Below are positions 1 through 64,000 of a stretch of DNA of 64,000 nt, one piece after another. Made by a program: the position numbers and the translations under genes. The DNA is from an uncultured delta proteobacterium. Lineage in GTDB: Bacteria; Desulfobacterota; SM23-61. Below the pieces are notes generated by a model. That model was not told where the DNA came from. It ran no database searches and saw only the letters and a program-made list of their open reading frames with translations. Numbering within the stretch: position 1 is the first letter of the stretch; each line of letters opens with the position of its first letter. The stretch is from the NCBI GenBank assembly GCA_963712535.1, contig CAVQIK010000008.1, forward strand, positions 34,798 through 98,797. The letters are read 5' to 3'.

Positions 1-174
1 GACGATCCATACATTATCGAGGCGGGGAACTTGGTCTCGAAGCACTTTTCCGCCCTTGACCGTTTGGGTATGATCCGATTGAGGGAAAGCCGCTACTATA
101 GGCCCGAATTGCAGCTCGCTGAATTCATGTCAGCCTTGCAGGAGGTTTTTCCGGGTAAAGGCGAAACCTCTTAA
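1..174 (+). CDS. 3' end of hypothetical protein (partial, runs off window)
   Basis: Frame 1 is open from base 1 to TAA 172-174 (DDPYIIEAGNLVSKHFSALDRLGMIRL...EVFPGKGETS) and is followed by a GAGGA RBS for the next gene. Confidence 0.55.
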   Translation, partial: DDPYIIEAGNLVSKHFSALDRLGMIRLRESRYYRPELQLAEFMSALQEVFPGKGETS

Positions 175-189
175 GAGGACAATTGACTG

Positions 190-366
190 ATGGGTATCGT
201 CTCGGGATACCTTTTCAATCTGATCGCCAAGCAGGTCGACGACAACGGGGTCGTGGTCTGGTACGACCCTGACGGCGTTTATGCCGAGGCCGTTGATGAG
301 CTGGACCTACCTGTAGGCACGGGGTCGGGCCACGTAAGCAGCGGATATTTTTCCGAAGTATCTTGA
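190..366 (+). pseudogene. Truncated N-terminus of a PglZ-domain (BREX-type) protein
   Basis: MGIVSGYLFNLIAKQVDDNGVVVWYDPDGVYAEAVDELDLP resembles PglZ-family N-termini as recalled, not searched. Similarity stops at ~312-320 where an IR-bounded element begins, and the frame stops at 364-366. Confidence 0.6.
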
Positions 367-596
367 AATATCCTCCCCAAATGGCTCTATACTGAGTTTT
401 TCGGGGCTAAAAAAGCCGTTTTGATACCGAAAATGGAAGTCGAGAGCCAACGCCATACATCAACTCGTATTCCTGGCATATCACCTGCTCCCTATAATTC
501 CCTTTTTGGCCCCAAAAAAGAGGAGATAGACGCCCAAACCGCCTGTTTCTGAAAAGTTAACTCCTACTAATCAAGCACATAGCGTGGCCCGACCCC
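321..596. mobile_element. MITE-like / internally deleted IS (276 bp)
   Basis: Perfect 14-bp terminal inverted repeats GGGGTCGGGCCACG (321-334) and CGTGGCCCGACCCC (583-596). Internal frame 425-529 (YRKWKSRANAIHQLVFLAYHLL...) resembles a DDE transposase C-terminus. No clear target duplication. Confidence 0.6.
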
Positions 597-743
597 AGCC
601 ACCCAGCCACCAGCGATAAACAATTTCAAGCGCTCACTGGCGTCAGAGCAAAAACTCGGGAGAGTTTTGAGGCTCTGGCAATGTCCCCGCTACGAAGAGC
701 CTCTCGAACTTCGTCGAGTTTGTAAGCATCACCGAGAGTTAGA

Positions 744-890
744 ACGGTGCGCTTCGAGGACGCGATCTACGTGCTTCATGCTTTCCAGAAGAAGTCCAAG
801 AGGGGCGTATCAACACCCAAAAAGGAAATCGACTTGATAAAACAGCGGCTTGCGGCCGCTGAACAGGATTACAGAGAAAGGCACAACTAA
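744..890 (+). pseudogene. C-terminal half of RelE/HigB (Gp49-like) toxin
   Basis: TVRFEDAIYVLHAFQKKSKRGVSTPKKEIDLIKQRL carries the YVLHAFQKK motif. In-frame stop at 723-725 and no start codon, so the 5' half is missing. Confidence 0.8.
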
Positions 891-891
891 A

Positions 892-1221
892 ATGAAACGA
901 AACGCCAAGATTCGGGTCAAGGAAGGGAACGGCAACATCTTTGCCGACCTCGGCTTTGCCAATCCCGAGCGCGAGGAGCTCAAAGCCCGCCTCACCCTGC
1001 AAATTTATCGCCTTATCAAAGGACGCGGGCTCACCCAGGCCCAGGCCGGGGAAGTTTTGGGCATCAAGCAGCCGCACGTCTCGAGCCTCATGCGTGGCCA
1101 ATCTGGGGCTTTCTCCGTTGAACGGTTGATGAACTTTCTCGTAGCCCTGGGCCAGGATGTTCAGATCACCGTCAAGTCTACGCGCAAACCCCGTGGGGAA
1201 GTATCCGTTATCGTCGCATGA
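892..1221 (+). CDS. XRE-family HTH antitoxin (HigA-like)
   Basis: GNGNIFADLG N-terminal motif and HTH (LTQAQAGEVLGIKQPHVSSLMRG...FSVERLMNFL). Starts 1 nt after the toxin stop. Confidence 0.85.
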   Translation: MKRNAKIRVKEGNGNIFADLGFANPEREELKARLTLQIYRLIKGRGLTQAQAGEVLGIKQPHVSSLMRGQSGAFSVERLMNFLVALGQDVQITVKSTRKPRGEVSVIVA

Positions 1222-1248
1222 TCCGTTCCCATCAACACGCGGCCAAAT

Positions 1249-1395
1249 TCACTCCGGTCCTTTCCGGTCAGGAGGATCCCGCCGATCACCGCTTCCTGAT
1301 ACCTCCCAACCAGAACCAATGTCGATCAGCTCGATTTCCACTTCTGCCACGTAGGCACCTTCGTGAACGATTTTGGTATGCTTTCTCTTTTTCAT
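1249..1395 (-). pseudogene. N-terminal fragment of a small putative antitoxin
   Basis: MKKRKHTKIVHEGAYVAEVEIELID...GW matches a small family recalled as lying downstream of DUF4258-like genes. It diverges after GW. ATGA overlap with the upstream remnant. Confidence 0.5.
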
Positions 1396-1457
1396 CTTCT
1401 TCTCCTCAGGAAATCCGCGGACCGGAGTTCCGGATCCGGTCTATAGGCAGTAACCAA
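1392..1457 (-). pseudogene. C-terminal remnant of DUF4258-like putative toxin
   Basis: LVTAYRPDPELRSADFLRRRR* is the typical DUF4258 C-terminal motif. The upstream part has been replaced by the MFS gene 3' end. Confidence 0.55.
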
Positions 1458-1504
1458 GTCGCTGGATACATTCCGGCCTCTTCAACCTACTCTTCCCGAA
1501 ATTG

Positions 1505-2665
1505 CTATTGATTAGATGGGTCCGATCCGGCCTTGCGGCGGGTTAAGCCCATTTCCACCAGGACCGCCGCGGCCACGAGGCCCATGCATAGGAGGTACGG
1601 GGCCCGCAGGCCCGCGGATTGGGCGGCGATCCCCCCGAGGAGGGGGCCAAGGACCACCCCGCTCCCAAGGATCGATTCATGCAGGCCGGTCCCCTTCCCT
1701 TTCTTTTTCAGCAGGAGAACCACGTAGTAGAGGCTCGAATAGTAGCTCAGGCTGATGCCCAGGCCGATCAGCATGAACGCGGGGATGACCAGGAGAGGAT
1801 GGCTGGCCACCCCGAGCAGGAAGAGGGCAACGGCGGCCAGGAGCTGGGAGCCGAGCAGGTAAGCCCGTTTGAAATGCCAGCGTTCGTCCCGGCGGAGGAG
1901 AAAGAATCCCAGGAACAAGGCGAACCCAAGGCAGCTCATGAGGAGGCCGATGGTGTGGGGTGCCCAGCCGAGGTCCCGGGCGAGCTTGGGGAACTGGTAC
2001 CGCAGGTTTCCCAGGATGAACCAGGAGGCGAAGTTGGCGACCCAGATGGCGTAAAGAAAGCTCATCTGAGCCCTTGGTTGCTCGGCCGCCGCGGAGAGGG
2101 GTGCGCTCTTTTTTTCCGGCCGAGGCTGGCCCTCGCCCACGGAAGCCCTCAGGAAAAAGAAAAGCGAGAATGAAAGGACCCCGGCCAGGAGGAAAGGGAC
2201 ACGGGAATGGAGGCCGAAGAGGACCCCCGCCAGCCCGGGCCCGATGATGTTCCCCGCGGTCCAGGACATGTTGAAAGTTCCAATGTTGCGGGCCAGCCCC
2301 GGACCGCTCTGCAGGTCGGCGATCCAGGCCTGGAAGGAAGGCCAGAAGATCGAAAATGCGAACCCGTTGAGAGCCGCGAGGACCAGGACCCATCTCACCT
2401 GCCCGACCCGGATCATGAGAAAACACGAGGCGCTGAAGATTACCGGGGCGGCCACGATGAGGGCTCGCCTTCCGAAGCGGTCCGAAAGGCGCCCCCCCAG
2501 ATGGGCAAAGGTCATGTGGAAGAAGGCGGTGAGAGTGCCGATGAGCCCCAGCTCAACGGGGCTTCCCCCCATTTCTATGACCGCGAGCGGGGCGGCCAGG
2601 TAGAAGATGCTGCTGCTCAGGTCCATCCAGAGAGGGACGGCAAGCACGATCCTGTTTTCATTCAT
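1505..2665 (-). CDS. MFS transporter
   Basis: About 12 hydrophobic segments with motif A (GRLSDRFGRR). Start could be 2695. Confidence 0.9.
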   Translation of the reverse strand: MNENRIVLAVPLWMDLSSSIFYLAAPLAVIEMGGSPVELGLIGTLTAFFHMTFAHLGGRLSDRFGRRALIVAAPVIFSASCFLMIRVGQVRWVLVLAALNGFAFSIFWPSFQAWIADLQSGPGLARNIGTFNMSWTAGNIIGPGLAGVLFGLHSRVPFLLAGVLSFSLFFFLRASVGEGQPRPEKKSAPLSAAAEQPRAQMSFLYAIWVANFASWFILGNLRYQFPKLARDLGWAPHTIGLLMSCLGFALFLGFFLLRRDERWHFKRAYLLGSQLLAAVALFLLGVASHPLLVIPAFMLIGLGISLSYYSSLYYVVLLLKKKGKGTGLHESILGSGVVLGPLLGGIAAQSAGLRAPYLLCMGLVAAAVLVEMGLTRRKAGSDPSNQ

Positions 2666-2761
2666 GCTGATCTTCAAGGGACTTGTTCTTCCCAACAGTT
2701 TCTCACTTCACCCCCGGTCCCCTTCTGCCCCTGTCGGCATTATTTCTCCTCCCAATATCAA

Positions 2762-2864
2762 TCTAGCGGTTTGAAAAGTATTCCCAGAAATCCCTCCCAA
2801 CCTCCCTTTTCCAAAGGGAGGAGATATTGTTCCCCCTTTCAAAAAGGGGGATTAAGGGGGATTT
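2762..2864. repeat. REP-like palindromic element, copy 1
   Basis: Two hairpins CTCCCTTTTCCAAAGGGAG and CCCCCTTTCAAAAAGGGGG. Bases 2782-2824 are the exact reverse complement of 28531-28573. Confidence 0.8.
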
Positions 2865-2896
2865 CTGAGTTTTCCCGGCAAATTCTGGAACACTTT

Positions 2897-4004
2897 TTAT
2901 AGGGCCAAAGAGTTACCCTCCCGGTAGCAATTCTCCAGCTCCTCTGAAATCGCGGCCGCTACCGCCTTCGCCCCGCCCTCTGCCTGGCCCGCGGCTGAAA
3001 TCCGGAACCGCTCTTTTTCCAGCGCCCGCCAGACGGCCCTTTCCAGGAGGGCCGCGTCCTTCTTCCTCCCGAGATAATCCAGCATCATGGCCCCGGCAAG
3101 GATCTGGGAGAGAGGGTTGGCCAGGTTTTTGCCGATCAAGTCGGGAGCCGAGCCGTGGATGGGCTCGAAGTAGGCGCGGTCATCCCCCACGTTGGAAGAG
3201 GGGCACATCCCGAGACCCCCGACGGTGGCGCCCCCGAGGTCGCTGAGAATATCCCCGAACATGTTCTCGGTGACAATCACGTGAAAGTGCCCGGGCCGCA
3301 TAACCAACGCCGCCGCCGCGGCATCCACGTAGAGGGTCTCCGCCTCCACCGCCGGAAACTGGCGGGCAACCTCCGCGAAGATCTCCCGGAAGAAATGGAA
3401 GCTTCTCAGCACATTGCTCTTCTCCACCAGGGTGACCCTTCTCCGGCCGTCCTGCGGCGCGCCTTCGGCTTTCCTCGAGGCCATCTCGAAAGCGCGACGG
3501 CAGATCCTCTCGCACCCCTTGCGGGTGAGCAGAAGGGTGTCGGAAGCCGCCTGCTCCAGGACCAGGCCCCTTGCGCGGGATGCGTAAAGGCCTTCGGTAT
3601 TCTCACGGACGACCACGTAGTCGATACTTCCCGGGGGTTTGTCCCGGAGGGGGCGTCGCTACCCCGGGGAACAGCTTGAGGGGACGGATGTTCGCGTACA
3701 GGTCGAACCCGCTCCGCAAAATCCCCCCCAGCACTCCGGCTTCCGTGCCATCCGGCCGGCGCACTCCGGGGAGGCCCACGGGGCCTTTCAGGGTCGCGTC
3801 GGCCCGGCGGATCGCTTCGATGGCCTCGGCGGAGATGCTCTCCCCGTGCTTGACATGGTACGCCGCTCCGGCCTGGCGGAAGTCAAAGGAGAGCTGGAAA
3901 TCCCGGGACAGCTCCTGAACCTTCTCCAGGACGGCCACGGCGGCATCCACGATTTCAGGTCCGATGCCGTCGCCCGGGATCACCACAATTCGATAAGTTT
4001 TCAT
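2897..4004 (-). CDS. Isocitrate/isopropylmalate dehydrogenase family protein (one frameshift)
   Basis: IVVIPGDGIGPE, DLYANIRP, VVRENTEGLY, ENMFGDILSD and FEPIHGSAPD are split over two ORFs. One extra base in the G/C run at ~3650 joins them. Confidence 0.9.
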
Positions 4005-4165
4005 TTCTTCTTCCTCCTTATTTTCAAACCGGCGGATATGTCCCTTCTGAATCCATCATCCACCGTCGACCTACCCGGATATTCCAAAAAAATGGGGAGA
4101 AAACCTTATTTCTTCCATTTCTTCCATCCCGTAGAATGAAACCACGAAGTCGGGAAGGAGGCAAG

Positions 4166-4585
4166 ATGAAAAGAGCTGGCATGGCCATTTTTTTGAGCGC
4201 TTTCGCTTTTTGGGCCGTAACTTCCCTGGCCCAGGATCGCGTGCCGAGAATAAGCAAGGAGGAGCTGAGGGCGATGCTTGGGAGGCCTGACCTCGTTGTG
4301 CTCGACGTCCGAGTCGGCGAGGAATGGTCGGGAAGCGATAAAAAAATCCAAGGGGCAGTGCGCGAGAACCCCGCCGATCTTGCCTCCTGGATAAACAAGT
4401 ACCCAAAGGACAAGACCCTGGTCTTCTACTGCTCCTGACCCGCTGAACAGACTAGTGCCTGGGTGGCACAGCAGCTGATCAGGGAAGGGTATCAAAAAGT
4501 TTACGCGCTGAAAGGCGGGTTTCAAGAATGGGAAGAAGCCAACTTCCCCATGGAGGATAAATCAGTTCGGAATATCGTAATCTGA
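4166..4585 (+). CDS. Exported rhodanese-like selenoprotein (in-frame UGA = Sec91)
   Basis: Signal peptide and rhodanese N-half end in VFYCS-TGA (4436-4438). The same frame continues PAEQTSAWVAQQLIREGYQKVYALKGGFQEWEEANFPME, the canonical rhodanese C-half. Confidence 0.85.
4455..4469 (+). promoter_or_regulatory. Putative bacterial SECIS hairpin
   Basis: GTGCC-TGGGT-GGCAC with the loop starting 21 nt after the UGA. Confidence 0.6.
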
Positions 4586-4669
4586 GACCTGTTCGCCCGG
4601 ATGCCGCCGTCGCGGGCCTGGCGTATTTAGCACAGCATCCCAAGGGGGGAGGTACTTTACGGATGAAAA

Positions 4670-5227
4670 CTAAACACCGGCACCTCCCCGGCTGACAAAC
4701 GGGTTTCCGGGAATAAAAAACCGCCACTCCAGCTCCACCGCCCGCGAAAGGCCGATCCGCCGCGATGTTTCGATCCTGGCGGGTTCGGCGGCAGGATAGA
4801 TTTTGAGTTCCCCTCCCACGGGTTTCCCGAGCAGCTCCAGGCCGATTCCGAAGGCCTCGCAGACTTTCCCCGGCCCGTTGGTCAGGTGGGCGACCGCCCG
4901 CGTTTTCCTGCGCCGCTCCATGATCTCCAGGCCGCGGGTGGGCTCCACCGCCCGGATGAGGACGGCCCCCGCGCCATCCCGCTCGGTGGTGAAGTTGAGG
5001 CAGTAATGCCGGCCGTAAATGAAATAAACATAAATATGGCCGAAGGTATCCAGAAGTAGACGGGCGCTTCGCGGCTTTCGCACCCAGTGCGAGGCCGGGT
5101 CGTCCCGATAGGCTTCGGTCTCGACCAGGATGCCCGCGCATCCCTTGTACTCCATCTTCTTTCCCAGGAGATCCCGGGCTACTTCAAGCGTATTCCGGGC
5201 AAAGAAGTCCAATCCGATCCCCGTCAT
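4670..5227 (-). CDS. mpg: DNA-3-methyladenine glycosylase (MPG family)
   Basis: LEVARDLLGK, ILVETEAY, YVYFIYGRHYCLN, GAVLIRAVEP, LTNGPGK, RIGL and WRF motifs. Confidence 0.93.
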   Translation of the reverse strand: MTGIGLDFFARNTLEVARDLLGKKMEYKGCAGILVETEAYRDDPASHWVRKPRSARLLLDTFGHIYVYFIYGRHYCLNFTTERDGAGAVLIRAVEPTRGLEIMERRRKTRAVAHLTNGPGKVCEAFGIGLELLGKPVGGELKIYPAAEPARIETSRRIGLSRAVELEWRFFIPGNPFVSRGGAGV

Positions 5228-5498
5228 GTTCCTCGCGAGTCCCGTCGGTGCCTTCAAGCTGCCTCATAGTAAAAGAAAAGGAGGGAGCCCGTCAATGCGG
5301 CCTTTGGAATCCTGGATGCCGGCGGCGACGGCCTGAGAATGGCCCCGGTAGAAAGAATACCCCTTTCCCCTGGCCAAAATACTGGTTTCCCCGTATTTAC
5401 ACGGCTGGGCAGGTTCCATACGATAGGAACAGCTGAGAGATCTCGTCCCAGCCCCGATATTCCGGTCGGAACGCTTCTTTTCAAAGTTCGGAGGGTCC

Positions 5499-6281
5499 AT
5501 GGCCAGCTCGAAAAAATTCCCCCACTTCCGGCAAAGACTCCTGGAGCGGCGAATCCGGATTTTTGAAACCCATGAAGAAATCCACGAACAGCGGCTGAGC
5601 CTCCATGAACCGGAGATCGAAAGGGTGGAGAAGGCACAAAAAGAGAAGATGGCCCAAATCATGGGCCAGCTGGATCGAAGAGAGAAAGACGAGCTCGAAG
5701 CCATTGACCAGGCCTTGGCCCGAATCGAAGCAGGGGGGTACGGGATCTGCGAATCCTGCGGGAAAAGAATAGGTATAAAACGCATGGAATCGGTCCCCTG
5801 GACAAAGCTGTGTAACCGGTGTGGAAAGGACCGGGAGGCACAGGCCCCTTCGGAAACTCCTGAAAGAGCGATCGTCCGGCCTTCTCCGCTCCCGCCCGAT
5901 TACCAAGGCCTGAGCGATGAGGAGATCGTGGAAGGCGTTATGGACACGCTGCAAACGGATGGCCGGGTGGAGACCGACGAGCTTCAGATCCGCTGCCGGG
6001 ACGGCATCCTGTACCTCGCCGGCTTTCTGCTCAGCGAAAAAAAGCGCCAGATTCTGCTCCAGATTATTCACGACACGCTGGGGTTCCAGGACGTAGTCGA
6101 CGAGCTCTCGGTCGATCCCGTGCTTTGGGAAAGGGAGGACCGGACGCCCGACGAGAAGCTGAAAGGCCAAATTGAGGATGAACGATTACCGGTCCCGCCG
6201 GCGCAGCAATCGGACTTCGCGGCCGACGACGCGCCCATGGTCCCCCCCGACGAGCTGATCCCCGAAGACACCGACCGTTAA
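5499..6281 (+). CDS. TraR/DksA C4 zinc-finger protein fused to a BON domain
   Basis: Coiled coil followed by ALARIEAGGYGICESCGKRIGIKRMESVPWTKLCNRC, then a BON-like segment (LQTDGRVETDELQIRCRDGILYLAG...GFQDVVDEL) and an acidic tail. Confidence 0.8.
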   Translation: MASSKKFPHFRQRLLERRIRIFETHEEIHEQRLSLHEPEIERVEKAQKEKMAQIMGQLDRREKDELEAIDQALARIEAGGYGICESCGKRIGIKRMESVPWTKLCNRCGKDREAQAPSETPERAIVRPSPLPPDYQGLSDEEIVEGVMDTLQTDGRVETDELQIRCRDGILYLAGFLLSEKKRQILLQIIHDTLGFQDVVDELSVDPVLWEREDRTPDEKLKGQIEDERLPVPPAQQSDFAADDAPMVPPDELIPEDTDR

Positions 6282-6507
6282 GGCCGCAGAAACGCCCCCG
6301 CCATTGACAATCCGGGACCCTCCGTCTAGAATGATTTCAAAACGGAAGCCGGCGGTTTCGGCTTCCGTTTATTTATGTCGGAGCGGATCTCCCGGGGAGG
6401 CAAGCTCACCGAGCGATCGGATTCCCGATCGCTTCCGCCGCCGTTATTCAGGAAGCCAACGCGGCGTGCCCGCTCCTTGCAAGCAACCTCGGAGAGAGAC
6501 GGAAGAA

Positions 6508-7041
6508 ATGCCCTCCATGTTCACCCATGCCGCCGTGGGCGCGGCGGCAGCCGTGGCCTTCGCCCCGGCAGGAGCGCCCGTTCAATTCTGGCCGGTGGCC
6601 GTCCTCAGCGCGACGATCGCCGACGCCGACGCGCTCTCGTTTGTAATCCAGGGTTCTTACAGCGACCTGTGGAGACACCGCGGTTTTTTTCACTCCCTCT
6701 TCTTCGGTCTGGTCTTAACTTTCTTTTGGCTGCTCTTCTTCCCGGACATAGAGGCTTTTTCCGGCAGGTGGTTCTCCTATTTCCTCTTCTTCTTTCTTAC
6801 CTTCGCGAGCCACGGCTTCCTCGACGCTCTCACCAACGGGGGCAGGGGCGTCACCTTCTTTGCCCCGTTCGACAACACCCGCTATTTTCTCCCCTGGTCG
6901 CCCATCATGGCTTCGCCCATTCGCCTCCGCTCCTTTTTCGGCAAGTGGGGATACGCGGTCCTGCAAAACGAAATGCGATGGATCTGGCTCCCCTGCTTCT
7001 CCGCCGCGGCTTTCTCCAGGCTCATTCGCCTGCTGGCCTGA
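6508..7041 (+). CDS. Inner-membrane metal-dependent hydrolase (YdjM/DUF457 family)
   Basis: FTHAAVG, IADAD, HRGFFHSL and ASHGFLDALTNGGRGV motifs. Confidence 0.88.
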   Translation: MPSMFTHAAVGAAAAVAFAPAGAPVQFWPVAVLSATIADADALSFVIQGSYSDLWRHRGFFHSLFFGLVLTFFWLLFFPDIEAFSGRWFSYFLFFFLTFASHGFLDALTNGGRGVTFFAPFDNTRYFLPWSPIMASPIRLRSFFGKWGYAVLQNEMRWIWLPCFSAAAFSRLIRLLA

Positions 7042-7149
7042 AAAGCGTCGGGGCCGCCGCCCCGAGGGAAAATCCCCGCCTCACTTTACATCTTCCGCCC
7101 TCACCATTATATTTTCAAAATTCACGCGAGCCGAAATCAAACAGGATTT

Positions 7150-7216
7150 GTAGGGGCGGCCCTCCCGCCCGTGCGGGACCGCCCGCAACACGGCAACCAT
7201 AGGGGCTTGCCCTGCA
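7150..7216. repeat. GTAG-type REP pair (BIME-like)
   Basis: GTAGGGGCGGCCC...CCGCCC followed by GGCAACCATAGGGGCTTGCCCTGC. Related single REPs lie at 39322 and 48047. Confidence 0.55.
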
Positions 7217-7284
7217 ATTCTGATTCTTTCGCGGCCGATTGAACGGATAGCGCTTGGGATTATTCAAGGCGGGGGGAGAGGGAA

Positions 7285-7750
7285 ATGTCCAGAGTCGTTA
7301 TTACGAGGAATGAAGATATCGAGCGCGCCATCGAAGAGGCGTTGGGATACATAGAGGAGAGAGAAAAGCTTTTCAGGGGAAAAAGGGTTGCCGTCAAGCC
7401 CAACGATACGTGGGCTTCTTCCGAGGACAGGAGCGCAATTACCCAGCCGGACACCCTCCGGGCGGTTCTCCGCCACCTGAAAAAATGCGCTCCGTCTAGT
7501 CTGGTCGTCTCTGGCGGATCGGGCGGGCTTGGTCATCGCCAGCACCGACGCTCTCGCTGCCGACACCGTGGGCGCGCGCCTTCTGGGCTTTGAAGTTCAG
7601 GGGGTGCAGCACATCTATGAAGCCGGGAAGCTGGGCTGCGGCGAAACCGATGTCTCTAAAATGGAATTCCCGGCCATGGGCCTGGAGGAGGCGACGGAGT
7701 TTTTCAGCGAGAGGGCCTACGGGAAAAAGATCAGCCTGGAACATCCGTAA
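7285..7750 (+). pseudogene. DUF362-family protein with large internal deletion
   Basis: N-terminal part (RVAVKPN...TQPDTLRAVL...SGGSG) joins out of frame at ~7520 to the C-terminal part (LVIASTDALAADTVGARLLG...VQHI). The central region is absent. Confidence 0.7.
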
Positions 7751-7889
7751 ATGAAAAATCAAAAGGCAAAAATAAGGCGCAAAGCCCCAATAAACGTCAG
7801 GCATTCCTCCCCGATAAACCCATTTTTGCCCTTTGCCTTTTGACCTTTGCCCTTTGATTTCTTGTTCCTTTCTGCCCTTTGATCTATTC

Positions 7890-10004
7890 TTATTCCTCCC
7901 TCGAGAGCAGGACCAAAGACCGGGAATCGACAACCACTTTATCTCCCGCGGAAAAGACCTCTTCCTGATCGGCGAACTTCATTTCACTGGTTGCCAGGAT
8001 CTTCTTCCATTTCCGGCCCCAGCGGGGTTCGGGAAGGGTGAAGGGAATGGGTTCATGGTGGGCGTTGAAGAGGAGGTAAAAACTCTTGTCCGTGATTCTC
8101 TCACCCCGCGCGTCCAGGTTCGGGATCGCGTCGCCGTTCAGGAAAGCGGCCATCGATTTCGCGAACCCTTCTCCCCAGTGTTCTTCCGTCATCTCCGTCC
8201 CGTCGGGGGCAAACCAGCCGATGTCGGTAATATCCGTTCCGTGAATCGGCCGCCCCTGAAACCATCGGGGCCGCCGGAAGATCGAATGTTCCCGTCGAAA
8301 TTTGATAAGCTTGTGGGTAAATTCAAGAAGATCCTTGTCCGCGGCGGCCCAATCGTACCAGGAGATCTCATTGTCCTGGCAGTAGGTGTTGTTGTTCCCC
8401 TTTTTCGTCCGGCCGATTTCATCCCCCGCCAGGAGCATGGGCACGCCCTGGGAGAGAAACAGGGTTGCCAGAAAGTTCCTCTTCTGCTTGGCCCGCAGGT
8501 TCAGAATTTCCGGATTGTCGGTCGGTCCCTCAGCCCCACAGTTCCAGGACCGGTTATGGCTCTCCCCGTCCCGGTTCTCTTCCCCGTTGGCCTCATTGTG
8601 TTTCTCGTTGTAGGAGACGAGGTCATGAAGAGTGAAGCCGTCGTGCGCGGTGATGAAATTGATGCTGGAGAAAGGGCGGCGCCCGGTGGCTTCGTACAGA
8701 TCCGAGCTCCCCGTCAGCCGGTAGGCGAACTCCCCCAGGTTCCGGTCCTCCCCCCGCCAGAAGTCCCGGGCGCAGTCCCTGTATTTGCCGTTCCATTCCG
8801 ACCAGAGAGGCGGAAAATTGCCCACCTGGTACCCTCCTTCCCCCACGTCCCACGGCTCGGCGATGAGTTTCACCTGGTTCACCACCGGGTCCTGCTGGAT
8901 CAGGTCGAAGAAAGCGGCCAGTCGGTCCACGGCGTGGAGCTCCCGGGCCAGGGTGGCTGCCAGGTCGAAACGAAACCCGTCGACGTGCATGTCCAGCACC
9001 CAGTACCGGAGGGAGTCCATGATGAGTTGGAGGACGTGAGGATGGCGCATGTTGAGGCTGTTCCCGGTCCCGGTGTAATCCTGGTAATACTGCCGCTTGT
9101 CGGAGACCAGGTGGTAGTACGCGGCGTTATCGATGCCTTTGAAGCAAAGCTGCGGGCCCAGGTGATTTCCTTCCGCCGTGTGGTTGTACACCACATCCAG
9201 AATGACCTCGATTCCGGCGTTGTGCAGATCCTTCACCATCTGCTTGAACTCCTGGACCTGCTGCCCTTTCTGGCCCCGGCCTGAGTATTCGTTATGCGGG
9301 GCGAAGTACCCGATGGAATTGTACCCCCAGTGGTTGCGCAGCCCTCGCTTAATCAGGTGAGGATCATGAATGAACTGGTGAACGGGCATGAGCTCCACGG
9401 CTGTGATCCCCAGGTTCAGCAGGTACTCGATCATCGCCGGATGGGCCAGGCCCTCGTACTTGCCCCGCACTTCAGGGGGAACATCGGGATGCCGCATAGT
9501 GAAATCTTTGACGTGAGCCTCGTAAATCATCGTTTCATTCAAAGGGACTCGAGGAGACTGGTCCCGTTCCCAATCAAAGTACGGGTTGATGACGACGGAT
9601 TTGGGGACAAAGGGCGCGTTGTCATCCGTGTTCGGCGGTCCCTCGGGCTCCTTGAAGGAGTATGGGAAAACCGCTTCGTTCCACTGGACCTCCCCTTCAA
9701 TCGCCTTGGCGTACGGGTCCAGGAGGACTTTCGCCGGGTTGCACCGGTGCCCCTGGTCGGGGGCCCACGGCCCGTGTACCCGGAACCCGTACTGCTGTCC
9801 GGGTCCCAGCCCCGGGATGTAGCCATGGCGGCAAAAGGCGGTGACTTCCGGCAGATCCACGCGGGTCTGGTTCCCGTTTTCGTCAAAAAGGCAGAGTTCC
9901 ACTTTCTCCGCCACTTCGGAAAAAAGGGAGAAGTTCGTGCCCGACCCGTCGTAGGTTGCTCCCAGGGGATAAGGCTTTCCCGGCCAGACCTTGCTGGTAG
10001 GCAT
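7890..10004 (-). CDS. glgX: Glycogen debranching enzyme GlgX (GH13 isoamylase)
   Basis: VWPGKPYPLGAT, NHWGYNSIGYFAP, DVVYNHTAEG, VDGFRFDLA, LIAEPWD, FITAHDGFTL. RBS GAGGAG before ATG 10004. Confidence 0.97.
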   Translation of the reverse strand: MPTSKVWPGKPYPLGATYDGSGTNFSLFSEVAEKVELCLFDENGNQTRVDLPEVTAFCRHGYIPGLGPGQQYGFRVHGPWAPDQGHRCNPAKVLLDPYAKAIEGEVQWNEAVFPYSFKEPEGPPNTDDNAPFVPKSVVINPYFDWERDQSPRVPLNETMIYEAHVKDFTMRHPDVPPEVRGKYEGLAHPAMIEYLLNLGITAVELMPVHQFIHDPHLIKRGLRNHWGYNSIGYFAPHNEYSGRGQKGQQVQEFKQMVKDLHNAGIEVILDVVYNHTAEGNHLGPQLCFKGIDNAAYYHLVSDKRQYYQDYTGTGNSLNMRHPHVLQLIMDSLRYWVLDMHVDGFRFDLAATLARELHAVDRLAAFFDLIQQDPVVNQVKLIAEPWDVGEGGYQVGNFPPLWSEWNGKYRDCARDFWRGEDRNLGEFAYRLTGSSDLYEATGRRPFSSINFITAHDGFTLHDLVSYNEKHNEANGEENRDGESHNRSWNCGAEGPTDNPEILNLRAKQKRNFLATLFLSQGVPMLLAGDEIGRTKKGNNNTYCQDNEISWYDWAAADKDLLEFTHKLIKFRREHSIFRRPRWFQGRPIHGTDITDIGWFAPDGTEMTEEHWGEGFAKSMAAFLNGDAIPNLDARGERITDKSFYLLFNAHHEPIPFTLPEPRWGRKWKKILATSEMKFADQEEVFSAGDKVVVDSRSLVLLSREE

Positions 10005-10162
10005 AAGGTTACTCCTCACCGAATGATTTCCGCGCAGAGACGCGGGGCCGCAGAGAATTCATCGGAGACCTCGTTGAAGAATAATCGTCTCCATCCCAGC
10101 GGCGCTGCGGAACAGGTTATGAGCTCTGAAGTTTCTGCCTCGACGGCCGGGGACTCCGCGCG

Positions 10163-11038
10163 TTATTTCGCCTGCGAGGAATTTAACTCTTTCTCCCCCT
10201 TTGATTTCCCCTCGGGGTGATAGTGCTCGATGACCGCGTTGATTTCCGAACCGATCAGAATGACCACCCCGGCCATGTAAAGCCACATGAGCAAGATGAT
10301 CACCGCCCCGAGGCTGCCGTAGGTTGCGCCGTAGTTTCCGAAATTAGAGACATAGTAGCGAAAGCCCAGGGAAGCCAGAACGAGAAGAACCGCCCCGACG
10401 ACGCTCCCCGGGCTGATGAACCGGAATTCCTGTTCCACATCCGGGCCGTAGTAATAGATAACGGCAAACCCCAGCAGCAGAAAAAACCCGATGATCACCC
10501 ATCTCAGGGTCGCGAAAACAGTGAGCAGGAGATCGCTCGTTCCGATGACGTTGCCGATCCGGTCCTGGATCACGCCCCCGAAGACCACCAGGGCGAACGC
10601 GCCAATGACCAAAATGAAAAAAAGGAGGGTAAGCAGGACGGCGATGCCGCGGGATTTCCAGAACGGGCGGCCCTCCTTCACGTCGTAGGTGATGTTGAGT
10701 TGCTGCATGACGGCGTATAACCCGCTCGACGCCGACCACAGGGTAAGCAAAAACCCGAAGGTGAGGACCCCTCCCCCTTTTTTCTGGGAGGTGATGTCCG
10801 TTACCGTTCCCTCGAAAAGGCCGGCAGCCTGCTCCGGCAATACCTGGTGCAGAAGGTCCATGATGGCCTGCTCCAGGTTGGCGACAGGGAGGTAGGGAAG
10901 GAGCGAGAGCAGAAAAATGGTTGCCGGGAAAATCGCGAGCAGGAGATAGAACGATAACGCCGCGGCCCCGGTAAACACATTGTCCTCGTCGATTTCGTTC
11001 CACAATTCCGCCAGGAATTGCTTCCCGCCCACTCTCAT
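10163..11038 (-). CDS. YihY/virulence factor BrkB family membrane protein
   Basis: AAALSFYLLLAIFP, LWSASSG, YVSNFGNYGATYGSLGAVIILLMWLY and GSEINA motifs. Confidence 0.92.
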   Translation of the reverse strand: MRVGGKQFLAELWNEIDEDNVFTGAAALSFYLLLAIFPATIFLLSLLPYLPVANLEQAIMDLLHQVLPEQAAGLFEGTVTDITSQKKGGGVLTFGFLLTLWSASSGLYAVMQQLNITYDVKEGRPFWKSRGIAVLLTLLFFILVIGAFALVVFGGVIQDRIGNVIGTSDLLLTVFATLRWVIIGFFLLLGFAVIYYYGPDVEQEFRFISPGSVVGAVLLVLASLGFRYYVSNFGNYGATYGSLGAVIILLMWLYMAGVVILIGSEINAVIEHYHPEGKSKGEKELNSSQAK

Positions 11039-11321
11039 GATTTGTCGCCCTTTTCTGGTACCGGCAGGCGGAGGCATTTCGGAGTCCTGCAATTCTTAGG
11101 GTAATAGGGATGCATCCGGAAGAAAATAAGGTCAAGTCGTTATTTTCGTCGGAAAAGGCATGCAGGGAAATTATTTTTCCCCTGCAAATATCCGTGTTTT
11201 GCACCTTCGGGGTCCAATTGGACAGGAAGGGGAAAAGGAGGGCCGTCCAGCCCGGAAGACCCCCCTCTCCGTCGCAGGAGAGGGGGGTTGAGGCCGACTC
11301 ATGGGGATGTGTCCGTATTTC

Positions 11322-12443
11322 TCAGTTCAGCTTTCTTCCCTGATCGGTTACGGTCTCCAGAAACCCGGCGATTTCCCGGTTGAGAAACTCCACGTCGGCC
11401 GGGATAACGCCACCCGCGGCGAGGTGCCCCGTGACGGAGGACGGGTTAATGGTCACGCAGCGCACGTCCCGGATGTACCTCGCCGCCTCAATCGGTTCCC
11501 ACTCCGGATTCAGAAGATCATTCACCCCGGTCATGATCAGCGTTTTGGCTTTAATCGACTGGAGCGCTTTTACCATGTCGCCCCCCATGCCCGGGGTCGT
11601 GCTGAGGTCGTGGGCGTCATAGGCCCAGGTCTGGTAGATGTAATCGTTTGGGTCGAAATTCTTTAACATGGGTTCTTCGGTTTTTTTGAGCCAGGGCAGC
11701 ACGTCAAGCCCGGTCGCGAAGAGCGGCCGGTAGGCGGTCGGGTTCCGGGACATTACGAAGACCTGGAGTTCGCGCCACAGGCGGAGATTCCCCTCGGAGA
11801 GGCTGGTGTAGTTCCCGTTGTTCCAGGCCGGGTCCAGCATGAGCGCCTTGCGCGTGGTCTCCAGCATCAGGACGGTCCAGGCGGGCGTTTTCGCGAGGGG
11901 CACGAGGGCGACGAGGCTGTCCATGAAGTCGGGGTAGCTCACTCCCCACTGCAGGGCCTGCATCCCCCCCATGGAGGGGCCGACCACGGCAACCGCCCGG
12001 CTGATCCCGAGATGGTCCTTCATTAAGCGGTACTGGGATTGCACCATGTCGCGAATGGTGAAACGGGGGAACTGCATCCGCGGCTGGGTCTTGCTGTTGG
12101 AGGGCGAAGTGGTGAGCCCGTTCCCGATGGCGTCGGTCGCCACAACAAAGTACTTGCTTGTGTCCAGCGCTTTTCCCGGCCCGATGAGGAAATCCAGCCG
12201 GTGGTGGTTCCCGCTGATCGCCGTGACCATAAGGATGGCATTCGATTTTTTGGCATTGAGGACTCCGTGGGTGACATAAGAGATGGCGAAATCCCGGATC
12301 ACCTCTCCGCTCTCCAGCTTGAAATCCCCCATCTGAAAAAACTGGTGAGGCGCGGCCGAGGGCCCATGGGCCAGGGCGAGCGCGGAAAGAGTCAGGATGA
12401 AAGATCCCACCGCCAGAATGATTGCCCCTTTTCTCTTGACCAT
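11322..12443 (-). CDS. Exported alpha/beta hydrolase, homoserine O-acetyltransferase-like
   Basis: Signal peptide (KRK...LSALALA), MetX-like N-terminus, GPSMGG nucleophile elbow, D...H triad (GVNDLL, VTGHLA). Confidence 0.8.
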   Translation of the reverse strand: MVKRKGAIILAVGSFILTLSALALAHGPSAAPHQFFQMGDFKLESGEVIRDFAISYVTHGVLNAKKSNAILMVTAISGNHHRLDFLIGPGKALDTSKYFVVATDAIGNGLTTSPSNSKTQPRMQFPRFTIRDMVQSQYRLMKDHLGISRAVAVVGPSMGGMQALQWGVSYPDFMDSLVALVPLAKTPAWTVLMLETTRKALMLDPAWNNGNYTSLSEGNLRLWRELQVFVMSRNPTAYRPLFATGLDVLPWLKKTEEPMLKNFDPNDYIYQTWAYDAHDLSTTPGMGGDMVKALQSIKAKTLIMTGVNDLLNPEWEPIEAARYIRDVRCVTINPSSVTGHLAAGGVIPADVEFLNREIAGFLETVTDQGRKLN

Positions 12444-12586
12444 GTTTCCCTCCTTGGAGATAGATTTGTTGAGGATCTGCTCCCAAATGATTCAATATCT
12501 TAACATTTTCCTGTAAACCGATTCCACCTTTGTACGTTAAAATAATCAGGAAAAGATGTGAGCTTGCATCCCGTGCGGGGAAGAAT

Positions 12587-13138
12587 GTGGCAGCCGCGAA
12601 TTCGAAAGAAACGATGACTGAATTTCTGTCCGGCGTCGAGCGGCGGGCGTTCGCCGTAGCGAAGTTCGCCTCGCGCAACACCGATGAAGCCCTGGACCTG
12701 GTGCAGGAAACGATGTTCGAGTTCGTGCGGCGCTATTCGGATGAGCCCCGGGAGAAATGGAAATCTCTTTTTTACCGGATTCTGCAAAGCCGGATTACGG
12801 ACTGGCACCGCCGGAAATCCGTGCGAACCCGAATTCTCTCCTGGCTGGGGCGGGCCGAGGGGGAAGAAGACCAAGAAGACCCCCTCCAAAGACTCCCGGA
12901 TCCCGGAGGCGCAAATCCCGAGAGAGACCTGGAGCGCCAGGAGTTGCGGGTTGCGTTGGAGCGGGCGGTGCGCCGGCTCCCGCTGCGGCAGCAGCAGGCA
13001 TTTTTGCTTAGGGCCTGGGAAGGGATGGACGTGGCCCAGGCCGCGTTTGCCATGGGATGCTCGGAGGGGACGATCAAGACTCACTACTCCCGCGCGGTCC
13101 ATACCCTGCGCGGCCTGCTGGAGGATATCCGTCCATGA
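12587..13138 (+). CDS. ECF RNA polymerase sigma factor
   Basis: DEALDLVQETM, LFYRILQSRITDWHRR, RLPLRQQQAFLLR...EG...TAFAMGCSEGTIKTHYSRA (regions 2 and 4). Start is uncertain (12530-12613). Confidence 0.92.
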   Translation: MAAANSKETMTEFLSGVERRAFAVAKFASRNTDEALDLVQETMFEFVRRYSDEPREKWKSLFYRILQSRITDWHRRKSVRTRILSWLGRAEGEEDQEDPLQRLPDPGGANPERDLERQELRVALERAVRRLPLRQQQAFLLRAWEGMDVAQAAFAMGCSEGTIKTHYSRAVHTLRGLLEDIRP

Positions 13139-13512
13139 ACCCGAATGAAGAGGAAAGAATTTTAGGAATGGTCAAAGATCTTCTGGACGACAAGGTGGAA
13201 AACCTGGACGCCCGGACGAAGAGGCGGTTGGAGCAGGCCCGGATGGACGCGCTGGACGCGGCCGGGGAAAGCCGTTGGGGATCGTTCATGCGCCGGCGCT
13301 GGCTGATGTTCGGCAGTTTCGCCACTGCGGCGACGGCGGCGGCTGCCGTTTTCATGTGGCTGCACGCCTCCCCCGGGGTTTTGCCCGCCGGACCGATCGA
13401 GGATTTCGAAATCATCACTTCGCAGGAGAGAATAGATTTTTACCAGGATCTGGATTTCTACCGCTGGCTGGCGGCAACTGAAAAAGACAGGGCGGAAGGG
13501 AAATCCTCGTGA
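13135..13512 (+). CDS. Putative anti-sigma factor (DUF3619-like)
   Basis: Overlaps the sigma stop (ATGA). RLEQARMDAL, a single TM helix, and DLDFYRWL at the C-terminus. Confidence 0.75.
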   Translation: MNPNEEERILGMVKDLLDDKVENLDARTKRRLEQARMDALDAAGESRWGSFMRRRWLMFGSFATAATAAAAVFMWLHASPGVLPAGPIEDFEIITSQERIDFYQDLDFYRWLAATEKDRAEGKSS

Positions 13513-13564
13513 GGATGACCGGGTTCCTTCACGGCTTGCATGGACGATCGCCGGGGGGCGGAAA

Positions 13565-14083
13565 ATGATCAGTTTCTCATTCGGGGCGGCGTTCCTGATG
13601 CTTTTGATGTTCGGAACTCTTCAAGGAGAAAGCTTGGCCGTCTCCTGGAACGAGCTGAGCAAACAGGAACAGGAGATCTTGAAGCATCACCAGGAGGAAT
13701 GGAACCGGCTGCCCCCGGAACGCCAGGAACGGCTTCGGAGGGGGGCGGAACGCTGGCAGCGCATGACCCCGGAGGAACGGAAGGAGGCGCAGGAGCGCTT
13801 TAAAAGGTGGCATGACATGCCCCCCGAGCAGAGGGAGATGATCCGTAAGAAGTACCGGGATTTCCACAGGCTCCCCTCTGAAGAGCAGGAAAGGATCCGG
13901 CGTGAGTCGCAGGCTTTTTGGGAACTGCCGGCAGAGCAGCGGCAGGAGCTCCTGGACAGGTGGCACAAGATGTCAGAAGAAGAGCGCAATGAGGCCCGGG
14001 CCAGGTGGAAATCGATGACCGTCGAGCAGCAGCGTGAGCTTCTGAAAAAGGAACTCGAAAAAGGGAAAGGGAACAAACCTTAA
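13565..14083 (+). CDS. DUF3106-like exported helical-repeat protein
   Basis: Signal peptide followed by repeated W/F-x-x-L/M-P/S-P/E-E-R/Q units. Confidence 0.8.
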   Translation: MISFSFGAAFLMLLMFGTLQGESLAVSWNELSKQEQEILKHHQEEWNRLPPERQERLRRGAERWQRMTPEERKEAQERFKRWHDMPPEQREMIRKKYRDFHRLPSEEQERIRRESQAFWELPAEQRQELLDRWHKMSEEERNEARARWKSMTVEQQRELLKKELEKGKGNKP

Positions 14084-14296
14084 TCTTTAATGGGACGCAG
14101 ATTTTCGCAGATTTGCGCAGATCATGTAATCAAAATCAAGAATTTCAGAACAATAGCCCGAAGGAGGGTAAACGGAAACCCGGCGTGGTGCGTTAGGTAG
14201 ATTAGGAGCAAAATAGCCTCGCATGGGACGGGGCGGAAGGGCGTGAGACAAGGATTCAGATCGGGCCGGCTGTGGTGGACCCTTTCGTCGGGGGGA

Positions 14297-15755
14297 ATGA
14301 AAATGAAAACCAGAAGATTCTTTCTATTGACGATGGCAATCAGCGCTCTGGTCTTTTTCCCGCCGGTGCTTTACGGGCAGGAAGAGGGCGGAACAGTTGT
14401 CCAGAGTGCGTCAAATTCCCCGGTGGTTGCCCCGCCTCTTGTGCCCGAAGGTCTGCTGGCGGTCGAGCTGGCCAAGGCTCTGAATCTCGGGCAGGTTCAA
14501 AACGAGGCTGAGGCTGAAAACCTGCTGAGCGCGGCCGGCATCGAACCCAGGAATGGGTGGATCGGCGATTACCCGGTGACCCCGGACATCCTGGTTGAAA
14601 TCAATCAGGGCATTGCGGCGGCGGCCGATGCTCGGAAGCTGAATCTGGACAGGGACGCGGCTCTCAGGGCGGCAGACGAAACAGCGGCCAAGCTGGGGTT
14701 GATGAGCGCGGACGCCGGCGGGCCGGTTCCGCCGGATGCTGCGGGCACCTACTACGCGGAAACGCCGCCCCCGAACGGCTATTCCGCCGATCCCTACGCC
14801 ACCTATCCGGCCCCGCTACCCCCCAATGAGCAGGTCGTGAACAATTATTACTACAATAATGGGCCGCCGGTGGTTACGTATTATCCGCCCCCGGAGGCGT
14901 ATTCATACCTGTATGCCTGGGTTCCGTATCCGTTCTGGTATTCCTCGTTTCATTTTTCGGGGTTCTTCATCCTTCACGATTTTCACCGGACGGTGACCTT
15001 CCACCACCGGCCGTTCGTTATCAGCAACCATGCCGTCCATCCCCGGACGCGCACCGTGTTCCGGGTAGACCCGGTGACGAGAGGCCGCTTCGGGAGAGGA
15101 GCGGTTCCCCAGGTGTCCCCTCCGCGTCATTTCCAGACTCCTTCCGCGCAAGCCGGCGCACGCTCCATTGTCACTCAGAGCCGCCAGGGGGCCCAGCCGG
15201 TGAACCCCTCAACCGCGCCGGGCGGAAGAAACGGCTGGGTTCGAAACTCGACCGCTGGCAATAGGGGCGCACAGCAGCAGATACGCCCGATTCAGCCGGT
15301 AAATCCTCGGTTCTCAGGCGGATCGAACATCAACCGAGCGCCAAATACCACTCCGCGCGCCTCCGGCCCCAGCGTCGTGACAGTGAAACCGATCCAGCCC
15401 AGTGTGACCGAAAGGCAGAACGCAGCCGCGCAGACGGGTCCTTCGGCCCGGGGAGCCCCGCCCTTCCGGGCAGGTCTTCCAGCCCCCCGCAAACCTTCCA
15501 CAAACTTCTGCCGGCACAGGTAACTGGGCCGGGAGGACCTCCGTTCCGAACCGCGGAACCCAACCCGGAGCCTTCACGGCCAGCCGCGGAGGAGAAAGTC
15601 CCAATTCCGCCTCTCGCGGCCGGGCTTTCAGCCCGCCTTCCGCCTCGCGGATTCAGGGTTCCAGTGCGCCAGCGGGAAGATCGTCAGGTTTTTTTGGCGG
15701 GCAGCGTGGCGCCGGCGGCGGCATGAGCGTTCATGGATTTTCCGGGATGCGATAA
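14297..15755 (+). CDS. Exported hypothetical protein with Pro/Tyr-rich core and disordered tail (probable frameshift ~15.46-15.50 kb)
   Basis: Signal peptide, helical domain, YYYNNGPPVVTYYPPP...YAWVPYPFWY core. A second frame continues the Ser/Gly/Arg-rich tail to TAA 15753-15755. Confidence 0.6.
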
Positions 15756-15806
15756 AACCGCGACATTCTCGCCAAGATTGCCCCACGTCCCCCGCCCTTT
15801 AGCCCC

Positions 15807-16364
15807 TCATTTCCCCTTTTTCTTAAGGAGGCTTTCGGCGGTCCGGCTTACGGCAGGGGGTACATCCTTGCCCCGGGAAAGGACCTTCAGGTCTTTTTCG
15901 AGTAGATGAGGAAGGAAATTAAGGGAGATAGACACCGGGGTCTTGGGATTGGAGGCGAGGGCGAATCGGACCGGGTAACTTTTTCGCCACTTCTGATCTT
16001 TGGCGATTCCCAGGATGATCTCCTGGGACAGGTTTTTCCTCTGGACGTATTGCAGAACTTCTGTTTCGTTTAGCTTCTGGTTCCTGAGCACAGCGGCGGA
16101 GATGATCTTGTTCGGGTCGTGGATGAGAAGATTCCTCGCTTCCCGATTTCCCAGGACCGCAAGACGAAATTTTTCCGGAGCCCCCATCGCCAGGATTTTA
16201 CGACCCAGTTTCTCCCGTTCTTCCGCCGTGTAATCTTCCTGGGGTTCACGGACGAATTCAAGCGGAAGGCTTCCGGCGTCCTCCTCCGTGACCTCGACTG
16301 CCTCGGGGAACGCCTCATCTCTTATGGGCAGGAGCTGCCACGAATCTTCCTTTTCATCACCCAT
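15807..16364 (-). CDS. Conserved hypothetical protein (helical repeat)
   Basis: 185-aa ORF with EKFRLAVLGNREARNLLI.DPNKII..AVL.N and VRFALASNPKTP, a domain recalled from deltaproteobacteria. Confidence 0.7.
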   Translation of the reverse strand: MGDEKEDSWQLLPIRDEAFPEAVEVTEEDAGSLPLEFVREPQEDYTAEEREKLGRKILAMGAPEKFRLAVLGNREARNLLIHDPNKIISAAVLRNQKLNETEVLQYVQRKNLSQEIILGIAKDQKWRKSYPVRFALASNPKTPVSISLNFLPHLLEKDLKVLSRGKDVPPAVSRTAESLLKKKGK

Positions 16365-16515
16365 TCGATCCTCGCCTGTCTTCTTCTACTTGAAATTCTG
16401 ACCTGCCGGTGAGCCGCCCACTACTCAGGGTCGGGGGACCTTTTGGTGAGCGCGGGAGCAGGTCAAAGCCCGGGGCCCCGCCACCCCATCGAAGGCCTTT
16501 CACCTTTCAAGGCCA

Positions 16516-17208
16516 TCAGTATTCGAAATAAAGGGGTAAGGCAACGGGCATCGTGAAAGGCAAACGAACCTCCTGGTACGGGAGAACCGGCATGCAGGTG
16601 GAACTCCGGGGACGGCATTCCCGGCCCCCTCCCCAGTCCGGCGCCGAAACCGAGCGGATATCTTTGCACTCCGACTCCGCATCTTCAGGCCGGAGATACG
16701 CCAGCCCGGATCTCACGATCTGGTAGCGCAAATTCGTGTCCACGTAGGAATTCCCCGTGCAACCTTCCCCCTCAAAATACAGGTACACCGAGGGAAAGAA
16801 CGGGTCCAGATCTCCTGTGTTCGAGGATATGGTGATGAACCGGGAAAGCGAGGGAATGAATACGGAAAGATACCCCTCCAGGTCGTTTGGCAGAATTCCA
16901 AGAAACTGTCCTTTTGCGTCGTACACCCGGGGTCCCTGCACAACTTTCACGCTGCTCGAGGAGCTGGACCCGGCCGGCCCTTGAGGTCCTGCCGGTCCCA
17001 TGGGCCCCTGGGGACCCTGCGGGCCTGTTTTATTCCAGAAGATCGGGTTCTCGGAGGATCGGCAGGCGCCCGGGCTGCTTACGATTCTTAGTTGCCCGTC
17101 ATTCTTCTGGAAGCACCCATGAATCCCATTTCCCTGGCCGTAACTCGGCATTCCCGACGCTATGAGAAATGCAAAAATCGCTCCAAGGAAAAAAATCGCA
17201 ATTTTCAT
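16516..17208 (-). CDS. Exported protein with short collagen-like repeat
   Basis: RBS GAGGAGG, signal peptide, IHGCFQKNDGQLRIV...C, GPQGPQGPMGPAGPQGPAG, and a Cys-containing C-terminal domain. Confidence 0.75.
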   Translation of the reverse strand: MKIAIFFLGAIFAFLIASGMPSYGQGNGIHGCFQKNDGQLRIVSSPGACRSSENPIFWNKTGPQGPQGPMGPAGPQGPAGSSSSSSVKVVQGPRVYDAKGQFLGILPNDLEGYLSVFIPSLSRFITISSNTGDLDPFFPSVYLYFEGEGCTGNSYVDTNLRYQIVRSGLAYLRPEDAESECKDIRSVSAPDWGGGRECRPRSSTCMPVLPYQEVRLPFTMPVALPLYFEY

Positions 17209-17643
17209 ATGACCTCCTCTCGATGATGGATCCATTCCATGTCCATGCTCGACTGCATCGACCTGAAAACTGCGCCTTGGGAACAGCAAGAAAAAGGCCA
17301 AGGAGCAGCATCCGCAGAACTCGGAAATTATTTGGTTTTATCTGAAATCAAGGGTCTAGGGCGGGTTCGAAATTGAGATTTTGTAGTTCATATATGTACA
17401 TCGTCAAATCATCAGGTAAATTTTTCTGATGCCCGTTAAGCCTGCCAATTCGCGGCTGAACGAATCATGACGGTTGGCGCAGGATTCCCTGAAAACCATT
17501 TCCCGGAAATTGGCATCAAAAAATAGGAAACGAGGGAGGGCCTATGGAGGGTGAGTCGTCCGCACGTAGCGGGTAGGCGGCAGGGGCGAAGGCAGTTGCA
17601 TTGAGGGTCAAATCTTACAAATCGAGCTTTTGTGAGGTAAAAA

Positions 17644-17826
17644 ATGGCCAAGCTATTAAACTGCGGGGATGTGGATCTCGAGTGTGATTACATCTGCGCG
17701 GAAACGGAAGAGGATCTCCTCAACAGGGCCGGCCAGTACGCGAGAGTGGATCAGACCGGGGTCGAGATCCCGAGTGAATTTCAGGACAGGGTTCGTTCCC
17801 TCATGCGTACCCTTGATCATTGCTAG
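17644..17826 (+). CDS. DUF1059-like small protein
   Basis: MAKLLNCGDVDLECDYICAETEEDLL pattern with RBS GAGG. Confidence 0.7.
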   Translation: MAKLLNCGDVDLECDYICAETEEDLLNRAGQYARVDQTGVEIPSEFQDRVRSLMRTLDHC

Positions 17827-17934
17827 CCGTCTGGGAATAACGGAGAGGCATTTGAGCGCGCTCCGCGAGGATATGTCCGGGGGATGGGAGGGGCGCGGTA
17901 ACCGCGCCCCAGGAAAAGAGGGAGGGCAGCCCCC

Positions 17935-20391
17935 CTATTTTTTATCCCTCTCCGCGTCAAATTCCTTCATTCGGCTTGCGAGGTCATGCAGCTTTTCATC
18001 GACGAGATAATTCACCGTTCCTGCAGGGTATTTTCCGTCGCTCCCCTTTTCCCCCGCGGCGAGCCCGGTTAGGATTTCGATTCCCTGGTCGATGGTCTGC
18101 ACCGGGTAGATGTGAAATTTCCCCGCCGCTACCGCTTCCACAACATCTTTCCGGAGCATGAGGTCTCCGATGTTCTGGTGGGGGATCATCACCCCCTGGT
18201 TCCCGGTCAACCCCCGGGCGCGGCAGACGTCGAAGAAACCCTCGATCTTCTGGTTGACTCCCCCGATCGGCTGGATTTCGCCGTTCTGGTTGACCGATCC
18301 GGTAACGGCAATATCCTGGCGCAGGGGAACCCCGACCAGGCTGGAGAGGATGGCATACACCTCCGTGCGAAGAAGCGCTGTCCCCGTCCACCCCGCTGTA
18401 GGACTGTTCGAAGGCCAGGCTGGCCGTGAGCGTCATGGGCTTGTCCTGGGCGTATTTCCCCCGCAGGTACCCGCCCAGGATGAGCACCCCCTTATTGTGG
18501 GTCCGCCCCGACAGGTCGGCCTCCCGCTCGATGTTGATGATCCCCGATTTGCCCATGGAGGTCTTGGCCGTGATCCGGGAGGGTTTGCCGAAGGCGTATT
18601 CCCCCATGATCGTAGACCGAAAGGCCGTTGACCTGGCCCACCTTGGCCCCGTCGGAGTCGATCAGGATGATCCCGTCTTCGATCATCTCCTGGATCTTGT
18701 CCTCGATCATCTTGTTGCGGTAGATCTTCTCGGCGATGGCCTGGTCCACGTGCTTTTCCGTAGACCTTGTCGCTTCCCATCCTTCCTGGCCCAGTAACTC
18801 GCCTCCCGCAGGATGTCGCGTGATGCGGTGAAATTCCGTGGAAAGCTTCTTCTGCCGTCCCGCCAGCCGCACCCCGTATTCGATGACCGCGGCCACCCCG
18901 CTGCGGTCGAAGGGCAGGAGCTTCTCATCCTGGCAGATCTTGCGGATGAAAGCGGCGTACTGCACCTGGTTCTTCCTTGCGCTCCATCACCGTGTCGAAG
19001 TCGGCCTTGATCTTGAAGATCTTCTTGAAATCCTCATCCGCGTAATAGAGGGTCTCGTATAGGTAGGCAGTCGCCGATCATGACCACTTTCACCCGGACG
19101 TCGATCGGCTCGGGCTTCAGCGCCGAGCTGGCGAAGAGGTAAAAGGGATCGAAGGACTGCATCTCCATGCGAGCGGTTCCGCAGGGTCCGCTTCAGGGCG
19201 ATCCAGACCCCCGGCTCGATGAAAACATCGAGGGCGTTGAGGACCAGGTACCCCCCGTTCGCCCGGAGGAACGACCCGCTCTTGATCTTGGTGAAATCGG
19301 TCTTCCAGCATCCCGCCCATCCCCATGCTCCGTTCGATCGTTCCGAAGAGGTTGCGGTAGGTGGGGGAAGTCTCGATGATCACCGGCGCCCCTTTGGTTT
19401 CGGAGTTATCCACCAGGACATTGACCTGGAATTCGCTGAAGGTATCCACCGGCGGCGGGCATCATCAGGCCGGGGATGGGAAGCTGGGGAGTCTCGGCCT
19501 TGGGCTGAAATCGGGCCGGGTTTTCCAGGATGTTCTCTTTGACTTCATCCAGGTAGGCGTGGATCTTGGGCTGTTTGTATTTCTCCCGGATGTCGCCGAT
19601 CGCGCCTTCCACGAGGTGGGAGATGGCGGATTTATCCAGGGCGGACAGCTCCTCCTGGATGGTCTTTTCCACTTTGCGCGTTTCCTTCAGCACCTGCTCC
19701 ATCTCGGTGCTTAGAGCTGGCTGTATTTGGTTTTCAGCTCTTCGAAGGTCTCCTTCGGGAACTGTCCCTGGTCCACCAGGTTCTCCAGCTGATCCAGGGG
19801 CATGGCGTTGCCGGCCACCATGGGGACGACGTCCGGACGGGTGAAAGGACCCATCTGGACCTGCACCACGGCAAATCCTTCCTTCTTGGCCCGGGCTTCA
19901 AAGTCCTTGACCATCCCCTTCTCCCGCTCCCGGTGCTTTTCCACCAGTTCCCTTCTCTGTCTTCTGGTATTCTTCGCTCTCGAAGATGAGCGGGATCTTC
20001 TTCTTCAGGGATTCGATCAGATCGTCCATGTCTTTCTTGAAGACCTTCCCCTGGCCCGCGGGCAGGCAGATGCATTTGGGCTGATCCGGGTCTTTGAAGT
20101 TATTCACGTAGCAGAGGTCGTCGGGGATCTTGCCCGCTTTGTCGATCTCCTCCAAAAGGCATTTGATCGTCGTGTTGCGCCCGGTCCCCACCAGCCCCAC
20201 GACAAAGATGTTGTAGCCCAGGCTGTCCATCTCCAGGCCCAGGCGGATGGCTTTCAGCGCCCGCTCCTGGCCGATGATATCCGAGACAGGGCTGAACTTC
20301 GTTCGTCGTCTCGAAGGGCAGCGATTCGGGAGGGCAGCGCCACCGCAATTTTTCAACCGGAACTTCCTGCGTATTTTATAAGATCCGCCAT
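17935..20391 (-). CDS. Lon-family ATP-dependent protease (AAA plus Lon C domain; multiple frameshifts)
   Basis: Fragments LRWRC, DIIGQERALKAIRLGLEM...NIFVVG..GTGRNT, EQSYSGVDGDSAS, IAVTGSVNQNGEIQPIGGVNQKIEGFFDVC. RBS AGGAG before ATG 20391. Confidence 0.85.
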
Positions 20392-20498
20392 GGAGCTCCT
20401 CCCGAAACATGAAATTTTGAACCGTTACAGAATTCGACAGTTTTATTATACCCTTATTGGGCCAGATAGGGAGCAAGAAACAGGCCGATTGCCGGGCG

Positions 20499-20530
20499 AA
20501 AAAAAAGAGTGGGGCCGATGAGCCCCACTC
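20499..20530 (-). terminator. Rho-independent terminator of the ArsA-like operon
   Basis: 9-bp stem GAGTGGGGC/GCCCCACTC followed by a T-run on the minus strand, just after the stop at 20567. Confidence 0.8.
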
Positions 20531-20566
20531 CCGAGGAGTTCAGGTCGGCCTATTAATGGTTGTCTT

Positions 20567-21551
20567 TCAGACGAAGAGATGATCCGCCAGCTTCCGCAGC
20601 ATGACCGGCCCTTGAATCTCGGTTTCGAAGAGGGGAACGATGGAACGGACTCCATCGCCGAAGGCCTGCCAGATCTCCTCCATGTGCTCGTCCTGCATCT
20701 TCACCCGGTTGCGCACGAATTCCGGAGAATCGGCCTTGACCGTCTCCTTCTGGATCAGGCCGTTGACGATGACTCCGCCCACCGGAATTCCGAAATCGTG
20801 GAACCACTGGATGAACCGGGTGATGACCGCGATGGGGAGGGCTCTCCGGCAGGGTCACGAAGAAGAAGGAGGTCATCGCGGGATCGGTCAGGAGGACTTT
20901 CGCATTGGCCATCCGGTCCTTGAACTGGAGCAGGTAGTCCATCAAGGGGTCCTTCTCCTCCTTCTTGGTGTAGGAAAGGGCCTTGCGCAGGACCTTGGCC
21001 TCATCCCGGCTCTTGAGCATCTTATCCACCCAGAGGGAGTAAACCTTGGACATACCCAGCAGCCGCCGGGCATTGGCGGTGGGCGCCGTGTCAAAGACGT
21101 AGATTTCGTATTCGTCCTTGAACATCAGGTCGATCATGTTCTCAAACATGGCCGACTCTTCAAAAGCCGGGTTCATCGTGGCCGACTCGACGAATTCCTC
21201 GGCCTTGATGGTAATGTCGGCGAATTTGAGGAACCAGGCGATCTTTTCCCGGATCTGCCTGTTTGGACCGCTCGATGGATTCCTTGGTGTCGATCTCGAA
21301 GGCATAACATTGTTTCTCGTCGCAGATCAGACACCGGTTTGCCGAAAACGTCCTGGTTCAGCAGGTTGCTCAGGCTGTGGACCGGGTTGGTGGAAGCCAG
21401 GAGGGTCTTCTTCCCCTGTTTGGCAAACCACAGGGCCGCGGCCCCGGCCATGATGGTCTTGCCCACTCCGCCCTTTGCCCCCGAAAAAGACGTACTTGAG
21501 CTTGGGGTTGGCTTTCATATAGTCGGTCATGCTGGTGGTGATTCCGCTCAT
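20567..21551 (-). CDS. ArsA/GET3/TRC40-family ATPase, subunit 2 (frameshifted)
   Basis: KYVFFGGKG(G.)GKTI, LLASTNPVHSLSNL, MNPAFEESAMF, FDTAPTANARRLL, FFFVTLPE, GGVIVNGLI. ATG overlaps the stop of subunit 1. Confidence 0.85.
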
Positions 21552-22542
21552 GTTTTCCCTCCGTTGCCGAACATGGCCTTGGCCATCTTTTCGATCATCG
21601 GCAGACCGGTGACATCCCGTTCCATCTCGGGGACCGAAGCCAGGATCTCGTTCTTGAAAGTCTCATCGATGAGCTTCAGGTATTTGTCCTGCATGGTGAT
21701 CCGGTGGCGCAGATACTCGGGGATGTCCTGGTTCTTCAGCTCCGGGGGAAGGACCCGGTTGATGATGTACCCGCTCAGGGGGACGTCGAACTTGGCGAAG
21801 AGCTGAGCGGCCTTCTGGGTGTCTTTGATGATCATCTCCTCGGGCACGATGACAAAGAAGAAGGCCGTCTTCTGCTTGTCCGTGAGGATGCTCGAGGATT
21901 TGTTGATCCGGTCTTTGATCCACAAGCAGCTCGGTGAGGATCTTGTCCTCCTCCGTTTCCTTCTCCCTCTTCACGATGGCCGCTACCTTGTCGTATTCGG
22001 CCATCTCGCCCCGGAGGTGGGTAATTTTATCGATCCAGGCGTCATACACCGAGGCCATGGAGAGGTAGTAGAGGGCATGACCCAGGGGAACGAGGTCGTA
22101 GATGTAGTAGTCATAGCCGCCTTTGACCACGATGTCCACGACTTCGTCGAAGATCGCGCTCTCTTCCATCGCCGGCTCGGCGGCCGCGGCCTGGATGTAG
22201 CCTTCGATCTCCTCGGGAACTTTCGGCAGCCCGTACATATCCAGGATCTTCTTGCGAATCTCGTCCTGGTATTCCTTGATCCGGCGGTCGGCGTCGATCT
22301 CCTGGGCGTAGAGGTTGGGCATGATCTCCACCGCGCCCTTTGCCGAAGATGTCCCGCTTGAAGATGTCGCTCAGCGAGGCCTGGGGGTCCACGGAAAAGA
22401 CCAGGACCTTGTGTCCCTTGCTTGGCCAGGTAATAGGCCGTAGCCGCGGAGAAGGTGGTCTTTCCCAGTCCTCCTTTTCCGCCGAACATGATGTACCGCC
22501 GGTCGGGAAACTTTTCAAAAATGTCTGCGAGTGGAATGGCAC
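21548..22542 (-). CDS. ArsA/GET3/TRC40-family ATPase, subunit 1 (frameshifted)
   Basis: RBS AAGGAGGT plus [73 protein letters not shown]. Confidence 0.85.
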
Positions 22543-22643
22543 ACCTCCTTCTATGGGTGAAGACATACGCTGGCTGCCTAAGAATTTATATTGGGCGATT
22601 CATGAGACCGGGCTCGAATTCCCGCCCGCTTTGGCTGGATCCC

Positions 22644-22938
22644 TTACGCCAGGGCGTCCGTCAGATCCCGCTCCCGGAGCATCCTCCGCTTCCAGGTGGA
22701 AATCTGGGGGACCACATAGGGCAGAATACGCAGGGAATAATAAGGAGGCAGAATGGGGACCCCCAGCAGGTCACCCATGGTGATCAGGATGAAGAGGTGC
22801 TCCATGCTCCCCCGGGTTTTCAGGGCGAACCGGGCGGTGTCGTGGGCCGCCATGCCGTAGATCATCTCCTTGGCGGCTTTTCCAAACCTGCTCGAAGATG
22901 CCTTTCTTGTTCCTCGATTTTTCTTCCTCTTTGGCCAT
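22644..22938 (-). CDS. Small hypothetical protein with one hydrophobic segment (cory-CC-star-like; one frameshift)
   Basis: RBS GGAGAAGG plus ATG 22938. MAKEEEK...GIFEQVWK joins AAKEMIYG...LFILITMGDLLGVPILPPYYSLRILPYVVPQISTWKRRMLRE after removing one base from the A-run. Confidence 0.7.
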
Positions 22939-23339
22939 TGACCCTTCTCCTGTGAGCGTCTTGATTTGCCGAATTTTCCATCGGATGCCATTATATTCCC
23001 ACGGCAGAAGAATGTCAAATAAAAAAATCCGGAATAGTCGGGAACGGGTCCTGAATGCGGGTCCTGAGCCACGGGTCAGCGGGCGGGGGCTTTGGAAGGA
23101 TGATCTACATCATTGTCCGCGTTCTTCCGAACAAAAATAATGTTGACATCCTACCCGTATTGTGCCAGAAATAGCCCCAAATAGGTCTGAGCCGAAAATT
23201 TTTCTGTGAAAGGAGGTGATCGAAGGTTCACGCGTCTCCCTGAAAAGGTTCGTGTCTTCGAACGTGTCCGGCCTCTCCCGATGGCTTGGGGAGAGCAAGA
23301 ATAAGGTCCCTCAAGACTTAACTCGAAGGAGGGAGAAAG

Positions 23340-25116
23340 ATGACGTCGTTATATGCTTTGATCTTGGGCATCGTCTGGATTGTTCTGGTCTACAAATTCT
23401 ACGCCAAATACATAGACCGGAAAATTATCATGGCCGACTCCAAGAAAGCGACTCCCGCCGTCATGTACATGGACGGGGTGGAGTTCATGCCCGCCAACAA
23501 AAACGTCCTCTTTGGTTTCCAATACAAATCCATCTGCGGCATAGGACCTGTCGCCGGGGCGATCTTCGCCTCGAACTGGGGCTGGCTGCCGGCCATGCTC
23601 TACCTCCTGCTGGGCGTGGCTTTGCTCGGGTGGGTCCATGACTACACCTCCACCATGGTCGGCGTCCGCAGGGAGGGAATGAGCCTGGGAGGCATGAGTT
23701 ACACCCTGATCTCTCCCCGGGCCAGAACCCTGATCAGCATCTTCATCTATTTCAACCTCATGCTCAGCTTCGGCGCCTTTGCGGTGATGATCGCCTCCAA
23801 CTTCACCGTCCCCACCGGTCCCCTGGGAATCATCATCTGGGTCCTGATGGGCCTCCTGGCCGGCCAGATGATTTACAAATGGAAGCAATCCATTGTGACC
23901 ACCACTCTGGTGACCGTGGTCATCACCTTCTTCGGGATCTTCTACCTGACCAGCCTGCCCTCGGTGACGGCATTTTTCAAAGCGATCAGCGGCGGCGACA
24001 AGCCCCCCATCATCTTCGGGGTCACCAACCAGGCCCAGTTCATCTGGACGATCGCGGTTCTGATCTTCTGTTATTTCGGGGCCATCCTGCCCATCTGGCG
24101 CTGGGCCCAGCCCATCAACTACCTGGGGTTCTGGGTGGTTTTCATCGGCATGGTTTGCATTTCGCTGGGAATCATCTTCTGGAATCCCTCCTTCGCCAAC
24201 TTCCCCGCTTACAAAGGATGGTGGTGGGGGACCAATCCTCTCTGGCCGATCCTTTTCGTGACCCTCATGTGCGGGGCGGTCTCGGGCTGGCATTCCCTGG
24301 TGGGCAGCTCGGGAACCGCCCGAATGCTGGAGAAGGAAACCGACACCCTGCCGGTGGCCGGCGGCGCCATGCTCCTGGAGATGATCATGGGCATGCTGGC
24401 CCTGATCATCGCCGTATCGGCCTTCGGGAGTTTTGATGGGTTTGCCGCCGCTATGAAGGGAGGAGGACCGCCCGCGGTCTTCACTGCCGGGGGCGCAAAA
24501 TTCTTCGCGGCCATCGGAATTCCGATCGCGCAGTGCCCTTGTCTTCGGCAACATCATGTTTGCCGTCATCGCCATGACCCTCATCCACCTGGGGGTGAGG
24601 TTCATGCGCCTCTACGGGGCTGATGTGCTCGGGGAACACTGGCCGATCTTCAAGAACGTCCAGTTTTCCACCATCTTCACCCTGATCATCTTCGGCGTCT
24701 TCTGCTTCACCGGGGTTCTGTCCACCCTCTGGTTCCTGGGAGGGGCGTTCAACCAGATGCTGGCCGCCATGGCCTTGCTCATCGCCACCTGCTGGCTGGC
24801 CTACGAGAAGAAGGCGTACGGGTTTACCCTCTACCCGTCCATCTTCCTCTTCGTGACCACCATCTCGGCGGCCATCTGGATCTCCTACAAGACGATCAGA
24901 CATTTCTTCATCACGCCGAATATCACCACGGACCGGGCCGTCGGCGACTGGCTCACGGGCCTGATCGCCCTCTTCCTGGTTTACTGTGCGGCGGTCTTGA
25001 TCAAAGACGGCTTTGCGGCCATAAGGAAATTCACCAGCGAAAAGCGAGCACCGGGCAAACCGGCTGCGGTGCCCGGCATCGGCGGAAGTGCAAGTAGGGA
25101 ATCAGGAAAGCAGTAA
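23340..25116 (+). CDS. cstA: Carbon starvation CstA-family transporter (one frameshift ~24540)
   Basis: TPAVMYMDGVEFMPA, LFGFQYKSICGIGPVAGAI, WGWLPA, GWVHDY, PILFVTLMCGAVSGWHSLVGSSGTARML, GGAMLLE. A second ORF supplies the remaining TM helices. Confidence 0.88.
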
Positions 25117-25225
25117 TTGAGTTCGGAGATCGGAGTTCGGAGAAAAGGAGGCAGTTCCTCCGAACTCCGAACTCCGTTCCTTCTTTTTGATCATTCGTCT
25201 TCCAAAAGCCTCATCGGGTAAAAGA

Positions 25226-25600
25226 ATGAAACCGATTATCCTCGAAGTCATTTCCCTGATCCCCGGCCTTTTCGCCAGCTGAACTCACTGTGAGTATGTC
25301 ACAGACCAGGTGGGTCTGAAGGAACAAGCGGGATAACCAGGACCTCAACGATTATCCCGAAGGACCTGAAGGAGGACTACCTGTTTCTCTCCGGATGGAT
25401 CAGGGAGTTATCCCAAAAATACCGGGAGAAATATCTTGATCCGGATTACCGACGCCCAATCCCTCCAGGGGTTTTATAAATCCATCCGCTACCGGGCCTT
25501 CCGCTACCCGGCCTTCATCATCAATAAGAAGAAGAAATACACGGGAAAGGACAAAGTCCGGCTCGACAGCCTCCTCCGGGAAGAACTGGGCAATGCCTGA
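25226..25600 (+). CDS. Thioredoxin-like selenoprotein with UxxC motif (not in ORF track; apparent +1 errors downstream)
   Basis: MKPIILEVISLIPGLFAS-TGA(25280-82)-THCEY. After correcting three single-base insertions (~25328, ~25361, ~25430) it reads DLKEDYLFLSGWIRELSQKY...IRITDAQSLQGFYKSIRYRAFRYPAFIIN...LREELGNA*. Confidence 0.7.
25302..25318 (+). promoter_or_regulatory. Putative bacterial SECIS hairpin
   Basis: CAGACC-AGGTG-GGTCTG with the loop starting 25 nt after the UGA. Confidence 0.6.
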
Positions 25601-26115
25601 CCTCCCGCCGTCCGCACCGCCCTCTGAGCGAAAAAAGCAGATCGTCGCCGCCAAGAACCTTCTATTCGGGACCGGCTATTTCCTGATCCTGTCCCTCCCC
25701 GAAGGCTGGGGGATTATCCGGAGTTATTTGGAGCCGGACGTTCATTCCACCGTGACGCGGGGGCGGATGACCTGGGTGGAGGCCGGCCAGGCGGATCAGA
25801 TCGTATTCAACCGCCACCGGAGGATTGCCCTCGATTTCATGATCCAGATCAAACGGGGAAAACACGATACCCTGGATCTGAAAGGGGTGCAGGTCTCTTC
25901 CCAGGGCTCGGGGATCGTGGGCGGCCATCCCGCTTCTTACTGTTTCGGAGAGGTGAAACAAGGTTTCATCAAGAAAGAAATCCTACAAGACCCTTCGCCT
26001 CTGCTTCTACTGCCCGGAGCTGCAGCACACCCTCTTTTTGCACTTCACCGGAAAATGCGAGGAGTCGGATCTGCAGGAAATTTTCGACTCCCTTGCCAGC
26101 CTGGAATGCCACTGA
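25593..26115 (+). CDS. Hypothetical protein ending in LECH (one frameshift ~25976)
   Basis: Start overlaps the upstream stop. After the shift it reads KKKSYKTLRLCFYCPELQHTLFLHFTGKC...LASLECH*. Confidence 0.6.
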
Positions 26116-26257
26116 AAACAAGTTTCAGGTTTCAGGTTGCAGGTCTCAGGTCACAGCCTCCATGCGGTTTTCCAGCGGCCGATCTATATTCTTGACATCT
26201 TCTTCTTTCTATCAATTAAGATTACCGAAACTCATAATTTTCCGCGGGAGATTCAGG

Positions 26258-27283
26258 ATGAAAGGCAAATCGTACGCAGTGGCCGTGGCCGGAGCCACGG
26301 GGGCCGTCGGCCTGGAGATGATCAAAACCCTGGAGCAGCGGAAATTTCCCGTCGGCTCCATCAAACTTCTGGCCTCGGAACGTTCCGTCGGAAAAGAGCT
26401 GCGCTTCAGAGGGAAAGCCAGTCAAGGTCGAAAAGCTGACCAAGGACTCTTTCCAGGGAATACAGATCGCCCTCTTTTCCGCCGGGGCCTCCCGCAGCCT
26501 GGAATTTGGCCCCGCAGCGGCCTCTTCCGGCGCCGTGGTCGTCGACAACAGCAGCGCCTTCCGCATGGACCCGGAAATCCCGCTGGTCGTGCCGGAAGTC
26601 AACCCCCATGCCATCGCCCAGTACAAAAAGCGGGGAATCATCGCCAATCCCAATTGCTCCACCATTCAGATGGTGGTGGCCCTGAAGCCCATCCACGACG
26701 TCGCCCGGATCAAACGGATCGTCGTTTCCACCTACCAGGCCGTTTCCGGGACCGGCCTCAAGGCCATCGATGAGCTCCTGACCCAGACCCGGGCATATCC
26801 TGAATTCGCAGGAAATCCAGAAGAAGGTTTACCCTCATCAGATCGCCTTCAACTGCCTGCCCGCATATCGATTCCTTCCTGGAGAACGGGTACACCAAGG
26901 AAGAGATGAAGATGGTCAACGAGACCCGCAAAATCATGGAGGATCCCACCATCCGGGTCACCGCCACCACCGTGCGGGTTCCCGTTCTTCACAGCCATTC
27001 CGAGTCGGTCAACATCGAGACGGAAAAGAAGATCACGGCCCAGCAGGTACGAGAAATCCTCTCCAAGGCGCCCGGTGTTCAGGTGGTCGACAACCCCGCC
27101 CTGAATGAATACCCCCTGGCCATCCATGCCGCCGGCCGGGACGAAACCTTTGTGGGCCGAATCCGGGAAGACGAATCGATCCCCAACGGGATCAATATGT
27201 GGATCGTCTCCGACAATATCCGCAAGGGCGCGGCCCTGAACGCGGTTCAGATCGCCGAGATCCTGATCGAAAAATACCTCTGA
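26258..27283 (+). CDS. asd: Aspartate-semialdehyde dehydrogenase (frameshifted)
   Basis: VAVAGATGAVG, VVDNSSAFRMDP..PLVVPEVN, IIANPNCSTIQM, VSTYQAVSG, ATTVRVPV..SHSE, WIVSDNIRKGAALNAVQIAE. Confidence 0.93.
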
Positions 27284-28088
27284 TGAAGTTCCTGCAGGAC
27301 ATCACCCTCGGGCAGTATCATGCCCGGGGATTCCTTTCTTCATCGCCTGGACCCCCGGACCAAGTTCCTCTCCCTGATCGTTGCTCATGATCGTCACTTT
27401 TCTGATCCAGTCCTACCCGGCTCTGGTCTTGCTCTGGGCCTTCTTCTTCCTGGCGCTGACGCTTTCCGGCCTCTCCTGGGGTTACGTTTTCCGCGGCGTC
27501 CGGTCCTTCCTCTGGCTCTTCCTGTTCACCGCCGCGGTCCATCTCTTCTTTACCCCCGGCCCTTCCCTGCCCTTTTTTCCCCTGGGATTCATCGATGTCA
27601 CCTGGCCGGGCCTGGCCAAAGGGCGTCTTTGTGGCCGCCCAGCTCTCCTGGCGATTCTCTTCTCCTCCCTCATGACCCTGACCACGTCCCCCCTGCAGCT
27701 GGCCCACGGCCTGGAGAAACTCCTCTCCCCCTTGAAACGTTTTCGTGTGCCCGTAGGGGATTTTTCCCTGATGACCATGCTGGCCATCAAGTTCATTCCG
27801 ATTCTCCTGGGAGAAACCCAGCGGATCATCAAGGCCCAGAGCGCCCGGGGAGTGGATTTTGAATCCGGCAACTTCTTTCGCCGGGCCAGAAACCTCCTTC
27901 CGATCCTGACTCCTCTTTTTCACAGTGTCTTCAAGCGGGCCGACGACCTGGCCGTCGCCCTGCTTGCCCGCGGATACGTCAGCGGCGCCAAACGGACCTA
28001 CCTCCATGAACTTAAGATGAAGAAGAAAGATTATGGGGTGCTGGCGGCAGTAATCGGGATTCTGATTTTGGCGTTGAAAATGGGCTAG
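27283..28088 (+). CDS. ecfT: ECF transporter transmembrane component T (frameshifted)
   Basis: QDITLGQY.PGDSFLHRLDPRTK, LTTSPLQLAHGLE, LAIKFIPIL, AQSARG and ALLARGY (two ARG motifs). Confidence 0.88.
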
Positions 28089-28242
28089 TACAAGAATTCC
28101 TAAATCCCGAACTCCAAATTGTGTAAGTGTTTAGCCCCATGAAAAAGCGTTCCAAAATTAACTGGAAGCCTCAGAAATCCCCCCAAATCCCCATTGAAGC
28201 TGTGAAAAAATCCGAGGGAATGGAAATTGGCGGGCGGTACCA

Positions 28243-28459
28243 TGTCCAGGAGACGGCAAAAATTTGCCGGCCAAAAGAGGCACAGGTTCCTTCTTTGCCC
28301 GGGGGGTACTGAACTTTTGCAACGGCAAATGGAAATCATGTTGTAATTACCCGGGTTACCCCGAATTTGCCGGCATTCCTTTGCGGAACTCAGGTGAACC
28401 CATTGGAGATAAGAACATCCCGCCGATTTTGGCCGGCAAATTTTTGCCGTCCCCTGGAC
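28243..28459. mobile_element. MITE-like element (217 bp) with TG...CA ends
   Basis: Terminal IR TGTCCAGG(A)GACGGCAAAAATTTGCCGGCCAAAA (28243-28276) versus 28427-28459, identical except for one indel. No internal transposase. Confidence 0.7.
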
Positions 28460-28502
28460 AACAAGAGAGGCTGTATGTATCCTCGGTTTAATTTTTTCAC
28501 AC

Positions 28503-28592
28503 CTTCCCTTTTTCAAAGGGGGAGACTGCATCTCCTCCCTTTGGAAAAGGGAGGTTGGGAGGGATTTCTGGGAGCACCTTTCAAACCGTTAA
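28503..28592. repeat. REP-like palindromic element, copy 2
   Basis: Reverse-complement copy of 2762-2864 with a 43-bp identical core. Confidence 0.8.
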
Positions 28593-28650
28593 ACGGATAC
28601 CAAATTTCAAACAGATCCCAGCCGCGAGGCTCCTCAAGAGCGAGGTTGGC

Positions 28651-29190
28651 ATGAGAAACCGTAAATTCCCAAAGGGTCTGATCCAGGTCTACACCGGGAA
28701 CGGGAAAGGCAAGACCACCGCCGCCCTCGGGCTTGCGCTGAGAGCCGCCGGGCACCGGTTCAAGGTTCTAGTGATCCAGTTTCTGAAGGGGGGCATCGCC
28801 TACGGGGAGCTGAAATCGGCCGGGAAGCTGTCGCCCTACCTCACCATCCTTCCCGTAGGGCGAGAATGTTTCGTCGATCGGAGAAACCCTCATCCGGTGG
28901 ACCGGCGGTGCGCTCGAGACGGCTGGAAGCTGGCTCAGGAATCCGTAAAGGGGCAAAAGTATCAGCTGGTGATACTGGATGAAATCAATGTTGCGGTAAA
29001 GTACGGGCTGGTCCCCCTGGAAGAGCTCCTGGCTTTGATGAAAAATAAGCCGGAAGATGTGGAGCTGGTCCTCACGGGAAGATGGGCCAAACCGGAAGTT
29101 CTCCGGCAGGCTGACCTGGTGACGGAAATGAAAGAGGTCAAGCATTATTACAGGAAGGGGATCGATAGCAGGGTGGGGATCGAAAGATAA
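28651..29190 (+). CDS. cobO: Cob(I)alamin adenosyltransferase
   Basis: GLIQVYTGNGKGKTTAALGLALRAAG, IQFLKG, ILDEIN, ELVLTGR, ADLVTEM..VKHYY. Confidence 0.95.
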   Translation: MRNRKFPKGLIQVYTGNGKGKTTAALGLALRAAGHRFKVLVIQFLKGGIAYGELKSAGKLSPYLTILPVGRECFVDRRNPHPVDRRCARDGWKLAQESVKGQKYQLVILDEINVAVKYGLVPLEELLALMKNKPEDVELVLTGRWAKPEVLRQADLVTEMKEVKHYYRKGIDSRVGIER

Positions 29191-29442
29191 CAAAGGCCGC
29201 AAGTCGCAAGGCGCGAGAGCGCAAGGGGTAAAAACCCGCCGCACGACACCAAAGATCAATTACGCTGCATTAACAATAAAGGGGCACAAGCCCTAGGTGA
29301 GGGGCATGTCCTTACGCCTCGCGCTCTCGCGCCCTCGCGCCTCCGGTTTTTGCGGTTTTTCCCTTCTTTGTTGCGGTATTTCAAAACCTCATGCTAGAAT
29401 CAATTCCGCTCCAATCGACGATCGCGGAGGGATGATTCTCCT

Positions 29443-29991
29443 TTGCGGGTCATCAGCGGGAAATTGAAAGGGAAGAGGCTCTTTACCCCCAAAGGCCTCG
29501 AGCTCCGGCCGACTTCCGACCGGGTGAAAGAAGCGATCTTTAACATCCTGCAGAACTCGATCGAGAATCGGGTGGTGTTGGACCTTTTTGCCGGGACCGG
29601 CGCTCTGGGCATCGAAGCGTTAAGCCGGGGGGCGAAAAGCGCTGTTTTCCTGGAAGCAAGTTCCCGGTCACTGGCCGTCCTCCGCAAGAATATCGAGGCA
29701 TGCAAGCTAGAGGCGCAGGCCGAAGTGCTGGCCCTGGAGGTCCCCCGAGGAATTCAAGCGCTGTCCCGGAGGGGGGACTCGTTCCATCTCGTTTTTCTGG
29801 ACCCTCCTTACGCAAGAGGGTTGGCCCGGATTGCGCTGGAAGCGCTCTCGGAAGGTGAGATTCTGGCCCCCGGCGCCCGAATTATCGCGGAACACTCCCC
29901 CGCCGAGGACCTGGATTCCATCTCCCATCTGGAGCAGGTGGACCGCCGGAAATACGGAAGCACGCTGGTTTCGTTCTTTATTAATCCCTAA
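29443..29991 (+). CDS. rsmD: 16S rRNA m2G966 methyltransferase
   Basis: MRVISG..KG, LRPTSDRVKEAIFNIL, LDLFAGTGALGIEALSRGA, FLDPPY, YG. Confidence 0.95.
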   Translation: MRVISGKLKGKRLFTPKGLELRPTSDRVKEAIFNILQNSIENRVVLDLFAGTGALGIEALSRGAKSAVFLEASSRSLAVLRKNIEACKLEAQAEVLALEVPRGIQALSRRGDSFHLVFLDPPYARGLARIALEALSEGEILAPGARIIAEHSPAEDLDSISHLEQVDRRKYGSTLVSFFINP

Positions 29992-30142
29992 AAGAGGAAC
30001 CAAGATTGATTTTTATTGGGACGCAGATTTCCGCAGATAGGCGCAGATTATCGTAAAGCACGAGGAATAAGGATCTTGAAATCCTGCAAATCTGCGTTCA
30101 TCTGCGTCCAAATTTTGCCGTTGACCACCCGCGGAGGTTTCG

Positions 30143-30643
30143 ATGAACGATAAAATTGCCGTATACCCGGGGTCCTTCGACCCCATCACCAACGGCCACG
30201 TGAACCTGATTGAGCGGGCGCTCCAGATTTTTGACAAGCTCATCGTCGCTGTGGCTTACAACCCCAACAAGACCGCCCTCTTCTCCGTCGAGGAGCGGCT
30301 GGAGATGATCCAGATCGCCCTGAAAAACGACCCCCGCCTGACGGTGGCCTCGTTCAGCGGACTCCTCGTGGAATTCGTCTCATCGCAGGGGGCGAATGTC
30401 ATCATCCGCGGGCTGCGCGCCCTCTCGGATTTCGAGTACGAATTCCAGATGACCCTGATGAACCGCAAGCTCAACCGGAAAGTAGACACCATGTTTCTGA
30501 TGACCGGATACAAATGGTTTTACACCAGTTCCAAGATTATCAAGGAAGCGGCTTCGCTCGGCGGATCTGTCCGAGGGCTGGTTCCGGAGATCGTGCATCA
30601 AAGGCTGAAAGATAAGCTTCCTGCCTACAGGGATGTCCATTGA
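30143..30643 (+). CDS. coaD: Phosphopantetheine adenylyltransferase
   Basis: AVYPGSFDPITNGH, IIRGLRALSDFEYEFQM, SS..IKE. Confidence 0.97.
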   Translation: MNDKIAVYPGSFDPITNGHVNLIERALQIFDKLIVAVAYNPNKTALFSVEERLEMIQIALKNDPRLTVASFSGLLVEFVSSQGANVIIRGLRALSDFEYEFQMTLMNRKLNRKVDTMFLMTGYKWFYTSSKIIKEAASLGGSVRGLVPEIVHQRLKDKLPAYRDVH

Positions 30644-30763
30644 AAGAAAAGGGGGAAAAGCGGAAAAGGGGAAATGGCGAAATGGACTGCGTATTCTTCA
30701 TTCCCGTTTCGCCTTTTGCCCTTTTCGCCCTTTCGCCCGTTTTATTTTTGAAAGGAGTCAAAG

Positions 30764-31963
30764 ATGAAATTTGCCGAACGCGTCAACCGCATCAAACCGT
30801 CGCCGACCTTTGCGGCAGCCGCCAAAGCCGCGGCCATGCGGGCCAAAGGGATCGAGGTCATCAGTTTTGCCCAGGGCGAGCCGGACTTTGACACCCCGGA
30901 CAACATCAAGGAGGCGGCCTACAAGGCCATACGAGACGGCTTCACGAAGTACACCCCGGCGTCCGGGTTCCCCGAGCTGAAGGATGCCATTATTCAGAAA
31001 TTCAAACGGGACAACAATCTGACCTACGACCGGTCCCAGGTCTTCGCTTCGGCCGGCGCCAAGCTGATCCTCTACAACCTGGCCCAGGCGCTCTTCCAGG
31101 CGGGCGATGAGGTCATCGTTCCCGCCCCTTACTGGGTCTCCTACACGGATATCGTCCTCCTGATGGACGCCACTCCGATCGTGATCCCCACCTCCGAGGA
31201 GCAGGGGTTCAAAATTTCCGCGCAGCAGCTCAAGTCCGCCATCACCCCGCGCACCAAGGCGATCATTCTCAACAGCCCCTGCAACCCCACCGGGGCGACG
31301 TACACGGCCGCGGAGCTGAAGTCCCTCGCGGAGGTGCTCCTGCCCAAAAAGATCCTCATCATCGCCGACGACATTTACGAAAAGTTCGTCTACGACGGAA
31401 CCGTCTTCACCTGCATTGCCTCACTCGGGAAAGAGGTCCAGGACCAGACCGTCGTCGTGAACGGGGTCTCCAAGACCTACTCCATGACCGGCTGGCGGAT
31501 GGGATACGCGGCCGGCTCGGCGGAGATCATGGCGGCCATGGACAAGATCCAGACTCAGAACGTCTCCAACCCGGTCTCGTTCTGCCAGAAAGCCGCCGTG
31601 GAAGCCCTGGCCGGGCCCCAGGATTCCGTGCAGAAGATGATCACCGAGTTTGACCGGCGGCGGAAGGTCATCGTCCAGCGCCTGAACGCGATGCCGGGGG
31701 TCCGGTGCCAGCTTCCGAAAGGCGCGTTCTATGTCTTCCCCAACATCTCCGGGCTTTTCGGCAAAAAATGGGGCGACCGCGACCGGACTCTATCCAATTC
31801 ATGGGACGTGGCCGATTTCATCCTGGAAGAGGCGCATGTCGCGCTGGTGGCGGGGGCGGCGTTCGGAAACGACCAGTACATCCGGTTCTCCTATGCGACT
31901 TCCATGGCGAACATCGAAAAAGGAATGGACCGGATGCAGGAAGCTTTGAAAAAGCTGAAATAA
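30764..31963 (+). CDS. PLP-dependent aminotransferase class I (aspartate aminotransferase-like)
   Basis: GEPDFDTP, PAPYWVSY, ILNSPCNPTG, DDIYE, NGVSKTYSMTGWRMGY, GAFY. Confidence 0.93.
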   Translation: MKFAERVNRIKPSPTFAAAAKAAAMRAKGIEVISFAQGEPDFDTPDNIKEAAYKAIRDGFTKYTPASGFPELKDAIIQKFKRDNNLTYDRSQVFASAGAKLILYNLAQALFQAGDEVIVPAPYWVSYTDIVLLMDATPIVIPTSEEQGFKISAQQLKSAITPRTKAIILNSPCNPTGATYTAAELKSLAEVLLPKKILIIADDIYEKFVYDGTVFTCIASLGKEVQDQTVVVNGVSKTYSMTGWRMGYAAGSAEIMAAMDKIQTQNVSNPVSFCQKAAVEALAGPQDSVQKMITEFDRRRKVIVQRLNAMPGVRCQLPKGAFYVFPNISGLFGKKWGDRDRTLSNSWDVADFILEEAHVALVAGAAFGNDQYIRFSYATSMANIEKGMDRMQEALKKLK

Positions 31964-31977
31964 GAATCGACAGTAGA

Positions 31978-32035
31978 GAGCGGAGGAGGTCATTCAAGAG
32001 CCGCGATAATTATTGAAGGACGCCCTCCTCCGCTC
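31978..32035. repeat. Long imperfect hairpin at the island left border
   Basis: 12-bp IR GAGCGGAGGAGG/CCTCCTCCGCTC enclosing TTCAA/TTGAA. Confidence 0.55.
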
Positions 32036-32050
32036 CGGCGCGGTTTAAAT

Positions 32051-32285
32051 CTAGCAGTTGTATCGTTGCCCCACATATAGGTCCTCACTGACAATCTTCG
32101 AGCATCCGGCCCGCTTCGCTGCGGCGATGATCATCGCATCCCAATAGGAAGTCCGGTAACGGTGGTGAATGTCGAATTGCCTGGGTGACCCCGGGACCGA
32201 TCGATCTCCGCTACCGCCAAATGGCTGAAAGAGGTCGATAAGCTTCTTAGCTTCTTTGTGGGCGATGGAACTTTCAATGGTTGAA
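32051..32285 (-). pseudogene. PIN-domain (VapC) toxin fragment
   Basis: DIHHRYRTSYWDAMIIAAAKRAGCSKIVSEDL is the PIN C-terminal motif. The N-terminus is absent. Confidence 0.7.
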
Positions 32286-32299
32286 TAGAAAAACAAACA

Positions 32300-33466
32300 A
32301 TGACGGTCCCAAAACTTTTAAGCCGTGCTTTCTTTCTCAGCTTCCTCGCTCAATTCACTTTTTCATTTGTCTTTTGCATCCTGATTCCTACCCTTCCCAT
32401 TTATCTCTTACGATTCGGAGCCAAAGAGGGGGAGATTGGATTTATTATCGGAATTTTCAGTGTCTCCTCGTTGATCCTTCGTCCTTTCGTAGGGAAGGCT
32501 CTTTTGAGTATCCCCGAAAGAGACTTCATGATTGCCGGGACGATTCTGTATGTGCTCTCCTGCCTTGCCTATCTTGTCGCCCCTCCGTTCTGGCCGCTCC
32601 TGATCGTGCGGGTCGTTCATGGGATTGGCCTGGCCTTTTTTGCGACTGCCTCCTTCACCTTGTTAGCGAGTATGTTACCGGAGGCTAATCGTGGCCGGCT
32701 GATCAGTTATTACTATTTATCTTTCAACCTGGCTTTTGCCCTTGGGCCGTATCTCGGCATGCTCCTCATCAACAACTTTCATTTTTCTATTCTTTTCCTG
32801 GTTTGTACGGGGTTGTCTTTATGCTCCTTTTATCTCACATCGAAATTGGGAAAGAGGGAATCCGTCGTCCCCAACCAGAAATCCGGAAAGTCCCAATCCT
32901 TCCTGAGCCGGGCAGCGCTTCCGCCGGCCGTTGTGGCTTTTATGCTTAACTTCATATGGGGAAGTTTAGCCGCTTTTTTCCCCTTGTATGCCCTGAAGCA
33001 CGGGGTTTCAAATCCGGGAATTTTCTTTATTTTCCTCGCCGCCACCCTCATGGTCGGCCGAGTCTTGGGGGGAAAAATGCTGGATGTCTATGACCGCAAG
33101 AAGGTAGGTACTTTTTGCCTGTCCGTCATCATCATCGGCCTGGTCATTCTGCCCCTGGCTAACAGCCTTGGAATTTTCATCCTGATCGCCGTCATTTTGG
33201 GAACAGGATGGGCTTTTCTTTATCCCCTCCTGACTATCCAGGTCATTGAGAAGGCCGGCCTGGAAAGAGGCCCGGCCATGGGCACGTTCACCGCCCTGGC
33301 TGATCTGGGGGCTGGTCTGGGGCCGATGCTTATGGGGACGGTTCTCGAAAAGTTCAGTTATCCATCGATGTTTGCCTGTCTCATCCTCACCGCGATCTTA
33401 AACTTCTTCTATTTTTACTGGACTATTGTGAAGAGGAAAGAATTCGTCTTGAAGGAATCGAGATGA
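32300..33466 (+). CDS. MFS transporter
   Basis: About 12 TM helices. Visibly more AT-rich than flanking core genes. Confidence 0.9.
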   Translation: MTVPKLLSRAFFLSFLAQFTFSFVFCILIPTLPIYLLRFGAKEGEIGFIIGIFSVSSLILRPFVGKALLSIPERDFMIAGTILYVLSCLAYLVAPPFWPLLIVRVVHGIGLAFFATASFTLLASMLPEANRGRLISYYYLSFNLAFALGPYLGMLLINNFHFSILFLVCTGLSLCSFYLTSKLGKRESVVPNQKSGKSQSFLSRAALPPAVVAFMLNFIWGSLAAFFPLYALKHGVSNPGIFFIFLAATLMVGRVLGGKMLDVYDRKKVGTFCLSVIIIGLVILPLANSLGIFILIAVILGTGWAFLYPLLTIQVIEKAGLERGPAMGTFTALADLGAGLGPMLMGTVLEKFSYPSMFACLILTAILNFFYFYWTIVKRKEFVLKESR

Positions 33467-33681
33467 AACCTCCGAAGAACTGAGGAAGGGGTCATTGGCC
33501 GGACGGCAAACCTGAATTGGTTCTATCTGCGGATCAGGATCTAAGCTCGACGCTCTAAAAACAAGGATCAGAATAATTTTAGGATTATCGCCAGGTCACG
33601 GGGGTGAGCTAACTACCAGATCGTAGGGCCAGGAAAAGGGTAAAAAAGGGTGACACTCTCTTGAGAGAGAAAGGGAGTGTC

Positions 33682-33957
33682 ATGATGGAAAATGTAGAGG
33701 AAGTCAAGAGGAAGTGTAAGGGGAAAGAGAGTCGGTTTGGGAAGCGGTATGGATTTGAGTTGAAACTTCGTTGTGTGAAGTTGCAGTTGGAAGAGGGTTT
33801 GCCGGTTTCTTTGTTAAGCAAGGAAGTGGGAGTCAGTAAAGACGTAATTTATCGGTGGGTGAAGGCGTATCAGGAACGGGGAGAAGCGGGGTTACGGAAT
33901 CAAGTTAGGTCCTCGGGGAGCCGGCGGAAACTCCCTGGTCCGGTACGCGAGAAGATG
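33682..33957 (+). mobile_element. Truncated IS481-like transposase (HTH region only)
   Basis: YGFELKLRCVKLQLEEG...VGVSKDVIYRWVKAYQERGEAGLRN...PGPVREK with no DDE domain. The sequence switches to the antisense of the cyclase at ~33958. Confidence 0.65.
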
Positions 33958-35225
33958 GGGCTCATCGAAATCCGGTCGATTCCGCTATCCTTAACCGAAA
34001 GAACCTCAAGAACAAACGGCAGGGACGACGCCGGGTCGATTTTCATGAATTTGAGACCGGTTTGGACCTTCTCTTTTACCTCCTCATCACGATCTCCCTC
34101 CCGAACGCCAAAGGAGGACTTCAGGGCATCGATGATAGGATGATAGGCAGCCCCCCCGGCCGTAGGAAAGGCACCTCCCTTCGAAGAAGGTCACATTCTC
34201 GTTGGCTACCGCCTTGCGGAATTCATAAAGGAGCCTTGATTTTCCAACCCCGGCATCGGAGACAATCGAGAAAGCCTGCCCCCGGCCTTCCTTCGCCCGC
34301 CCTAATCCGTCCAGCAGAAGCTCAACTTCCCGCTCCCGGCCTACGAAGGGGGTCAATCCCCTCTCGGCACTCACATCAAAGCGGGTGCGCCGTGAACTGG
34401 GGGCAATTACCTGGTAGACCCGGACCGGCTCCCCCGGGCCCTTCACCTGTCGCTCCCCCAGGGACTCGAAACGGAAGAGCCCCTCCGTTAATTTGAATGT
34501 TTCTCCCGTTACGTAGACCGTGCCTGCTCCCGCCAGATTCTGAAGCCGCGAAGCTAAATTGACCGTATCTCCAATCGCCGTGAACTCAAGGCGCAAATCG
34601 TCGCCCAGCGTCCCTACTACGACCGGGCCCGTGTGGATGCCGATGCGCATCCGAATCGGAGGAATGCCCTTTTCTTTGTTCATACGTTCGCTGAACCGGG
34701 CGATCTCCTGGTGGATGGCCAATCCGGAGCGGATTGCCCTTTGAGGCGCATCCTCCAAGGCAATTGGAGCCCCGAACAGAGCCATGATCCCGTCTCCGGT
34801 CATCTCATTTACCGTTCCCTCATAGTTATGGACCTTGTGGATCAGGATCTCGTACACCTGATCCATTATGGAGTAAGCTTCCTCGGACCCAAGCTTCTCT
34901 ACCAGCGGAGTAAACCCCTCCATGTCCGTGAACATCACCGTGACCTGCTTCCGTTCGCCTTCAATCTTCCCCCTCTGGGCCAGGATTTTCTCTGTTAATC
35001 CGCCGGGAAGGTATTTCTGGATCTTGGCCAGCTTCTCATCGAAGGAGAGTTCTTTCGGTGCTGGTCTTGAGGCAACGGCCAACGGGTGCCCGCATTCGCC
35101 GCAGAACTATCTGCAGGAAAGACTTCGCAAGTGCACTTCGGGCAGGTTTTCAAAAGCTTTGCTCCGCACTCGGTGCAGAACTTCTTCGTTTCGGGATTTT
35201 CCGCCTGGCACTTCGGGCAATTCAT
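33958..35225 (-). pseudogene. Double zinc ribbon + class III adenylate/guanylate cyclase + AAA protein, 3'-truncated
   Basis: MNCPKC..EN....KFCTECG, EGERKQVTVMFTDMEG, GDGIMALFG, RIGIHTGPVVVG, AIGDTVNLASRL, FVGRERE, DAGVGKSRL. Breaks off at the IS fragment. Frameshifts at ~35108 and ~34150. Confidence 0.85.
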
Positions 35226-35518
35226 GACTGCTCTCCCGGCTTTGATTTGCCTTACCAATTTAGGTGTTTGAAGAAGATGGACGAAAAAGGTTTGTTAGGC
35301 CTCATCATTCCTGCGGAAGCCTTTGGCGTGAGCTCAGTCGAATCGAGTTTTTTACTTCCTGGGTTCCGGCTTGTAGGCGACACCGGATTTCGACAGTCTC
35401 CGCCGAGCCCCCGTCGGCCATGGGTGGGGCCCATTTCCGTTATCACAGTGGGTCACTTTTCCGTTGTCATTCCCACAGGAATAGGACAAATTTACGGTGG
35501 AAGTCCGAAAGCAATGGC

Positions 35519-35971
35519 CTACTTTGGTTCGTGAAAATCTTCGCCTTTTCTGGAAAGAGCGTCAGAAATTGCTTTGACGTATTGCGGATACAAGTTCAGG
35601 GATGTGCCGACGGCTTTTAGAATCGTTTCATGATCGAGACCGTTGTATTCATGAACAAGCCTGTTCCTCAGTCCGGCGGATGGAGCCAGCTTCTCGGCCA
35701 ACTCGGGAGGGATAATGCCAATTTCGCCCGCTAAAATGAAACTATGATAATAATCATCCGGGGCAGCATGGCCGGTCTCCACGATCATATAAGTATTAAT
35801 GTCGATGGCTGCCTCAATCAACTCCTGAAGGAGCCTTTCCGTTGCTTTTCTCCTGTATATATCGCGGAAATATTCCTCTTTCTTCATCTCTTGAATCGCT
35901 TCAAGGGCCTTGAGGTTTTCCAGAATGACCGCGAGTTTCCTTTGAATAATCTCTATGTCGAGAGGGCTCAT
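35519..35971 (-). CDS. hepT: HEPN/DUF86 (HepT-like) ribonuclease toxin
   Basis: GLRNRLVHEY Rx4H motif. Overlaps the MNT gene stop. Confidence 0.88.
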   Translation of the reverse strand: MSPLDIEIIQRKLAVILENLKALEAIQEMKKEEYFRDIYRRKATERLLQELIEAAIDINTYMIVETGHAAPDDYYHSFILAGEIGIIPPELAEKLAPSAGLRNRLVHEYNGLDHETILKAVGTSLNLYPQYVKAISDALSRKGEDFHEPK

Positions 35972-36387
35972 GGAAGCTCCCTTCCCTCAAGAAAATTCTG
36001 AATGGCCCTTTTCTGGGCATCCCGCAATTTTTTGGTATCAATATACCTTCGGAAGCTTAGAGAATAGAACTCGTTGAATAGACCCGCAGACCGCTCATAA
36101 AGAAGATGGCCTTTACAGACAGCCGCGAAAGCCAGGAGAGGGCTTGCCCGCCTGAGATCAACCAGATCAACCCGGTCGGTGCGCAAAAGACCGGTTACTC
36201 GATTGGCGATTCCGACTACGTCCGCAGGGCGGTCAAACAAAACCCCAAGGTCAATATCGCTCGTCGAGTGAACTCTCCCCGAAACCTGAGACCCAAAGAG
36301 CAGAACGATCTTCAACCCGGGCTCTTGGAAGAGGGGTAAGAGCGTTTGTTTTATCTCGGAGAGGGAGAAATTTATCGAAGAATTCAT
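35968..36387 (-). CDS. mntA: Minimal nucleotidyltransferase antitoxin (MntA-like)
   Basis: LFGSQVSG......SDIDLGV and VDLVDL motifs. Confidence 0.88.
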   Translation of the reverse strand: MNSSINFSLSEIKQTLLPLFQEPGLKIVLLFGSQVSGRVHSTSDIDLGVLFDRPADVVGIANRVTGLLRTDRVDLVDLRRASPLLAFAAVCKGHLLYERSAGLFNEFYSLSFRRYIDTKKLRDAQKRAIQNFLEGRELP

Positions 36388-36640
36388 GGCCTTATTTTCT
36401 CATAAAGGATCCACAATTCGCACTAACTATCCTGCATCGGATTGACACTCCTTTATTAAGGCGTTACCGCCCTTATATCCCCTTTGACGCAGGGATTATA
36501 GGGCTTATTATCGGATTATTTCCAGGGATGTCTTTATCCTGGCGATGCCGCAAAAAAGATAGTGAAGAATATCTGGGAATAGTAAGATAAAACAATTAGG
36601 TCTGAACTCCCCCCACCCCCTTCTTAAGTCCATGGTGTTA

Positions 36641-37030
36641 TCACCTACTTCCCGGCGCCGGCAGGCTTGTGTTCCAGATATCCCGGTGGAGCTTCCATTC
36701 TCCCCCCTGCCTCTTCCAGATGACAATGTACTTCCCCTGATCCATAATCTGCCCGCCCGCTCCGCTCAGGGTATACTTCCCAACCTCATAGGCAGAGTCG
36801 CCATGCTCTTCCAGATCGATGGTCTCCAGCTTCGCGGCCTTGATGCCCATGTCCATGGCGCCCTTCCAGAAGTCCTGGATGGCCTTCCTGCCGGTGATAA
36901 AATCACTGTTCGTCGGAAGGAGCTGCCCGTTTTCCGTGTAGAGGGCGCCCATTCCAGCCGCATCACCTCTCGCGAAAGTACTCATGAAAATTTCGTTGGC
37001 TGCCTGAATGCTTCCCGCTTTTGGTGCCAT
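36641..37030 (-). CDS. DUF4440/SnoaL-like (NTF2 fold) protein
   Basis: FARGDAAGMGALYTE, AYEVGKY, GKYIVIWKRQ.GEWKLHRDIWN. Confidence 0.85.
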   Translation of the reverse strand: MAPKAGSIQAANEIFMSTFARGDAAGMGALYTENGQLLPTNSDFITGRKAIQDFWKGAMDMGIKAAKLETIDLEEHGDSAYEVGKYTLSGAGGQIMDQGKYIVIWKRQGGEWKLHRDIWNTSLPAPGSR

Positions 37031-37335
37031 AATCTCTTCCTTCATCACATCGTCATCAGATATTTCACGCATTTTCGAAACGTATTGATCCCTCGAGAAA
37101 GCCAATATGCCTTTATAGTGAAGAATGCTTTTGGGGGCCTGTTCGGAAATTCCTCACGGACACCGTTTGGAAATTCCTTCTCATGCCTTCCTCCAGAAGG
37201 TTAGAGGTTATGCTGGTGGGTTTACTTAGCTACGGATGGGAAAATCCCCTAACAAATACTCCTAACCTTATTCGGAGTCAAGAACGGATTTATTTTTGCA
37301 GGGGAATGGGTGTGTGGAAAAGAGGATCTTCCATA

Positions 37336-37977
37336 TTATTTCCGGAGGCCGGAAAAAGATTTCACCCAGGTTTGAACGGTACTCTTGATGGATTTCCAGT
37401 CGACTTGCCACAACATCACGGGCATTCTTTCTTTTTCGGCATCGTCAAAATAGGTGAGGGCTGATAAGACATGTCCAATGTCTTTGACTCCGAACTTCTT
37501 CTGATAAGAAGTGAGCATCTGCTTCAGGGGGAAAGATCTTGTACCCAGGGCATAGATGTCAACAAAATCCTTTTTTTGTCCCCTTTGGGCAAGGGCGGAA
37601 AGCTTCATGCAGGCGATGTCTGGAAGGGAAGCCAGGCGGCAACCAAACTCCGGCCAGGGTATTTCCTTCTGCAACAGGGGATAGCGGTATTCAAAGAAGG
37701 AAATCCGTACTTTCGAAATCGACCCGTTCAGCGTTCCTTTTTCAATCGTGCCGGTAATGAAGGGAAGGCCTTCTTCGCGGATCGACGCCGCGAGATCGAG
37801 AGCGTCAGGAATAGAGAAAGATGTAAACCAATCAAAATCCTGGGAACGGCGATGACCGAGATAGATGGCCAGGGCGGTCCCGCCCGCCAGGTAAAAGCTG
37901 TGGCGGGAAGTGAAAGGCGCTAGCCGCTGCAAAATCCTCTTCTGGACTACAGTCAGTGTCTCAGGATGAAAGCGCAT
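37336..37977 (-). CDS. AbiEii/AbiGii-family nucleotidyltransferase toxin
   Basis: FYLAGGTALAIYLGHRRSQDFDWF, IACMKLSAL.QRG.KKDFVDIY. Confidence 0.88.
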   Translation of the reverse strand: MRFHPETLTVVQKRILQRLAPFTSRHSFYLAGGTALAIYLGHRRSQDFDWFTSFSIPDALDLAASIREEGLPFITGTIEKGTLNGSISKVRISFFEYRYPLLQKEIPWPEFGCRLASLPDIACMKLSALAQRGQKKDFVDIYALGTRSFPLKQMLTSYQKKFGVKDIGHVLSALTYFDDAEKERMPVMLWQVDWKSIKSTVQTWVKSFSGLRK

Positions 37978-38312
37978 TACATGGCTCTCCTCTCCCAGGT
38001 CATTCTCCGTTTATTTTCTAACCATTTGTTCACTTCCTGGTGAGGCAGTTCCAAAATCAGCTCCCAGAACCGCAACTGGCGAGCGCTTAACCCGGCTCCT
38101 CTTCTGGTCAAAATCCATTCCCGCAGCCCTTCGTTTTTCATATGGGCGTGCAGCCATCGGAGTGCTTTCCAATCCCCATGAGAGAGCAGGCGGGCAACCA
38201 CCACCTCCCGATCTTCATCCCAGCTCAGCCGGTGAAATTCGTAATCCCAGAAAAATGGCTTTAGCCCGGCAGGAAGGTTCCCCAACTTTTTATTTTTCCT
38301 GTTCTGATCCAT
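37977..38312 (-). CDS. DUF6922-like partner (putative antitoxin)
   Basis: LKPFFWDY......W......VVARLLSHGDW. Stop overlaps the toxin start. Confidence 0.75.
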   Translation of the reverse strand: MDQNRKNKKLGNLPAGLKPFFWDYEFHRLSWDEDREVVVARLLSHGDWKALRWLHAHMKNEGLREWILTRRGAGLSARQLRFWELILELPHQEVNKWLENKRRMTWERRAM

Positions 38313-38381
38313 GGTTGTCTTTTGATCGGGCCCTTTGTGACGTTATCAGGGATTTTAAAGACCTGCAAGAAGGATTCACCT

Positions 38382-38559
38382 TGATCCCCGGAGAGCCAAG
38401 AGAACTTCGGCCTGGATGGCAGGGCGGAGGAACTGCAGGTGAGATGGACAATTCGTCGGTTCGGAGAGATGTTTCGATACACACCCCCCGTTGGCGGGAG
38501 CTATCGCGGGTTCGGTAATGAACAACAAGTTCACTCCCGCCGCGGCACCACGGGGATCA
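38382..38559. ncRNA. Possible structured non-coding RNA (178 nt)
   Basis: Intergenic, closed by a 9-bp IR TGATCCCCG/CGGGGATCA with an internal GGCGGGAG/CTCCCGCC stem. Family not established. Confidence 0.25.
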
Positions 38560-38567
38560 TTCCGCTT

Positions 38568-38690
38568 CGCTCCACGATAGCGTAAAGGGCAATAAACCCC
38601 ATGAGGACCCAGACGGCCCGCTCTAGCTTCCATTCCCTGTGGTGATAGTCCAGGTGCTGATCAATCTCCAAATCGCCGACCGCTTAAGGG
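38568..38690 (-). pseudogene. N-terminal remnant of a membrane protein
   Basis: GDLEIDQHLDYHHREWKLERAVWVLMGFIALY resembles a recalled family start and then breaks off. Confidence 0.35.
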
Positions 38691-38711
38691 GTTTTCCTGG
38701 GTGATGGATTT

Positions 38712-39200
38712 TTAATTTTTCGCTGGTATCTCTGCGGCCCAAATCCTCTTGGCCTCCGAAAAATAATCTTTCAAAATCCGGGCATGATCAAAGGCCAGCG
38801 GGGACGGGAGAGTTTCTTCGGTAAAGATTTCCGCTTTTTCCGCGTCGTCTCCGGGGTGCGGCGTCCCCCGGGCTTTGGCGGCGAAAACGGTGGAAATGCT
38901 GTGCCGCCGCGGGTCCCGCTGCGGGTCCGAGTAGGTGTGAAACTGGCGCACGGATTCGATCTCAAGCCCGGTTTCCTCCCTGGCCTCCCTCGCCGCGGCC
39001 TCCTCAACCGTTTCCCCGTAATCCACGAACCCTCCGGGTATGGCCCAAGCCCGGGGTTCCTGTTGCCGGTGGATGAGAACGATGCCTTTCTTCCGGCCGT
39101 CCGCCTCGATTTCGATGATGATATCCACCGTCGGGACGGGGTTTTCATAACGGAATACCTCGCTTCCGCATCTGGGACATAATACTTTTTTGCCTTTCAT
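38712..39200 (-). CDS. NUDIX hydrolase
   Basis: Nudix box [28 protein letters not shown], plus LAFDH. Confidence 0.92.
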
Positions 39201-39321
39201 GCAATTCCCTCCCATTTCATACCCCGCATTTAAGCTCGACACGCATGAACACAGAATAATTTCTGAGAAATGTAACCCAGCATCGACAATATCAGGGCCA
39301 GAGCGAACCGGGGGGGCCTTC

Positions 39322-39348
39322 GTAGGGGCGGAGGAGCCCCGCCCCTGC
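39322..39348. repeat. GTAG-type REP hairpin
   Basis: GTAGGGGCGGAGGAGCCCCGCCCCTGC. Confidence 0.65.
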
Positions 39349-39536
39349 AAAATCAATGGAAAGACCTTGTTTATTTCCATCATAATGGATGTTTTGCTCT
39401 GTGCAAAAGCCAATTTTGTTACCACAGGTGAGCCAATTTTCTTCCAGCTCCTGTTCCCGCAGAAATCCACAACTTCCTTGACATCGCTGGATTTTCTTGC
39501 AATAGTAGAACAAATTCAAGAAGGGAGAGCCCAAAA

Positions 39537-39996
39537 ATGCGCAAAAGAGCCAGCCTGATTGTCCTCCTTTTTTTCGCCTCGAGCAGCCCTCTTCGCTTGT
39601 GCAACCACCAAAAAAGAGGGGGCGCCCTCTTCCCCCGAGATGAAATCGCGGGCCAGTTATTATGATTTCGAAGACGTCATTATTCCCGCGGAGATGAAAT
39701 TGGACAGCAAAGATTCCTTCATTTACAGCACCACCCGTTACAAGGCGGGAGTCCTTACTTTCAACGGCCGGGTGGAAAACGAATCCCTTGCTTTGTTCTT
39801 CCAGAACAACATGCCCAAAGACGGGTGGCGCCCGATCAGCGTCATGAAGTTCCGGGGAACCATGCTCGTTTTTCTCAAAGAGGACCGCGCGTGCGTAATA
39901 ACCATCCGGGAAGGGACGTTCAGCACCGCCCTGGAGGTACGGGTGGGCCCCATCGAACCGGGAGCGACGCCCGCCAGAGGGAGTTCGCCCCGTTAA
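39537..39996 (+). CDS. Conserved lipoprotein (frameshift in the signal peptide)
   Basis: MRKRASLIVLL...ALFAC lipobox, YYDFEDVIIP, FFQNNMPKDGW. Confidence 0.7.
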
Positions 39997-40015
39997 TCCC
40001 GGAGAATCGGGGATC

Positions 40016-41206
40016 ATGTTGAAGGGCAAGAAGATCGTCTTGGGAGTCACCGGGGGCATCGCCGCTTACAAAGCGGCGGAACTCGTGCGCGAGCTCGTGC
40101 GCGCGGAAGCGGAAGTCCACGTGGTGATGACCAGGTCCGCCCAGGCTTTCGTCACTCCCCTCACTTTCCAGACGCTTTCCGGGAACAAGGTTGTAACCGA
40201 GCTCTTCAGCCTCATTGAAGAATCGGAGATCGGGCATATCTCCCTGGCGGACCGGGCGGAAGTGCTGGTGATCGCCCCGGCCACGGCCAATATCATCGGC
40301 AAGATCGCTTCCGGAATCGCCGACGACATGCTTACGACCATTGTCATGGCTACCCAGGCGCCCGTCCTCCTTGCCCCGGCGATGAACGTTCACATGTGGG
40401 AGAACCCGCTCTGCCAGGAGAATATCGGCAGGCTTCGTTCCCGCGGTTATCATTTCATCGATCCCGAATCCGGCGAGCTGGCCTGCGGGTACGAAGGGAA
40501 AGGCCGCCTGGCCGAAATCCCGGCCATCGTCGAGAGGATCCGGGGCCTCCTCTCCTCCCAGGACCTGAAGGGAGAAACCGTGCTCGTCACCGCGGGTCCC
40601 ACGGAAGAGCCGATCGACCCGGTCCGATTTATCAGCAATCGTTCTTCGGGAAAGATGGGATTCTCCGTGGCGCGCGCGGCAGCCCGCCGCGGAGCGGAGG
40701 TCTTGCTCGTAGCCGGTCCATGCGCCCTCCCCTTTCCTGCCGGGGTGAAGGGCATCCGCGTGCAAACGGCGGCGGAGATGCGCGAGGCGGTCCTCGGGAA
40801 CCTGGAGAGGTCCTCAATCCTGATCATGGCGGCGGCGGTTTCCGACTACCGGCCGAAAGAGAGGTTCCCGGAAAAGATCAAAAAAAATTCGGGGAGCCTG
40901 GTTGTGGACCTGGAACTAAACCCTGATATCCTGGGAGAGGCCGGCAAGCGCAAAGGAAAGTGTTTCCTCGTCGGCTTCGCCGCGGAAACGGAAAACCTGC
41001 TCCAGAATGCCCGGCGCAAGCTGGCGGAAAAAAACCTGGACCTCATTGTGGCCAACGACGTCTCTCAACCCGGTGCGGGTTTTCAGGTGGACACGAACAT
41101 CGCCAAATTCATCGAACCCGGCGGCCTGATCGACGAGCTCCCTTTGATGAGCAAGGAAGAGCTGGCCGACCGCCTTTTCGACCGCATTCTTCAGCTGAGG
41201 AAATGA
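40016..41206 (+). CDS. coaBC: Bifunctional phosphopantothenoylcysteine decarboxylase/ligase
   Basis: LGVTGGIAAYKA, PATANIIGK, APAMN, LVTAGPTEEPIDPVRFISNRSSGKMG, GFAAET. Confidence 0.97.
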   Translation: MLKGKKIVLGVTGGIAAYKAAELVRELVRAEAEVHVVMTRSAQAFVTPLTFQTLSGNKVVTELFSLIEESEIGHISLADRAEVLVIAPATANIIGKIASGIADDMLTTIVMATQAPVLLAPAMNVHMWENPLCQENIGRLRSRGYHFIDPESGELACGYEGKGRLAEIPAIVERIRGLLSSQDLKGETVLVTAGPTEEPIDPVRFISNRSSGKMGFSVARAAARRGAEVLLVAGPCALPFPAGVKGIRVQTAAEMREAVLGNLERSSILIMAAAVSDYRPKERFPEKIKKNSGSLVVDLELNPDILGEAGKRKGKCFLVGFAAETENLLQNARRKLAEKNLDLIVANDVSQPGAGFQVDTNIAKFIEPGGLIDELPLMSKEELADRLFDRILQLRK

Positions 41207-41952
41207 TGAATTCGAAATCCCACCCGGTAAGTCTCGGGCCTGCGGCACTGCAGTCGGAGCTGCGGGACCTCGTGGCCGGCCTCCGCCGCCACCTGGAAAA
41301 CGAAAAGGCCCTGGGGCTGGAAGGATGGCCGCTTCGACATTCTTCCGGGCGGCAGGAGCCTCCAGCCGTTTCCACCCCCGCCCCCTTTTCGCCCCGCGCG
41401 CTGGACACTCTGAAGGCCGTCCGGGAGGAACTGGGAGACTGCCGGAGATGCAAGCTGCACTCTTCGCGAACCCAGATCGTCTTCGGGTGCGGCGATCCGA
41501 ACGCCAAGCTGGTGTTCGTGGGAGAGGGGCCGGGACGGGACGAAGACCTGCAGGGAGAGCCCTTTGTCGGCCTTGCCGGGCAGCTCTTGACCAAGATCAT
41601 CCAGGCGATCCAGCTCACCCGGCAGGAGGTTTACATCGCCAACATCGTCAAGTGCCGTCCTCCGGGGAACCGGAACCCGGAGCCGGACGAGATCAGCGCT
41701 TGTGAGCCTTTTCTCGTAAAGCAGCTGGAGGTCATCCGGCCCAAACTGATCTGCGCGCTGGGGACCTTCGCTGCCCAGACCCTTCTCAAGACCCAGGAAA
41801 GAATTTCATCCCTTCGGGGAAGGTTTCACTCCTACCGGGGCATCCAGCTCATGCCCACCTTCCACCCCGCTTACCTCCTCCGGAACCCCCACAACAAGCG
41901 GGAGGTCTGGGAGGACATGAAGAAAATAAGACGCGAGTATGATCAGCTTTGA
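41203..41952 (+). CDS. Uracil-DNA glycosylase family 4
   Basis: CRRCKL, VFVGEGPG, PFVGLAG, NIVKCRPP.NR.P, TFHPAYLLR. Confidence 0.93.
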   Translation: MMNSKSHPVSLGPAALQSELRDLVAGLRRHLENEKALGLEGWPLRHSSGRQEPPAVSTPAPFSPRALDTLKAVREELGDCRRCKLHSSRTQIVFGCGDPNAKLVFVGEGPGRDEDLQGEPFVGLAGQLLTKIIQAIQLTRQEVYIANIVKCRPPGNRNPEPDEISACEPFLVKQLEVIRPKLICALGTFAAQTLLKTQERISSLRGRFHSYRGIQLMPTFHPAYLLRNPHNKREVWEDMKKIRREYDQL

Positions 41953-41994
41953 TTTATCTCCGCTCTCAGGCACGGGCGGATGCAGGGAGTTCCG

Positions 41995-43305
41995 ATGAAT
42001 GGGAAACGTTTTTTCTTCGCTTTGATTTTCCTGGGCCTTTCTCTCCTGGTCCTCCCCTCGGCCAGGACCGCTCAGGAAAAGACAGGCCAGGCCAAGCAGG
42101 TTGACTTCATCAAGATCAACGACGCCATCACTCCGGCGGTGGCCGACTACATCCAGAAATCCATCGAGGAATCGGTCAGGAACGGGGCCGAGTGTCTCGT
42201 CATCCAGATGGACACCCCGGGGGGATTGGACCTTTCGATGCGGGACATCATCAAGGACATGATGAACGCCGACATCCCGATCGTCGTTTTCGTGGGCCCC
42301 AGCGGCGCCCGCGCGGCTTCGGCGGGGGTTTTCATCACCATTGCCGCGGACGTCGCGGCCATGGCCCCCGGCACCAACATCGGAGCCGCCCATCCCGTGG
42401 CCATGGGGGGGCAAGATGGACCGGACCATGTCCGAGAAGGTGGTGAACGACGCCGTGGCCTACATCGAGTCCATCGCCGCCAAGAAGGGACGGAACGTCA
42501 AATGGGCCGCCCAGGCCGTGCAGGGAGAGCGTCTCCATCACCGAGACCGAAGCGCTGCAGATTAAAATCATCGACCTCATCGCCAAGAACCTGGACGATC
42601 TGCTGGTCAAGATCGACGGGAAGACGGTGGAAAAAGCCAAGCGCACATTCAAGCTGGCCACCAAGGGCGCCAAGGTCAACGAGATCGAGATGGGCTTTCG
42701 CGAGCGTTTCCTGGCGACGGTCAGCAACCCGAATATCGCCTACATCCTGATGATGATCGGGCTGGTGGGATTGTATTTTGAGCTCTCCAACCCGGGAGCC
42801 ATCTTCCCGGGGATCATCGGCGGGATCTGTCTGATCCTGGCCTTCTTCGCCTTCCGCACCCTGCCGGTCAATTATGCCGGGGTCCTGCTGATCCTGCTCG
42901 GGCGTCTTTCTCTTCATTGCCGAAATCAAAATTGCCAGTTACGGGCTCCTCACCGTCGGGGGAGTCGTATCTCTCGCCCTGGGGTCCATCATGCTCTTTG
43001 AATCTCCTCTCCCCTATTTGCGGGCATCTTTGGCCGTCATTCTTCCCACCGTGATCGTGACCGCCGCTTTCTTTATCTTCGCGGTAACGATGACCGTCAA
43101 GGCCCACATGGCCAAGCCCGCCACGGGAGCCGAAGGCCTGCCGGGAGAGACCGGGACGGCCGTGACCCCTCTCGCCCTCGAGGGGAAGGTTTTCGTCCAC
43201 GGCGAATTCTGGAACGCCTACGCGGAACGGCCCATCGAAAAAGGGGAGAAGATCCGGGTCGTCAGGACGGAAGGGCTCAGGCTCAAGGTCGAAAAGCTGC
43301 CCTGA
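41995..43305 (+). CDS. nfeD: NfeD membrane-bound serine protease (frameshifted)
   Basis: IQMDTPGGL, RAASAG, AMAPGTNIGAAHPV, NPNIAYILMMIG, EGL.GETG, VFVHGEFWNA. Confidence 0.9.
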
Positions 43306-43450
43306 TCGGGGCCGCAATTTCTCGAAACGTCGGTTTCGGGAAAACTGTTTGAAACGATCTCCGCACCCACTCCGGATTTGAAAAATGAAGGGCGTCTACC
43401 TTATCCGCCGGCGCCACAAAGAATTCACTAAATCATAGGAGGAAAAAACG

Positions 43451-44289
43451 ATGCAATTGATTTCTTTTGCGGTACTGCTGATCCTGATCCTGATGATTCT
43501 GGCGCAGCGCCCTGCGGATCCTCAACGAATATGAACGGGGGGTCATCTTCCGCCTGGGCCGGGTGCGCACGGTCGGAGGGAAACCCCAGGCCAAGGGACC
43601 CGGCTTGATCTTTCTCATCCCGGTCGTCGATAAACTGGTCAAAGTCAGCCTCCGGACCGTGACCATGGATGTTCCCCCCCAGGATGTCATCACCCGGGAC
43701 AACATCTCCCTCAAGGTGAACGCGGTCATCTACTTCCGGGTCATGGACCCCATCAAGGCGATCATCGAGATTGAAAACTATCTCTACGGAACTTCCCAGC
43801 TCGTCCCAGACGACCCTTCGTTCGGTCTGCGGCCAGGTGGAGCTCGACGACATCCTCTACCAGCGGGATAAGATCAACCTCCAGATCCAGGAAATTCTGG
43901 ACAAGCACACCGAACCCTGGGGAGTGAAGGTCACCGCCGTGGAGGTGAAGGCCATCGACCTGCCCGAAGAGATGCGCCGGGCCATGGCCAAACAGGCCGA
44001 AGCCGAGCGTGAGCGGCGGTCCAAGGTCATCCGCGCCGAAGGCGAGTTCCAGGCCGCGGAGAGGTTGAAGGACGCCGCCGTGATCATCGCCGATCATCCC
44101 ATGGCCCTGACCCTGCGGTACCTTCAGACCCTGACCGAAGTGGCCTCGGATAAGAATTCCACCACCATCTTCCCGATCCCCATCGACCTGATCAAGCCAT
44201 TCTTAAGATTGGCGGAGCGGGCGGAGATGAGCTCGGAGCGAGCGGAAATGAGTGCCCAGCGGGAGGAGAAAGGCAAGCAAACGAGCTGA
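43451..44289 (+). CDS. SPFH/stomatin-like (slipin) protein (frameshifted)
   Basis: [64 protein letters not shown]. Confidence 0.92.
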
Positions 44290-44313
44290 TCCATTCTCCC
44301 CGATCGTGCAAGG

Positions 44314-44352
44314 AATAGGATGGGGTCTTTAAGAGCCCCATCCTATTTTTTT
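44314..44352 (+). terminator. Rho-independent terminator
   Basis: 12-bp stem AATAGGATGGGG/CCCCATCCTATT followed by a T-run. Confidence 0.8.
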
Positions 44353-44558
44353 CGTCCACGTTTTTTTAACCGCAGAGGGCGCAGAGAACGCAGAGACCAA
44401 TCAGTGATAAGACTACTGGGGGTTCGGTTACGCGCTGACCTCATGAATTTGGGAACACTCCGCAAAGGGCTCCTTTGCCCCCATGTGGGGGCGGAGTAAT
44501 GCTGCCCTTTCGAGGCCATCTCCGCGGCCTCTGCGTCCTCCGCGGTGAAAGTATTTTC

Positions 44559-45746
44559 GTGGAACCCTGGAAACGCAACCTTTATAGCCTCTGGACCACG
44601 GAGTTTCTGGCCGTTCTCGGCATGGCCCTCGTCCTTCCCTTTCTCCCCTTTTACATCCGGGAACTGGGCGTGACGGAACCCGAAGCCGTCAAGCGGTGGA
44701 GCGGGCTTGTGTACGCCGCCCCCTTTTTCCTGGCCACTTTTACCGGGCCTCTCTGGGGCTGGCTGGGAGACCGGTACGGCCGGCGGATTATGCTTATCCG
44801 TGCCGTCTTCGGTTTTGCGGTCACTTCGTTCCTGATGGCCTTCGCCAGGGACGTGGTTCAGCTATTCATCCTACGCCTGGTCATGGGAGGGGTGGCCGGG
44901 TTTATCGCCGCCACCCTGGCCATCGTCGCCACGACGACGCCCCGGGAACATATGGGCTATGCCATGGGCGTCCTTCAGACTTCCATGATCACGGGTGGGG
45001 TGATCGGTCCTTTCATCGGGGGATTTCTGGCCGACCAGATCGGCTACCGCAACATTTTTTTCCTGACCGGCGGGTTCGGATTCTTAGCGGGCATGCTGGT
45101 CATCTTTCTGGTCCGGGAAACCCAGAGGCCGAAGGAGGAGAGCCAGGCCCCCGGCCTGTTCTCCAACTACCGCTTTGTATTCACCTCCCCCATTTTGTCC
45201 TCCATTTTCGCCTGCGGCCTGGTTGTGCAGCTGGCCATCATGGCCGTCCAGCCGGTCCTTTCCCTGTTCGTGGAAAGGCTCTGGTCCAGCCCCGAAAACC
45301 TGGCCACCATGGCCGGAGCGGTTTTCGCCGTCACCGGTTTCTCCAGCCTGCTCGCCGCCCCATACTGGGGGAGACGGGGGGATCGGCTCGGGTACAGAAA
45401 AATACTAGCCTTCACTCTGCTGGGAACGGGAATCTCGTACGCCCCCCAGGGTCTGGCCACCGGGGTTTACCAGCTGATTATCCTGCGATTCGTCCAGGGC
45501 TTGTTCGTGGGAGGAATTTTCCCGGCGCTCTACACCCTGACCTCGCTTCACACGCCGGAAGAACGGCGCGGGGGGGTTCTCGGGATTACCCGCAGCGGAC
45601 TGCTTATCGGAAATGTCCTCGGGCCCATCTCGGGAGGGTTCCTGGCGGCGTTCGTCGGGATGAGACCCCTCTTCTTCTTCACCGCGGCCCTCCTGATCGC
45701 CTTGACCTTTTTCGCCCGGCGAGTCATTCGGGAGCGCACGACGTAA
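44559..45746 (+). CDS. MFS transporter (MdtG/DHA1-like)
   Basis: WKRNLY.LW, PFLPFYI, WGWLGDRYGRR, WGRRGDRLGYR. Confidence 0.9.
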   Translation: MEPWKRNLYSLWTTEFLAVLGMALVLPFLPFYIRELGVTEPEAVKRWSGLVYAAPFFLATFTGPLWGWLGDRYGRRIMLIRAVFGFAVTSFLMAFARDVVQLFILRLVMGGVAGFIAATLAIVATTTPREHMGYAMGVLQTSMITGGVIGPFIGGFLADQIGYRNIFFLTGGFGFLAGMLVIFLVRETQRPKEESQAPGLFSNYRFVFTSPILSSIFACGLVVQLAIMAVQPVLSLFVERLWSSPENLATMAGAVFAVTGFSSLLAAPYWGRRGDRLGYRKILAFTLLGTGISYAPQGLATGVYQLIILRFVQGLFVGGIFPALYTLTSLHTPEERRGGVLGITRSGLLIGNVLGPISGGFLAAFVGMRPLFFFTAALLIALTFFARRVIRERTT

Positions 45747-45902
45747 AACCGCGAGAGCGCCAGGCGCGGGGGGAAGAAGACCGCAAGTCGCGAGAGCGCG
45801 AGAGCGCGAGGGCGTAAACGGATTGTAGGCCCCCCTTGCGACTTGTGACTGGCCACTTGGGTGTTTCGCCTTGCGCCTTGCGACTTGCGCTCTCGCGGTT
45901 TT
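45746..45902. repeat. Inverted array of degenerate heptamers (CGCAAGT/CGCGAGA)
   Basis: CGCAAGT CGCGAGA GCGCGAGA... mirrored by ...TTGCGCC TTGCGAC TTGCGCT CTCGCGG. Related array at 29196-29345. Confidence 0.65.
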
Positions 45903-45944
45903 TTTCAAGTAGATTTTTCCATCTTTTCTGATTAATATCAACTT

Positions 45945-46844
45945 GTGATTGACCTGCACATCCACACCAACGCGTCCTCGGACGGCCAGCATTCCCCCAG
46001 CGAAATTTTCGCGATGGCCCGGGAGAAAAATCTTCGGGCGATCTCTTTTGCCGATCACAACTCGGTGAAAAATGTCGAAGAAGGTTTTCAGCTCGCCGCG
46101 GAATGGGGGATTGAATTCTTCTCCTGCATCGAGCTGAACACGCTCCACGGGGGCCTCGACCTCCACCTTCTAGCCTACTTCATCGACCCCCGCAGCCCGG
46201 AGTTGCGGACGTGGCTCGAGGAGATCCGCCGCAAAAAAATGGAGCAGGCGAAGGAAAGGGTGGAAAACCTGAACAGGCTCGGCTTCGTCTTCACCGAAGA
46301 CGACCTGCGCAAGTATGCGGACGGCCGTATTCCAACGGGCAGGTCCTATCTCCAGGCCATTCTCAGCCGCCCGGAAAACCAGGGCGACCCCCGCCTGCGC
46401 CCTTATATCGACGGGGATCGATCCCGCTCCCCCTATGTTAATTTTTACCGCGACTATCTCCGGGGAGGAAAACCCGCCTTTGCGGCCATGGAAGATGTCT
46501 CGACCCTGGACGCCATCCGCAAGGTTAAGAGGATGGGAGGGATCCCGGTCCTTGCCCACCCTTCCGACACCGCCGAGGAAACGATTCTGGGACTGGTGGA
46601 AAACGGCCTCGAGGGCCTCGAGGTTTACTCTTCCTATCATTCGCCCGGGGAAGAAAAGTCCTTCCGGGCTCTTGCCCAAGACCGCGGTCTCCTCGTGACT
46701 GCGGGTTCCGATTTCCACGGGAAGGAAATCAAGCCCGACGTGGCCCTCGGCCGGGTGTTCGCCGAGCAGGGCGATTTGCTGCGGAAGTTCAAGGAAAAGG
46801 GAAAGGAAAGCGGATGGGAGAGGCTCGGAAAGTCGCCGGGGTGA
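45945..46844 (+). CDS. PHP-domain metallophosphoesterase
   Basis: DLHIHTNASSDG, DHN, HLLAY, VLAHP, GLEVY, TAGSDFHG. Confidence 0.92.
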   Translation: MIDLHIHTNASSDGQHSPSEIFAMAREKNLRAISFADHNSVKNVEEGFQLAAEWGIEFFSCIELNTLHGGLDLHLLAYFIDPRSPELRTWLEEIRRKKMEQAKERVENLNRLGFVFTEDDLRKYADGRIPTGRSYLQAILSRPENQGDPRLRPYIDGDRSRSPYVNFYRDYLRGGKPAFAAMEDVSTLDAIRKVKRMGGIPVLAHPSDTAEETILGLVENGLEGLEVYSSYHSPGEEKSFRALAQDRGLLVTAGSDFHGKEIKPDVALGRVFAEQGDLLRKFKEKGKESGWERLGKSPG

Positions 46845-47464
46845 TCTTCGACCTTGACGGGACGCTCATCGACTCGTACCAGGCTATTTATCTTTCTTTC
46901 AAATACCTGTATGAAAAGATGGGGCTATCTCCTTTGTCCATCGAGGAGGTCAAAAAGGCCATTGGATTGGGGCTGGGCCGTACGTTCCAGGAGCTCCTGG
47001 GCCAGGAGAAGGTCGATCGGGCTCTTTCTCTCTTCTGCCAGAGATATGCGGAGGTCTTCCGGACGAATACGGTCCTCCTGCCGGACGTTCCCGAGGTGTT
47101 GGAGAACCTCCATGCTCGTGGGATTCGGATGGCCGTAGCCACCAACAAGCTCGGCCATCTCTCCCGGGCCATCTTCGAGCACTTTTCCCTGCAGAACTTC
47201 TTCGTAGCGATCATCGGAGACGGGGATGTTTCGGAAAACAAACCCAATCCGGAAATGATCTACTACGCCATCCGCAAAATGGGCGTCCCCAAGGAAGACA
47301 CGGCTTTCGTGGGCGACTCGGTGATCGACATCCAGACCGCCAGGAACGCCGGCCTGCGAGTCTTCGCCGTTCCCACCGGGAACACCGCCCGCGAAGAATT
47401 AGAAGAAGCCCGTCCGACCGCGATGCTGAACCGGCTGCTGGATCTCCTGGAATATGTCCCCTGA
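46814..47464 (+). CDS. HAD-family phosphatase (Gph-like)
   Basis: FDLDGTLIDS, VATNK, KPNPE, FVGDS..DI. Confidence 0.92.
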   Translation: MGEARKVAGVIFDLDGTLIDSYQAIYLSFKYLYEKMGLSPLSIEEVKKAIGLGLGRTFQELLGQEKVDRALSLFCQRYAEVFRTNTVLLPDVPEVLENLHARGIRMAVATNKLGHLSRAIFEHFSLQNFFVAIIGDGDVSENKPNPEMIYYAIRKMGVPKEDTAFVGDSVIDIQTARNAGLRVFAVPTGNTAREELEEARPTAMLNRLLDLLEYVP

Positions 47465-47489
47465 CTTTTTGTAGCCCGAGGCGGAAAGC

Positions 47490-47996
47490 ATGGCTTTTTG
47501 GGAACAGATCAAGGATAAGACCCAGGCGCTGCAAGTGAAGCTGCGCATGGTATTTCTGGAAAACCAGATCGAAACCTTCCTGCTGCGCCTGGGAAGCCGG
47601 ACCTACGAGCTCAGCAAGAAGGAACTCCCTTTCGCGGAAGACGGGGAAGCCCGATCTCTCTTTCAGGAGATTTCCTCCAGGAAACAGGAACTGACCCGGT
47701 TGAAAGAAGAATTTCAGCGAAGCTGGCGGGAAGAGTCCCGGGAATTGAAATCCAACCTGGAGAAAGGAAACGGGGCGCTGGAGCGGGTCGAGGTTTCTTT
47801 CCTGTCTCCCGCCGCCGGGAAGAAGATCAAGGAAATCCAGCTCCCCCGCGAGGTCCTCCTGGGCCCGGTTCTCCGGGGAACGGAACTGATCATCCCGGAC
47901 GGGGAAACGGAGATCCTGGCGGGCGACCAGGTCACCCTCATGGGAAAAAGGAAAGACGTGGAAAAGACCGCAAGGCTCTTAAAAGGATTGCCTTGA
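47490..47996 (+). CDS. Coiled-coil protein with C-terminal TrkA-C (RCK_C) domain
   Basis: SPAAGKKIKEIQLP...LLG.V.RG.E.IIPDGETEILAGDQV. Confidence 0.75.
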   Translation: MAFWEQIKDKTQALQVKLRMVFLENQIETFLLRLGSRTYELSKKELPFAEDGEARSLFQEISSRKQELTRLKEEFQRSWREESRELKSNLEKGNGALERVEVSFLSPAAGKKIKEIQLPREVLLGPVLRGTELIIPDGETEILAGDQVTLMGKRKDVEKTARLLKGLP

Positions 47997-48046
47997 GAGA
48001 GCCGGGGACTTAAATCTCGTTCCCGGCCCGCCGGGTCTTTTCCACT

Positions 48047-48073
48047 GTAGGGGCGGGGTGACCCCGCCCCTGC
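48047..48073. repeat. GTAG-type REP hairpin
   Basis: GTAGGGGCGGGGTGACCCCGCCCCTGC. Confidence 0.65.
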
Positions 48074-48153
48074 GAGAACCTGACCAGGTGTCCGGTCCAC
48101 CCCGAATAGGTTTGTTTCATTCCCATTGCCGGATATAATGGAGCCGCTCAAAA

Positions 48154-48519
48154 ATGGATAAGAAATCTCGATTCCTCCTGGCCTTAAGCATTCTTCTGCC
48201 ATTGTCCCTCCTGCTGGGCGCATGCTCGTACTCGCTCAACTCAACGCAAGGAGTCAAGGTAAGCTCCGGTCAAATTGAGAACATCAAGCTCGGCCGGACA
48301 ACGGAGATGGAACTGTTAACTCTCCTCGGGCCCCCCACGAAAAAGGAACGCGTGCTCGGGGGCGGCCAGAGGCTCCTCTACGAGTCCACGGACATCAACA
48401 GTCTGACTTTCCCGGGAGGATACCAGGCGAGCGGTTTTCTCGACCGGGAGAAGGAAGAGATTTTTGAAGTGATCCTCAAGGATGGAATCGTCCAAAACTA
48501 TCAGTATTTAAAACCTTAG
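48154..48519 (+). CDS. Lipoprotein, BamE/SmpA-like
   Basis: LLGAC lipobox, IENIKLGRTT..ELL.LLGPP. Confidence 0.7.
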   Translation: MDKKSRFLLALSILLPLSLLLGACSYSLNSTQGVKVSSGQIENIKLGRTTEMELLTLLGPPTKKERVLGGGQRLLYESTDINSLTFPGGYQASGFLDREKEEIFEVILKDGIVQNYQYLKP

Positions 48520-48529
48520 GGGGGATCCG

Positions 48530-49195
48530 ATGAAAAAGGAAACAGGCTTTTGTTTCGCAGTCATCCTCATCCTTTCCGGGCTTATATTCATGGCCGGCTG
48601 CGCCGGGAGCAGAACGTACCTGCTTCACCTCTCCTACGACGCCTCGCGCACTCCCCCGTTCTGGGGAGGCGGGGCGCGGCCGATGACCGTGGCGCTGTAC
48701 CAGTTTCAGGACGTCCGGCCCGATCGTCTTTACCTGGGCCGCAGGGTGTACCGGGACGGCAAGGCGGATTTTTTCAAACCCGACGAGGGAACGGTCGAGC
48801 AGGTGATCACGCGATCGGTGGTGAAGATCATGGAGAGAGCCGGCTTCAAAGTGGCCGTGGTGAATCGCGCTTTAAACCCGGACAAGGAAAATTTCCAGGA
48901 GATCCCCGGGGACCTTGCCCTTGGGGGGAAGATTGAGGCCCTGTGGGTGGAGGCCAAGAGCGGGTACACCACAACGGACACCGATGCCCGCCTTCGTCTC
49001 CAGGTGATCTGGGGGCTGCCGCAGGAGCGAAGCTGGATGACGAAGACCATCGAGGGTAGCGCCTCGGAGACCGACCGACCCCTCTACGGGCCGAAATACG
49101 CCGAGACGAAGATCAACCAGGTCCTCCAGGACGGGCTGGACAAACTGCTGAAGGATGAAACCATGCTCCGGGAAAAACTGATGAAGCAGAGGTAG
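48530..49195 (+). CDS. Lipoprotein (YajG-like fold possible)
   Basis: MAGC lipobox, FQDVRP, 221-aa ORF with RBS. Confidence 0.65.
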   Translation: MKKETGFCFAVILILSGLIFMAGCAGSRTYLLHLSYDASRTPPFWGGGARPMTVALYQFQDVRPDRLYLGRRVYRDGKADFFKPDEGTVEQVITRSVVKIMERAGFKVAVVNRALNPDKENFQEIPGDLALGGKIEALWVEAKSGYTTTDTDARLRLQVIWGLPQERSWMTKTIEGSASETDRPLYGPKYAETKINQVLQDGLDKLLKDETMLREKLMKQR

Positions 49196-49219
49196 AATTT
49201 CGGGGCATTGCGGATGATG

Positions 49220-49246
49220 AGAAGGCCGGGTTTTCCCCGGCCTTCT
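49220..49246. terminator. Hairpin between convergent genes
   Basis: 11-bp stem AGAAGGCCGGG/CCCGGCCTTCT with a 5-nt loop. Confidence 0.65.
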
Positions 49247-49284
49247 TGTTGTCGGGCCGCCCACGGCGGCGATTCCGCTCACCT

Positions 49285-49497
49285 TCAGGTGAATCGCCCC
49301 GGCCGGGAAGCACATGCGGAATTCGTTCCGCTTTCGCCGGCCTTGGATTCCCCGCAGGAGAAGGAGGAAATAATCACCCGCTGGGGGTCGGCGGCCCCGC
49401 ACTTGGGGCAAACGATCTTCAAATCCTTCTCCGACGCCCCATGGATCATCTCGAACCGGTTGGGACACTTGCAACATTGATACTCATAAATAGGCAC
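49285..49497 (-). CDS. FmdB-family zinc-ribbon protein (possible C-terminal Sec, extension to 49279)
   Basis: MPIYEYQCCKC...FE...CPKCG. Ends RFT-TGA-AGG-TGA. Confidence 0.85.
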   Translation of the reverse strand: MPIYEYQCCKCPNRFEMIHGASEKDLKIVCPKCGAADPQRVIISSFSCGESKAGESGTNSACASRPGRFT

Positions 49498-49583
49498 AGA
49501 TTACCTCCATAAAAAAATGTGAGTTGGGAGTTGGGAGTGATAGGACCGATCCATCCGATCAACTCCCTTTCATTATTTTGGCT

Positions 49584-49745
49584 TTACCCTAAAGCCATCA
49601 GCAACCCGATCAACGCCCCGAAAATCACGGTGAGATACGGGTTGCAGGTGAGGCCTCAAGCGCTTCCGGTTTTCGCGGAAACGAGGCTCAAGCCGTATCC
49701 CACCGCGGCTCCAATCGCCAGCCCGGCAATAATTTTTAAACTCAT
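49584..49745 (-). CDS. Small two-helix membrane selenoprotein candidate, DUF6132-like (not in ORF track)
   Basis: MSLKIIAGLAIGAAVGYGLSLVSAKTGSA-TGA(49658-56)-GLTCNPYLTVIFGALIGLLMALG*, directly downstream of trxA. Confidence 0.7.
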
Positions 49746-49761
49746 GAGTTTCTCGCCGTCC

Positions 49762-50094
49762 TTATAAGGCCTTTTTGACAATGTTTTCAAGCTGGCTCTT
49801 GGGAACCGCCCCCACCACCTGGTCAAAGATCTTTCCGTCCTTGAACATGATCAGCGTGGGAATCCCCCTCACGCCGTAACTGGCCGGGGTTTTCGGGTTC
49901 TCATCGACGTTGACCTTCGCGAACTTGATCTTGTCTGAATACTGGGTGCAGAGCTCTTCAAAGATGGGTCCGATCATCCGGCACGGCCCGCACCAGGACG
50001 CCCAGAAATCGACGATGGTGGGTTGTCCCGACTCCAGGACTTCTTTTTGGAATGAAGCGTCGGTTACGGCGATAGGCCCGGTTCCCTCCCCCAT
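49762..50094 (-). CDS. trxA: Thioredoxin
   Basis: VDFWASWCGPC, KVNVDE, VRGIPTL. Confidence 0.96.
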   Translation of the reverse strand: MGEGTGPIAVTDASFQKEVLESGQPTIVDFWASWCGPCRMIGPIFEELCTQYSDKIKFAKVNVDENPKTPASYGVRGIPTLIMFKDGKIFDQVVGAVPKSQLENIVKKAL

Positions 50095-50295
50095 AGTGTC
50101 CTCCTTCGTGCAATTTCTCTAACAAAAAATTACTCTTTAGGTGCCCCGATTCCAGAAAAGATTCACCCAAAGAAAATTTCTTATGCTCAGATCAATTTTA
50201 TCAAACACTCTCCGTTATAAGAAGAAAAAAGGCCCGTGGCCGCACGGCTGCGTTCGGCTCTTTTTCGTGCCCTTCTTCTCAATTTCATGGCTTTC

Positions 50296-51246
50296 TTAAG
50301 TTGGCGGACCCTTCCCTCCGCCGAAGAGCTGGGGCATCCTCGACAGGATCTTCATGTCTCCCTTCACCTTGTACAGGCCGTCCATGAGCGCCTTGGGCCG
50401 GTCAATTTCTCCCCGCGCGATCTTCACCCAGACGTCTGCGGGGCATTCGATCGTGAGTGCAGGGGAAACTGACTCCCCCGCGGAGACTGCGCAGCGCCCT
50501 TCCGCTATGGAGAGGACCCACTTCCCGCCGCCCTCCCCCGAAATGTCGAACTGGATTTCGGCCCGCAGGTCTCCGGCGGCGGCAGGGTTGAAAGAATCGG
50601 GCATCCCCTCGATCAGCTTATCCGCCGAGGCGGGAACTCTGGCCGCAGCTTCCGGGCTGACCCGGTATTTTCTTTTCAGATAGAAGGGAGGATATATTCT
50701 GGAAAATACGACCCCGATTCCGATGCACAGGGCGAAGGGGATCACGATGGAGTAAAGAGGCCTTCCGCGACCCAGGGAACTCGAAAGAAAGCAGGCAAAA
50801 AAGATTCCGGCCCAGACATAGCTGATGCGGTAGTTGATCAGCCGGAAATCGGGCGCACCCCAGACCGATGGAGGATACCACTGCCGCGCGACCGCATAGG
50901 TGAACGGCTCATAACCCAGCAACTGGGGCAAAAGGCTCATCAGGAAAAGGGTGAAATAAAGAAAGGCCACCGAGTTGTCGACGAAAACGCGGGCGACGTT
51001 TTCCGGGAAACCATAAACCCAGACGGTTCCCGCAAGGAGAAAGCCCAGGAATGCTTTTTCGAGGTAGGTGTTGTATTTCAGGATCCTTCGCGCGCCCACG
51101 TATTGAAACAAAGCCAGGAAGAGCCCGATGACGACCGCAGCCTTGGCCTGTCCCCAGGTGGCGTCTCCCACCCGGGCGATGATCTTAAAAGCCGCGACGG
51201 GCAGGAAAGAAGTCACAAATAGCACCTTTTCCAAGTTCCGCGGCAT
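50296..51246 (-). CDS. Membrane protein with C-terminal SCP2 sterol-binding domain
   Basis: About 6 TM helices with EPFT...AR, then MPDSFNP.AAG.L.AEIQF.ISGEGGG.W...G...K.AL.M.G..KV.GD. Confidence 0.8.
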   Translation of the reverse strand: MPRNLEKVLFVTSFLPVAAFKIIARVGDATWGQAKAAVVIGLFLALFQYVGARRILKYNTYLEKAFLGFLLAGTVWVYGFPENVARVFVDNSVAFLYFTLFLMSLLPQLLGYEPFTYAVARQWYPPSVWGAPDFRLINYRISYVWAGIFFACFLSSSLGRGRPLYSIVIPFALCIGIGVVFSRIYPPFYLKRKYRVSPEAAARVPASADKLIEGMPDSFNPAAAGDLRAEIQFDISGEGGGKWVLSIAEGRCAVSAGESVSPALTIECPADVWVKIARGEIDRPKALMDGLYKVKGDMKILSRMPQLFGGGKGPPT

Positions 51247-51333
51247 CTCCCCCTCCTGGGTTGAGGGTTTGAACCCTTTTTCCTGTTAGGATCATCCAAC
51301 CTTAACAAAAACCGGGGAAGGAAACTAGTCAAA

Positions 51334-51528
51334 ATGGAGAAAAGCGGCCGGAAAGATCTTGAAGAAGAACTGGCAAAGCTGAAGGCCGAGTTGAAGGAGC
51401 GGGAGTTAAGCCTCCCGGCTCATTCGATCCGCCCGCATCAGCTGTCAGCCATCGAAGAGCTCGAGAACCAAATCCGCAGCCTGCAGGATCAGCTAAGTCT
51501 CCTTCCCCCGCACAATTCCGGCGATTGA
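51334..51528 (+). CDS. Small coiled-coil hypothetical protein
   Basis: 64-aa ORF with LPAHSIRPHQ between two heptad helices. Confidence 0.65.
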   Translation: MEKSGRKDLEEELAKLKAELKERELSLPAHSIRPHQLSAIEELENQIRSLQDQLSLLPPHNSGD

Positions 51529-51535
51529 AAGACAG

Positions 51536-51700
51536 ATGAACTGCATCCGCCACCCGGATCGACCCGCCTTTTCCGTTTGCCTGAAACACAACCGGGGTTA
51601 CTGTCAGGAATGCTGCGCCTGCGCGGACCCCAAAGGGCACTGTAAATTCCGTACCCGGTGCATCGCCTGGCAGATCTGCCGGAAAAAAAGAAAAAATTGA
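51536..51700 (+). CDS. Small Cys-rich (B-box-like) protein, not in ORF track
   Basis: MNCIRHPDRPAFSVCLKHNRGYCQECCACADPKGHCKFRTRCIAWQICRKKRKN, 9 Cys and 3 His, starting 7 nt after the upstream stop. Confidence 0.65.
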   Translation: MNCIRHPDRPAFSVCLKHNRGYCQECCACADPKGHCKFRTRCIAWQICRKKRKN

Positions 51701-51881
51701 CCGGAGAGAACAATATCAGGGAATAGCTCCACACGCAAGAGCGCAGAGGAAAAAGGTTAGAAAATCCTTCCCCCATTGCGGCTTGCGACTTCGCCCTCAC
51801 AACGCCACCCCCGCGCCGGAAAGGCCTCGTTCCTTGCCCGGGGAGCCTCAACCACAAGACAAAATCGCCTTCGGATTTCTC

Positions 51882-51918
51882 TTGACAAGGTTTTACCTAA
51901 AGCATATATGTCTAGACA
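51882..51918 (+). promoter_or_regulatory. Sigma70-type promoter with overlapping palindromic GntR/HutC-type operator
   Basis: TTGACA at 51882-87, TATATG 17 nt later, and TGTCTAGACA palindrome at 51909-51918. Confidence 0.55.
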
Positions 51919-52169
51919 ACTGATCCCCGCCGGGGGCCTCTCGGGACCTCGACGATCTTCCGAGAGGCAGCAAGCATCAGGGATGCGGCCACAAGAAGAA
52001 AGCTGCAAGAGGGGACATGGATCAAAATGGCCGGCTGGAATTTTCTTCCGAGTGGCGCGGGGGCCGTGAACGATTCAAACCTGGACAAGGATGCCAAGAA
52101 GGGAGGTGATCGAAGGAGCAGTTTTTTTTCATAGCGTAGGAAGCAGCAGCACTCATGAGGAGGCGAGAT

Positions 52170-53264
52170 ATGGAAGGAAAACAGGCTAAAATTCCTTTTT
52201 TTGAGCAGACGGCCGTAGGCAAGCTGAAGCAAAAAATTTACGCAATGTCGGACGCGCAAATCGATCAGCTCTTGAAAGAATACGCCATCCCATCCCCCGG
52301 CGAAATGGAAAAACCGGGGAGTTACATTCAGAACACCACCCGAAAAGAACTCGTAGAGTCTCGCCGCAGGAACGACGTCGTCATTGTCCCCGTAGGATCG
52401 ACGGAAAATCACGGCCCCCATTCGGTGAGCGGCCACGATACCCTGCAGGTCTGCCGTATCGCCGAAGCGGTTCGGAGGAAAACCGGAAAATCGGGGGCTC
52501 CCATTCATATCGCCTATCCCCTTAACTATGGCTGTCATCCGCCGTGGCATCAGGGGATGTTCGGGACGGTCATGGTCAACGATGAAGCCTTCGAACAATC
52601 CATCATGCAGGTCATGTACGGCCTTTGGAACGACGGCTTCCGGAAACAGATCTGGATCAATAACCACGCTCACCAGAACGAATTGGAGAAGGCCGTCAAA
52701 CGGTTCCTGAATACATACCAGCTTCCGGGCTTCTACCTCGCTCTGGAGTGGACCCGTGCCGTCCGGGAATTCTTCGAAACGGAGGAATTTGGCGGGAAAT
52801 TCGCCACCCGTTTCGTCCACGCGGACGAGGCCGAAACCGCCTTCGCCCTCCTGCTTTTCCCGGAAATGATCAAGATGGAGTACGTGGTGGATACGGGAAC
52901 CCTGGCCGATTTCAAATACCTTCCTGCGGGCCATTTCGACCTCTCGGCGGAAGACTTGAACCGTCCCAACACTTACAAAACCCGGGCCGGAGACCTTCCT
53001 CTCGAGGTGGTGGCCACTCCGGAAGGAGTGGTGGGAAAAGCCTCCATCGCGACGGCCGACAAAGCCAAGAGGGTGATTGCGGCCATCTGCGAATATCTCG
53101 TCCTCCTGCAGGACGAGATATTAAAAACCTGGCCGGTGGGCAGCGTTCCTGATCCGGAAAAGACCACCTTCCGAACCAATGCGGAAATGGCGCCGTACCT
53201 GAAAGAGCCCGGCACCAAGGGATGGAAATCGGCCTATTCCTTGCCGCGGATCGGTCCCTATTAG
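52170..53264 (+). CDS. Creatininase-family hydrolase, IolN (3-dehydro-scyllo-inosose hydrolase)-like
   Basis: IVPVGSTENHGP, GTVMVNDEAF, WNDGFRKQI, HADEAET, EVVATPEGVVGKA...A.KAK, KEP...GW recall Thermotoga IolN across its length. Confidence 0.8.
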   Translation: MEGKQAKIPFFEQTAVGKLKQKIYAMSDAQIDQLLKEYAIPSPGEMEKPGSYIQNTTRKELVESRRRNDVVIVPVGSTENHGPHSVSGHDTLQVCRIAEAVRRKTGKSGAPIHIAYPLNYGCHPPWHQGMFGTVMVNDEAFEQSIMQVMYGLWNDGFRKQIWINNHAHQNELEKAVKRFLNTYQLPGFYLALEWTRAVREFFETEEFGGKFATRFVHADEAETAFALLLFPEMIKMEYVVDTGTLADFKYLPAGHFDLSAEDLNRPNTYKTRAGDLPLEVVATPEGVVGKASIATADKAKRVIAAICEYLVLLQDEILKTWPVGSVPDPEKTTFRTNAEMAPYLKEPGTKGWKSAYSLPRIGPY

Positions 53265-53380
53265 AAAAACAGCGCCGTTCCATTTCCGCAAGCCTGCTCA
53301 AATCGAATCTGGAAATCCGAAGAAAAAAGATCTGACCGGCATTCGGAAAACCGGAAATTCAAAACTACAGGAGGGTAGCG

Positions 53381-54457
53381 ATGAAAAGAAAGGCGACTAG
53401 GGCGTTTTTCGTGGGGGCAACATTCGTAGCCTTCGTTTTCGTTCTGGGGACTTTTGCAATGGCCCAGCAACCGGTCAAACTCAAGATGACGTCCTTCCTT
53501 CCTCCTCCAGAGGTTTCCATGCTGGCCGAGATTGCCAAGATATGGCAGGAGGAAGTGACCAAACAGACCAAAGGCGGCATCACCTTTGAGAACTACTGGG
53601 GAGGGGCCATGGCCAGCCCGGCCGAGCACATCGAGCTCGTCAAAAAGGGGACGGTGCAGTTGGCCCAGACTCACCAGTGGTACACCCCGGGCAAGTTCCC
53701 CATCGGGCATTTTGAGTATGTGTTCCCTTTCGGACCGATCGATTATGAGGTGGTGGCCAAGTCCATGCGGCAGATGCGCACGGAATTTCCGGAGTTTGCC
53801 CGAGACGAGGCCAAGGAGAACGTCATCATCCTCAGCACGCCTCCGGGCGGTGTGTACACCATGCTCGCCAAGAAGCCCATCAACACGGTGGACGGATTTA
53901 AGGGAGAAAAAGTGGCCCTGATCGGGCGATTCTTCGGAAAATGGCTTCCCCCCGGGGCGCAGGCCGTCGTCCGTCCGGGCGGGGAACGGTACGACCTTCT
54001 TCAAGGCGGGGTGACGTCGGTAAACATCGACCCATTCGATCTGATGTATGCCTTCAAGCTGGCCGAACAGGCGAAATACCACCTGGGCATTAATCTGACG
54101 ACGGCCTGCTGGGCCCACACGATGATGAATCTGGATACCTTCAAGAAGCTTTCTCCGGAATACCAGAAGATCCTCGTCGAAACGGGGAAAGAGATGGAAG
54201 TGAAGTCGGCCAAAGAGATCGTCCCCAAATGGTGGGACCGGGTCCAGAAGGAATGGAAAGCCAAGGGGGTTACCGAGGTCGATTTCCCCAATTCGGAGAT
54301 CATGAAATGGGCCGCGACTTTGGAGGATGTGCCGGCTCAATTTGCCGCCGAGATCGAGGGCAAAGGGTACCCGGGGTTCAAGATGATGGAGCGTTGGCAG
54401 GAAATCACCGCCAGCCATGGATTTAAATGGGCCCGGAAATGGGCGGTTAAGAAATAG
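53381..54457 (+). CDS. dctP: TRAP transporter substrate-binding protein
   Basis: Signal peptide, ITFENYWGGAM, ELVKKGTVQL, PF, DGFKG.K, YDLLQGG. Confidence 0.88.
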   Translation: MKRKATRAFFVGATFVAFVFVLGTFAMAQQPVKLKMTSFLPPPEVSMLAEIAKIWQEEVTKQTKGGITFENYWGGAMASPAEHIELVKKGTVQLAQTHQWYTPGKFPIGHFEYVFPFGPIDYEVVAKSMRQMRTEFPEFARDEAKENVIILSTPPGGVYTMLAKKPINTVDGFKGEKVALIGRFFGKWLPPGAQAVVRPGGERYDLLQGGVTSVNIDPFDLMYAFKLAEQAKYHLGINLTTACWAHTMMNLDTFKKLSPEYQKILVETGKEMEVKSAKEIVPKWWDRVQKEWKAKGVTEVDFPNSEIMKWAATLEDVPAQFAAEIEGKGYPGFKMMERWQEITASHGFKWARKWAVKK

Positions 54458-54530
54458 ACGAGATGGCCTCCTCTTGCGAAGGGGGACGATTCATTTCGCC
54501 CCCCTTCCCGGAGGCCCCAAGGAGATCCCC

Positions 54531-55049
54531 ATGACTTTGAATCAATTTGACCGAGGGATCATAAAAATCGAGAAGGCCCTCACTGCCGTTTCCTGGATCG
54601 TGACCATCGCCGTTACGGTCATGATCGTTACCGATATCGTGATGCGGTTCTTTTTCGACCATCCTCTCCCGGCGACGTGGGAGATCAGCGAAGTATGCAT
54701 GCCGGCCATCGTGTTCATGGCCTTCGCCTATACGTTGACCATGGACCAGCACGTGAAGATGTCCCTGGTCAAGGAACGAGTTCCCCCCAAAGTTCAGGTG
54801 ATATTTGAGATGATCACCAATCTAATTTCCTTCGCCCTGTGCGCCCTCATCACCTACTGGTCCTGGCTGCGGTTCAAAACTTCATTCGCGACCGGCGAGG
54901 AAATCCTTGCGGCGATTTACGTTCCCTGGTGGCCGGGGAAAATCATGATGCCCATCGGCATGGGATTCCTGACCCTGCGCTACCTGATGAAATTTGTCAA
55001 TAATTTCGCCCACCAGGACGTTGAAAAAAATCCGCTGGTGGGGGGATGA
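54531..55049 (+). CDS. dctQ: TRAP transporter small permease
   Basis: 4 TM helices, DIVMRFFF..PL..TWEI, HVKM.L. Confidence 0.88.
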   Translation: MTLNQFDRGIIKIEKALTAVSWIVTIAVTVMIVTDIVMRFFFDHPLPATWEISEVCMPAIVFMAFAYTLTMDQHVKMSLVKERVPPKVQVIFEMITNLISFALCALITYWSWLRFKTSFATGEEILAAIYVPWWPGKIMMPIGMGFLTLRYLMKFVNNFAHQDVEKNPLVGG

Positions 55050-56392
55050 ACATGGATCCATTCACGATTGGTTTACTGGGAGCGCTTCTCTTATTCGCGC
55101 TGCTGGCCATCGGCACCCACATCGGTATCGCCCTCGCCCTCTCGGGGTTTCTGGGGGTGGTCTTCATGTCCGGGTTCGAGCAGGCTATCACCATGAGCGT
55201 GAGCGCCATCTACCACAAGGTTTCCGGCCCGGCGCTGATCACCCTTCCCCTGTTTATCCTGATGGGGTACCTGGCCAGCGGGGGCGGAATCAGCGGGGCC
55301 CTGTATGACAGCCTCGCCCTCTGGCTGGGAAAATTTCGGGGAGGGCTGGGAATCGCCACGGTTTGGGCCTGCACGGCCTTCGGGACCGTCTGCGGGTCCT
55401 CCATCGTCACCACGGCCGTTTTCGGCAAAACCTGCGCCCCCGAGATGCGCCGCCACGGGTATTCCAAAGCGATGTCCTATGCCATCTGCGCCTCCGCGGG
55501 ATCGATCGGAATGCTGATCCCGCCGAGCATCCTGGCCATCGTTTACGGGATGCTCAGCGGCATTTCCATCGGCAAAGTACTGATGGCCGGGGTGATGCCC
55601 GGGCTCATATGGGCGGTCCTCTTCAGCCTCGCCGTCCTGATCATGCCTAAAATAAAGCCCAAATTCATCGAGAGAGATCCCTATCTTCAGAACGCGACCT
55701 GGCGCCAGCGGATCGTCAGTCTGAAGACCTGGTGGCCCATCGCCCTGGTCGCCGGAGCGATGTTCGGGGGGATTTACGGAGGGATCTTCACTCCCAGTGA
55801 AGCGGCGTCCGTGGCCGCCTTCGTGATGATTGTCTATTACGTGTTCATCAAGATCCTGCCCAGCCGGGGGGCCAAGCGGAAGGAAAGCCTGCGGGATTTC
55901 AAAACCATCATGACCGATACGGCCACCACATCCGCCCTGGTCTTCCTGATCCTGGGGGCGGCGACCATCTTTTCCAATTTTACCGTGTTGACCGGCATGA
56001 CCAATTCGATTTCCCGGTTGGTAAAAGAGTGGGGGCTTTCTCCGATGACCCTGATTTTGCTGTTCAGCGTCATTTATTTGATTCTGGGCTGTTTCCTGGA
56101 CAGCATCTCCATGCTCTGCATCACCATCCCGGTGTTCAATCCCATCATCCAGCAGGCCGGGATCGACCCGATCTGGTATGCCACCATCGTCATCGTCTCG
56201 GTGGAGATCGGTCTCATTACTCCCCCTGTAGGGATGAATCTCTATGCTGCGAAAGGGGTAGCGGAACCGGACGTCAGCCTGGAGGATATCATCAGCGGCA
56301 TCATTCCTTTCCTGGTCGCGGAGGTCGTAAGCCTGATTCTTTTCCTGTGTTTCCCCATTCTGAGCACCTACCTTCCCAGTTTCGTGGGGTGA
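55046..56392 (+). CDS. dctM: TRAP transporter large permease
   Basis: LITLPLFILMG, CGSS, GSIGMLIPPS, GIFTPSEA, IGLITPPVGMNL. Confidence 0.95.
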   Translation: MNMDPFTIGLLGALLLFALLAIGTHIGIALALSGFLGVVFMSGFEQAITMSVSAIYHKVSGPALITLPLFILMGYLASGGGISGALYDSLALWLGKFRGGLGIATVWACTAFGTVCGSSIVTTAVFGKTCAPEMRRHGYSKAMSYAICASAGSIGMLIPPSILAIVYGMLSGISIGKVLMAGVMPGLIWAVLFSLAVLIMPKIKPKFIERDPYLQNATWRQRIVSLKTWWPIALVAGAMFGGIYGGIFTPSEAASVAAFVMIVYYVFIKILPSRGAKRKESLRDFKTIMTDTATTSALVFLILGAATIFSNFTVLTGMTNSISRLVKEWGLSPMTLILLFSVIYLILGCFLDSISMLCITIPVFNPIIQQAGIDPIWYATIVIVSVEIGLITPPVGMNLYAAKGVAEPDVSLEDIISGIIPFLVAEVVSLILFLCFPILSTYLPSFVG

Positions 56393-56436
56393 GGCCGGAT
56401 GAAAAAAAGCCCCCCTTGGGACCAGGTTGAGAAGAA

Positions 56437-57258
56437 ATGAGGATTCCGGAAAAATTTGACGTTCGCAGCGGGGTTCGGGCCAGCATGGCGCAAGCAAGGG
56501 GTTCTCGCATGATGCACAAAAACCTGGGGGAGATCGTCAAGGGGATCCCCATTCCTCTCTATTATCAGATCACTGACCTTATCCTGCGCAGCATCGAGAA
56601 GGGAAAATATCGGCCCCATCAGCAGATCCCCACGGAAGAACAGCTTACCGCGAATTTTCAGGTGAGCCGGATGACCGTCCGCCAGGCAATCAATAAGCTG
56701 GTGAGCGACGGCGTGCTCTACCGCCGGCGGGGGCGGGGGACTTTTGTGGGGGACCCGAAGATCGAACGCAAGGTGGCCAAATTATCGAGCGTGGCCGAAG
56801 ACATGAGGAGGGCGGGGTTAAAGCCGGGTTCGATCATCCTGGAAAGGAAAATTGTTCATCCCACGGAAGAAGAACGGAATGTTCTGAATCTGAAACCGGA
56901 AGAAACGGTGTTGGAGATCAAACGTCTGCGCACGGCCAACGACCAGCCCATCGCCATCGGCCGCACCCTGATCCCGGTGAGCCTTTATCCCGGACTGGTG
57001 AAAGAAACATTTTTGGGGGTCGTGTCCTTGACCCAGCTTTTGAAGAAGAAGTACGGCCTCAAAATCGATTATGCTTATCAGAAAATCCAGGCGGTGAATG
57101 CCACCGAAAACCAGGCCCGGATTTTAAAAATCAAAAAAGGCACATCCCTTCTTCACATGAACCGAGTGTTTGTCAATCCCAACCAGACCCCGATCGGGAT
57201 CTTTGAAACATACTATCGCGGCGATCGATACATCTTCACGTCCACCTTGTATCCGTGA
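56437..57258 (+). CDS. GntR-family regulator, HutC subfamily (UTRA domain)
   Basis: PLYYQI, IPTEEQL...FQVSRMTVRQAI, RRRGRGTFV, and a UTRA-type C-terminus. Alternative start at 56509. Confidence 0.92.
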   Translation: MRIPEKFDVRSGVRASMAQARGSRMMHKNLGEIVKGIPIPLYYQITDLILRSIEKGKYRPHQQIPTEEQLTANFQVSRMTVRQAINKLVSDGVLYRRRGRGTFVGDPKIERKVAKLSSVAEDMRRAGLKPGSIILERKIVHPTEEERNVLNLKPEETVLEIKRLRTANDQPIAIGRTLIPVSLYPGLVKETFLGVVSLTQLLKKKYGLKIDYAYQKIQAVNATENQARILKIKKGTSLLHMNRVFVNPNQTPIGIFETYYRGDRYIFTSTLYP

Positions 57259-57343
57259 AAGGCGGAGCGACACCGCGGTTTTTCAGCCCAGAATGCGAGC
57301 CGGAAACAAGGATCGCACATTAAAAAACCGAAAGGAGAAAAAA

Positions 57344-58202
57344 ATGAGTCAGACCAAACCGAACAACCTCATCGATTGCAGCCAGGTGGATGTCAAGGAT
57401 TGGCTGAAAGAGACCGACATCTGTCTGGTCCCCATCGGCAGCTGCGAGCAGCACGGCAACCATCTTCCCTTGCGGACCGACACCATTACCGCCGAGGTGA
57501 TCGCGGGCCGGGCGGCCAAAAAGGCCAACGTCCCCCATACGCCCGTGGTCTGGTGCGGCTATTCCCCCCAGCACATGCGACCCGTGGGCAGCGGCGCCGG
57601 AACCATTACCTTCCGTTCGGCGACCTTCCAGGCCCTCCTCTATGACATCGGCCGGAGCCTGATCCACCACGGCTTCAACAAGATCATCTACGTCACCGGG
57701 CACGGGTCGAACATCAAAGTCCTCGACCCCATGCTCCGCAACCTCCGCTACGAAACCGGCGCCTTTATCGCCATGTACAAGGCCTATTCGGAACGGGACC
57801 TCTCCCTGGTGCAGGATATCATCGAAAACCCCAAGGAAGAAACCCCGGGCTGGCACTGCAGCGAGATGGAAACCGCCCAGGACATGGCTTTTAACATGAA
57901 ACTGGTGCGCATGGACCGGGCGGTGGATCAGACGGACCCATGCGCCCACCTGGATGGGGCAGGCTTTCTCCAAGCAGGACGGCTCGTCGGGGGTCACCTT
58001 TCAAAGGCAGGAATACATCGTCATCCCCATGGAGCATCATGAGTACAGCGATGTCGGGGTCGTGGGAAATCCCTTCCGGGCCACGGCGGAAAAGGGAGAG
58101 AAACTGTTCGAGCGGTTCTCCAACTACCTGGTGGATTTCCTCGCCGAGGTCCGCAAAATCAAGGTGGAGGTTAAGAACCGGGAATTTACCAGCCGGGGAT
58201 AA
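57344..58202 (+). CDS. Creatininase-family protein (one frameshift ~57940)
   Basis: LVPIGSCEQHGNHLPLRTD, GTIT, VTGHGSN, WHCSEMET, GVVGNPFRATAEKGE. Confidence 0.88.
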
Positions 58203-58328
58203 AGATCAGCACGGTTCAATTCATCTCCCGATGCCCTGCGAACCCGTGACGGTCCGGGACCATTCATCCCCTCAGGAGCCGATCGCTCCTGGGGGTCATC
58301 TTGTCGATCAGCAGCGGAAAGGATTTTC

Positions 58329-59096
58329 ATGAAAATTTTGGATAAATTCAATCTGGATGGAAAAGTGGCGCTGGTCACCGGGGCCAGCCGGGGACTCGGC
58401 CAGGGGATGGCTCTCGCCCTGGGAGAGGCGGGGGCGAAGGTCGCCCTGGTCGCCCGGACGAAATCCTCCCTGGAAGAGACGGGCCGAATGATCTCCCAAG
58501 CGGGGAGCAAGGCTCACATCATTCCGGCCGACCTGTCCCAAATTGAGGAACTTCAGCGAGTGGTCGGGGAAACCGTCGCCCAATTCGGAAAAGTGGACAT
58601 TCTCATCAACGCAGTGGGCACGCAAGTCCGTAAGCCGGCCGTCGAGATTGTCGAACAGGAATGGGAACACTTGATCGGAGTGAACCTGAAATCTGTTTAT
58701 TTTCTTACCCAGGCCGCGGCGAAGGAGATGATCAAGGCCAAGAAAGGGAAGATCATCAACATTACGTCGCTGACCAGCTTTATCGGCCTGTCCAACGTCA
58801 GCATCTACGGGGCGAGCAAGGGGGGAATCCTCACCCTCACCCGGCAGTGGGCCGTCGAGTGGGCCAAGTACAACATCAATGTCAACGCCATCGGTCCTGG
58901 GTATTTCAAGACCGCCCTCACCGCCGATTTGTTCAAGGATCCCGAAAGATCGAAATGGGTGTTGAACAAGATCCCGCTGGGAAGGACCGGCTTGCCCGAA
59001 GATTTGGCGGGGACAGCGGTATTCCTCGCTTCCGAGGCTTCGGATTACATCACCGGGCAGATTATCAACGTAGACGGCGGCTGGCTGGCCAGTTAA
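58329..59096 (+). CDS. SDR oxidoreductase (KduD/gluconate 5-dehydrogenase-like)
   Basis: TGASRGLG, VNLKSVYFL, YGASKGG, NVNAIGPGYFKT, IP.GR.G.PEDL.G.AVFLAS. Confidence 0.9.
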   Translation: MKILDKFNLDGKVALVTGASRGLGQGMALALGEAGAKVALVARTKSSLEETGRMISQAGSKAHIIPADLSQIEELQRVVGETVAQFGKVDILINAVGTQVRKPAVEIVEQEWEHLIGVNLKSVYFLTQAAAKEMIKAKKGKIINITSLTSFIGLSNVSIYGASKGGILTLTRQWAVEWAKYNINVNAIGPGYFKTALTADLFKDPERSKWVLNKIPLGRTGLPEDLAGTAVFLASEASDYITGQIINVDGGWLAS

Positions 59097-59114
59097 ATAA
59101 ACCAGGAGGTTGAA

Positions 59115-60656
59115 ATGGAGAAGTTTGAAGCCCCCTACTTGTTGGGGATCGATGTGGGTACCACAGGTTGCAAAACGGAATTGATGGACGTCAAGGGGAG
59201 CTCGGCGGCCCGGGCCTACCGGGAGTATCCCCTCATTTTCCCGAAAGTTTCCTGGGTGGAGCACGATGGGGAAGCCGGATGGTGGAAGGCGACGGTGGAT
59301 ACCGTTCAGGAGGTGCTCCAAAAAAGTAAAATCGATCCAAAGGATATCAAAGGCATATCCATCAGCTGCACCAACGCCCTCGTCGCGGTGGACAAGGAGG
59401 GGAATCAGCTCCGTCCGGCCATCATGCAGTTCGACAAGCGGACCATCGATCAGGTGCAGGGCATTAAAACCAAGCTGGGAGACAAGGTCATCAAGATCAC
59501 CGGGAACCAGCCTTCCGCCAGCGGCACGAGCGCTCCGATCATCCTGTGGATGAAGGAGAACGAGCCGGAGATTTTCAAGAGGACCCATTATTTTCTCTGG
59601 CCGGGCGGTTTCGTCAATTACAAGCTCACCGGCGAATTCAACATGGAGTGGTCCCGCGCGAGCTGGACGTGCCTCTTTGAAACCGGTGGAAACAAGAGCT
59701 GGTCCAAGGAAATCTGCAACACCCTGGATATTCCCATGGAAAAACTTCCTCCCCTGGTCCCCTCCTGGAAGATCATCGGAGGGATCACGGAGAAAGCCGC
59801 TAAGATCACCGGCTTGGCCAAAGGGACCCCGGTCGTCGGCGGAATGGCCGACACCCCGGCAGCTGGCATCGGCACGGGCTGCGTGGCTCCGGGCAGGACC
59901 TGCCAGATCATCGGGACGACGGCCCGGCCGTCGGTGACCCTGGACAAGCCCATCTTCGACCCCCGATTCATTAACTGTTGCCATGGGGTCCCCGACTGCT
60001 GGTTCTCGCTCGGAGCGGTGGACAACGCGGGTCTTTCGATCAAGTGGTTCCGGGACCAGTTCGGCCAGCAGGAAGTCAGCATGGCCAACTTGATGAAGCG
60101 GAACGCCTTCGACCTTCTGGACGAGGAAGCCGCCCTTTCTCCCGCCGGGGCCAACGGGATTATCTTTCTCCCCTATCTTGCGGGAGAACGCTCCCCCATT
60201 TGGGACCCCTATGCCCGCGGGGTGTTGTTCGGGTTGTCCGTGACCCATACCCGGGCGGACATCATCCGGGCGGTCCTGGAAGGCGTGGCCTACACTTTCG
60301 CCCACAACCTGGAGATCTTCGAGGGCGACATGGGGATGAAGATGGACGAGGTCTTCCTGAGCGGCGGCGGATCGAAGAGCCTTATGTGGCAGCAGATGCA
60401 CGCCGATGTCTCCGGAAAAGTGGTCAAAGTGGTCAAGGTGAAGGAGAGCGAGGCGATCGGCAACAGCATCCTCGCCGGGTTCGGGGTCGGCATCTACAAA
60501 AACATGGTCGAAGCGGCCGACCGCGTGATCAAGATCGAAAAAGTCGTGGAGCCGATCCGGGAGAATGTGGATCGGTACAAGAAGTTCTTCCAGCTTTATA
60601 AGAAACTGTATGCCCACCTTAAGGACGACTTCTTGGAATTGGCCCGTTTGAGGTAA
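59115..60656 (+). CDS. FGGY-family carbohydrate kinase (xylulokinase-like)
   Basis: LGIDVGTTGCK, GGMAD, LPYLAGERSP.WDP.ARG, RAVLEGVA, SGGGSKS. Confidence 0.92.
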   Translation: MEKFEAPYLLGIDVGTTGCKTELMDVKGSSAARAYREYPLIFPKVSWVEHDGEAGWWKATVDTVQEVLQKSKIDPKDIKGISISCTNALVAVDKEGNQLRPAIMQFDKRTIDQVQGIKTKLGDKVIKITGNQPSASGTSAPIILWMKENEPEIFKRTHYFLWPGGFVNYKLTGEFNMEWSRASWTCLFETGGNKSWSKEICNTLDIPMEKLPPLVPSWKIIGGITEKAAKITGLAKGTPVVGGMADTPAAGIGTGCVAPGRTCQIIGTTARPSVTLDKPIFDPRFINCCHGVPDCWFSLGAVDNAGLSIKWFRDQFGQQEVSMANLMKRNAFDLLDEEAALSPAGANGIIFLPYLAGERSPIWDPYARGVLFGLSVTHTRADIIRAVLEGVAYTFAHNLEIFEGDMGMKMDEVFLSGGGSKSLMWQQMHADVSGKVVKVVKVKESEAIGNSILAGFGVGIYKNMVEAADRVIKIEKVVEPIRENVDRYKKFFQLYKKLYAHLKDDFLELARLR

Positions 60657-60726
60657 GCTCGGGGGCGGGCCTCAGGCCTCCCCCTTCTTGGACGCTTAAC
60701 GCTTCGCAAAATTCAGAACTCCATGA

Positions 60727-60849
60727 ATGCCACGGACCGGGGAATCCAGGACAATTTCCTGGATTCCCGCCCTGGCGGAAATGATGGGCGTGTCGGGGGC
60801 CGTGTTGCTGATCATCGGCGTCCGGCTGATGTTCTACCGGCTGCCGTAA
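60727..60849 (+). CDS. Possible 40-aa single-TM peptide
   Basis: MPRTGESRTISWIPALAEMMGVSGAVLLIIGVRLMFYRLP fills the gap between the kinase and HAD genes. Confidence 0.3.
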   Translation: MPRTGESRTISWIPALAEMMGVSGAVLLIIGVRLMFYRLP

Positions 60850-60876
60850 GACCCGGGCAAAGAGGATGGAAGCGGA

Positions 60877-61515
60877 ATGATGAAAGGTGCGCTCTTCGAT
60901 TGGGACGGGACCCTGCTCAACTCCGAGCCCTGGCTGTTTCGGATTTGGGAAAAGGCGCTCGAATCGCTGGGCCGCACCATCGATGAATCCACCTTCCGGG
61001 GGCTCGTCGGGCTGGTCGCGCGCGATATCGCCGTTACGCTTTATCCCGAAGATTCCCCCGAGACGACTGATTTGATCCTGCGCCGCCGGCTCGAAGCGTA
61101 TGAAGAATTCTACAACCAGGCAAAGCCGTATCCGGATGCGGAAGAATGCCTCGAGGGCCTCTTCCGCCGGGGTTACGCCATGGCCGTTATGACTTCCAAT
61201 TCCGCCGCCCGGGTCCGTGGCTGGCTCGAGAAATTCAAGTGGGATAAATTCTTTCAGGGGGTGGTCGGAGAAGGAATGGTCGCCGAGGCAAAGCCCAGCC
61301 CGCAAATCGTCCAGGCGGCGGCCCGAATGATATCCCTTTCCCCCCAGGAATGTTATGTGATTGGCGATGCTAAATGGGATATCGTCGCCGGCATTCGGGC
61401 GGGCGCAACTACCGTCCTGATCTGCCGGGAAGAGACCAAAGCGAAGGAGCTGATGGCCTTTCATCCTCATTACTGCATAAAAGACTTTCGGGAACTGCTG
61501 GGAATAATCAATTGA
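60877..61515 (+). CDS. HAD-family phosphatase
   Basis: FDWDGTLLNS, MTSN, KPSP, IGDAKWDI.AG..AG. Confidence 0.92.
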   Translation: MMKGALFDWDGTLLNSEPWLFRIWEKALESLGRTIDESTFRGLVGLVARDIAVTLYPEDSPETTDLILRRRLEAYEEFYNQAKPYPDAEECLEGLFRRGYAMAVMTSNSAARVRGWLEKFKWDKFFQGVVGEGMVAEAKPSPQIVQAAARMISLSPQECYVIGDAKWDIVAGIRAGATTVLICREETKAKELMAFHPHYCIKDFRELLGIIN

Positions 61516-61534
61516 ATTCTCTGTGGACCACGAA

Positions 61535-61654
61535 ATGCCGGATCAAAATGCAAAGAACACCGTCCTGATTATCATCACCTTGGACACCAAGAGTGAGGAG
61601 GCGAAATACCTCAAGGAATGGATTATGGAGGACCCTTTCCTCCGATCCCGATGA
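61535..61654 (+). pseudogene. N-terminal remnant of UPF0261 (Tm-1-like) protein
   Basis: VLIIITLDTKSEEAKYLKE matches the TLDTK.EE..YL motif and stops after 39 codons. Confidence 0.6.
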
Positions 61655-61827
61655 GAGGATAGGCTCGCCGGGGCCCTCGGGCTTGAGCTGAAAAACATAG
61701 CCGAGTTGGTGGCCGAAATGATTTGAGGCAAGGCAAGATCGTCGCCCGTTGTCAACCTGAGGCCATAGGATGATGAATTTACCCTTCCATACCAAGCCGA
61801 GGCAAGGCAAGCTTTAGGAGAAGGATC

Positions 61828-62628
61828 ATGAGAAAATGGGTCGAGCTGTCGCAAAAATGCAAGGAAATACTTTGCCTGGAAGGCTCTCCCGTTGCGGTCA
61901 GTCTTCGTAGGGAGCCCTTAACCGGAGTGGAGACCCCGAAAAAGGAGTTTACTTTTTGCCAGTTTACCCAGCAGGCCCGGGTGAAAAGGAAAGTTCTCCA
62001 GGGTACGGCGGAGAATTTGATCTGCTGCAAGGGCGCCAGTGCGCTCGGATTGTATGCGACCCCTCCTGGCGTGATGAGCGGGAAGCGGGACGCCGGCCGG
62101 AAGGTGAAAGACCTCCAGGCGGCCGAAACCCTGCAGAAGGAAATTCCGAAGATTTCGCCGGGAAAATTCCAGACCGTTATCGTCGCGCCCCTGGAAAAAA
62201 CCCCGGTGGACCCTGATGTCGTCCTGATCTTCGGCTATCCGGCCCAGATCTGGCGAGTGGCCCAGTCCGCCACCTGGAAGGACGGAAAAAGGCTAACCTT
62301 TACCACCAGCACGAGCCAGGGGGTATGCGCGGACGGGGTCGTTGTACCGTTTCTGAATGAGGGACTGAACGTAACCCTGGGCTGCACGGGGATGAGGGTG
62401 TTTGCCGGGGCCAGCGAACACCACCTCGTGGCCGGCCTGGCCCGGAAGAAATTTCTTGAGATGATGGAAGGATTGGAAGCAACAAGCTCCCGCGATTATA
62501 CTTACCCGATCCCTTACGAAACGTATGAGGCAACTCCGCAGCTTCCCCGGGCATGGACGATCATGCGGCGGATACCGCCGGAAGTGTTAGCCAACCTGCC
62601 CAAAGAGATTCAGGACATCCTAAAATAG
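61828..62628 (+). CDS. DUF169 family protein
   Basis: L.LEGSPVAV, FCQ, C.GA..LG, C.D...P, TLGC.G.R, and YPIP. Confidence 0.85.
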   Translation: MRKWVELSQKCKEILCLEGSPVAVSLRREPLTGVETPKKEFTFCQFTQQARVKRKVLQGTAENLICCKGASALGLYATPPGVMSGKRDAGRKVKDLQAAETLQKEIPKISPGKFQTVIVAPLEKTPVDPDVVLIFGYPAQIWRVAQSATWKDGKRLTFTTSTSQGVCADGVVVPFLNEGLNVTLGCTGMRVFAGASEHHLVAGLARKKFLEMMEGLEATSSRDYTYPIPYETYEATPQLPRAWTIMRRIPPEVLANLPKEIQDILK

Positions 62629-62644
62629 AAAACAAGGCGCTTTT

Positions 62645-64000
62645 ATGCCGGATCTGGTTTGTCCCGTGTGCGGCCAACCTTCTCTTTCTTCCGAATTGCA
62701 TAAAAGGCTTATCGCCGCGGCCGGCCGAAAAGGGATCGCGGACACCTCCTTTCTGCTTGTTTGTCGGGACTGCAAACTGAAATCCTTCAGCCGGAATCTG
62801 GTGGGGAGAGAACTTCGGAAGGTCCCCCGGGCAAAACCCCTCGCGGTGCGGCGAAAGGAAAGACTTGAGCCCGTCAAGCAGGACTCCCGCCTGGGCACGA
62901 CGGTTTATAAATCCGAGTGCTTCAGCTGCAACCAGGGATGCGACGCCGTGGTCCATGTGAAGGAAGGGAGAGTGGTCCGGGTGGAAGGGGACGCAAGCTC
63001 CCATGTCACCCAAGGGATCCTTTGTACCAAGGGCCTCGCTTCTCCGGAGCACATCCACCACCGCGATAGAATCCTGTACCCGCTGAAGAGGGTGGGGGCG
63101 AGGGGCCAAAACCGTTGGGAGCGCATCTCCTGGGAGGAAGCCCTCGACGCCATCGTGGCCCGGCTGAACGAGACCGAGAAGAAGTACGGCAAAGACGGGA
63201 TTATGCTCGCCACGGGGACTTCCCGCGGTTGGCTCCTGCCCTTTTACCGCTTTGCCAATGCCTACGGAGTTCAATATACGGCCCCGGGCACAGCCCAGTG
63301 TGCCCTGCCCCGCTTCACCGCCAGCACTCTGGTGGGCGGCACGAGATTTTTGGAGAACCCCGATTACGCCCATACGGAGTGCATGCTCATCTGGGGAGCG
63401 AATCCCACCTCCACCTTCCCCGCCAAGGGCCGGGGCATGATGGAGGCTTGGACCCGGGGAGCGGCGCTGATCGTGGTCGATCCCATGTTGACCGAGGCCT
63501 CCTCCAAGGCGGACCTCTGGCTCAACCTTCGGCCGGGGACGGATGCAGCCCTCGCCTTGGGCATGATCAACCTCATCATCGAAGAAGAATTATATGACCG
63601 GACGTTTGTAGAAAAGTGGTGCCATGGTTTTGAAGGATTGAAGAAAAGGGCGGCGGAGTTCCCCCTGGAGAAAGTCTCGGAAATCACCTGGGTCCCCAAG
63701 GAGAAGATCGCCGAAGCCGCCCGGCTCTACGCAACCCGCAAGCCTTCCTCCATCACGATCGTAGTCGCGATCGAGCAGAACGCCGACTCTCTTTCCACGT
63801 GCCGGGCCATCGCCATGCTGGCAGGGCTTACCGGGAACATCGATGTTCCCGGCGGAAACCTCATCCAAATGCCCGTCCCGGTGGGTCTCTGGTTGAAAGG
63901 GGACCTGGCCCTCAACAACATTCTTACGGAGGATCAGCACGAGCGGCGGCTCGGAAGCGGGAAGTACCCTCTCCTTTCGGGAAAACACAGCGTTTCTTTT
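62645..64000 (+). CDS. Molybdopterin oxidoreductase (acetylene hydratase-like), partial, with N-terminal CxxC...CxxC extension
   Basis: Single open frame from ATG 62645 to the window end: CFSCNQGC...LCTKG [4Fe-4S] motif, RILYPLKR, WERISWEEALD, WGANP, VVDP..T, LRPGTD.ALALG, TGNIDVPGG. Confidence 0.88.
   Translation, partial: MPDLVCPVCGQPSLSSELHKRLIAAAGRKGIADTSFLLVCRDCKLKSFSRNLVGRELRKVPRAKPLAVRRKERLEPVKQDSRLGTTVYKSECFSCNQGCDAVVHVKEGRVVRVEGDASSHVTQGILCTKGLASPEHIHHRDRILYPLKRVGARGQNRWERISWEEALDAIVARLNETEKKYGKDGIMLATGTSRGWLLPFYRFANAYGVQYTAPGTAQCALPRFTASTLVGGTRFLENPDYAHTECMLIWGANPTSTFPAKGRGMMEAWTRGAALIVVDPMLTEASSKADLWLNLRPGTDAALALGMINLIIEEELYDRTFVEKWCHGFEGLKKRAAEFPLEKVSEITWVPKEKIAEAARLYATRKPSSITIVVAIEQNADSLSTCRAIAMLAGLTGNIDVPGGNLIQMPVPVGLWLKGDLALNNILTEDQHERRLGSGKYPLLSGKHSVSF

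Follow-up and report, generated by a model that had tools for sequence, protein, structure and literature searches.

Selenocysteine is almost certainly encoded by an apparent stop codon at the catalytic position of a rhodanese gene, with a predicted signal peptide, in an uncultured delta proteobacterium

The apparent stop codon of a small rhodanese gene in an uncultured delta proteobacterium almost certainly encodes selenocysteine (Sec) at the catalytic position, as judged from the sequence and its homologues. The gene lies at 4166-4585 on the + strand of the window (i.e., the whole 64,000-nucleotide stretch of contig CAVQIK010000008.1 that was analysed) and is very probably an intact, single-domain rhodanese gene with a predicted signal peptide, in which the UGA at 4436-4438 would be decoded as Sec. 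The first-pass annotation had handled it as a fresh candidate, while by its profile score it is a member of a selenoprotein family already known: the NCBIfam equivalog model NF041203 'rhodanese_LYCAU' ('rhodanese-related (seleno)protein'; curated cut-off 115 bits) matches the read-through protein at 173.7 bits and E 1.1e-51, over profile positions 5-126 of 126, and a six-frame search of the organism's own genome with this model gave 166.3 bits for the gene, with one TGA. A 2026 selenoproteome review lists the family as rhodanese form 3, motif CxU (PMC13188914, Table 1), and attributes it to Zhang & Gladyshev 2005 (bSECISearch). Because the family is catalogued, the selenocysteine call appears correct yet ordinary. 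Its value lies mainly in annotation, as generic gene callers cut the gene at residue 90 and some JGI entries carry a spurious Trp, and it adds one more selenoprotein to an organism with at least eight Sec-rhodanese genes.

Reading frame, rhodanese domain, and hairpin

From the ATG at 4166, the frame runs for 90 codons to ...TLVFYCS, meets the in-frame TGA at 4436-4438, and continues through 48 further open codons (PAEQTSAWVAQQLIREGYQKVYALKGGFQEWEEANFPMEDKSVRNIVI) to the stop at 4583-4585, while the standard ORF list cuts the gene into pieces of 100 and 40 aa. A start at ATG 4136 was considered and rejected as it is without a Shine-Dalgarno sequence; ATG 4166 has AGGAGG and recurs in L074 and L075. 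The features of the gene, in window coordinates, are as follows.

4156..4161, + strand: Shine-Dalgarno sequence AGGAGG, 4 nt 5' of ATG 4166, kept in the independent contig L074
4166..4585, + strand: complete CDS including the stop, rhodanese selenoprotein precursor of 139 residues when translated with TGA=U
4166..4231, + strand: predicted Sec-type signal peptide, residues 1-22 (MKRAGMAIFLSAFAFWAVTSLA, cleavage after SLA), by heuristics
4256..4537, + strand: Rhodanese domain, residues 31-124, Pfam PF00581 match across the UGA (E 2.8e-15)
4430..4432, + strand: TGC for Cys89, the C of the CxU motif, invariant across two homologue alignments
4436..4438, + strand: TGA read as the selenocysteine codon U91 at the catalytic Cys position, aligned to the catalytic Cys of 6mxv
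4443..4482, + strand: possible extended lower SECIS helix, from the minimum-free-energy fold (-20 to -21 kcal/mol, z about -1.5 to -1.8)
4455..4469, + strand: predicted SECIS upper stem and apical loop GUGCC-UGGGU-GGCAC, from the fold and covariation in 53 homologues
4583..4585, + strand: true stop codon TGA, directly 3' of which similarity to the 95%-identical contig L074 collapses

It had been proposed from the letters of the sequence that the frame runs past YCS-TGA with the C-terminal half of a rhodanese and that the UGA falls in the active-site loop, and both proposals are borne out. The Pfam Rhodanese profile spans the UGA at residues 31-124 and matches across it as one stretch, so the frame 3' of the UGA is not a chance open frame. 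A gapless phmmer alignment sets U91 on the catalytic Cys of the solved rhodanese 6mxv (U-P-A-E-Q-T-S vs C-G-G-G-F-R-S), and the active-site loop U91-P-A-E-Q-T96, followed by S97, fits the six-residue C-X4-(R/T/S) pattern, its length being that of the sulfurtransferase type and not of the seven-residue Cdc25/Acr2 type. Two residues N-terminal of U91 stands C89 (F-Y-C89-S-U91), the motif being conserved in all homologues listed, and an acidic residue is conserved in the loop (E94, with D in a few homologues). The AlphaFold2 model (mean pLDDT 80; 86-93 in the domain; below 50 for the unstructured residues 1-21) has strand 84-88, loop 89-94, and helix 95-106, i.e., the canonical rhodanese active-site strand-loop-helix, and the best Foldseek matches are all rhodanese domains (6mxv, 3tp9, GlpE 1gmx, and Sud 1qxn), so that Pfam, phmmer, AlphaFold2, and Foldseek agree on the place of the UGA.

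The first-pass annotation had further described a hairpin with a 5-nt G-rich loop 21 nt after the UGA, and this position was confirmed: the stem strands GUGCC (4455-4459) and GGCAC (4465-4469) enclose the loop UGGGU (4460-4464), with the stem starting 16 nt and the loop 21 nt from the UGA. Published bSECIS rules set a loop of 3-9 nt, a stem of at least 4 bp, a G at loop position 1 or 2, a distance of 16-37 nt from the UGA, and an energy of at most -7.5 kcal/mol (PMC13188914, Fig. 2). The minimal hairpin, with a 5-bp stem, a 5-nt loop, G at loop position 2, and -8.9 kcal/mol, lies within every one of these limits. Its fold strength alone is unexceptional in G+C-rich sequence (z -1.1 to -1.8 vs shuffles), and the SECIS call is therefore based on conservation and covariation in homologues. 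Across 53 distinct homologues, 99.6% of the stem cells are paired and four of the five stem pairs show compensatory changes (10 cells: U-A to C-G seven times, G-C to C-G, and C-G to U-A twice), while 0 of 500 shuffles reached the observed stem pairing and covariation and slid registers paired at 20-66%. All 53 have G as the second loop base, although the residue encoded there can be R, W, S, or G, whose codons at this place all have G in the middle; the nucleotide rather than the residue appears to be conserved. The lower helix is less conserved, its pair 17-37 being formed in only 7 of 14 sequences, and an Rfam search over 4000-4800, with E values up to 10 allowed, returned noise (mir-31, GHRLOS, and sR30) and no SECIS-like match.

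By heuristic inspection, the N-terminus (MKRAGMAIFLSAFAFWAVTSLA, then QD) is laid out like a Sec-type signal peptide, with n, h, and c regions: two residues are basic, a hydrophobic window of 12 residues reaches 2.2 on the Kyte-Doolittle scale, and an AXA-like site lies just N-terminal of the conserved domain start VPR(I/M)(S/T)KEEL. The same n/h/c layout was seen, by the same heuristic, in 15 of 15 family members examined, including a Cys form and a CxC paralogue, and the NF041203 profile itself includes the N-terminal signal-like segment. These features are consistent with Sec-dependent export of the predicted precursor.

Homologues, selenocysteine machinery, and competing explanations

Family matches above the cut-off occur in 49 of 301 genomes sampled across the phylum. 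TGA stands at the U91 codon in 63 of these 66 matches (56 with one TGA and seven with two, i.e., UxU-type) and is absent from the other three, and the in-frame TGA recurs over 45 genera. The full-length family members compared are about 46-57% identical to this protein, and the only closer sequences are environmental contigs, at 97% and 71% over truncated parts. Two points about homologues had been raised earlier as telling for or against selenocysteine, namely whether some have Cys aligned to the UGA and whether all of them end at it. Cys homologues were found (P0005 and P0007, both translated by table 11), and P0007 has TGT at the aligned codon, with a degraded hairpin whose stem is broken and whose loop is without the leading G. 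Although the majority of database entries for homologues are fragments of ~90 aa that stop at the TGA, the family continues past it.

Further, an independent 706-bp contig from another sample (ENA ERZ27276616, k141_4356462, MEGAHIT-style; L074 above) is about 95% identical over the gene. Its start, its TGA, and its final stop are all retained and its hairpin is identical, while similarity collapses outside the gene. Between the two sequences, the part 3' of the UGA has 8 synonymous differences and 1 non-synonymous when read in the Sec frame; read in the other two frames, the counts are 2:7 and 0:9. This 8:1 excess shows purifying selection on the read-through product.

These comparisons bear on three other ways of reading the TGA. 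It is very improbable that it is an assembly or sequencing error for TGC or TGT in an ordinary Cys rhodanese: the assembly is demonstrably error-prone, but the errors seen in it are indels and not substitutions, an error at 4436 is argued against by the independent contig with its same TGA and hairpin, and the family has TGA at this codon in nearly all matches in the phylum (63/66). A genuine stop, by which the gene would be a nonsense-truncated pseudogene or two separate small ORFs, would agree with the standard ORF call ending at the TGA and with the ~90-aa truncated predictions among homologue entries, yet it seems hardly credible when the truncated product would be without the active-site loop and half the fold, the downstream frame is conserved (8:1), the NF041203 profile is matched through position 126, and the same 'stop' recurs in 45 genera. 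Reassignment of TGA to Trp or Gly under an alternative genetic code deserves equally little credence. W does stand at this position in two JGI entries (P0004 and P0006), but that of P0004 stems from gene calling with TGA=W; moreover, the gene's own terminator is TGA and neighbouring genes too use TGA as a regular stop, Cys is the aligned residue in the table-11 homologues, and a canonical tRNA-Sec is present in the genome.

The search for selenocysteine machinery elsewhere in the genome, which the first-pass annotation had named as a check, was answered in large part: selC, selB, and a Sec-containing selD were found (selB and selD with one frameshift each), while selA was not. The genes recovered, together with seven further rhodanese ORFs that have TGA at the catalytic codon, are as follows (prefixes denote contigs of the assembly).

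C14:180340-180434: selC, tRNA-Sec with anticodon TCA, 72.9 bits against a gathering score of 47
C20:59213-61106, - strand: selB, two frames joined by one frameshift, the pieces scoring 168.9 and 183.3 bits
C5:580098-581019, - strand: selD, one frameshift, with its own Sec codon (...MVRAAG-U-AAKLSPEDL...)
C3:460947-461312, - strand: Sec-rhodanese ORF
C7:132524-132892, + strand: Sec-rhodanese ORF
C4:328859-329185, + strand: Sec-rhodanese ORF
C1:245449-245781, + strand: Sec-rhodanese ORF
C9:58760-59092, - strand: Sec-rhodanese ORF
C7:64076-64273, + strand: Sec-rhodanese ORF
C7:197145-197438, - strand: Sec-rhodanese ORF

In the 22 contigs of the assembly, selA was found neither with the TIGR00474 profile (0 matches) nor by tblastn with the SelA of five relatives (E 1e-3). 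By synteny, one neighbour of selA maps beside the organism's own tRNA-Sec, and the intervening 1.5 kb is a frameshifted redoxin-like gene, not selA. Taken at face value, these results would mean a dead Sec system, with selA lost, selB and selD truly frameshifted, and the rhodanese gene a relic giving a 90-residue product. The absence of selA and the one frameshift in each of selB and selD speak for such a decay, but we consider it quite unlikely. The assembly has an estimated completeness of only 75.6% and single-base indels split its ordinary genes (e.g., the neighbouring Iso_dh gene, broken at 3603-3616 of the window), while selA is present in 15 of 17 relatives, including nine of nine high-quality genomes; in view of this indel-ridden, incomplete assembly and the selA of relatives, we ascribe the selB and selD frameshifts to assembly errors and the absence of selA to a gap. 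Against decay also stand the genome's rhodanese ORFs, at least eight of which (this gene and the seven listed) keep the catalytic TGA and are all otherwise open, and the 95%-identical sister lineage, which shows purifying selection after the UGA.

The redoxin-like ORF (...YCFSCQ...) broken by frameshifts is at C14:178974-180160, with a conserved gene on one side and the tRNA-Sec on the other, and one relative has selA near the equivalent place. The Sec-rhodanese complement of this genome is unusually large, and we take the presence of at least eight such genes to confirm the selenium-rich, sulfur-centred lifestyle typical of Thermodesulfobacteriota. Among the seven further ORFs are two NF041203 paralogues, one short form with C-D-U, one with a classical U-Q-A-G-V-R-S loop, and three with a longer N-terminal part that includes a hydrophobic segment and a C-N/D-U motif. 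In addition, a CxC paralogue at C3:12974-13336 (- strand) has a predicted signal peptide and Cys for Sec (V-I-Y-C-D-C-G-H-E-E-D-S), and scores 85 bits with NF041203, below the cut-off.

Possible function and comparison with known systems

If the UGA is decoded as proposed, the hairpin at 4455-4469, which lies within the CDS, would recruit SelB with Sec-tRNA(Sec), and translation would go on to the stop at 4585. In the product, Sec91 would take the place of the catalytic cysteine as the first residue of the six-residue loop U-P-A-E-Q-T, and Cys89, at the end of the central beta-strand, would be the conserved partner of Sec91 (CxU). The precursor would probably be exported to the periplasm via the Sec pathway and cut after SLA22, where a periplasmic donor may pass sulfane sulfur (or selenium) to the U91 selenolate; C89 could then resolve the U91 adduct as an intramolecular selenenylsulfide, or might protect or merely tune it. 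On this scheme, the protein would serve as a redox-active carrier or reductase rather than as a classical thiosulfate:cyanide sulfurtransferase.

Two properties of the active site bear on this scheme. Position 89 is itself TGA (UxU) in the homologues L032, L037, L042, L066, L087b, and L100, and since the partner is Sec in some lineages, the position is marked as redox-active and a selenenylsulfide (C89-U91) cycle is favoured. Binding of the anionic thiosulfate by a rhodanese needs a basic loop, and the conservation of the acidic E94 (rarely D) argues against thiosulfate as substrate. A classical thiosulfate sulfurtransferase would be recognised by a neutral or basic loop and a score above the GlpE cut-off, while this protein has E94 and reaches 35.8 bits with the NCBIfam GlpE model vs a cut-off of 102. 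'Sulfurtransferase' may thus be the wrong label for the activity of CxU rhodaneses. We raise tentatively, as a possibility that we hold with considerable doubt, that the exported CxU rhodaneses are periplasmic selenenylsulfide redox enzymes (persulfide, polysulfide, or selenite reductases or carriers) and not sulfurtransferases; their C89-U91 dyad would cycle between selenol/thiol and Se-S and be recharged by electrons via CcdA/DsbD-type membrane proteins. Such a redox role would be compatible with the UxU variants, the acidic loop, the occasional DsbD_TM neighbour, and the parallel with TsoB described below.

Among known systems, the NF041203 family, which is typical of Thermodesulfobacteriota as here, shares with this gene a full-length profile match, CxU at the catalytic position, SECIS in the same codons, and an N-terminal signal-like segment. 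The gene differs from it in having F-Y-C-S-U where the family has L-Y-C-A-U and in a seven-residue C-terminal tail (SVRNIVI) past the usual ...EPK end. In deltaproteobacterial symbionts, rhodanese-related selenoproteins belong to the most abundant families of selenoproteins, and a UxU variant of the present family has been described there (PMC1976440); the earlier statement that rhodanese selenoproteins are known from Deltaproteobacteria/Thermodesulfobacteriota is supported by this and by the recent review (PMC13188914). The UxU variants of the Olavius algarvensis delta symbionts (PMC1976440) have the fold, loop, and SECIS in common with this gene but carry Sec at the first position, which is Cys here (TGC at 4430-4432). 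In the UxU relatives L042, L066, L067 (= L032), L037, L087, and L100, the second TGA uses the same hairpin position, and several UxU variants lie in or beside far longer open frames, up to 575 aa.

Sud, the periplasmic polysulfide-sulfur transferase of Wolinella succinogenes (1qxn), is an exported single-domain rhodanese of an anaerobic sulfur-metabolising bacterium, as is predicted for the present protein, which it resembles over the whole domain (phmmer E 1.4e-4; Foldseek E 1.3e-6, TM 0.64). Identity is, however, ~20%, the catalytic residue of Sud is Cys and not Sec, Sud is without a Cys two residues before it, and the present gene adjoins no polysulfide reductase gene, so that we regard Sud as the nearest working analogy and not as evidence of family membership. 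The GlpE/PspE type (1gmx) has the same fold and a six-residue loop ending in S/T (C-Y-H-G-N-S vs U-P-A-E-Q-T here), but GlpE is cytoplasmic, has Cys, and is without the CxC/CxU dyad, and the acidic loop residue is a feature of this gene. TsoB (NF045694, a rhodanese/DsbD fusion-like selenoprotein) has a Sec rhodanese domain linked to a DsbD-type membrane thiol-disulfide module; this protein, in contrast, scores 36.6 bits vs a cut-off of 805 with that model and has neither a fusion nor an adjoining CcdA gene.

Genomic context

The window copy stands alone, with a divergent Iso_dh gene on one side and a convergent gene for methylpurine-DNA glycosylase on the other, and neither the context of this copy nor that of the family loci held a conserved operon partner pointing to a pathway. 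A DsbD_TM gene lies directly upstream in 2 of ~60 distinct family loci (75 sequence records searched), an adjacency that we rejected as a pathway clue because it is too rare. The two DsbD_TM/CcdA-type genes upstream of a CxU rhodanese (L041:3168-3899, + strand, and L090:1988-2695, - strand) are 62% identical to each other. A downstream amidase was also rejected as a partner: its conservation is confined to the neighbourhood of the C3 group of paralogues in the taxonomic family and is probably due to common descent. For the + strand gene, a scan for promoters and terminators was uninformative.

Two neighbouring genes in the window deserve mention in their own right. The isocitrate/isopropylmalate dehydrogenase-family (Iso_dh) gene at 2897-4004 (- strand) consists of two overlapping ORFs, of which 3603-4004 covers profile positions 2-112 and 2897-3616 covers positions 126-326, with a single frameshift near 3603-3616; this split looks more like the result of an indel in the assembly than like a pseudogene. 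The 260-aa protein encoded at 5499-6281 (+ strand) has both a DksA/TraR C4 zinc finger and a BON domain, which is an uncommon pairing.

Follow-up and report, generated by a model that had tools for sequence, protein, structure and literature searches.

The locus described here lies in a window of 64,000 nucleotides (the whole stretch of DNA analysed) from an uncultured member of the Desulfobacterota, and it raises the question of whether a CstA-family permease, two separate ArsA/Get3-like ATPases, a small protein, a thioredoxin-fold protein and a protein ending in LECH, encoded on both strands, form one undescribed system, as the original prediction proposed. Operons of cstA, cstX, sometimes cstY, and an arsA homologue had been reported from genomes by Castillo & Saier (2010, Int J Microbiol 2010:187373, PMC2963123), who also described adjacent pairs of ArsA genes and the co-evolution of the CstA, CstX and ArsA-homologue families, and proposed that CstA is energised by the ATPase with CstX as the link. 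Neither the core operon nor the energising idea is therefore undescribed, and the small protein belongs to DUF7990. The locus is here regarded as a Syntrophales-type version of the known CstA-CstX-(ArsA-like)2 module, a reading which, jointly with the whole explanation given below, is held to be highly probable.

As in the 2010 cst operons, the locus has a CstA permease, a CstX of about 90 aa and one to two single-domain ArsA homologues of about 330 aa, with no ars genes. It differs in that its units are divergent instead of forming one operon and in that no CstY-like gene was found in the window, and it adds the thioredoxin-fold Sec/Cys protein and the LECH protein, neither of which was found mentioned with cst operons in the available part of PMC2963123. 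No experiments on the CstA-CstX-ArsA module were found in the literature searched.

Features of the locus, with positions in the window (Trx-like, thioredoxin-like)
Feature	Position	Strand	Description	Basis
Intrinsic terminator	20505..20532	-	End of cstX-arsA1-arsA2 operon	12-bp stem with 7 GC pairs, then TTTTTT
arsA2	20567..21551	-	Single-domain Get3/ArsA-like ATPase, ~326 aa	Pfam ArsA_ATPase on fragments
arsA1	21548..22544	-	Single-domain Get3/ArsA-like ATPase, ~328 aa	Pfam ArsA_ATPase on fragments
cstX	22644..22938	-	Small protein, ~97 aa, Pfam DUF7990	PF25952 on orthologues
Promoter	22990..23018	-	Consensus sigma-70-type, cstX operon	TTGACA-17-TATAAT, 12/12 matches
cstA	23340..25116	+	Short-type CstA-family permease, ~583 aa	PF02554, E = 2e-84 / 5e-13 on two pieces
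Hairpin, then U-run	25131..25190	+	Strong; in gap between cstA and Trx-like gene	-37 kcal/mol, z = -3.4 vs shuffles
Trx-like gene	25227..25600	+	Thioredoxin-fold selenoprotein, ~123 aa, active site U-T-H-C, UGA 25281-25283	In-frame TGA; AF2 fold
Candidate SECIS hairpin	25302..25318	+	CAGACC-AGGUG-GGUCUG	Folds in window
LECH gene	25593..26115	+	LECH protein, ~173 aa, 8 nt overlap with Trx-like gene	215 homologues

All six genes lie where they had been placed, although none of the six is an intact open reading frame in the window. The finer layout was also borne out: the arsA1 stop and arsA2 start share ATGA (21548-21551), a shared terminator lies 35 nt downstream of the stop codon of arsA2, the divergent spacer of about 400 bp measures 401 bp between the cstX (22938) and cstA (23340) starts, the in-frame TGA gives the UxxC site, the last two genes overlap by 8 nt (25593-25600), and the last closes with ...LECH* at 26115. 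The start codon of arsA1 is uncertain (22537-22544), and the promoter lies upstream of cstX. However, the supposed tight coupling of cstA with the Trx-like gene did not hold, as the two are separated by a 110 nt gap containing the strong hairpin, which is terminator-like or attenuator-like. Lon and asd flank the module and, as predicted, no ars genes (arsB, acr3, arsC, arsD, arsR) were found around it in the window.

At least 575 cstX loci are present in the genome collection, of which the best 80, from many phyla, were examined in detail. Among these 80, ArsA1 and ArsA2 follow cstX in 62 of the 63 loci with enough flank, and a cstA gene was found in 36 of 37; in L099, a cstX-arsA locus, none lies within 8 kb. 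The genes run colinearly in 33 loci and convergently in L030 and L062, and the window has the divergent layout. The nutrient permease CstA, CstX and two single-domain ATPases are thus a very widespread unit, conserved across many bacterial phyla, and the genes of the two strands belong together, co-occurring across phyla in these three arrangements. Of the predicted six-family co-occurrence, the four-gene core stood, as did the Trx-like gene as a recurrent member (16 of 36 loci, spread over phyla, and three fusions), but LECH as a core member did not (4 of 36 loci). The median identity is 79% for CstX, 77% for ArsA1 and 69% for ArsA2, against 46% for CstA, which is far less conserved; CstX identity across phyla is 74-91%.

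The two ATPases differ from each other in their catalytic motifs. ArsA2 has STNPVHS as switch I, in which the catalytic Asp is replaced by Asn, and DTAPTAN as switch II, while ArsA1 retains the Asp in switch I (VDPQAS) and has a degenerate switch II (YDLVPLGH). This asymmetry is held at 90% or more in 69 ArsA1 and 64 ArsA2 sequences, so that the motifs of the two subunits are complementarily degenerate; no conserved Cys was found in either subunit in the same sequences. Both ATPases share the fold family of Get3/TRC40 and the archaeal Get3 proteins, have the P-loop GGKGG[VL]GKT, are about 40% identical to archaeal Get3, and would function as a dimer as Get3 does; in contrast to the Get3 homodimer, the module has two different subunits, which lack the CxxC zinc motif and are encoded with a secondary transporter. 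Two adjacent and different Get3-like ATPase genes in a non-arsenic context are also known as BagA/BagB (NF053622, NF053621) in Mycobacterium tuberculosis, where the proteins form a heterodimer; however, the matches to these models are weak (34-49 bits against cut-offs of 400-521) and the BagA/BagB context has neither CstA nor CstX.

CstX has one borderline-hydrophobic, Pro-rich segment (Kyte-Doolittle maximum 1.59) with Asp and several Pro among its residues. This segment lies about 25 residues from the C-terminus, the stretch behind it being polar, and the protein has an invariant WKRRMLRERD tail. The CstX of the window matches NF041419 at E = 9e-8, under the cut-off of that model, and CstX and its paralogue CstX' match the cory-CC-star model weakly (E = 1e-8). 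CstX is a distant relative of cory-CC-star. Like YbdD/YjiX (DUF466) and cory-CC-star, CstX is a small protein encoded beside a CstA-family transporter. The small partners of other CstA paralogues end in Cys-Cys or Cys-Sec (Haft preprint), whereas CstX of this locus has no cysteine and the redox-active residues are in the separate thioredoxin-fold protein.

The alternative that survives best, although unlikely, is that ArsA1 and ArsA2 together are a Get3-type machine dedicated to targeting or insertion, which helps to insert or assemble CstA or another membrane protein and does not power transport, with CstX as a tail-anchored-like client or, together with CstX', as a membrane receptor, as Get1/Get2 are to Get3. 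The best-matching solved structures are the archaeal Get3 homologues 3zq6 and 3ug6 (E = 1e-54 to 1e-50), the match to Escherichia coli ArsA 1f48 being far poorer (7e-27), and both ATPases pass the TIGR00345 (Get3/TRC40/ArsA) cut-off of 135, with 209 bits for the intact 326-aa ArsA2 orthologue of locus L013. The position of the single CstX segment is also consistent with such a machine, as is the invariant KRRMLRER tail, which resembles the Get3-binding RERR motif of Get2. Furthermore, the Chloroflexota modules pair two CstX paralogues with two ATPases and a neighbour faintly matching CCDC47. Against this, that match has E = 0.35 and the gene is absent from the window, the zinc motif of Get3 is missing, the CstX segment is borderline, with Asp and Pro inside and polar residues after it, and a two-ATPase machine for one permease would be unusual.

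With the known transport module as the preferred reading, the membership of the two plus-strand accessory genes can be considered. The active-site codon of the Trx-like protein is an in-frame TGA in 13 loci and TGC (Cys) in L025 and L027, many database homologues have the Cys form, and the CxxC is nearly invariant, with Sec forms in several lineages; it is a true Sec/Cys family. The genome encodes tRNA-Sec and SelB. The candidate SECIS hairpin begins 18 nt past the UGA (end at 25283), and 83% of its cells pair in 10 Sec-type loci, although without covariation and in a segment which also encodes the conserved DQVGL. The AF2 model has only thioredoxins as its top PDB fold matches. SaoT (NF040730), MJ0307 (TIGR00411) and MTH895/ArsE (TIGR00412) likewise combine a short thioredoxin fold and a CxxC/Sec site with a place beside transporters; however, the Trx-like protein reaches only 15-21 bits against their cut-offs of 62-93, has about 40 additional helical residues after the active-site helix, and forms a family of its own (about 384 clusters at 50% identity).

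The LECH protein has an N-terminal hydrophobic segment and a beta-rich domain, with invariant H104, C132, C164 and H165, the last two being the C-terminal Cys-His. No Pfam or NCBIfam family was found among its 215 homologues, and its AF2 model (pLDDT 81) has a weak PsbP/Mog1-like fold match. Because roughly half of the modules lack the Trx-like gene and most lack the LECH gene, neither is essential to the core. It would nevertheless be quite improbable that only the four-gene core is the system and that both proteins, encoded between cstA and asd, are there by synteny inherited within this lineage and have an unrelated redox or metal function. The terminator-like hairpin after cstA would fit this, as would the core-only loci (G017 and many Desulfobacterota) and the loci L025 and L027, in which cstA and the Trx-like gene diverge, the latter lies directly 5' of asd, and LECH is missing. 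On the other hand, the Trx-like family lies between cstA and cstX in MAGs of the distant phyla Chloroflexota and Actinomycetota, the cstA-trx-LECH order is unbroken in L030 and L062 despite their different orientation to the ATPase operon, and a LECH-like gene follows arsA2 in L083. In-frame fusions of the Trx-like protein to CstX' occur in three proteins (L067, L078 and P0217), and because of them this alternative is close to refuted for the Trx-like protein. The cytoplasmic thioredoxin-fold CxxC/UxxC protein is a recurrent extra member of the module, here as a selenoprotein, while LECH is a lineage-restricted, occasional accessory and not core.

The six genes are broken by +1 frameshifts, with 13 single-base insertions in total: in arsA2 (20839, 21257, 21331, 21470), arsA1 (21924, 22335, 22418), cstA (24526, splitting it into two ORFs), the Trx-like gene (25325, 25356, 25432), the LECH gene (25985) and cstX (one near 22893, deduced from the reading frames). 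Alignment of the window to 3-8 relatives located about 32 such insertions across 18.4-27.6 kb, including window-only insertions in Lon, asd and cbiQ; all frame changes are +1, and the inserted bases have no common sequence context. Because these insertions occur in no relative, they are most likely assembly (sequencing) errors and not gene decay; cstA orthologues in relatives are intact (580-589 aa). A decaying pseudogene cluster with true mutations is very improbable, even with every gene from Lon to cbiQ frameshifted in the sole sequence at hand (no contig of the same species was found for comparison). Bacterial decay favours deletions, whereas the patch has only two (2-nt at 18969, 1-nt at 27643); between the shifts, protein identity remains 97-100% for ArsA1 (to the L021 orthologue) and 98% for CstX, and differences to the nearest relative, L029, are mostly silent (85-89% DNA identity against about 95% ArsA1 protein identity). 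Moreover, essential asd and lon are equally struck, the patch stops abruptly at 27.6 kb before 3.4 kb of coding sequence without a shift, the SelB gene, located on a different contig, is split as well, and the completeness of 75.6% is low for an assembly of 22 contigs and 5.9 Mb.

A classical ArsA arsenite/antimonite resistance ATPase with an unrecognised efflux partner is hardly conceivable in spite of the Pfam name ArsA_ATPase, as the ATPases score 89-94 bits against the TIGR04291 cut-off of 650, are single-domain proteins of about 330 aa without a conserved cysteine, and have no ars genes nearby. Castillo & Saier likewise found no ars genes in cst operons (PMC2963123).

As the best guess from sequence, CstA transport in this module would be ATP-gated or ATP-driven, with a thiol/selenol partner. 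It is proposed that ArsA1 and ArsA2 may pair as an asymmetric heterodimer that has a single hydrolytic site. The heterodimer would dock onto the basic C-terminal tail of CstX, whose hydrophobic Pro-rich segment would lie next to CstA, within the membrane or at its surface. Taken as a whole, this scheme holds a large share, short of half, of the belief placed in any specific mechanism. ATP binding and hydrolysis would then gate or drive CstA-mediated uptake, and the thiol/selenol protein may act on either the compound being transported or a cysteine in the complex.

The locus in the window, put forward in the original prediction as an undescribed ATP-energised or ATP-gated CstA uptake system, corresponds to the CstA-CstX-ArsA module of Castillo and Saier from 2010 (PMC2963123), and the main inference of the prediction already stands in that paper. 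It gives 26 bacterial and archaeal cases of cstA clustered with genes for single-domain ArsA homologues of ~330 aa, 24 of them with a ~90-aa single-TMS protein named CstX, sometimes a CstY, and two organisms with two adjacent ArsA genes; Thermococcus kodakarensis is among the cultured carriers that it lists. The module features were found in the window (the CstA permease, an adjacent CstX and two single-domain ATPases without ars genes), and the genes co-occur in other genomes. The additions to the 2010 picture are a Sec/Cys thioredoxin-fold (Trx-like) partner, its fusions to a second, diverged CstX paralogue (CstX'), and the accessory protein LECH. Literature searches around CstX, cory-CC-star and the pairing of CstA with Get3 turned up no experiments on the module, and no publication was found that mentions the Trx-like partner, its CstX' fusions or LECH.

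The list of six genes was upheld by six-frame reading and Pfam, and the two divergent units, with 401 bp between cstA and cstX, were recovered largely as predicted, including the ATGA overlap of the ATPase genes, their terminator, the UxxC motif read through an in-frame TGA, and the LECH gene overlapping the UxxC gene. Expected close coupling of the Trx-like gene to cstA did not hold, as the gap between them in the window contains a hairpin of -37 kcal/mol followed by a U-run, and in the close relative L025 the gene is divergent from cstA. The PF02554 domain of CstA was matched in two pieces (E = 2e-84 at 23340-24623 and E = 5e-13 at 24556-25116), and an intact orthologue scores 334 bits. The locus is flanked on one side by a LonC-type protease, assigned through the Pfam LonC_helical, LonB_AAA-LID and Lon_C matches of an orthologue, and on the other by asd-cbiQ-cobO.

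Features of the cstX-arsA1-arsA2 and cstA-Trx-like-LECH units in the window
Feature	Position (nt)	Strand	Basis or remark
Terminator of the ATPase operon	20532-20505	-	12-bp stem and T-run
arsA2, second ATPase	21551-20567	-	Six-frame reading, Pfam; 326 aa
ATGA overlap, arsA1 stop/arsA2 start	21548-21551		
arsA1, ArsA/Get3-like ATPase	about 22540-21548	-	Six-frame reading, Pfam; ~328 aa
cstX, small gene	22938-22644	-	~97 aa
Promoter TTGACA-17-TATAAT, perfect	23018-22990	-	Upstream of cstX
cstA	23340-25116	+	PF02554
Trx-like gene	19th codon = TGA, 25281-25283	+	U-T-H-C
LECH gene	ends 26115	+	Overlaps Trx-like gene by 8 nt; protein ends ...LECH

A scan of one genome per species (185,579 species genomes) with the CstX alignment gave at least 575 confirmed cstX loci. 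The best 80 of these came from Chloroflexota, Desulfobacterota, Actinomycetota, Methylomirabilota, Planctomycetota, Poribacteria and WOR-3 MAGs, and the six proteins were mapped onto them, counting only loci with enough flank. The core genes of the two strands occur together, as the prediction required: ArsA1 and ArsA2 directly follow cstX in 62 of 63 loci, and cstA is present in 36 of 37, lying colinear upstream in 33 of 36. CstX' was found in 25/36 loci, the Trx-like gene, for a cytoplasmic thiol/selenol oxidoreductase, in 16/36 and LECH in 4/36. The window and its family have the units divergent, most phyla (another genome, G017, included) have them colinear, and the Desulfobacterales MAG loci L030 and L062 have them convergent; their staying together through three arrangements argues for function and against inherited synteny. 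Median identity to the Syntrophales reference is 79% for CstX, 77% for ArsA1, 69% for ArsA2 and 46% for CstA, and therefore the ATPase-CstX part is under much tighter constraint than the permease.

Some loci carry further genes or lack one. The Methylomirabilota MAG locus L099 combines cstX-arsA1-arsA2 with an inverted CstX paralogue and lacks cstA in the surrounding 8 kb, standing alone in this among 37 full-flank loci. Two other neighbours are conserved in the Chloroflexota modules and not encoded in the window: immediately behind arsA2, 33 loci encode a TPR-repeat membrane protein of ~205 aa, and 23 loci encode a protein of ~215 aa that has a TM segment at its N-terminus and whose single family hint is a faint Pfam match to CCDC47 (E = 0.35); examples of these neighbours are L095:10453-11085 (+) and L063:10987-11640 (-). 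A ~170-aa family lies near the module in nine Chloroflexota loci. An AbiEi/AbiEii-like gene pair, absent from the window, is located between the LECH gene and asd in two relatives (L013:9577-11092 and L021:8761-10279). The window also has an ORF at 16516-17301 (-) with a signal-like N-terminus followed by a collagen-like run of eight G-x-x triplets (GPQGPQGPMGPAGPQGPAG).

None of the six locus genes is an intact ORF in the assembly. With intact orthologues as tblastn queries, every frame change on both strands was +1, and gene-by-gene DNA alignment against 3-8 relatives located, from 18,368 to 27,624, ~32 single bases that the window has and the relatives lack. Thirteen of them fall in the six genes (ArsA2 4, ArsA1 3, CstX 1, CstA 1, Trx-like 3, LECH 1) and the neighbours Lon, asd and cbiQ have 13, three and three, respectively; the only two deletions in this stretch remove 2 nt at 18969 and a single nt at 27643. 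Programmed +1 or quadruplet decoding was considered since all shifts are +1, and it was rejected, as the insertions have no common context, affect housekeeping genes equally and stop sharply at 27.6 kb, with none in the 3.4 kb of coding sequence that follow (cobO to an aminotransferase) and clean genes from 28.6 kb. The patch looks like residual errors of a long-read assembly in an unpolished or low-coverage stretch, and neither like gene decay nor like recoding, because all four bases are represented among the insertions (about six of 30 extend a homopolymer, and only a few lie in a CGG context), housekeeping genes are affected, the patch ends abruptly, and protein identity between the shifts to a relative of another genus is 97-100% for ArsA1 and 98% for CstX, with DNA differences from the nearest relative largely silent. 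The same reading draws on the state of the assembly (5.95 Mb, 22 contigs, 75.6% complete) and on the selB gene at 59213-61106 of contig C20, which is split into two adjacent frames (model positions 1-133 and 130-580) and thus shows that this genome has frameshift errors outside the window as well. Metagenome scans for contigs of the same species returned nothing closer than ~90% DNA identity. At ~1 false insertion per 300 bases, the assembly is unusable as it stands at this locus.

Both ATPases pass the Get3/TRC40/ArsA model TIGR00345 (209 and 227 bits, cut-off 135) and fail the arsenical-pump ArsA model TIGR04291 (89 and 94 bits, cut-off 650), and thus do not group with arsenite-efflux ArsA, a possibility that the original prediction had singled out as damaging to it. 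They are single-domain proteins of 326-328 aa, in contrast to the two-domain ~580-aa ArsA architecture, and their best solved relatives are the archaeal Get3 homologues 3zq6 and 3ug6 (E = 1e-54 to 1e-50), with E. coli ArsA far behind (7e-27). E. coli ArsA binds metalloid through a Cys triad. Across 69 ArsA1 and 64 ArsA2 sequences, no column has conserved Cys above 31%, and both the ArsA metalloid site and the Get3 zinc CxxC are absent. An arsenic function was rejected on the failed TIGR04291 match, this lack of conserved Cys, the single domain, and the absence of arsB/acr3, arsD and arsR between 17.9 and 32 kb, the last as originally reported.

The motif consensus from the same 69 and 64 sequences showed an intact P-loop of the GKGGVGKT type in both subunits. 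ArsA1 keeps the switch-I Asp (VDPQAS) and has YDLVPLGH where the family has DTAPTGH, whereas ArsA2 keeps DTAPT (DTAPTAN) and has its switch-I Asp replaced by an Asn (STNPVHS) that aligns opposite the Asp of STDPAHS in 3zq6. The full catalytic set is thus found in neither subunit, each keeping half. In Get3, an Asp-to-Asn change blocks hydrolysis and keeps ATP binding. From the complementary motifs and this behaviour of Get3 we infer that ArsA1 and ArsA2 may form an obligate heterodimer with one active site.

Orthologues of CstX belong to PF25952 (DUF7990, precomputed Pfam) and are about 80% identical across phyla (74-91%). The protein has one borderline, Pro-rich hydrophobic segment (Kyte-Doolittle maximum 1.59) and an invariant basic tail with the sequence KRRMLRER. 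NCBI calls the CstX-like proteins found in Corynebacterium cory-CC-star (NF041419); these putatively end in Cys-Cys, and CstX matches the NF041419 model weakly and below the cut-off (E = 9e-8).

The in-frame TGA of the Trx-like gene occupies one alignment column in 13 loci, the window and 12 relatives, all with an ATG 18-19 codons upstream and a conserved N-terminal peptide. In the close relatives L025 and L027 this column reads TGC, CxxC forms occur in ~20 Chloroflexota loci and many database proteins, and the C-x-x-C is kept across phyla in the family alignment. Sec is also found in the Actinomycetota MAG locus L080 (QUTHC). The database homologues fall into three groups: full-length CxxC proteins, proteins in which the TGA is read as W, and shortened proteins of 93-99 aa that begin at the following Met. 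In the Trx-like genes of L030 (11000-11362) and L062 (11318-11686), both on the - strand, the motif is C-N-U-x-x-[YN] with no Cys three residues past Sec, and position -2 seems to be the new place of the partner Cys. The genome of the window encodes tRNA-Sec (contig C14, 180340-180438) and SelB, whose two pieces sum to 352 bits; SelA went undetected in the assembly, which is ~75% complete. A 6-bp hairpin with an AGGUG loop starts 18 nt past the UGA, and 83% of cells pair across 10 loci, with no covariation by RNAalifold and pair counting; because it overlaps the conserved DQVGL codons and does not covary, it stands as a candidate SECIS only. The Rfam search of 20.3-26.4 kb gave no SECIS and only chance hairpin matches.

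A profile search of 1.84 billion representatives recovered 384 clusters at E <= 1e-3 and 222 at E <= 1e-10; judged by sequence, the Trx-like proteins are a distinct family of modest size, not general thioredoxin. Best scores against curated families were below the cut-offs, with 19.9 bits for Thioredoxin_3 (24.8), 19.5 for SaoT (65) and 20.8 for MJ0307 (92.75), and the MTH895/ArsE-type model gave sub-threshold matches only. The AF2 model, built from the Trx-like family alone without the CstX' domain of the fusions, has thioredoxin topology (pLDDT 77, low in the active-site stretch), with a strand at 4-10, the CxxC at 19-22, a helix at 20-28, a YP at 93-94 before the strand at 95-98, and a helical pair inserted after the active-site helix. 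The top 50 PDB fold matches, at TM-scores of ~0.5-0.6, are nearly all thioredoxin-fold proteins (thioredoxins, PDI-family proteins, ERp44 domains and designed Trx folds), 5xoc being unrelated. In-frame fusions of the CxxC domain to a CstX paralogue were found in Chloroflexota-type modules (L067:5406-6113, L078:7274-7972, and the protein P0217). These fusions are the strongest evidence on this point, and they argue for physical contact of the Trx-like partner with the module and for its belonging physically to it.

The LECH family, for which 215 members could be detected, matches no Pfam or NCBIfam family; nearly all members are Syntrophales-like, with at least 60% identity among them. In the lineage of the window, in L030 and in L062, its gene comes after the Trx-like gene. 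The close relatives L025 and L027 lack it, and the Anaerolineae MAG locus L083 has a copy, 26% identical, after arsA2. H104, C132 and the C-terminal C164-H165 are invariant, L083 included. In the AF2 model (pLDDT 81), H104 and C132 face each other on the antiparallel strands 104-115 and 121-132, a predicted geometry that fits a His/Cys metal or redox site. Foldseek returned weak matches, to 3lyd, PsbP, Mog1, Tsi3 and EagT6 (best E = 6e-4, TM-scores 0.45-0.52), pointing to the PsbP/Mog1/DUF1795 type. At the N-terminus, basic residues lead into a hydrophobic stretch that may serve as a membrane anchor. Kinship of LECH with the CCDC47-like neighbour of Chloroflexota modules was discarded, the two being unrelated by sequence (hhalign probability 0.4%).

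Here it is proposed, tentatively and as the preferred reading, that the ATPase heterodimer would dock on CstX and gate or drive CstA, and that the target of the Trx-like protein would be either the cargo or a cysteine within the complex. The strongest competing reading, which is less likely, takes the Get3-type ATPases, lacking the zinc motif of Get3, for a dedicated insertion or assembly machine with CstX as its client or receptor. Other CstA paralogues have small Cys-Cys or Cys-Sec partners, namely DUF466 YbdD/YjiX and a Campylobacter selenoprotein (Haft preprint), and therefore thiol/selenol chemistry may be a general feature of the CstA transporter family. A joint reading, rather improbable when taken whole, is that the family needs a thiol/selenol partner, which would be DUF466 ending in CC/CU in enterics and Campylobacter, cory-CC-star in Corynebacterium, and the CxxC/UxxC thioredoxin-fold family here, which some genomes have fused to CstX'. 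An asymmetric Get3-derived heterodimer, docked through CstX, would make the permease an importer gated by ATP, and the selenol would receive, reduce or release the cargo. Instead of plain peptides or pyruvate, this cargo could be a compound that reacts with thiols or contains a metal(loid) or selenium. The invariant His, Cys and Cys-His of LECH would make it an accessory that binds metal or cargo.

Across bacterial phyla the core module is very common and its CstX strongly conserved. Handles for experiments include the asymmetric ATPase motifs, the Sec/Cys thioredoxin-fold partner with its CstX' fusions, and the Cys/His accessory LECH. The module pairs a Get3-type ATPase, otherwise involved in membrane-protein targeting or arsenite pumping, with a secondary transporter, and solving it would show either a new mode of energising or gating a permease or a bacterial Get-like biogenesis route.

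Follow-up and report, generated by a model that had tools for sequence, protein, structure and literature searches.

In deviant-Walker-A ATPases, the signature lysine reaches into the nucleotide site of the partner, while the two switches, I and II, both serve one nucleotide in cis. Two related systems are of relevance to the present work. Archaeal Get3 proteins are homo-oligomers that carry the switch-I motif STDPAHSL, the switch-II motif DTAPTGH and a CxxC zinc clasp. E. coli ArsA (1F48), in turn, consists of one 583-aa chain in which two homologous halves face each other, both with the catalytic Asp and DTAPTGH; this ATPase is attached to a permease of the secondary-carrier type, possesses a metalloid site formed by Cys113/172/422, and its halves A1 and A2 are non-equivalent. 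The catalytic Asp of Get3 has been replaced in the laboratory, and the D57N variant retains ATP binding while hydrolysis is abolished (PMC12506534). In addition, M. tuberculosis BagA/BagB (Rv3679/Rv3680) are described, in the account cited in PMC10597346, as adjacent, unlike Get3-like ATPases that act together.

A further group was described computationally by Castillo & Saier in 2010 (Int J Microbiol 2010:187373; PMC2963123). It involves operons devoid of arsenic genes, in which a CstA permease and CstX, a small protein of ~90 aa, are encoded together with ArsA homologues that have a single domain and measure ~300-330 aa. Adjacent pairs of ArsA homologues were already seen in two organisms, the D of the ‘SXD’ motif was reported to tolerate no replacement other than N, and the homologues were proposed to energise CstA through CstX (PMC2963123). 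A literature search on this module returned nothing after the 2010 paper and no experimental test.

The window analysed here, a stretch of 64,000 nucleotides, contains two such ATPase genes, one following the other on the minus strand (Table 1). Both subunits are members of the TRC40/GET3/ArsA family and have the Get3 fold. The frame-corrected translation of subunit 1 reaches 235.5 bits against PF02374 and 233.1 bits against TIGR00345; for that of subunit 2, the values are 216.8 and 211.9 bits, and the two models have cut-offs of 24.3 and 135 bits, respectively; the deviant Walker A motif GKGGxGK[ST] with its signature lysine is present in both, in subunit 2 after frame correction at 21470. 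The best sequence and fold matches are archaeal Get3/TRC40 proteins (M. thermautotrophicus 3ZQ6, M. jannaschii 3UG6/3UG7; E 1e-53 to 1e-55), which are of equal length and align with both subunits from end to end, helical subdomain included. The nucleotide-binding core and alpha-helical subdomain of the Get3 fold are also displayed by AlphaFold models of orthologues, with 307-328 aligned columns against 3ZQ6 and 3UG6/3UG7: for a subunit 1 orthologue of 80% identity, the pLDDT is 81.5 and Foldseek yields TM values of 0.76-0.83 to archaeal Get3, and for a subunit 2 orthologue of 96% identity, the pLDDT is 84.6 with TM values of 0.75-0.83 to Get3.

Unlike the archaeal homo-oligomers, the pair consists of two unlike chains. 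The switch-I catalytic Asp is found in subunit 1 and not in subunit 2, the complete DTAPTGH is found in neither, and the zinc clasp is missing, IPEY (subunit 1) and SPEF (subunit 2) standing opposite CEFC/CDFC of archaeal Get3. Subunit 1 has no Cys, while the two Cys of subunit 2 (ICDEKQC) are conserved among near relatives only. Likeness to ArsA is equally limited, since the ArsA equivalog model TIGR04291 yields 96.4 and 98.1 bits where 650 are required, and the Cys triad and the ars context are both missing from the pair. BagA/BagB are distant relatives (34-49 bits with NF053622/NF053621, whose cut-offs are 400 and 521) and do not share the CstA context.

Table 1. Features of the ATPase pair and its neighbours in the window.
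Feature	Position	Strand	Remarks
CstX/DUF7990 small protein, ~97 aa	22644..22938	-	head of ATPase operon; PF25952 on orthologue
cstA, CstA-family permease	23340..25116	+	tblastn; one +1 shift near 24500
Subunit 1, Get3/ArsA-type ATPase, ~328 aa	21548..22537	-	frame tracking and profile scores
Subunit 1 deviant Walker A, GGKGGLGKT	22457..22483	-	
Subunit 1 switch I, SVDPQASL	22372..22395	-	catalytic Asp codon GAC, 22389-22387
Subunit 1 switch II, DLVPLGH	22077..22097	-	
Subunit 2, Get3/ArsA-type ATPase, 326 aa	20567..21551	-	frame tracking and profile scores
Subunit 2 deviant Walker A, GGKGGVGKT	21455..21482	-	split by extra C at 21470
Subunit 2 switch I, STNPVHSL	21371..21394	-	Asn codon AAC, 21388-21386
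Subunit 2 switch II, DTAPTAN	21072..21092	-	Gly-His of DTAPTGH replaced by Ala-Asn

Neither ATPase gene exists as an open reading frame in the window. Seven single-base insertions, on which the preliminary description was silent, split the pair at about 22419, 22335 and 21925 in subunit 1 and at about 21470, 21330, 21257 and 20841 in subunit 2, such that the raw-frame paths are 0>1>2>0 and 2>0>1>2>0, respectively. The insertions were placed by DNA alignment to five intact orthologues, and the frames by a protein-guided method; pairwise counting of DNA gaps against L039 was noisy (~80% identity) and was replaced by the multi-orthologue alignment. All motifs quoted in the preliminary description are present on the minus strand, and the AAC codon lies exactly where it had been placed. 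Its proposal that both Walker A motifs are kept applies directly to subunit 1; in subunit 2, the insertion at 21470 falls within the motif, and the raw frame reads GGKGRSGQD, the canonical form being recovered only when the extra base is skipped. The upper limit of 22542 given for the pair had to be revised, since it corresponds to an out-of-frame GTG, and a likelier start for subunit 1 is a probable ATT at 22537-22535. The TGA stop of subunit 1 (21550-21548) overlaps the ATG of subunit 2, forming an ATGA overlap.

The seven insertions are most likely assembly errors, as the orthologues are intact and dN/dS for the frame-corrected genes is 0.13 when the nearest relative is used for comparison and 0.03-0.06 when others are used. 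Each of the seven changes is a +1 insertion, and deletions and stop-creating substitutions are both absent. The same kind of +1 shift is present on both strands in asd, cbiQ, cstA and a Lon-like gene, and cstX carries one near its 5' end; the stretch between 17.9 and 28.1 kb is full of insertion errors, while that from 28.6 to 32 kb is clean. In the nearest relative, a metagenome genome of few contigs, subunit 2 is intact and subunit 1 is shifted at other places, and genomes of the same family encode intact, 326-aa orthologues of subunit 2 with 88-96% identity. Programmed +1 frameshifting and quadruplet decoding were also considered, and were rejected for several reasons: the insertion contexts share no common motif, the insertions are missing from orthologues at 93-96% protein identity, both strands are affected, and the nearest relative is shifted elsewhere. 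The genome, assembled in 22 contigs, is only 75.6% complete, in keeping with errors, and the practical lesson for it is that ORF-based calls between 17.9 and 28.1 kb require frame correction.

The two chains differ in switch I. STNPVHSL of subunit 2 aligns to STDPAHSL of archaeal Get3 (3zq6, 3ug6), with Asn in place of the catalytic Asp (Get3 D57, ArsA D45). Switch II of subunit 2 retains the Walker B Asp. In DLVPLGH of subunit 1, the Walker B Asp, Pro, Gly and His of DTAPTGH are all retained, while Thr-Ala and the second Thr have become Leu-Val and Leu; near the C-terminus, PE is found where PL is expected, and PL..E..G is retained in subunit 2. It is of note that, Asn aside, subunit 2 is the more canonical of the two chains (GGKGGVGKT, DTAPT, PL..E..G) and that subunit 1 is the one to deviate in switch II and to carry PE, a distribution that runs counter to the roles suggested below for the two subunits.

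The preliminary description had called for an alignment of orthologue pairs, and considered that its idea would fall if orthologues carried Asp and DTAP. The result is clearly otherwise: Asn is present in 98/98 subunit 2 orthologues (codons AAC 55, AAT 43), while Asp is present in 93/93 subunit 1 orthologues (GAC 57, GAT 36). A motif tally covering 80 loci from public genomes, with subunit 1 scorable in 71, revealed STNPVHS[LI] and GGKGGVGKT in subunit 2 in 80/80 loci, and GGKGGLGKT and DL[VA]PLGHA in all 71 scorable copies of subunit 1. The subunit 2 motif DTAP[TA]ANA is taken as present in 80/80 loci, of which the automatic count recorded 79; in the remaining row, the pattern search picked up a string further upstream that still ends in FDTA. 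Since the residues are fixed while synonymous codons turn over, the sequence comparison indicates that the pattern is not the result of drift or chance. The motifs are invariant in loci from Desulfobacterota, Chloroflexota, Acidobacteriota, Binatota, Methylomirabilota, Gemmatimonadota, Nitrospinota and Pseudomonadota, which places the fixation of the unequal motifs, as judged from these alignments, across at least eight phyla.

The same comparison does not sustain the notion that subunit 1 has undergone a catalytic decay complementary to that of subunit 2. In addition to the residues that DLVPLGH keeps, one non-canonical switch II is found in 48/88 (55%) of fused two-domain relatives, where the variants are of the DLxPPGL type and occur in one half, and Asp is present in both halves in 82/88. 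Switch-II variation is thus common and compatible with an intact catalytic Asp. Furthermore, as both switches of a chain serve the nucleotide of that chain, two inactivating changes would leave two dead sites, and not one active and one regulatory site.

Phylogenetic analysis places all subunit 1 sequences in one clade (support 99) and all subunit 2 sequences in another (support 100), with mirror-image internal branching, and indicates that the two clades derive from a single old duplication. The nearest relatives of the clades are a pair in which both members are canonical and a single canonical gene beside CstX and CstA; P0152 represents the module in a form with one canonical ATPase gene. 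The two subunit genes are always adjacent and in constant order, and in most loci their spacing lies between an overlap of 4 nt and a gap of 40 nt. In deep lineages, subunit 2 has lost either its own P-loop Lys or the Asn-Pro, as exemplified by P0127, in which the Walker A motif reads GGKSSVGNT (own P-loop Lys gone, signature Lys retained), and by P0145, in which switch I reads SLSTLHSL. The respective partners, P0271 (GGKGGLGKT, SLDPQANL) and P0272 (GKGGHGKT, SIDFQASL), follow the general rule that subunit 2 never carries the catalytic Asp and that its partner subunit 1 always carries a P-loop and Asp.

CstA-family permeases are very widespread, and are involved in pyruvate or peptide uptake. 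In the window, cstA is divergently oriented with respect to the ATPase operon, and the neighbourhood includes cstX, cstA, asd and a gene for a Lon-like protease but is devoid of ars genes. CstA adjoins the pair in the majority of the 80 loci, and one to three CstX copies flank it in nearly all of them. Single-domain ArsA homologues of ~300-330 aa next to cstA and a ~90-aa cstX, in a setting that lacks ars genes, assign the pair by sequence and gene order to the cstA-cstX-arsA operon type of the 2010 study (PMC2963123). CstX has one moderately hydrophobic, Pro-rich segment and a weak NCBIfam match to cory-CC-star, and could be a client or adaptor of the ATPase pair. The Lon-like protease was rejected as a member of the module, since the nearest relatives alone have it behind the pair and the other phyla lack it; in the 60 kb around the orthologous pair of relative G008, synteny is limited to the pair and the Lon-like gene.

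Taken together, these comparative data suggest that the pair is probably a heterodimeric ATPase of the Get3/ArsA fold, associated with a CstA-CstX module, in which the site of subunit 1 would be hydrolytic and that of subunit 2 would bind ATP, most probably without hydrolysing it, the frameshifts being errors. The preliminary description had also proposed an asymmetric heterodimer with one active and one regulatory site, and this part of its proposal is upheld, on comparative evidence only, by gene adjacency, the mirror-image clades, the one-sided decay and the D57N precedent; the complementary degeneration from which it had been derived is not. In such a heterodimer, ATP bound at both sites would close the dimer, and hydrolysis would take place only at the site built on the subunit 1 P-loop, to which subunit 2 would supply its signature lysine. 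The subunit 2 site would bind ATP with slow or no turnover and play the role of a latch or sensor, while DLVPLGH may reflect a change in how switch II is coupled to the helical subdomain, catalysis not being lost. The P-loop of subunit 2 is invariant in the main clade, which points to selection for some nucleotide function at its site. The choice of subunit 1 as the live site rests mainly, on these alignments, on the Asp/Asn difference, and the Asn might yet allow slow hydrolysis in subunit 2.

This last point leads to the rival that survives best, in which both sites are hydrolytic, the Asn being tolerated because water is activated by another residue or by the partner, and the motif differences merely tune kinetics. 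Such a reading would account for the selection on the subunit 2 site that is evident from its P-loop, DTAPT and C-terminal adenine-side motif, all invariant in 80 loci, as well as for the fact that subunit 2 is overall conserved at least as much as subunit 1. We nevertheless regard it as unlikely, given that the same change in Get3 kills hydrolysis and spares ATP binding (PMC12506534) and that lineages in which subunit 2 has lost the P-loop Lys or the Asn-Pro, next to an intact partner, would be unexpected if this site were needed for catalysis.

The opposite reading, a literal complementary decay in which neither site is efficient and the pair serves as an ATP-binding switch or sensor and not as a motor, draws on the lack of a complete DTAPTGH in both subunits and on the PE for PL of subunit 1. 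It faces the observation that subunit 1 retains all known catalytic residues (the two lysines of Walker A together with the Asp of switch I and that of Walker B), and that a switch II of the DLxPPGL type in one half is seen in the 48/88 fused relatives, which retain Asp in both halves; we therefore hold it to be quite improbable. It is also very unlikely that each subunit forms a homodimer of its own with a distinct task (an ATP-locked holdase in the case of subunit 2 and an ATPase in that of subunit 1, for instance), the genes being co-located only for the purpose of co-regulation. Get3 and its archaeal homologues are indeed homodimers or tetramers, according to PDB titles, and the single-gene canonical module (P0152) is known to exist, but strict adjacency, constant gene order, frequent start/stop overlap and mirror-image phylogenies all count against this reading, and the retention of the signature Lys in a subunit 2 whose P-loop is dead is sensible only if this residue serves the partner's site. 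Finally, genuine pseudogenisation, in which the motif pattern would have no function in this organism, has very little chance of being correct, since seven frameshifts within 2 kb and the lack of a second copy of the pair in the genome are outweighed by the low dN/dS values, the exclusive occurrence of +1 insertions, their recurrence in neighbouring genes of both strands next to a clean stretch, and the intact subunit 2 and differently placed subunit 1 shifts of the nearest relative.

The one-live-site heterodimer thus remains the preferred reading, and its interest stems from the fact that a pair beside CstA is highly conserved (68-78% identity) in many phyla, with subunit 2 carrying, as a natural and universally fixed state, the counterpart of the D57N change made in Get3 in the laboratory. 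The fixed Asn leads to a concrete prediction, namely one live site and one ATP-holding site, and its confirmation would help to decide between the energising of transport and the chaperoning of membrane proteins. More tentatively, and with the odds against it, one could envisage that CstA, CstX and the unequal pair constitute a new class of ATP-driven transporter, in which CstX would dock onto a CstA-family permease a heterodimer of the Get3 fold that hydrolyses ATP at the subunit 1 site alone, the subunit 2 site being permanently ATP-latched or energy-sensing. If this were the case, a secondary carrier would be turned into a primary pump, or gated by ATP levels, as ArsA does for ArsB.

With respect to known systems, the module is the one recognised in 2010, in a study that did not divide the ArsA homologues into two subunit types and did not propose a heterodimer or unequal sites (PMC2963123). 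The pair resembles E. coli ArsA in its two homologous, non-equivalent ATPase units, which would face each other, and in the potential link to a secondary-carrier-type permease, and differs from it in consisting of two separate genes of ~326 aa with an Asp in only one product, in place of a single chain with canonical motifs in both halves. In heterodimeric ABC exporters such as TM287/288 and TAP1/2, two ATP sites lie sandwiched between unlike subunits: the consensus site hydrolyses ATP, while the degenerate one binds it and keeps the dimer joined. Their likeness to the pair is one of mechanism only, fold and family being unrelated; if the present model is confirmed, the degenerate-site principle known from heterodimeric ABC transporters and ArsA would be extended to the Get3/ArsA fold in the form of two separate chains.

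From 22537 to 20567 the minus strand of the window carries two adjoining genes of the ArsA/Get3 family, and the motifs quoted in the preliminary description are all found there: STNPVHSL (Asn codon AAC, 21388-21386) and DTAPTAN in subunit 2, and SVDPQASL and DLVPLGH in subunit 1. After frame correction both proteins comfortably clear the curated PF02374 and TIGR00345 thresholds, and fall a long way short of the thresholds for true ArsA, BagA and BagB. AlphaFold models of orthologues (96% identical to subunit 2, pLDDT 84.6; 80% identical to subunit 1, pLDDT 81.5) align end to end with archaeal Get3/TRC40, at TM values of 0.75-0.83. The start of subunit 1 is most likely an ATT codon at 22535-22537 (minus strand), 6 nt past an AGGAGG; no in-frame ATG, GTG or TTG was found upstream of its Walker A except the Met immediately preceding FGGKGG, and a start there would remove strand beta-1 and the N-terminal helix present in the model. 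This ATT is kept in 24 loci, around half of which have an alternative in-frame GTG three codons upstream, while in most of the remaining phyla this position carries ATG, and in two it carries TTG.

Coordinates of the features discussed, in the window and in homologous loci of other genomes
Feature	Window	Other locus	Strand
Subunit 1 (Asp-keeping ATPase)	21548-22537		minus
Subunit 2 (Asn-bearing ATPase)	20567-21551		minus
DUF7990/CstX small-protein gene	22644-22938		minus
cstA, CstA-family permease gene	23340-25116		plus
Lon-like protease and CMD-family gene	17935-20476	L039:11151-14140	minus (window)
ORF with collagen-like run	16516-17301		minus
Dense run of +1 frame shifts	17900-28100		both
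Intact genes, free of shifts	28650-31950		
P0127, subunit-2 homologue		L120:5001-5981	
Partner of P0127		L120:4024-5001	
Pair amid gas-vesicle-like genes		L125:2080-4057	
Pair with large interruption		L086:3232-6978	

Neither reading frame is intact as deposited, running 0>1>2>0 in subunit 1 and 2>0>1>2>0 in subunit 2. DNA alignment with five intact orthologues reveals seven single-base insertions and no deletions, at approximately 22419, 22335, 21925, 21470, 21330, 21257 and 20841; that at 21470 falls inside the Walker A of subunit 2, so that the claim that both subunits keep the deviant GKGGxGKT holds, but only with frame correction. These shifts are very likely errors of assembly, because twelve genomes of the same family carry intact 326-residue subunit-2 ORFs (87-96% identity), each with an intact upstream partner gene; because dN/dS of the corrected genes is low (0.03-0.06 against orthologues, 0.13 against the nearest relative); because the same +1 shifts affect neighbours on both strands, namely cbiQ, asd, two small genes, cstA, cstX and the Lon-like protease; because the host genome, although in 22 contigs, has an estimated completeness of only 75.6%; and because the nearest relative, a metagenome-assembled genome in few contigs, is shifted at different positions. 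Purifying selection on the pair has been strong and has lasted to the present day, and nearly all of the more than 100 close relatives among the protein-collection matches listed are 326 residues long. A second copy of the pair was not found in the genome. At least 20 +1 shifts, and no -1 shift, form a dense run on both strands around the pair, and the genes at the farther stretch listed in the table are intact. ORF-based claims within this run, those on small or recoded genes beside cstA included, require prior frame correction; the locus represents one copy, full of errors, of a module that is widespread and had been predicted before.

Scanning a single genome from each species yielded 80 loci with 68-78% identity to subunit 2, distributed over Desulfobacterota, Chloroflexota, Acidobacteriota, Binatota, Methylomirabilota, Gemmatimonadota, Nitrospinota and Pseudomonadota. 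The motif pattern is conserved to an unusually high degree: subunit 2 reads GGKGGVGKT, STNPVHS[LI] and DTAP[TA]ANA in 80/80 loci (one DTAP row having been mis-scored by the pattern search), and subunit 1 reads GGKGGLGKT and, in switch II, DL[VA]PLGHA in all 71 that could be scored. The pattern named in the preliminary description as its refutation, orthologues with Asp and DTAP in place of the changed motifs, was clearly not found. Across all orthologues in hand the Asn, never replaced, is encoded by AAC (55) or AAT (43), and the Asp of subunit 1 by GAC (57) or GAT (36); this synonymous turnover around unchanged residues indicates selection on the residues themselves. In one Anaerolineales genome (L086) approximately 1.7 kb separates the two subunits, the sole large interruption among the 80 loci.

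D57 is the catalytic residue of yeast Get3, and the D57N variant binds ATP without hydrolysing it (PMC12506534). Since the Asn of subunit 2 aligns with this residue, a heterodimer in which the site of subunit 1 is live and that of subunit 2 holds ATP, probably without hydrolysing it, would be a reasonable and, on balance, favoured model; the fixed gene order and the short or overlapping pair junctions also support a heterodimer. The preliminary description, which proposed an asymmetric heterodimer degenerate in complementary catalytic motifs, was a real but incomplete observation, and its reading is partly supported. Its argument for complementary decay is weak, as DLVPLGH retains the Walker B Asp, the Pro, the Gly and the His. 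Within the ArsA/Get3 family, switch-II variation is ordinary and loss of the switch-I Asp is a rare event; among 88 fused two-domain relatives, exactly one switch II is non-canonical in 48, often as DLxPPGL, and the Asp is present in both halves in 82. In the lineages of the subunit-2 homologues P0127 and P0145, subunit 1 departs still more in switch II (DLDIQNH and DMPSLYY), with its P-loop and Asp intact. Furthermore, both switches act in cis on one and the same nucleotide; an inactivating change in each subunit would kill both sites. Taken together, these points suggest that switch II of subunit 1 reflects changed coupling to the helical subdomain rather than lost catalysis.

In a maximum-likelihood tree of 53 sequences every subunit-1 type falls into a single clade (support 99) and every subunit-2 type into a second (support 100), with agreeing internal branching; its longest inner branch (0.98) is the stem of the subunit-2 clade. 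Closest to them are, on the one hand, a pair with both members canonical (STDPSHSL, DTAPIGH) and, on the other, a single canonical gene (STDPAHSL, DTAPTGH) beside a DUF7990 gene and cstA. These sequence relationships indicate that a canonical, presumably homodimeric ATPase of the module duplicated once, that one copy lost the catalytic Asp, and that both have been co-inherited since. Among 1.84 billion representative proteins searched, the Asn type extends down to approximately 38% identity, and further decay in the deepest or fastest-evolving lineages affects subunit 2 only. P0127 (GGKSSVGNT) has lost its own P-loop Lys and kept the signature Lys, a residue that ATPases of this class direct at the nucleotide of the partner, and its partner reads GGKGGLGKT and SLDPQANL; with its dead P-loop in P0127, this is a naturally occurring single-site form of the pair. 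The P0127 lineage nests within the main subunit-2 clade and retains the Asn and the CstA/DUF7990 context. P0145 reads SLSTLHSL, beside a partner with GKGGHGKT and SIDFQASL. Five lineages were examined; P-loop and Asp are retained by subunit 1 in all five, and subunit 2 has the Asp in none. Of the comparative evidence, this one-sided decay argues most strongly that the hydrolytic site would be that of subunit 1, the site of subunit 2 being dispensable for catalysis.

The genomic context is not one of arsenic resistance. In most of the 80 loci cstA and then a small gene precede one or two DUF7990 genes, which are followed by subunit 1 and subunit 2 and, in some cases, by a third DUF7990 gene; in the window cstA is divergently oriented. 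Two diverged DUF7990/CstX paralogues lie upstream of the pair in most non-Desulfobacterota lineages (L059-L119, from Chloroflexota, Acidobacteriota and others), often with a third copy directly downstream of subunit 2, and the clade of the window has one. At another locus (L125) a pair of both types (SIDPQASL/DMMPHGH and STNPIHSL/DTAPVAL) lies not beside cstA but amid gas-vesicle-like genes (GvpO, with faint or weak GvpG and HSP20 matches), and the unequal pair therefore extends beyond the CstA module. A LonC-type Lon-like protease (LonC_helical, AAA_32, Lon_C) and a CMD-family gene were rejected as module members, as they follow the pair in the nearest relatives only. Farther along, an ORF with a signal-like N-terminus contains a short collagen-like Gly-X-Y run (GPQGPQGPMGPAGPQGPAG) and then a Ser run.

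In comparison with known systems, both subunits lack the CxxC zinc clasp of Get3 and the cysteine triad of ArsA, subunit 1 having no cysteine at all. The cstA-cstX-arsA operon type was described through comparative genomics by Castillo and Saier in 2010, who proposed that ArsA homologues energise CstA via CstX, recorded pairs of neighbouring ArsA genes in two organisms, and observed that the D of the "SXD" motif was replaceable only by N (PMC2963123); the literature search found no experimental work on this module. That paper does not, however, distinguish two subunit types or unequal sites, and what is new against the literature found is that the ATPase of the module consists of two unlike subunits in fixed pairing, one of which carries a natural D57N-type change, with one-sided decay.

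Follow-up and report, generated by a model that had tools for sequence, protein, structure and literature searches.

A predicted thioredoxin-fold selenoprotein of an uncatalogued C/UxxC family encoded behind cstA in an uncultured delta proteobacterium

A catalogue of selenoproteins from 2026 comprises 119 families (PMC13188914). Those in its Table 1 include Sec-thioredoxin (PF00085), Sec-glutaredoxin (PF00462), the thioredoxin-like Sec.1/Sec.2 (PF13192), SaoT (NF040730), a HUIPC-motif family (NF047660), and a VPGUxxT family (NF041383). Gene clusters of the type cstA-cstX-(cstY)-arsA homologue were described by Castillo and Saier in 2010 (PMC2963123), which was the only work found in our literature search for a link among CstA, ArsA, Get3, and thioredoxin. 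Here, we describe a locus in which a predicted selenoprotein gene accompanies a cluster of the latter kind.

The window was a stretch of 64,000 nucleotides from an uncultured delta proteobacterium of the Desulfobacterota (GCA_963712535.1, contig CAVQIK010000008.1, positions 34,798 to 98,797), and its relevant features are listed in Table 1. The original prediction, made from the letters of the window, placed a thioredoxin-like selenoprotein with a U-x-x-C motif directly behind cstA. The gene, here termed TrxL, encodes MKPIILEVISLIPGLFAS-U-THCEYVTDQVGLKDKRDNQDLNDYPEDLKEDYLFLSGWIRELSQKYREKILIRITDAQSLQGFYKSIRYRAFRYPAFIINKKKKYTGKDKVRLDSLLREELGNA after removal of three inserted bases, and Thr-His-Cys follows the in-frame TGA that comes after 18 codons, as had been predicted. 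The peptide around the Sec residue reads GLFAS-U-THCEYVTDQVGLK, and the tryptic peptide that spans it is PIILEVISLIPGLFAS-U-THCEYVTDQVGLK. Taking the decoding and the proposed role together, we consider it very likely that the product of this segment is a true selenoprotein of 123 residues and that it belongs to an uncatalogued C/UxxC family with a thioredoxin fold.

Table 1. Features of the TrxL locus (coordinates within the window)
Feature	Position	Strand	Remarks
Two Get3/ArsA-like single-domain ATPase genes	21663-22566 (examined)	-	Frameshifted; putative left boundary of the pair 20567
Gene for cstX-like small hydrophobic protein (DUF7990)	22647..22938	-	Heads divergent operon
cstA (CstA-family transporter)	23340..25116	+	Split by frameshift near 24530-24556
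Long GC-rich hairpin followed by T run, terminator- or attenuator-like	25115..25190	+	Between cstA and TrxL
TrxL, putative selenoprotein gene	25226..25600	+	123 codons after removal of three 1-nt assembly insertions; start ATG 25226, stop TGA 25598-25600
In-frame TGA, predicted selenocysteine, residue 19	25280..25282	+	First position of U-T-H-C; followed by ACT CAC TGT
TGT, Cys of UxxC motif	25289..25291	+	Candidate resolving cysteine
Bacterial SECIS-like hairpin CAGACC-AGGUG-GGUCUG	25302..25318	+	Inside TrxL coding sequence
First 1-nt insertion (GAA for GA)	25323..25324	+	Frame 2 -> 0; probable assembly error
Second 1-nt insertion, inside GAAGGACC	25360..25363	+	Frame 0 -> 1
Third 1-nt insertion (T in AAATATC)	25432..25432	+	Frame 1 -> 2
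LECH, partner gene (about 165-173 aa)	25593..26115	+	Frameshifted near 25975

The AF2 model of TrxL (pLDDT 78) showed the order beta-alpha-beta-alpha-beta-beta-alpha, with strands at residues 4-10, 69-75, 95-98, and 102-105 and helices at residues 33-68, 79-87, and 109-122. The first 18 codons form beta-strand 1 of this predicted fold, and the C/UxxC motif follows in a loop modelled at pLDDT <50 that precedes the start of helix 1 at residue 33. Of the top 50 Foldseek matches, almost all belonged to thioredoxins or to domains of that fold, with probabilities of 0.9-1.0, TM values of about 0.5, and E values of about 1e-2. The family profile also matched thioredoxin 4knd with E = 0.008, and P94, which is nearly invariant in the family, was aligned to the cis-Pro of the IPT motif. 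The thioredoxin-like fold named in the original prediction is thus supported by the modelled topology, the structural matches, and the position of the proline.

No Pfam or NCBIfam model scored above its cut-off against the window protein, its close homologues, or the Sec forms from Anaerolineae and Desulfobacteraceae. The nearest miss was Thioredoxin_6 (PF13848) in a single truncated homologue, P0117 (E = 9.7e-6, 26.0 bits against a 27-bit cut-off), and further sub-threshold matches were obtained with SaoT (E = 0.004-0.07), Thioredoxin_3 (E = 0.09), and Thioredoxin (E = 0.02). In scans that included 56 diverse members, the sole curated family matched was DUF1525 (TIGR03757), an integrating conjugative element protein, which 7-8 of these 56 distant members hit (E values as low as 2e-7 and 8e-7); by contrast, the window clade gave no match, and the gene context of DUF1525 consists of ICE genes. 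We know of no Sec forms of DUF1525. None of the 119 catalogued selenoprotein families matched TrxL either (PMC13188914). These results are consistent with the suggestion that the Sec version had not been described.

The neighborhood resembles the clusters of Castillo and Saier (PMC2963123) in its composition: cstA, a CstX-like gene, and a pair of ArsA/Get3 homologues, each of a single domain (~310-330 aa). The CstX-like protein of roughly 90 aa has a single TMS and weak similarity to cory-CC-star. By contrast, the published account of the cst clusters lists no thioredoxin-like or CxxC component and no LECH-type protein, and thioredoxins are listed there only in ars operons. In the window, the stop codon of TrxL overlaps the start of LECH (ATGCCTGA), and the two genes are therefore expected to be translationally coupled. 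The fold of LECH is Mog1/PsbP-like, and the protein carries a conserved CP/SEL motif and ends in Cys-His. The hairpin between cstA and TrxL had a folding energy of -44 kcal/mol (z = -3.1); Rfam matched it only as a generic hairpin, through a miRNA-like hit judged spurious.

The gene order cstA-TrxL-LECH was found in 11 of 12 relatives and also in Desulfobacteraceae. In Anaerolineae and four further families, TrxL is part of cstA-cstX-arsA-arsA clusters. Among 301 genomes of the phylum, in which CstX (DUF7990, PF25952) was sought with a protein query, CstX was present in 21 of the 22 genomes with TrxL versus 21 of the 279 that lack it (Fisher p = 1e-19, uncorrected for phylogeny). The statement in the original prediction that CxxC relatives occur near cstA was thereby confirmed and extended to a strong co-occurrence with the cstA-cstX-arsA module. 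Only about half of the CstX-positive genomes have TrxL, which suggests that it is an optional accessory.

From this context, TrxL probably serves the CstA module as a redox accessory. The Sec residue, in the loop after beta-strand 1, would form a selenol/thiol redox pair with a nearby Cys whose position depends on the lineage, and within this pair Sec would attack as the nucleophile. TrxL would then serve the transport module of CstA, CstX, and the Get3/ArsA-like ATPases in redox or chalcogen handling, probably together with the co-translated LECH (Mog1/PsbP-like, Cys-His end). A different function for the same selenoprotein is that of a metal(loid) or chalcogenide chaperone that hands its ligand to the ArsA-like ATPases, instead of a disulfide oxidoreductase. 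ArsD plays this part for ArsA, as an As(III) chaperone with a thioredoxin fold, and TrxL is itself a thioredoxin-fold protein with paired Cys/Sec. The pair is often His-flanked (H-C-x-H-C-E) in the family, whose signature reads PT.F.HC.HCE ... YP.dl ... LS.W ... D..S..G.wKslRhrvRrYPaFI, and two lineages read H-U-P-H-C; the flanking His residues, however, are lost in the window's own clade (S-U-T-H-C). Similarly, the neighbors are Get3/ArsA-family ATPases and a membrane transporter, and the best weak NCBIfam match is the MTH895/ArsE thioredoxin-like family, but the ArsD family (PF06953) gave no match to TrxL in any Pfam or NCBIfam scan. Castillo and Saier moreover reported no arsR or ars genes with the cst clusters (PMC2963123). 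We regard the chaperone function as unlikely.

The three 1-nt insertions in TrxL were placed by DNA alignment with intact relatives. The original prediction had assumed three +1 errors, and this count was correct because removal of exactly three insertions gave the 123-aa protein. A path with two shifts (2 -> 1 -> 2) was rejected, since it gave wrong residues at 32-47 and the relatives show 2 -> 0 -> 1 -> 2. Three frameshifts in 375 nt could also mark a decayed pseudogene, in which the shifts would be genuine and the protein, still made by relatives, would no longer be produced from this locus. However, single-base shifts also break cstA, LECH, selB, selD, and the broadly conserved housekeeping gene asd in the same genome. 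Once the indels are set aside, the TrxL protein shares 84-92% identity with intact homologues and shows no decay by stops or missense changes. The assembly (5.9 Mb, 22 contigs, 75% complete, 31 tRNAs detectable) is typical of an unpolished long-read MAG.

The genes for Sec incorporation bear on the same question. The original prediction had been made to depend on selABCD, of which selB, the tRNA-Sec gene selC, and selD were present in the source genome, with selD itself a Sec gene (RAAG-U-AAK). In contrast, selA was not found in the 75%-complete assembly by HMMs (PF03841 and TIGR00474), by tblastn with the SelA of a relative, or by synteny of the flanks. Of 17 genomes searched, 15 have selA, 9 of them in the same family and 6 in other families of the phylum. 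A missing selA would fit loss of the Sec trait and hence a pseudogene, a reading that we nevertheless consider very improbable given the shifts shared with other genes. The frameshifts in TrxL are most probably indel errors of the long-read assembly, not gene decay.

Next to the reading frame, the identity of codon 19 was considered. Exactly one in-frame TGA at the Sec column was found in 12 of 12 same-family homologues, and in more than 20 related loci the ORF is intact and has a single TGA, placed at this column. The Sec forms were found in Syntrophaceae-type MAGs, Desulfobacteraceae, another Thermodesulfobacteriota family, and Anaerolineae, that is, in at least four lineages of two phyla. 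The same TGA was present in short-read contigs from JGI and ENA; P0039, a truncated product, occurred on 24 contigs, and two places among these were inspected for the TGA. Cys-form homologues, both close and distant, carry a Cys aligned to the Sec column, and CxxC was present in 102 of the 111 representative clusters that cover the N-terminus. The presence of Cys at this column in homologues, on which the original prediction could have failed, was thus borne out. The position of the second Cys differs among orthologues (UxxC, UxxxxC as in U-FDGN-C, and CxU as in C-N-U), indicating that Sec, and not the spacing, is the constant feature.

The TGA of the source genome is called from one error-prone assembly and from homology, and a base-call error for TGC would turn the protein into a CxxC form. 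The closest database homologue (P0001, 88% identical) does have TGC at the Sec column, together with the same THC and an identical hairpin. Against such an error, the errors seen in this assembly are indels and not substitutions, the hairpin is intact, P0002, at 84% identity, shows the same motif, read as T-(TGA)-THCEY, and most of the 120 closest clusters (~86%) look like Sec forms. We hold a miscalled Cys codon to be still less probable than decay of the gene. TrxL is very likely a real selenoprotein, in a new family.

This family is largely hidden in public records, in which its members appear as truncated 93-99-aa "hypothetical proteins." Of the 120 closest clusters, 98 were N-terminally truncated calls and 5 were calls with TGA read as W, in agreement with the original claim that the gene is invisible to ORF callers. 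The "W" entries at the Sec column are gene-caller artefacts. A code in which TGA specifies Trp was rejected, as TGA is the ordinary stop of TrxL itself and the homologues carry Cys, not Trp. It is hardly credible that TGA 25280 is a true stop that leaves a downstream protein of roughly 95 aa and an 18-codon upstream ORF as leader peptide or noise, even with an in-frame GTG at 25310 and the annotated 93-99-aa products, because the called starts vary among orthologues (residues 24-31), the 18 upstream codons are conserved as protein (beta-strand 1) and in Cys forms run on through the site with an invariant CxxC there, and the short product would lose both its first strand and the conserved active-site motif.

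We also analyzed the hairpin downstream of the TGA. It consists of a 6-bp stem and a 5-nt loop with G at position 2, has an energy of -8.9 kcal/mol when folded alone, and agrees with all four bSECIS constraints quoted in PMC13188914. The 6 bp and the AGGTG loop were as originally described; the distance of 25 nt, by contrast, applies to the apical loop, and the stem begins 19 nt past the TGA. Synonymous sites of the stem were fixed (GAC in 13 of 13 sequences against a background of 45%, and GGT in 12 of 13 against 16%), and the third base of the loop codon was variable. Pair counting on this hairpin gave 88% pairing, with no compensatory double substitutions. Its energy was not unusual relative to shuffled sequences (z = -1.6 alone and -0.1 in context), RNAalifold on 10 Sec forms preferred a different, weak pairing, and Rfam (E up to 10) over 25100-25700 matched no SECIS family. 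The case for the hairpin is therefore carried by the model constraints and the synonymous sites. Distant Cys forms have no hairpin, and very close Cys forms retain it, so that part of its conservation reflects recent ancestry and the DQVGL peptide. In the Anaerolineae Sec form, a separate hairpin lies at a shifted position and has CGGGU as its loop.

In the decoding that we propose, the ribosome would start at the ATG of TrxL, and the hairpin would recruit SelB with Sec-tRNA(Sec), so that UGA 25280 is decoded as selenocysteine; translation would end at the TGA that is coupled to the LECH start. The conserved TGA, the Sec/Cys pairs, the hairpin constrained at synonymous sites, and the presence of tRNA-Sec, selB, and a Sec-containing selD in the genome all point to the selenoprotein of the original prediction.

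The presence of Sec at a single position points to that residue as the catalytic, redox-active one. TrxL would add one family to the list of 119, and a Sec-flagged family model would correct many records, as the misannotation is systematic (~100 of the 120 closest clusters). It would also open a first biochemical approach to the cstA-cstX-arsA-homologue module. This module was predicted from genomes in 2010, and no test of it was found in the literature searched. As a tentative and rather doubtful extension, TrxL and LECH may be missing parts of a machine formed by CstA, CstX, and the Get3/ArsA-like ATPases. If so, CstA-family "pyruvate/peptide" transporters would as a rule operate together with an accessory that is redox-active through a dithiol or selenothiol, for which DUF466 CC/KCU-star, cory-CC-star/CstX, and TrxL are candidates. 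The accessory would gate, assemble, or charge the transporter or, alternatively, handle a sulfur-, selenium-, or metalloid-containing substrate that is moved with the help of the ATPases.

Compared with known systems, TrxL resembles the thioredoxin-fold UxxC selenoproteins in Table 1 of PMC13188914 in being a small single-domain thioredoxin fold with Cys homologues, in having Sec first in a C/UxxC-type motif past beta-strand 1, and in having its SECIS element in the coding sequence after the UGA. The H-U-P-H-C of two TrxL lineages recalls the HUIPC motif (NF047660). It differs from these proteins in that a long helical insert (residues 33-68) separates the motif from beta-strand 2, in its own signature, and in the variable position of the second Cys. 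Among transporter accessories, DUF466 (YbdD/YjiX), encoded beside CstA/BtsT, is likewise a small protein whose gene adjoins that of a CstA-family transporter, and in KCU-star of Campylobacter and Helicobacter (NF033934; PMC4607533; bioRxiv 10.1101/2022.07.06.499078) Cys-Cys becomes Cys-Sec in some lineages, as in TrxL. However, the two are unrelated in sequence and fold: DUF466 is about 70 aa and carries its pair at the extreme C-terminus, whereas the TrxL motif lies near the N-terminus. TrxL thus strengthens a recurring pattern in which CstA-family transporters are paired with small Cys-Cys or Cys-Sec proteins.

The ATG at 25226 (+) opens the reading frame of TrxL, the putative selenoprotein gene 3' of cstA. 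The encoded sequence, MKPIILEVISLIPGLFAS, runs up to an in-frame TGA at 25280-25282, and past this codon the frame reads T-H-C-E-Y-V-T-D-Q-V-G-L-K. The remaining coding sequence was scattered through the three frames, following the path 2, 0, 1, 2. DNA alignment with intact relatives located three extra single bases, at ~25323/4, 25360-63, and 25432; removal of one base per site gave a 123-residue product ending at the TGA at 25598-25600. Both the TGA followed by Thr-His-Cys and the three +1 errors of the original prediction were thereby confirmed. TrxL is very probably a real selenoprotein gene. At the level of sequence, the comparisons show TrxL to be a predicted Sec-decoding gene whose product belongs to a thioredoxin-fold C/UxxC family with genomic ties to the module of CstA, CstX, and ArsA homologues.

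An AlphaFold2 model (pLDDT 78, pTM 0.73) was built from the 88%-identical Cys form and 19 homologues. It comprised, in order, beta1 (residues 4-10), a long helical hairpin (33-68), beta2 (69-75), a helix (79-87), beta3 (95-98), beta4 (102-105), and a helix (109-122), with low confidence (pLDDT below 50) in the C/UxxC segment. The top 50 Foldseek matches in the PDB were almost exclusively thioredoxins or thioredoxin-fold domains (probability about 0.9-1.0, TM about 0.5, E about 1e-2). Furthermore, a profile of 56 diverse TrxL members matched thioredoxin 4knd (E = 0.008), and the nearly invariant Pro94 fell on the thioredoxin cis-Pro. These models point to the thioredoxin-like fold originally proposed. 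By analogy with thioredoxin-fold selenoproteins, Sec would take the place of the N-terminal attacking Cys and form a selenenylsulfide with a nearby Cys, and the movable position of the second Cys would fit a flexible loop. Judging from the genomic context, the client or partner could be CstA, CstX, the ATPases, or LECH, encoded by the partner gene 3' of TrxL. A less likely but live alternative is that TrxL acts as an ArsD-like chaperone of a ligand.

No Pfam-A or NCBIfam model (June 2026) matched at cut-off the window TrxL, its close homologues, the other Sec lineages, or the 56 diverse members. The only matches were sub-threshold ones of the thioredoxin type and, for 7-8 distant members, matches to DUF1525/TIGR03757. 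A 2026 review of prokaryotic selenoproteomes tabulates 119 selenoprotein families, nearly every one tied to an InterPro-type model (PMC13188914), and none of these models matched TrxL. In NCBI, the family is represented by truncated "hypothetical proteins." The family appears to be uncatalogued and systematically mis-annotated, in line with the suggestion that a Sec version may be undescribed. Some metagenome survey may list it as an unnamed candidate, and a small thioredoxin-fold U/CxxC selenoprotein is of a well-known kind.

Single-base shifts like those in TrxL were also present in its neighbors within 23340-26800, cstA (near 24530), LECH (near 25975), and asd (from 26259), and beyond the window in selB and selD. 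The genome (5.9 Mb, 22 contigs) had a completeness score of 75% and only 31 tRNAs by ARAGORN; several sister MAGs originate from long-read surveys. The frameshifts look like assembly errors. Despite its broken frame, TrxL is most improbably a pseudogene in this genome, given the same type of shift in cstA, LECH, asd, selB, and selD, the low completeness and tRNA count despite so few contigs, and, indels aside, 84-92% protein identity to intact homologues. With single-base frameshifts this frequent, ORF-based readings of this genome require indel-tolerant methods.

When 40 related genomes were searched in six frames, TrxL was found in 12 of the same family, each copy with exactly one in-frame TGA, in the same column. 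Among named records, the same-family Sec forms belonged to Syntrophaceae/Thermodesulfobacteriota MAGs, and further Sec forms were found in Desulfobacteraceae and an Anaerolineae MAG. A fourth Sec lineage (genome G239, motif H-U-P-H-C-E) emerged from a search across the phylum. A collection of 5.8 billion proteins yielded 186 homologues, all unnamed or "hypothetical." In the best 120 clusters of these, the TGA column held Cys in 16 and "W" in 5, where TGA had been translated under another code. The anticipated invisibility of the gene to ORF calling was evident in 98 of the 120, which were truncated calls starting at residues 24-31, just past the TGA. Two truncated entries led back to short-read contigs of JGI and ENA; one of them occurs on at least 24 contigs, and in both the conserved N-terminus and an in-frame TGA lie upstream of the called start. 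A code in which TGA specifies Trp was excluded, since TrxL itself terminates at TGA, both in the window and in relatives.

Exhaustive HMMER searching of 1.84 billion representatives yielded 237 TrxL clusters; of the 111 covering the N-terminus, 102 had C-x-x-C exactly at the TGA position (consensus H-C-x-H-C-E). Most Sec forms had U-x-x-C spacing; one Syntrophaceae clade had U-FDGN-C, and the Desulfobacteraceae forms had C-N-U-G-H-Y. As aligned, the constant element of the motif is the predicted Sec, with variable spacing to the second Cys, and the column has the classical Sec/Cys signature.

An inverted repeat, CAGACC-AGGTG-GGTCTG, was found at 25302-25318. The perfect 6-bp hairpin and its AGGTG loop were as predicted, whereas the predicted distance of 25 nt from the TGA applied to the loop and not to the stem, which starts after 19 nt. 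The bacterial SECIS model specifies an upper stem of 4-16 bp, a UGA-to-loop distance of 16-37 nt, and an MFE of <= -7.5 kcal/mol (PMC13188914); with its AGGUG loop, 6 bp, 25 nt spacing, and -8.9 kcal/mol, the TrxL hairpin agreed with all four constraints of the model. Sec forms of Syntrophaceae and Desulfobacteraceae carried it at the same distance from the TGA. Since the D-Q-V-G-L peptide encoded across the hairpin is itself conserved, synonymous sites were examined in 13 Sec-form genes, which are related, so that the counts are not independent. The stem codons were GAC in 13/13 and GGT in 12/13, against 45% of Asp codons and 16% of Gly codons elsewhere in the same genes, and the third base of the loop Val codon took all four values. 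This is the pattern that an RNA stem laid over coding sequence produces. The hairpin was missing in distant Cys forms and retained in very close TGC forms, which fits recent Sec-to-Cys switches. The Anaerolineae Sec gene carried another, shifted hairpin, CCAAG-CGGGU-CUUGG, again with GGU in the loop. No compensatory double changes were seen in the stem, folding z-scores were unremarkable, the RNAalifold consensus was a different pairing, and Rfam gave no match to the hairpin.

Of the selABCD set, a tRNA-Sec (selC; anticodon tca) was found at C14:180340-180438. The selB gene, at C20:59213-61106, was broken by a frameshift into two pieces that cover model positions 1-580 (summed ~350 bits; cut-off, 242). 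The selD gene, at C5:580098-581019 (-) outside the window (331 bits), was split by a frameshift, and its N-terminus read ...RAAG-TGA-AAKLSPEDLEK.... This SelD is itself a predicted selenoprotein and, as such, would independently indicate that UGA is decoded as Sec in this organism. The remaining component, selA, was not found in the assembly with PF03841, TIGR00474, or tblastn with a relative's SelA; it was present in 15 of 17 genomes searched, nine of them of the same family. Because 25% of marker genes are missing, we read its absence as an assembly gap, with this part of the set still outstanding.

Of 12 same-family relatives, 11 shared the order cstA-TrxL-LECH, as did Desulfobacteraceae. 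LECH (165-173 aa) lies at 25593-26115 (+) in the window, and its start overlaps the TrxL stop (ATGCCTGA). No family model was found for LECH, which was predicted to form a Mog1/PsbP/DUF1795-like sandwich (pLDDT 77). In LECH and its orthologues (including L037:4382-4885), Cys residues and an F/Y-C-P/S-E-L motif are conserved, and the C-terminal Cys-His is invariant. Its structural neighbors include SciW/Eag chaperones, which hold transmembrane helices. TrxL-LECH may be partly uncoupled from cstA in transcription, since the window has a strong hairpin and T run between them; this hairpin is built of GAGTTCGGAG-type repeats and looks like a terminator or attenuator, or could be a repeat element.

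Coordinates of features in the window and at relatives' loci (L numbers)
Feature	Location	Strand	Description
Hairpin + T run between cstA and TrxL	window 25115-25190	+	-44 kcal/mol over 121 nt, z = -3.1
Anaerolineae operon	L046 (RFKO01000017.1) 553-4659		cstA, three TrxL, cstX-like, Get3/ArsA-like ATPase, in that order
G239 Sec form H-U-P-H-C-E	L075 (G239:C145) 1162-3275	-	directly 3' of a 471-aa DASS/anion-permease-like transporter, not cstA
AbiEi/AbiEii-type toxin-antitoxin pair in LECH-asd gap	L037:5115-6630, L039:5004-6666, L067:6075-7452		

Four additional families of the phylum, as well as Anaerolineae, had TrxL in or beside module clusters, and in other clades it still tracked the module without adjacency; the G239 genome has CstX elsewhere. 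In a phylum-wide sample of 301 genomes, CstX was present in 21/22 TrxL-positive and 21/279 TrxL-negative genomes (odds ratio 258, Fisher p = 1e-19, uncorrected for phylogeny; at least eight families spanned). The presence of CxxC relatives near cstA, as originally suggested, was confirmed, and the link extends to this association with the module. TrxL accompanies CstX in only about half of the CstX-positive genomes, which makes it an optional accessory of the module.

The Anaerolineae copies are, in order, a Cys form (CSHC), the Sec form (H-U-P-H-C-E), and a TrxL-like protein without the Cys pair; three tandem paralogues in differing redox states are unusual. The toxin-antitoxin pair was absent between LECH and asd in the window and L068. 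In the f12 clade (L071:7049-8469), a Cys form (C-R-Q-C) lies away from cstA, convergent with the gene of a cysteine-synthase-like PLP enzyme whose C-terminal extension is rich in Cys. Many genomes have two cstX-like paralogues, often in tandem before two arsA homologues (L076:8051-8633, L077:1080-1680), which suggests a 2+2 stoichiometry with a heterodimeric ATPase.

Divergent from cstA, upstream, are a ~95-aa hydrophobic protein (DUF7990; weak NCBIfam match to cory-CC-star, E = 8e-9) and two single-domain Get3/ArsA-family ATPases. The module as inferred from genomes consists of cstA, cstX (~90 aa, one TMS), and arsA homologues of ~330 aa, with no thioredoxin-like component among the parts listed (Castillo and Saier 2010, PMC2963123). 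TrxL would attach a redox-active component to a module that, in the literature searched, is a prediction from genomes. The cstA, cstX, and arsA-homologue set of the window has exactly the published composition of the module.
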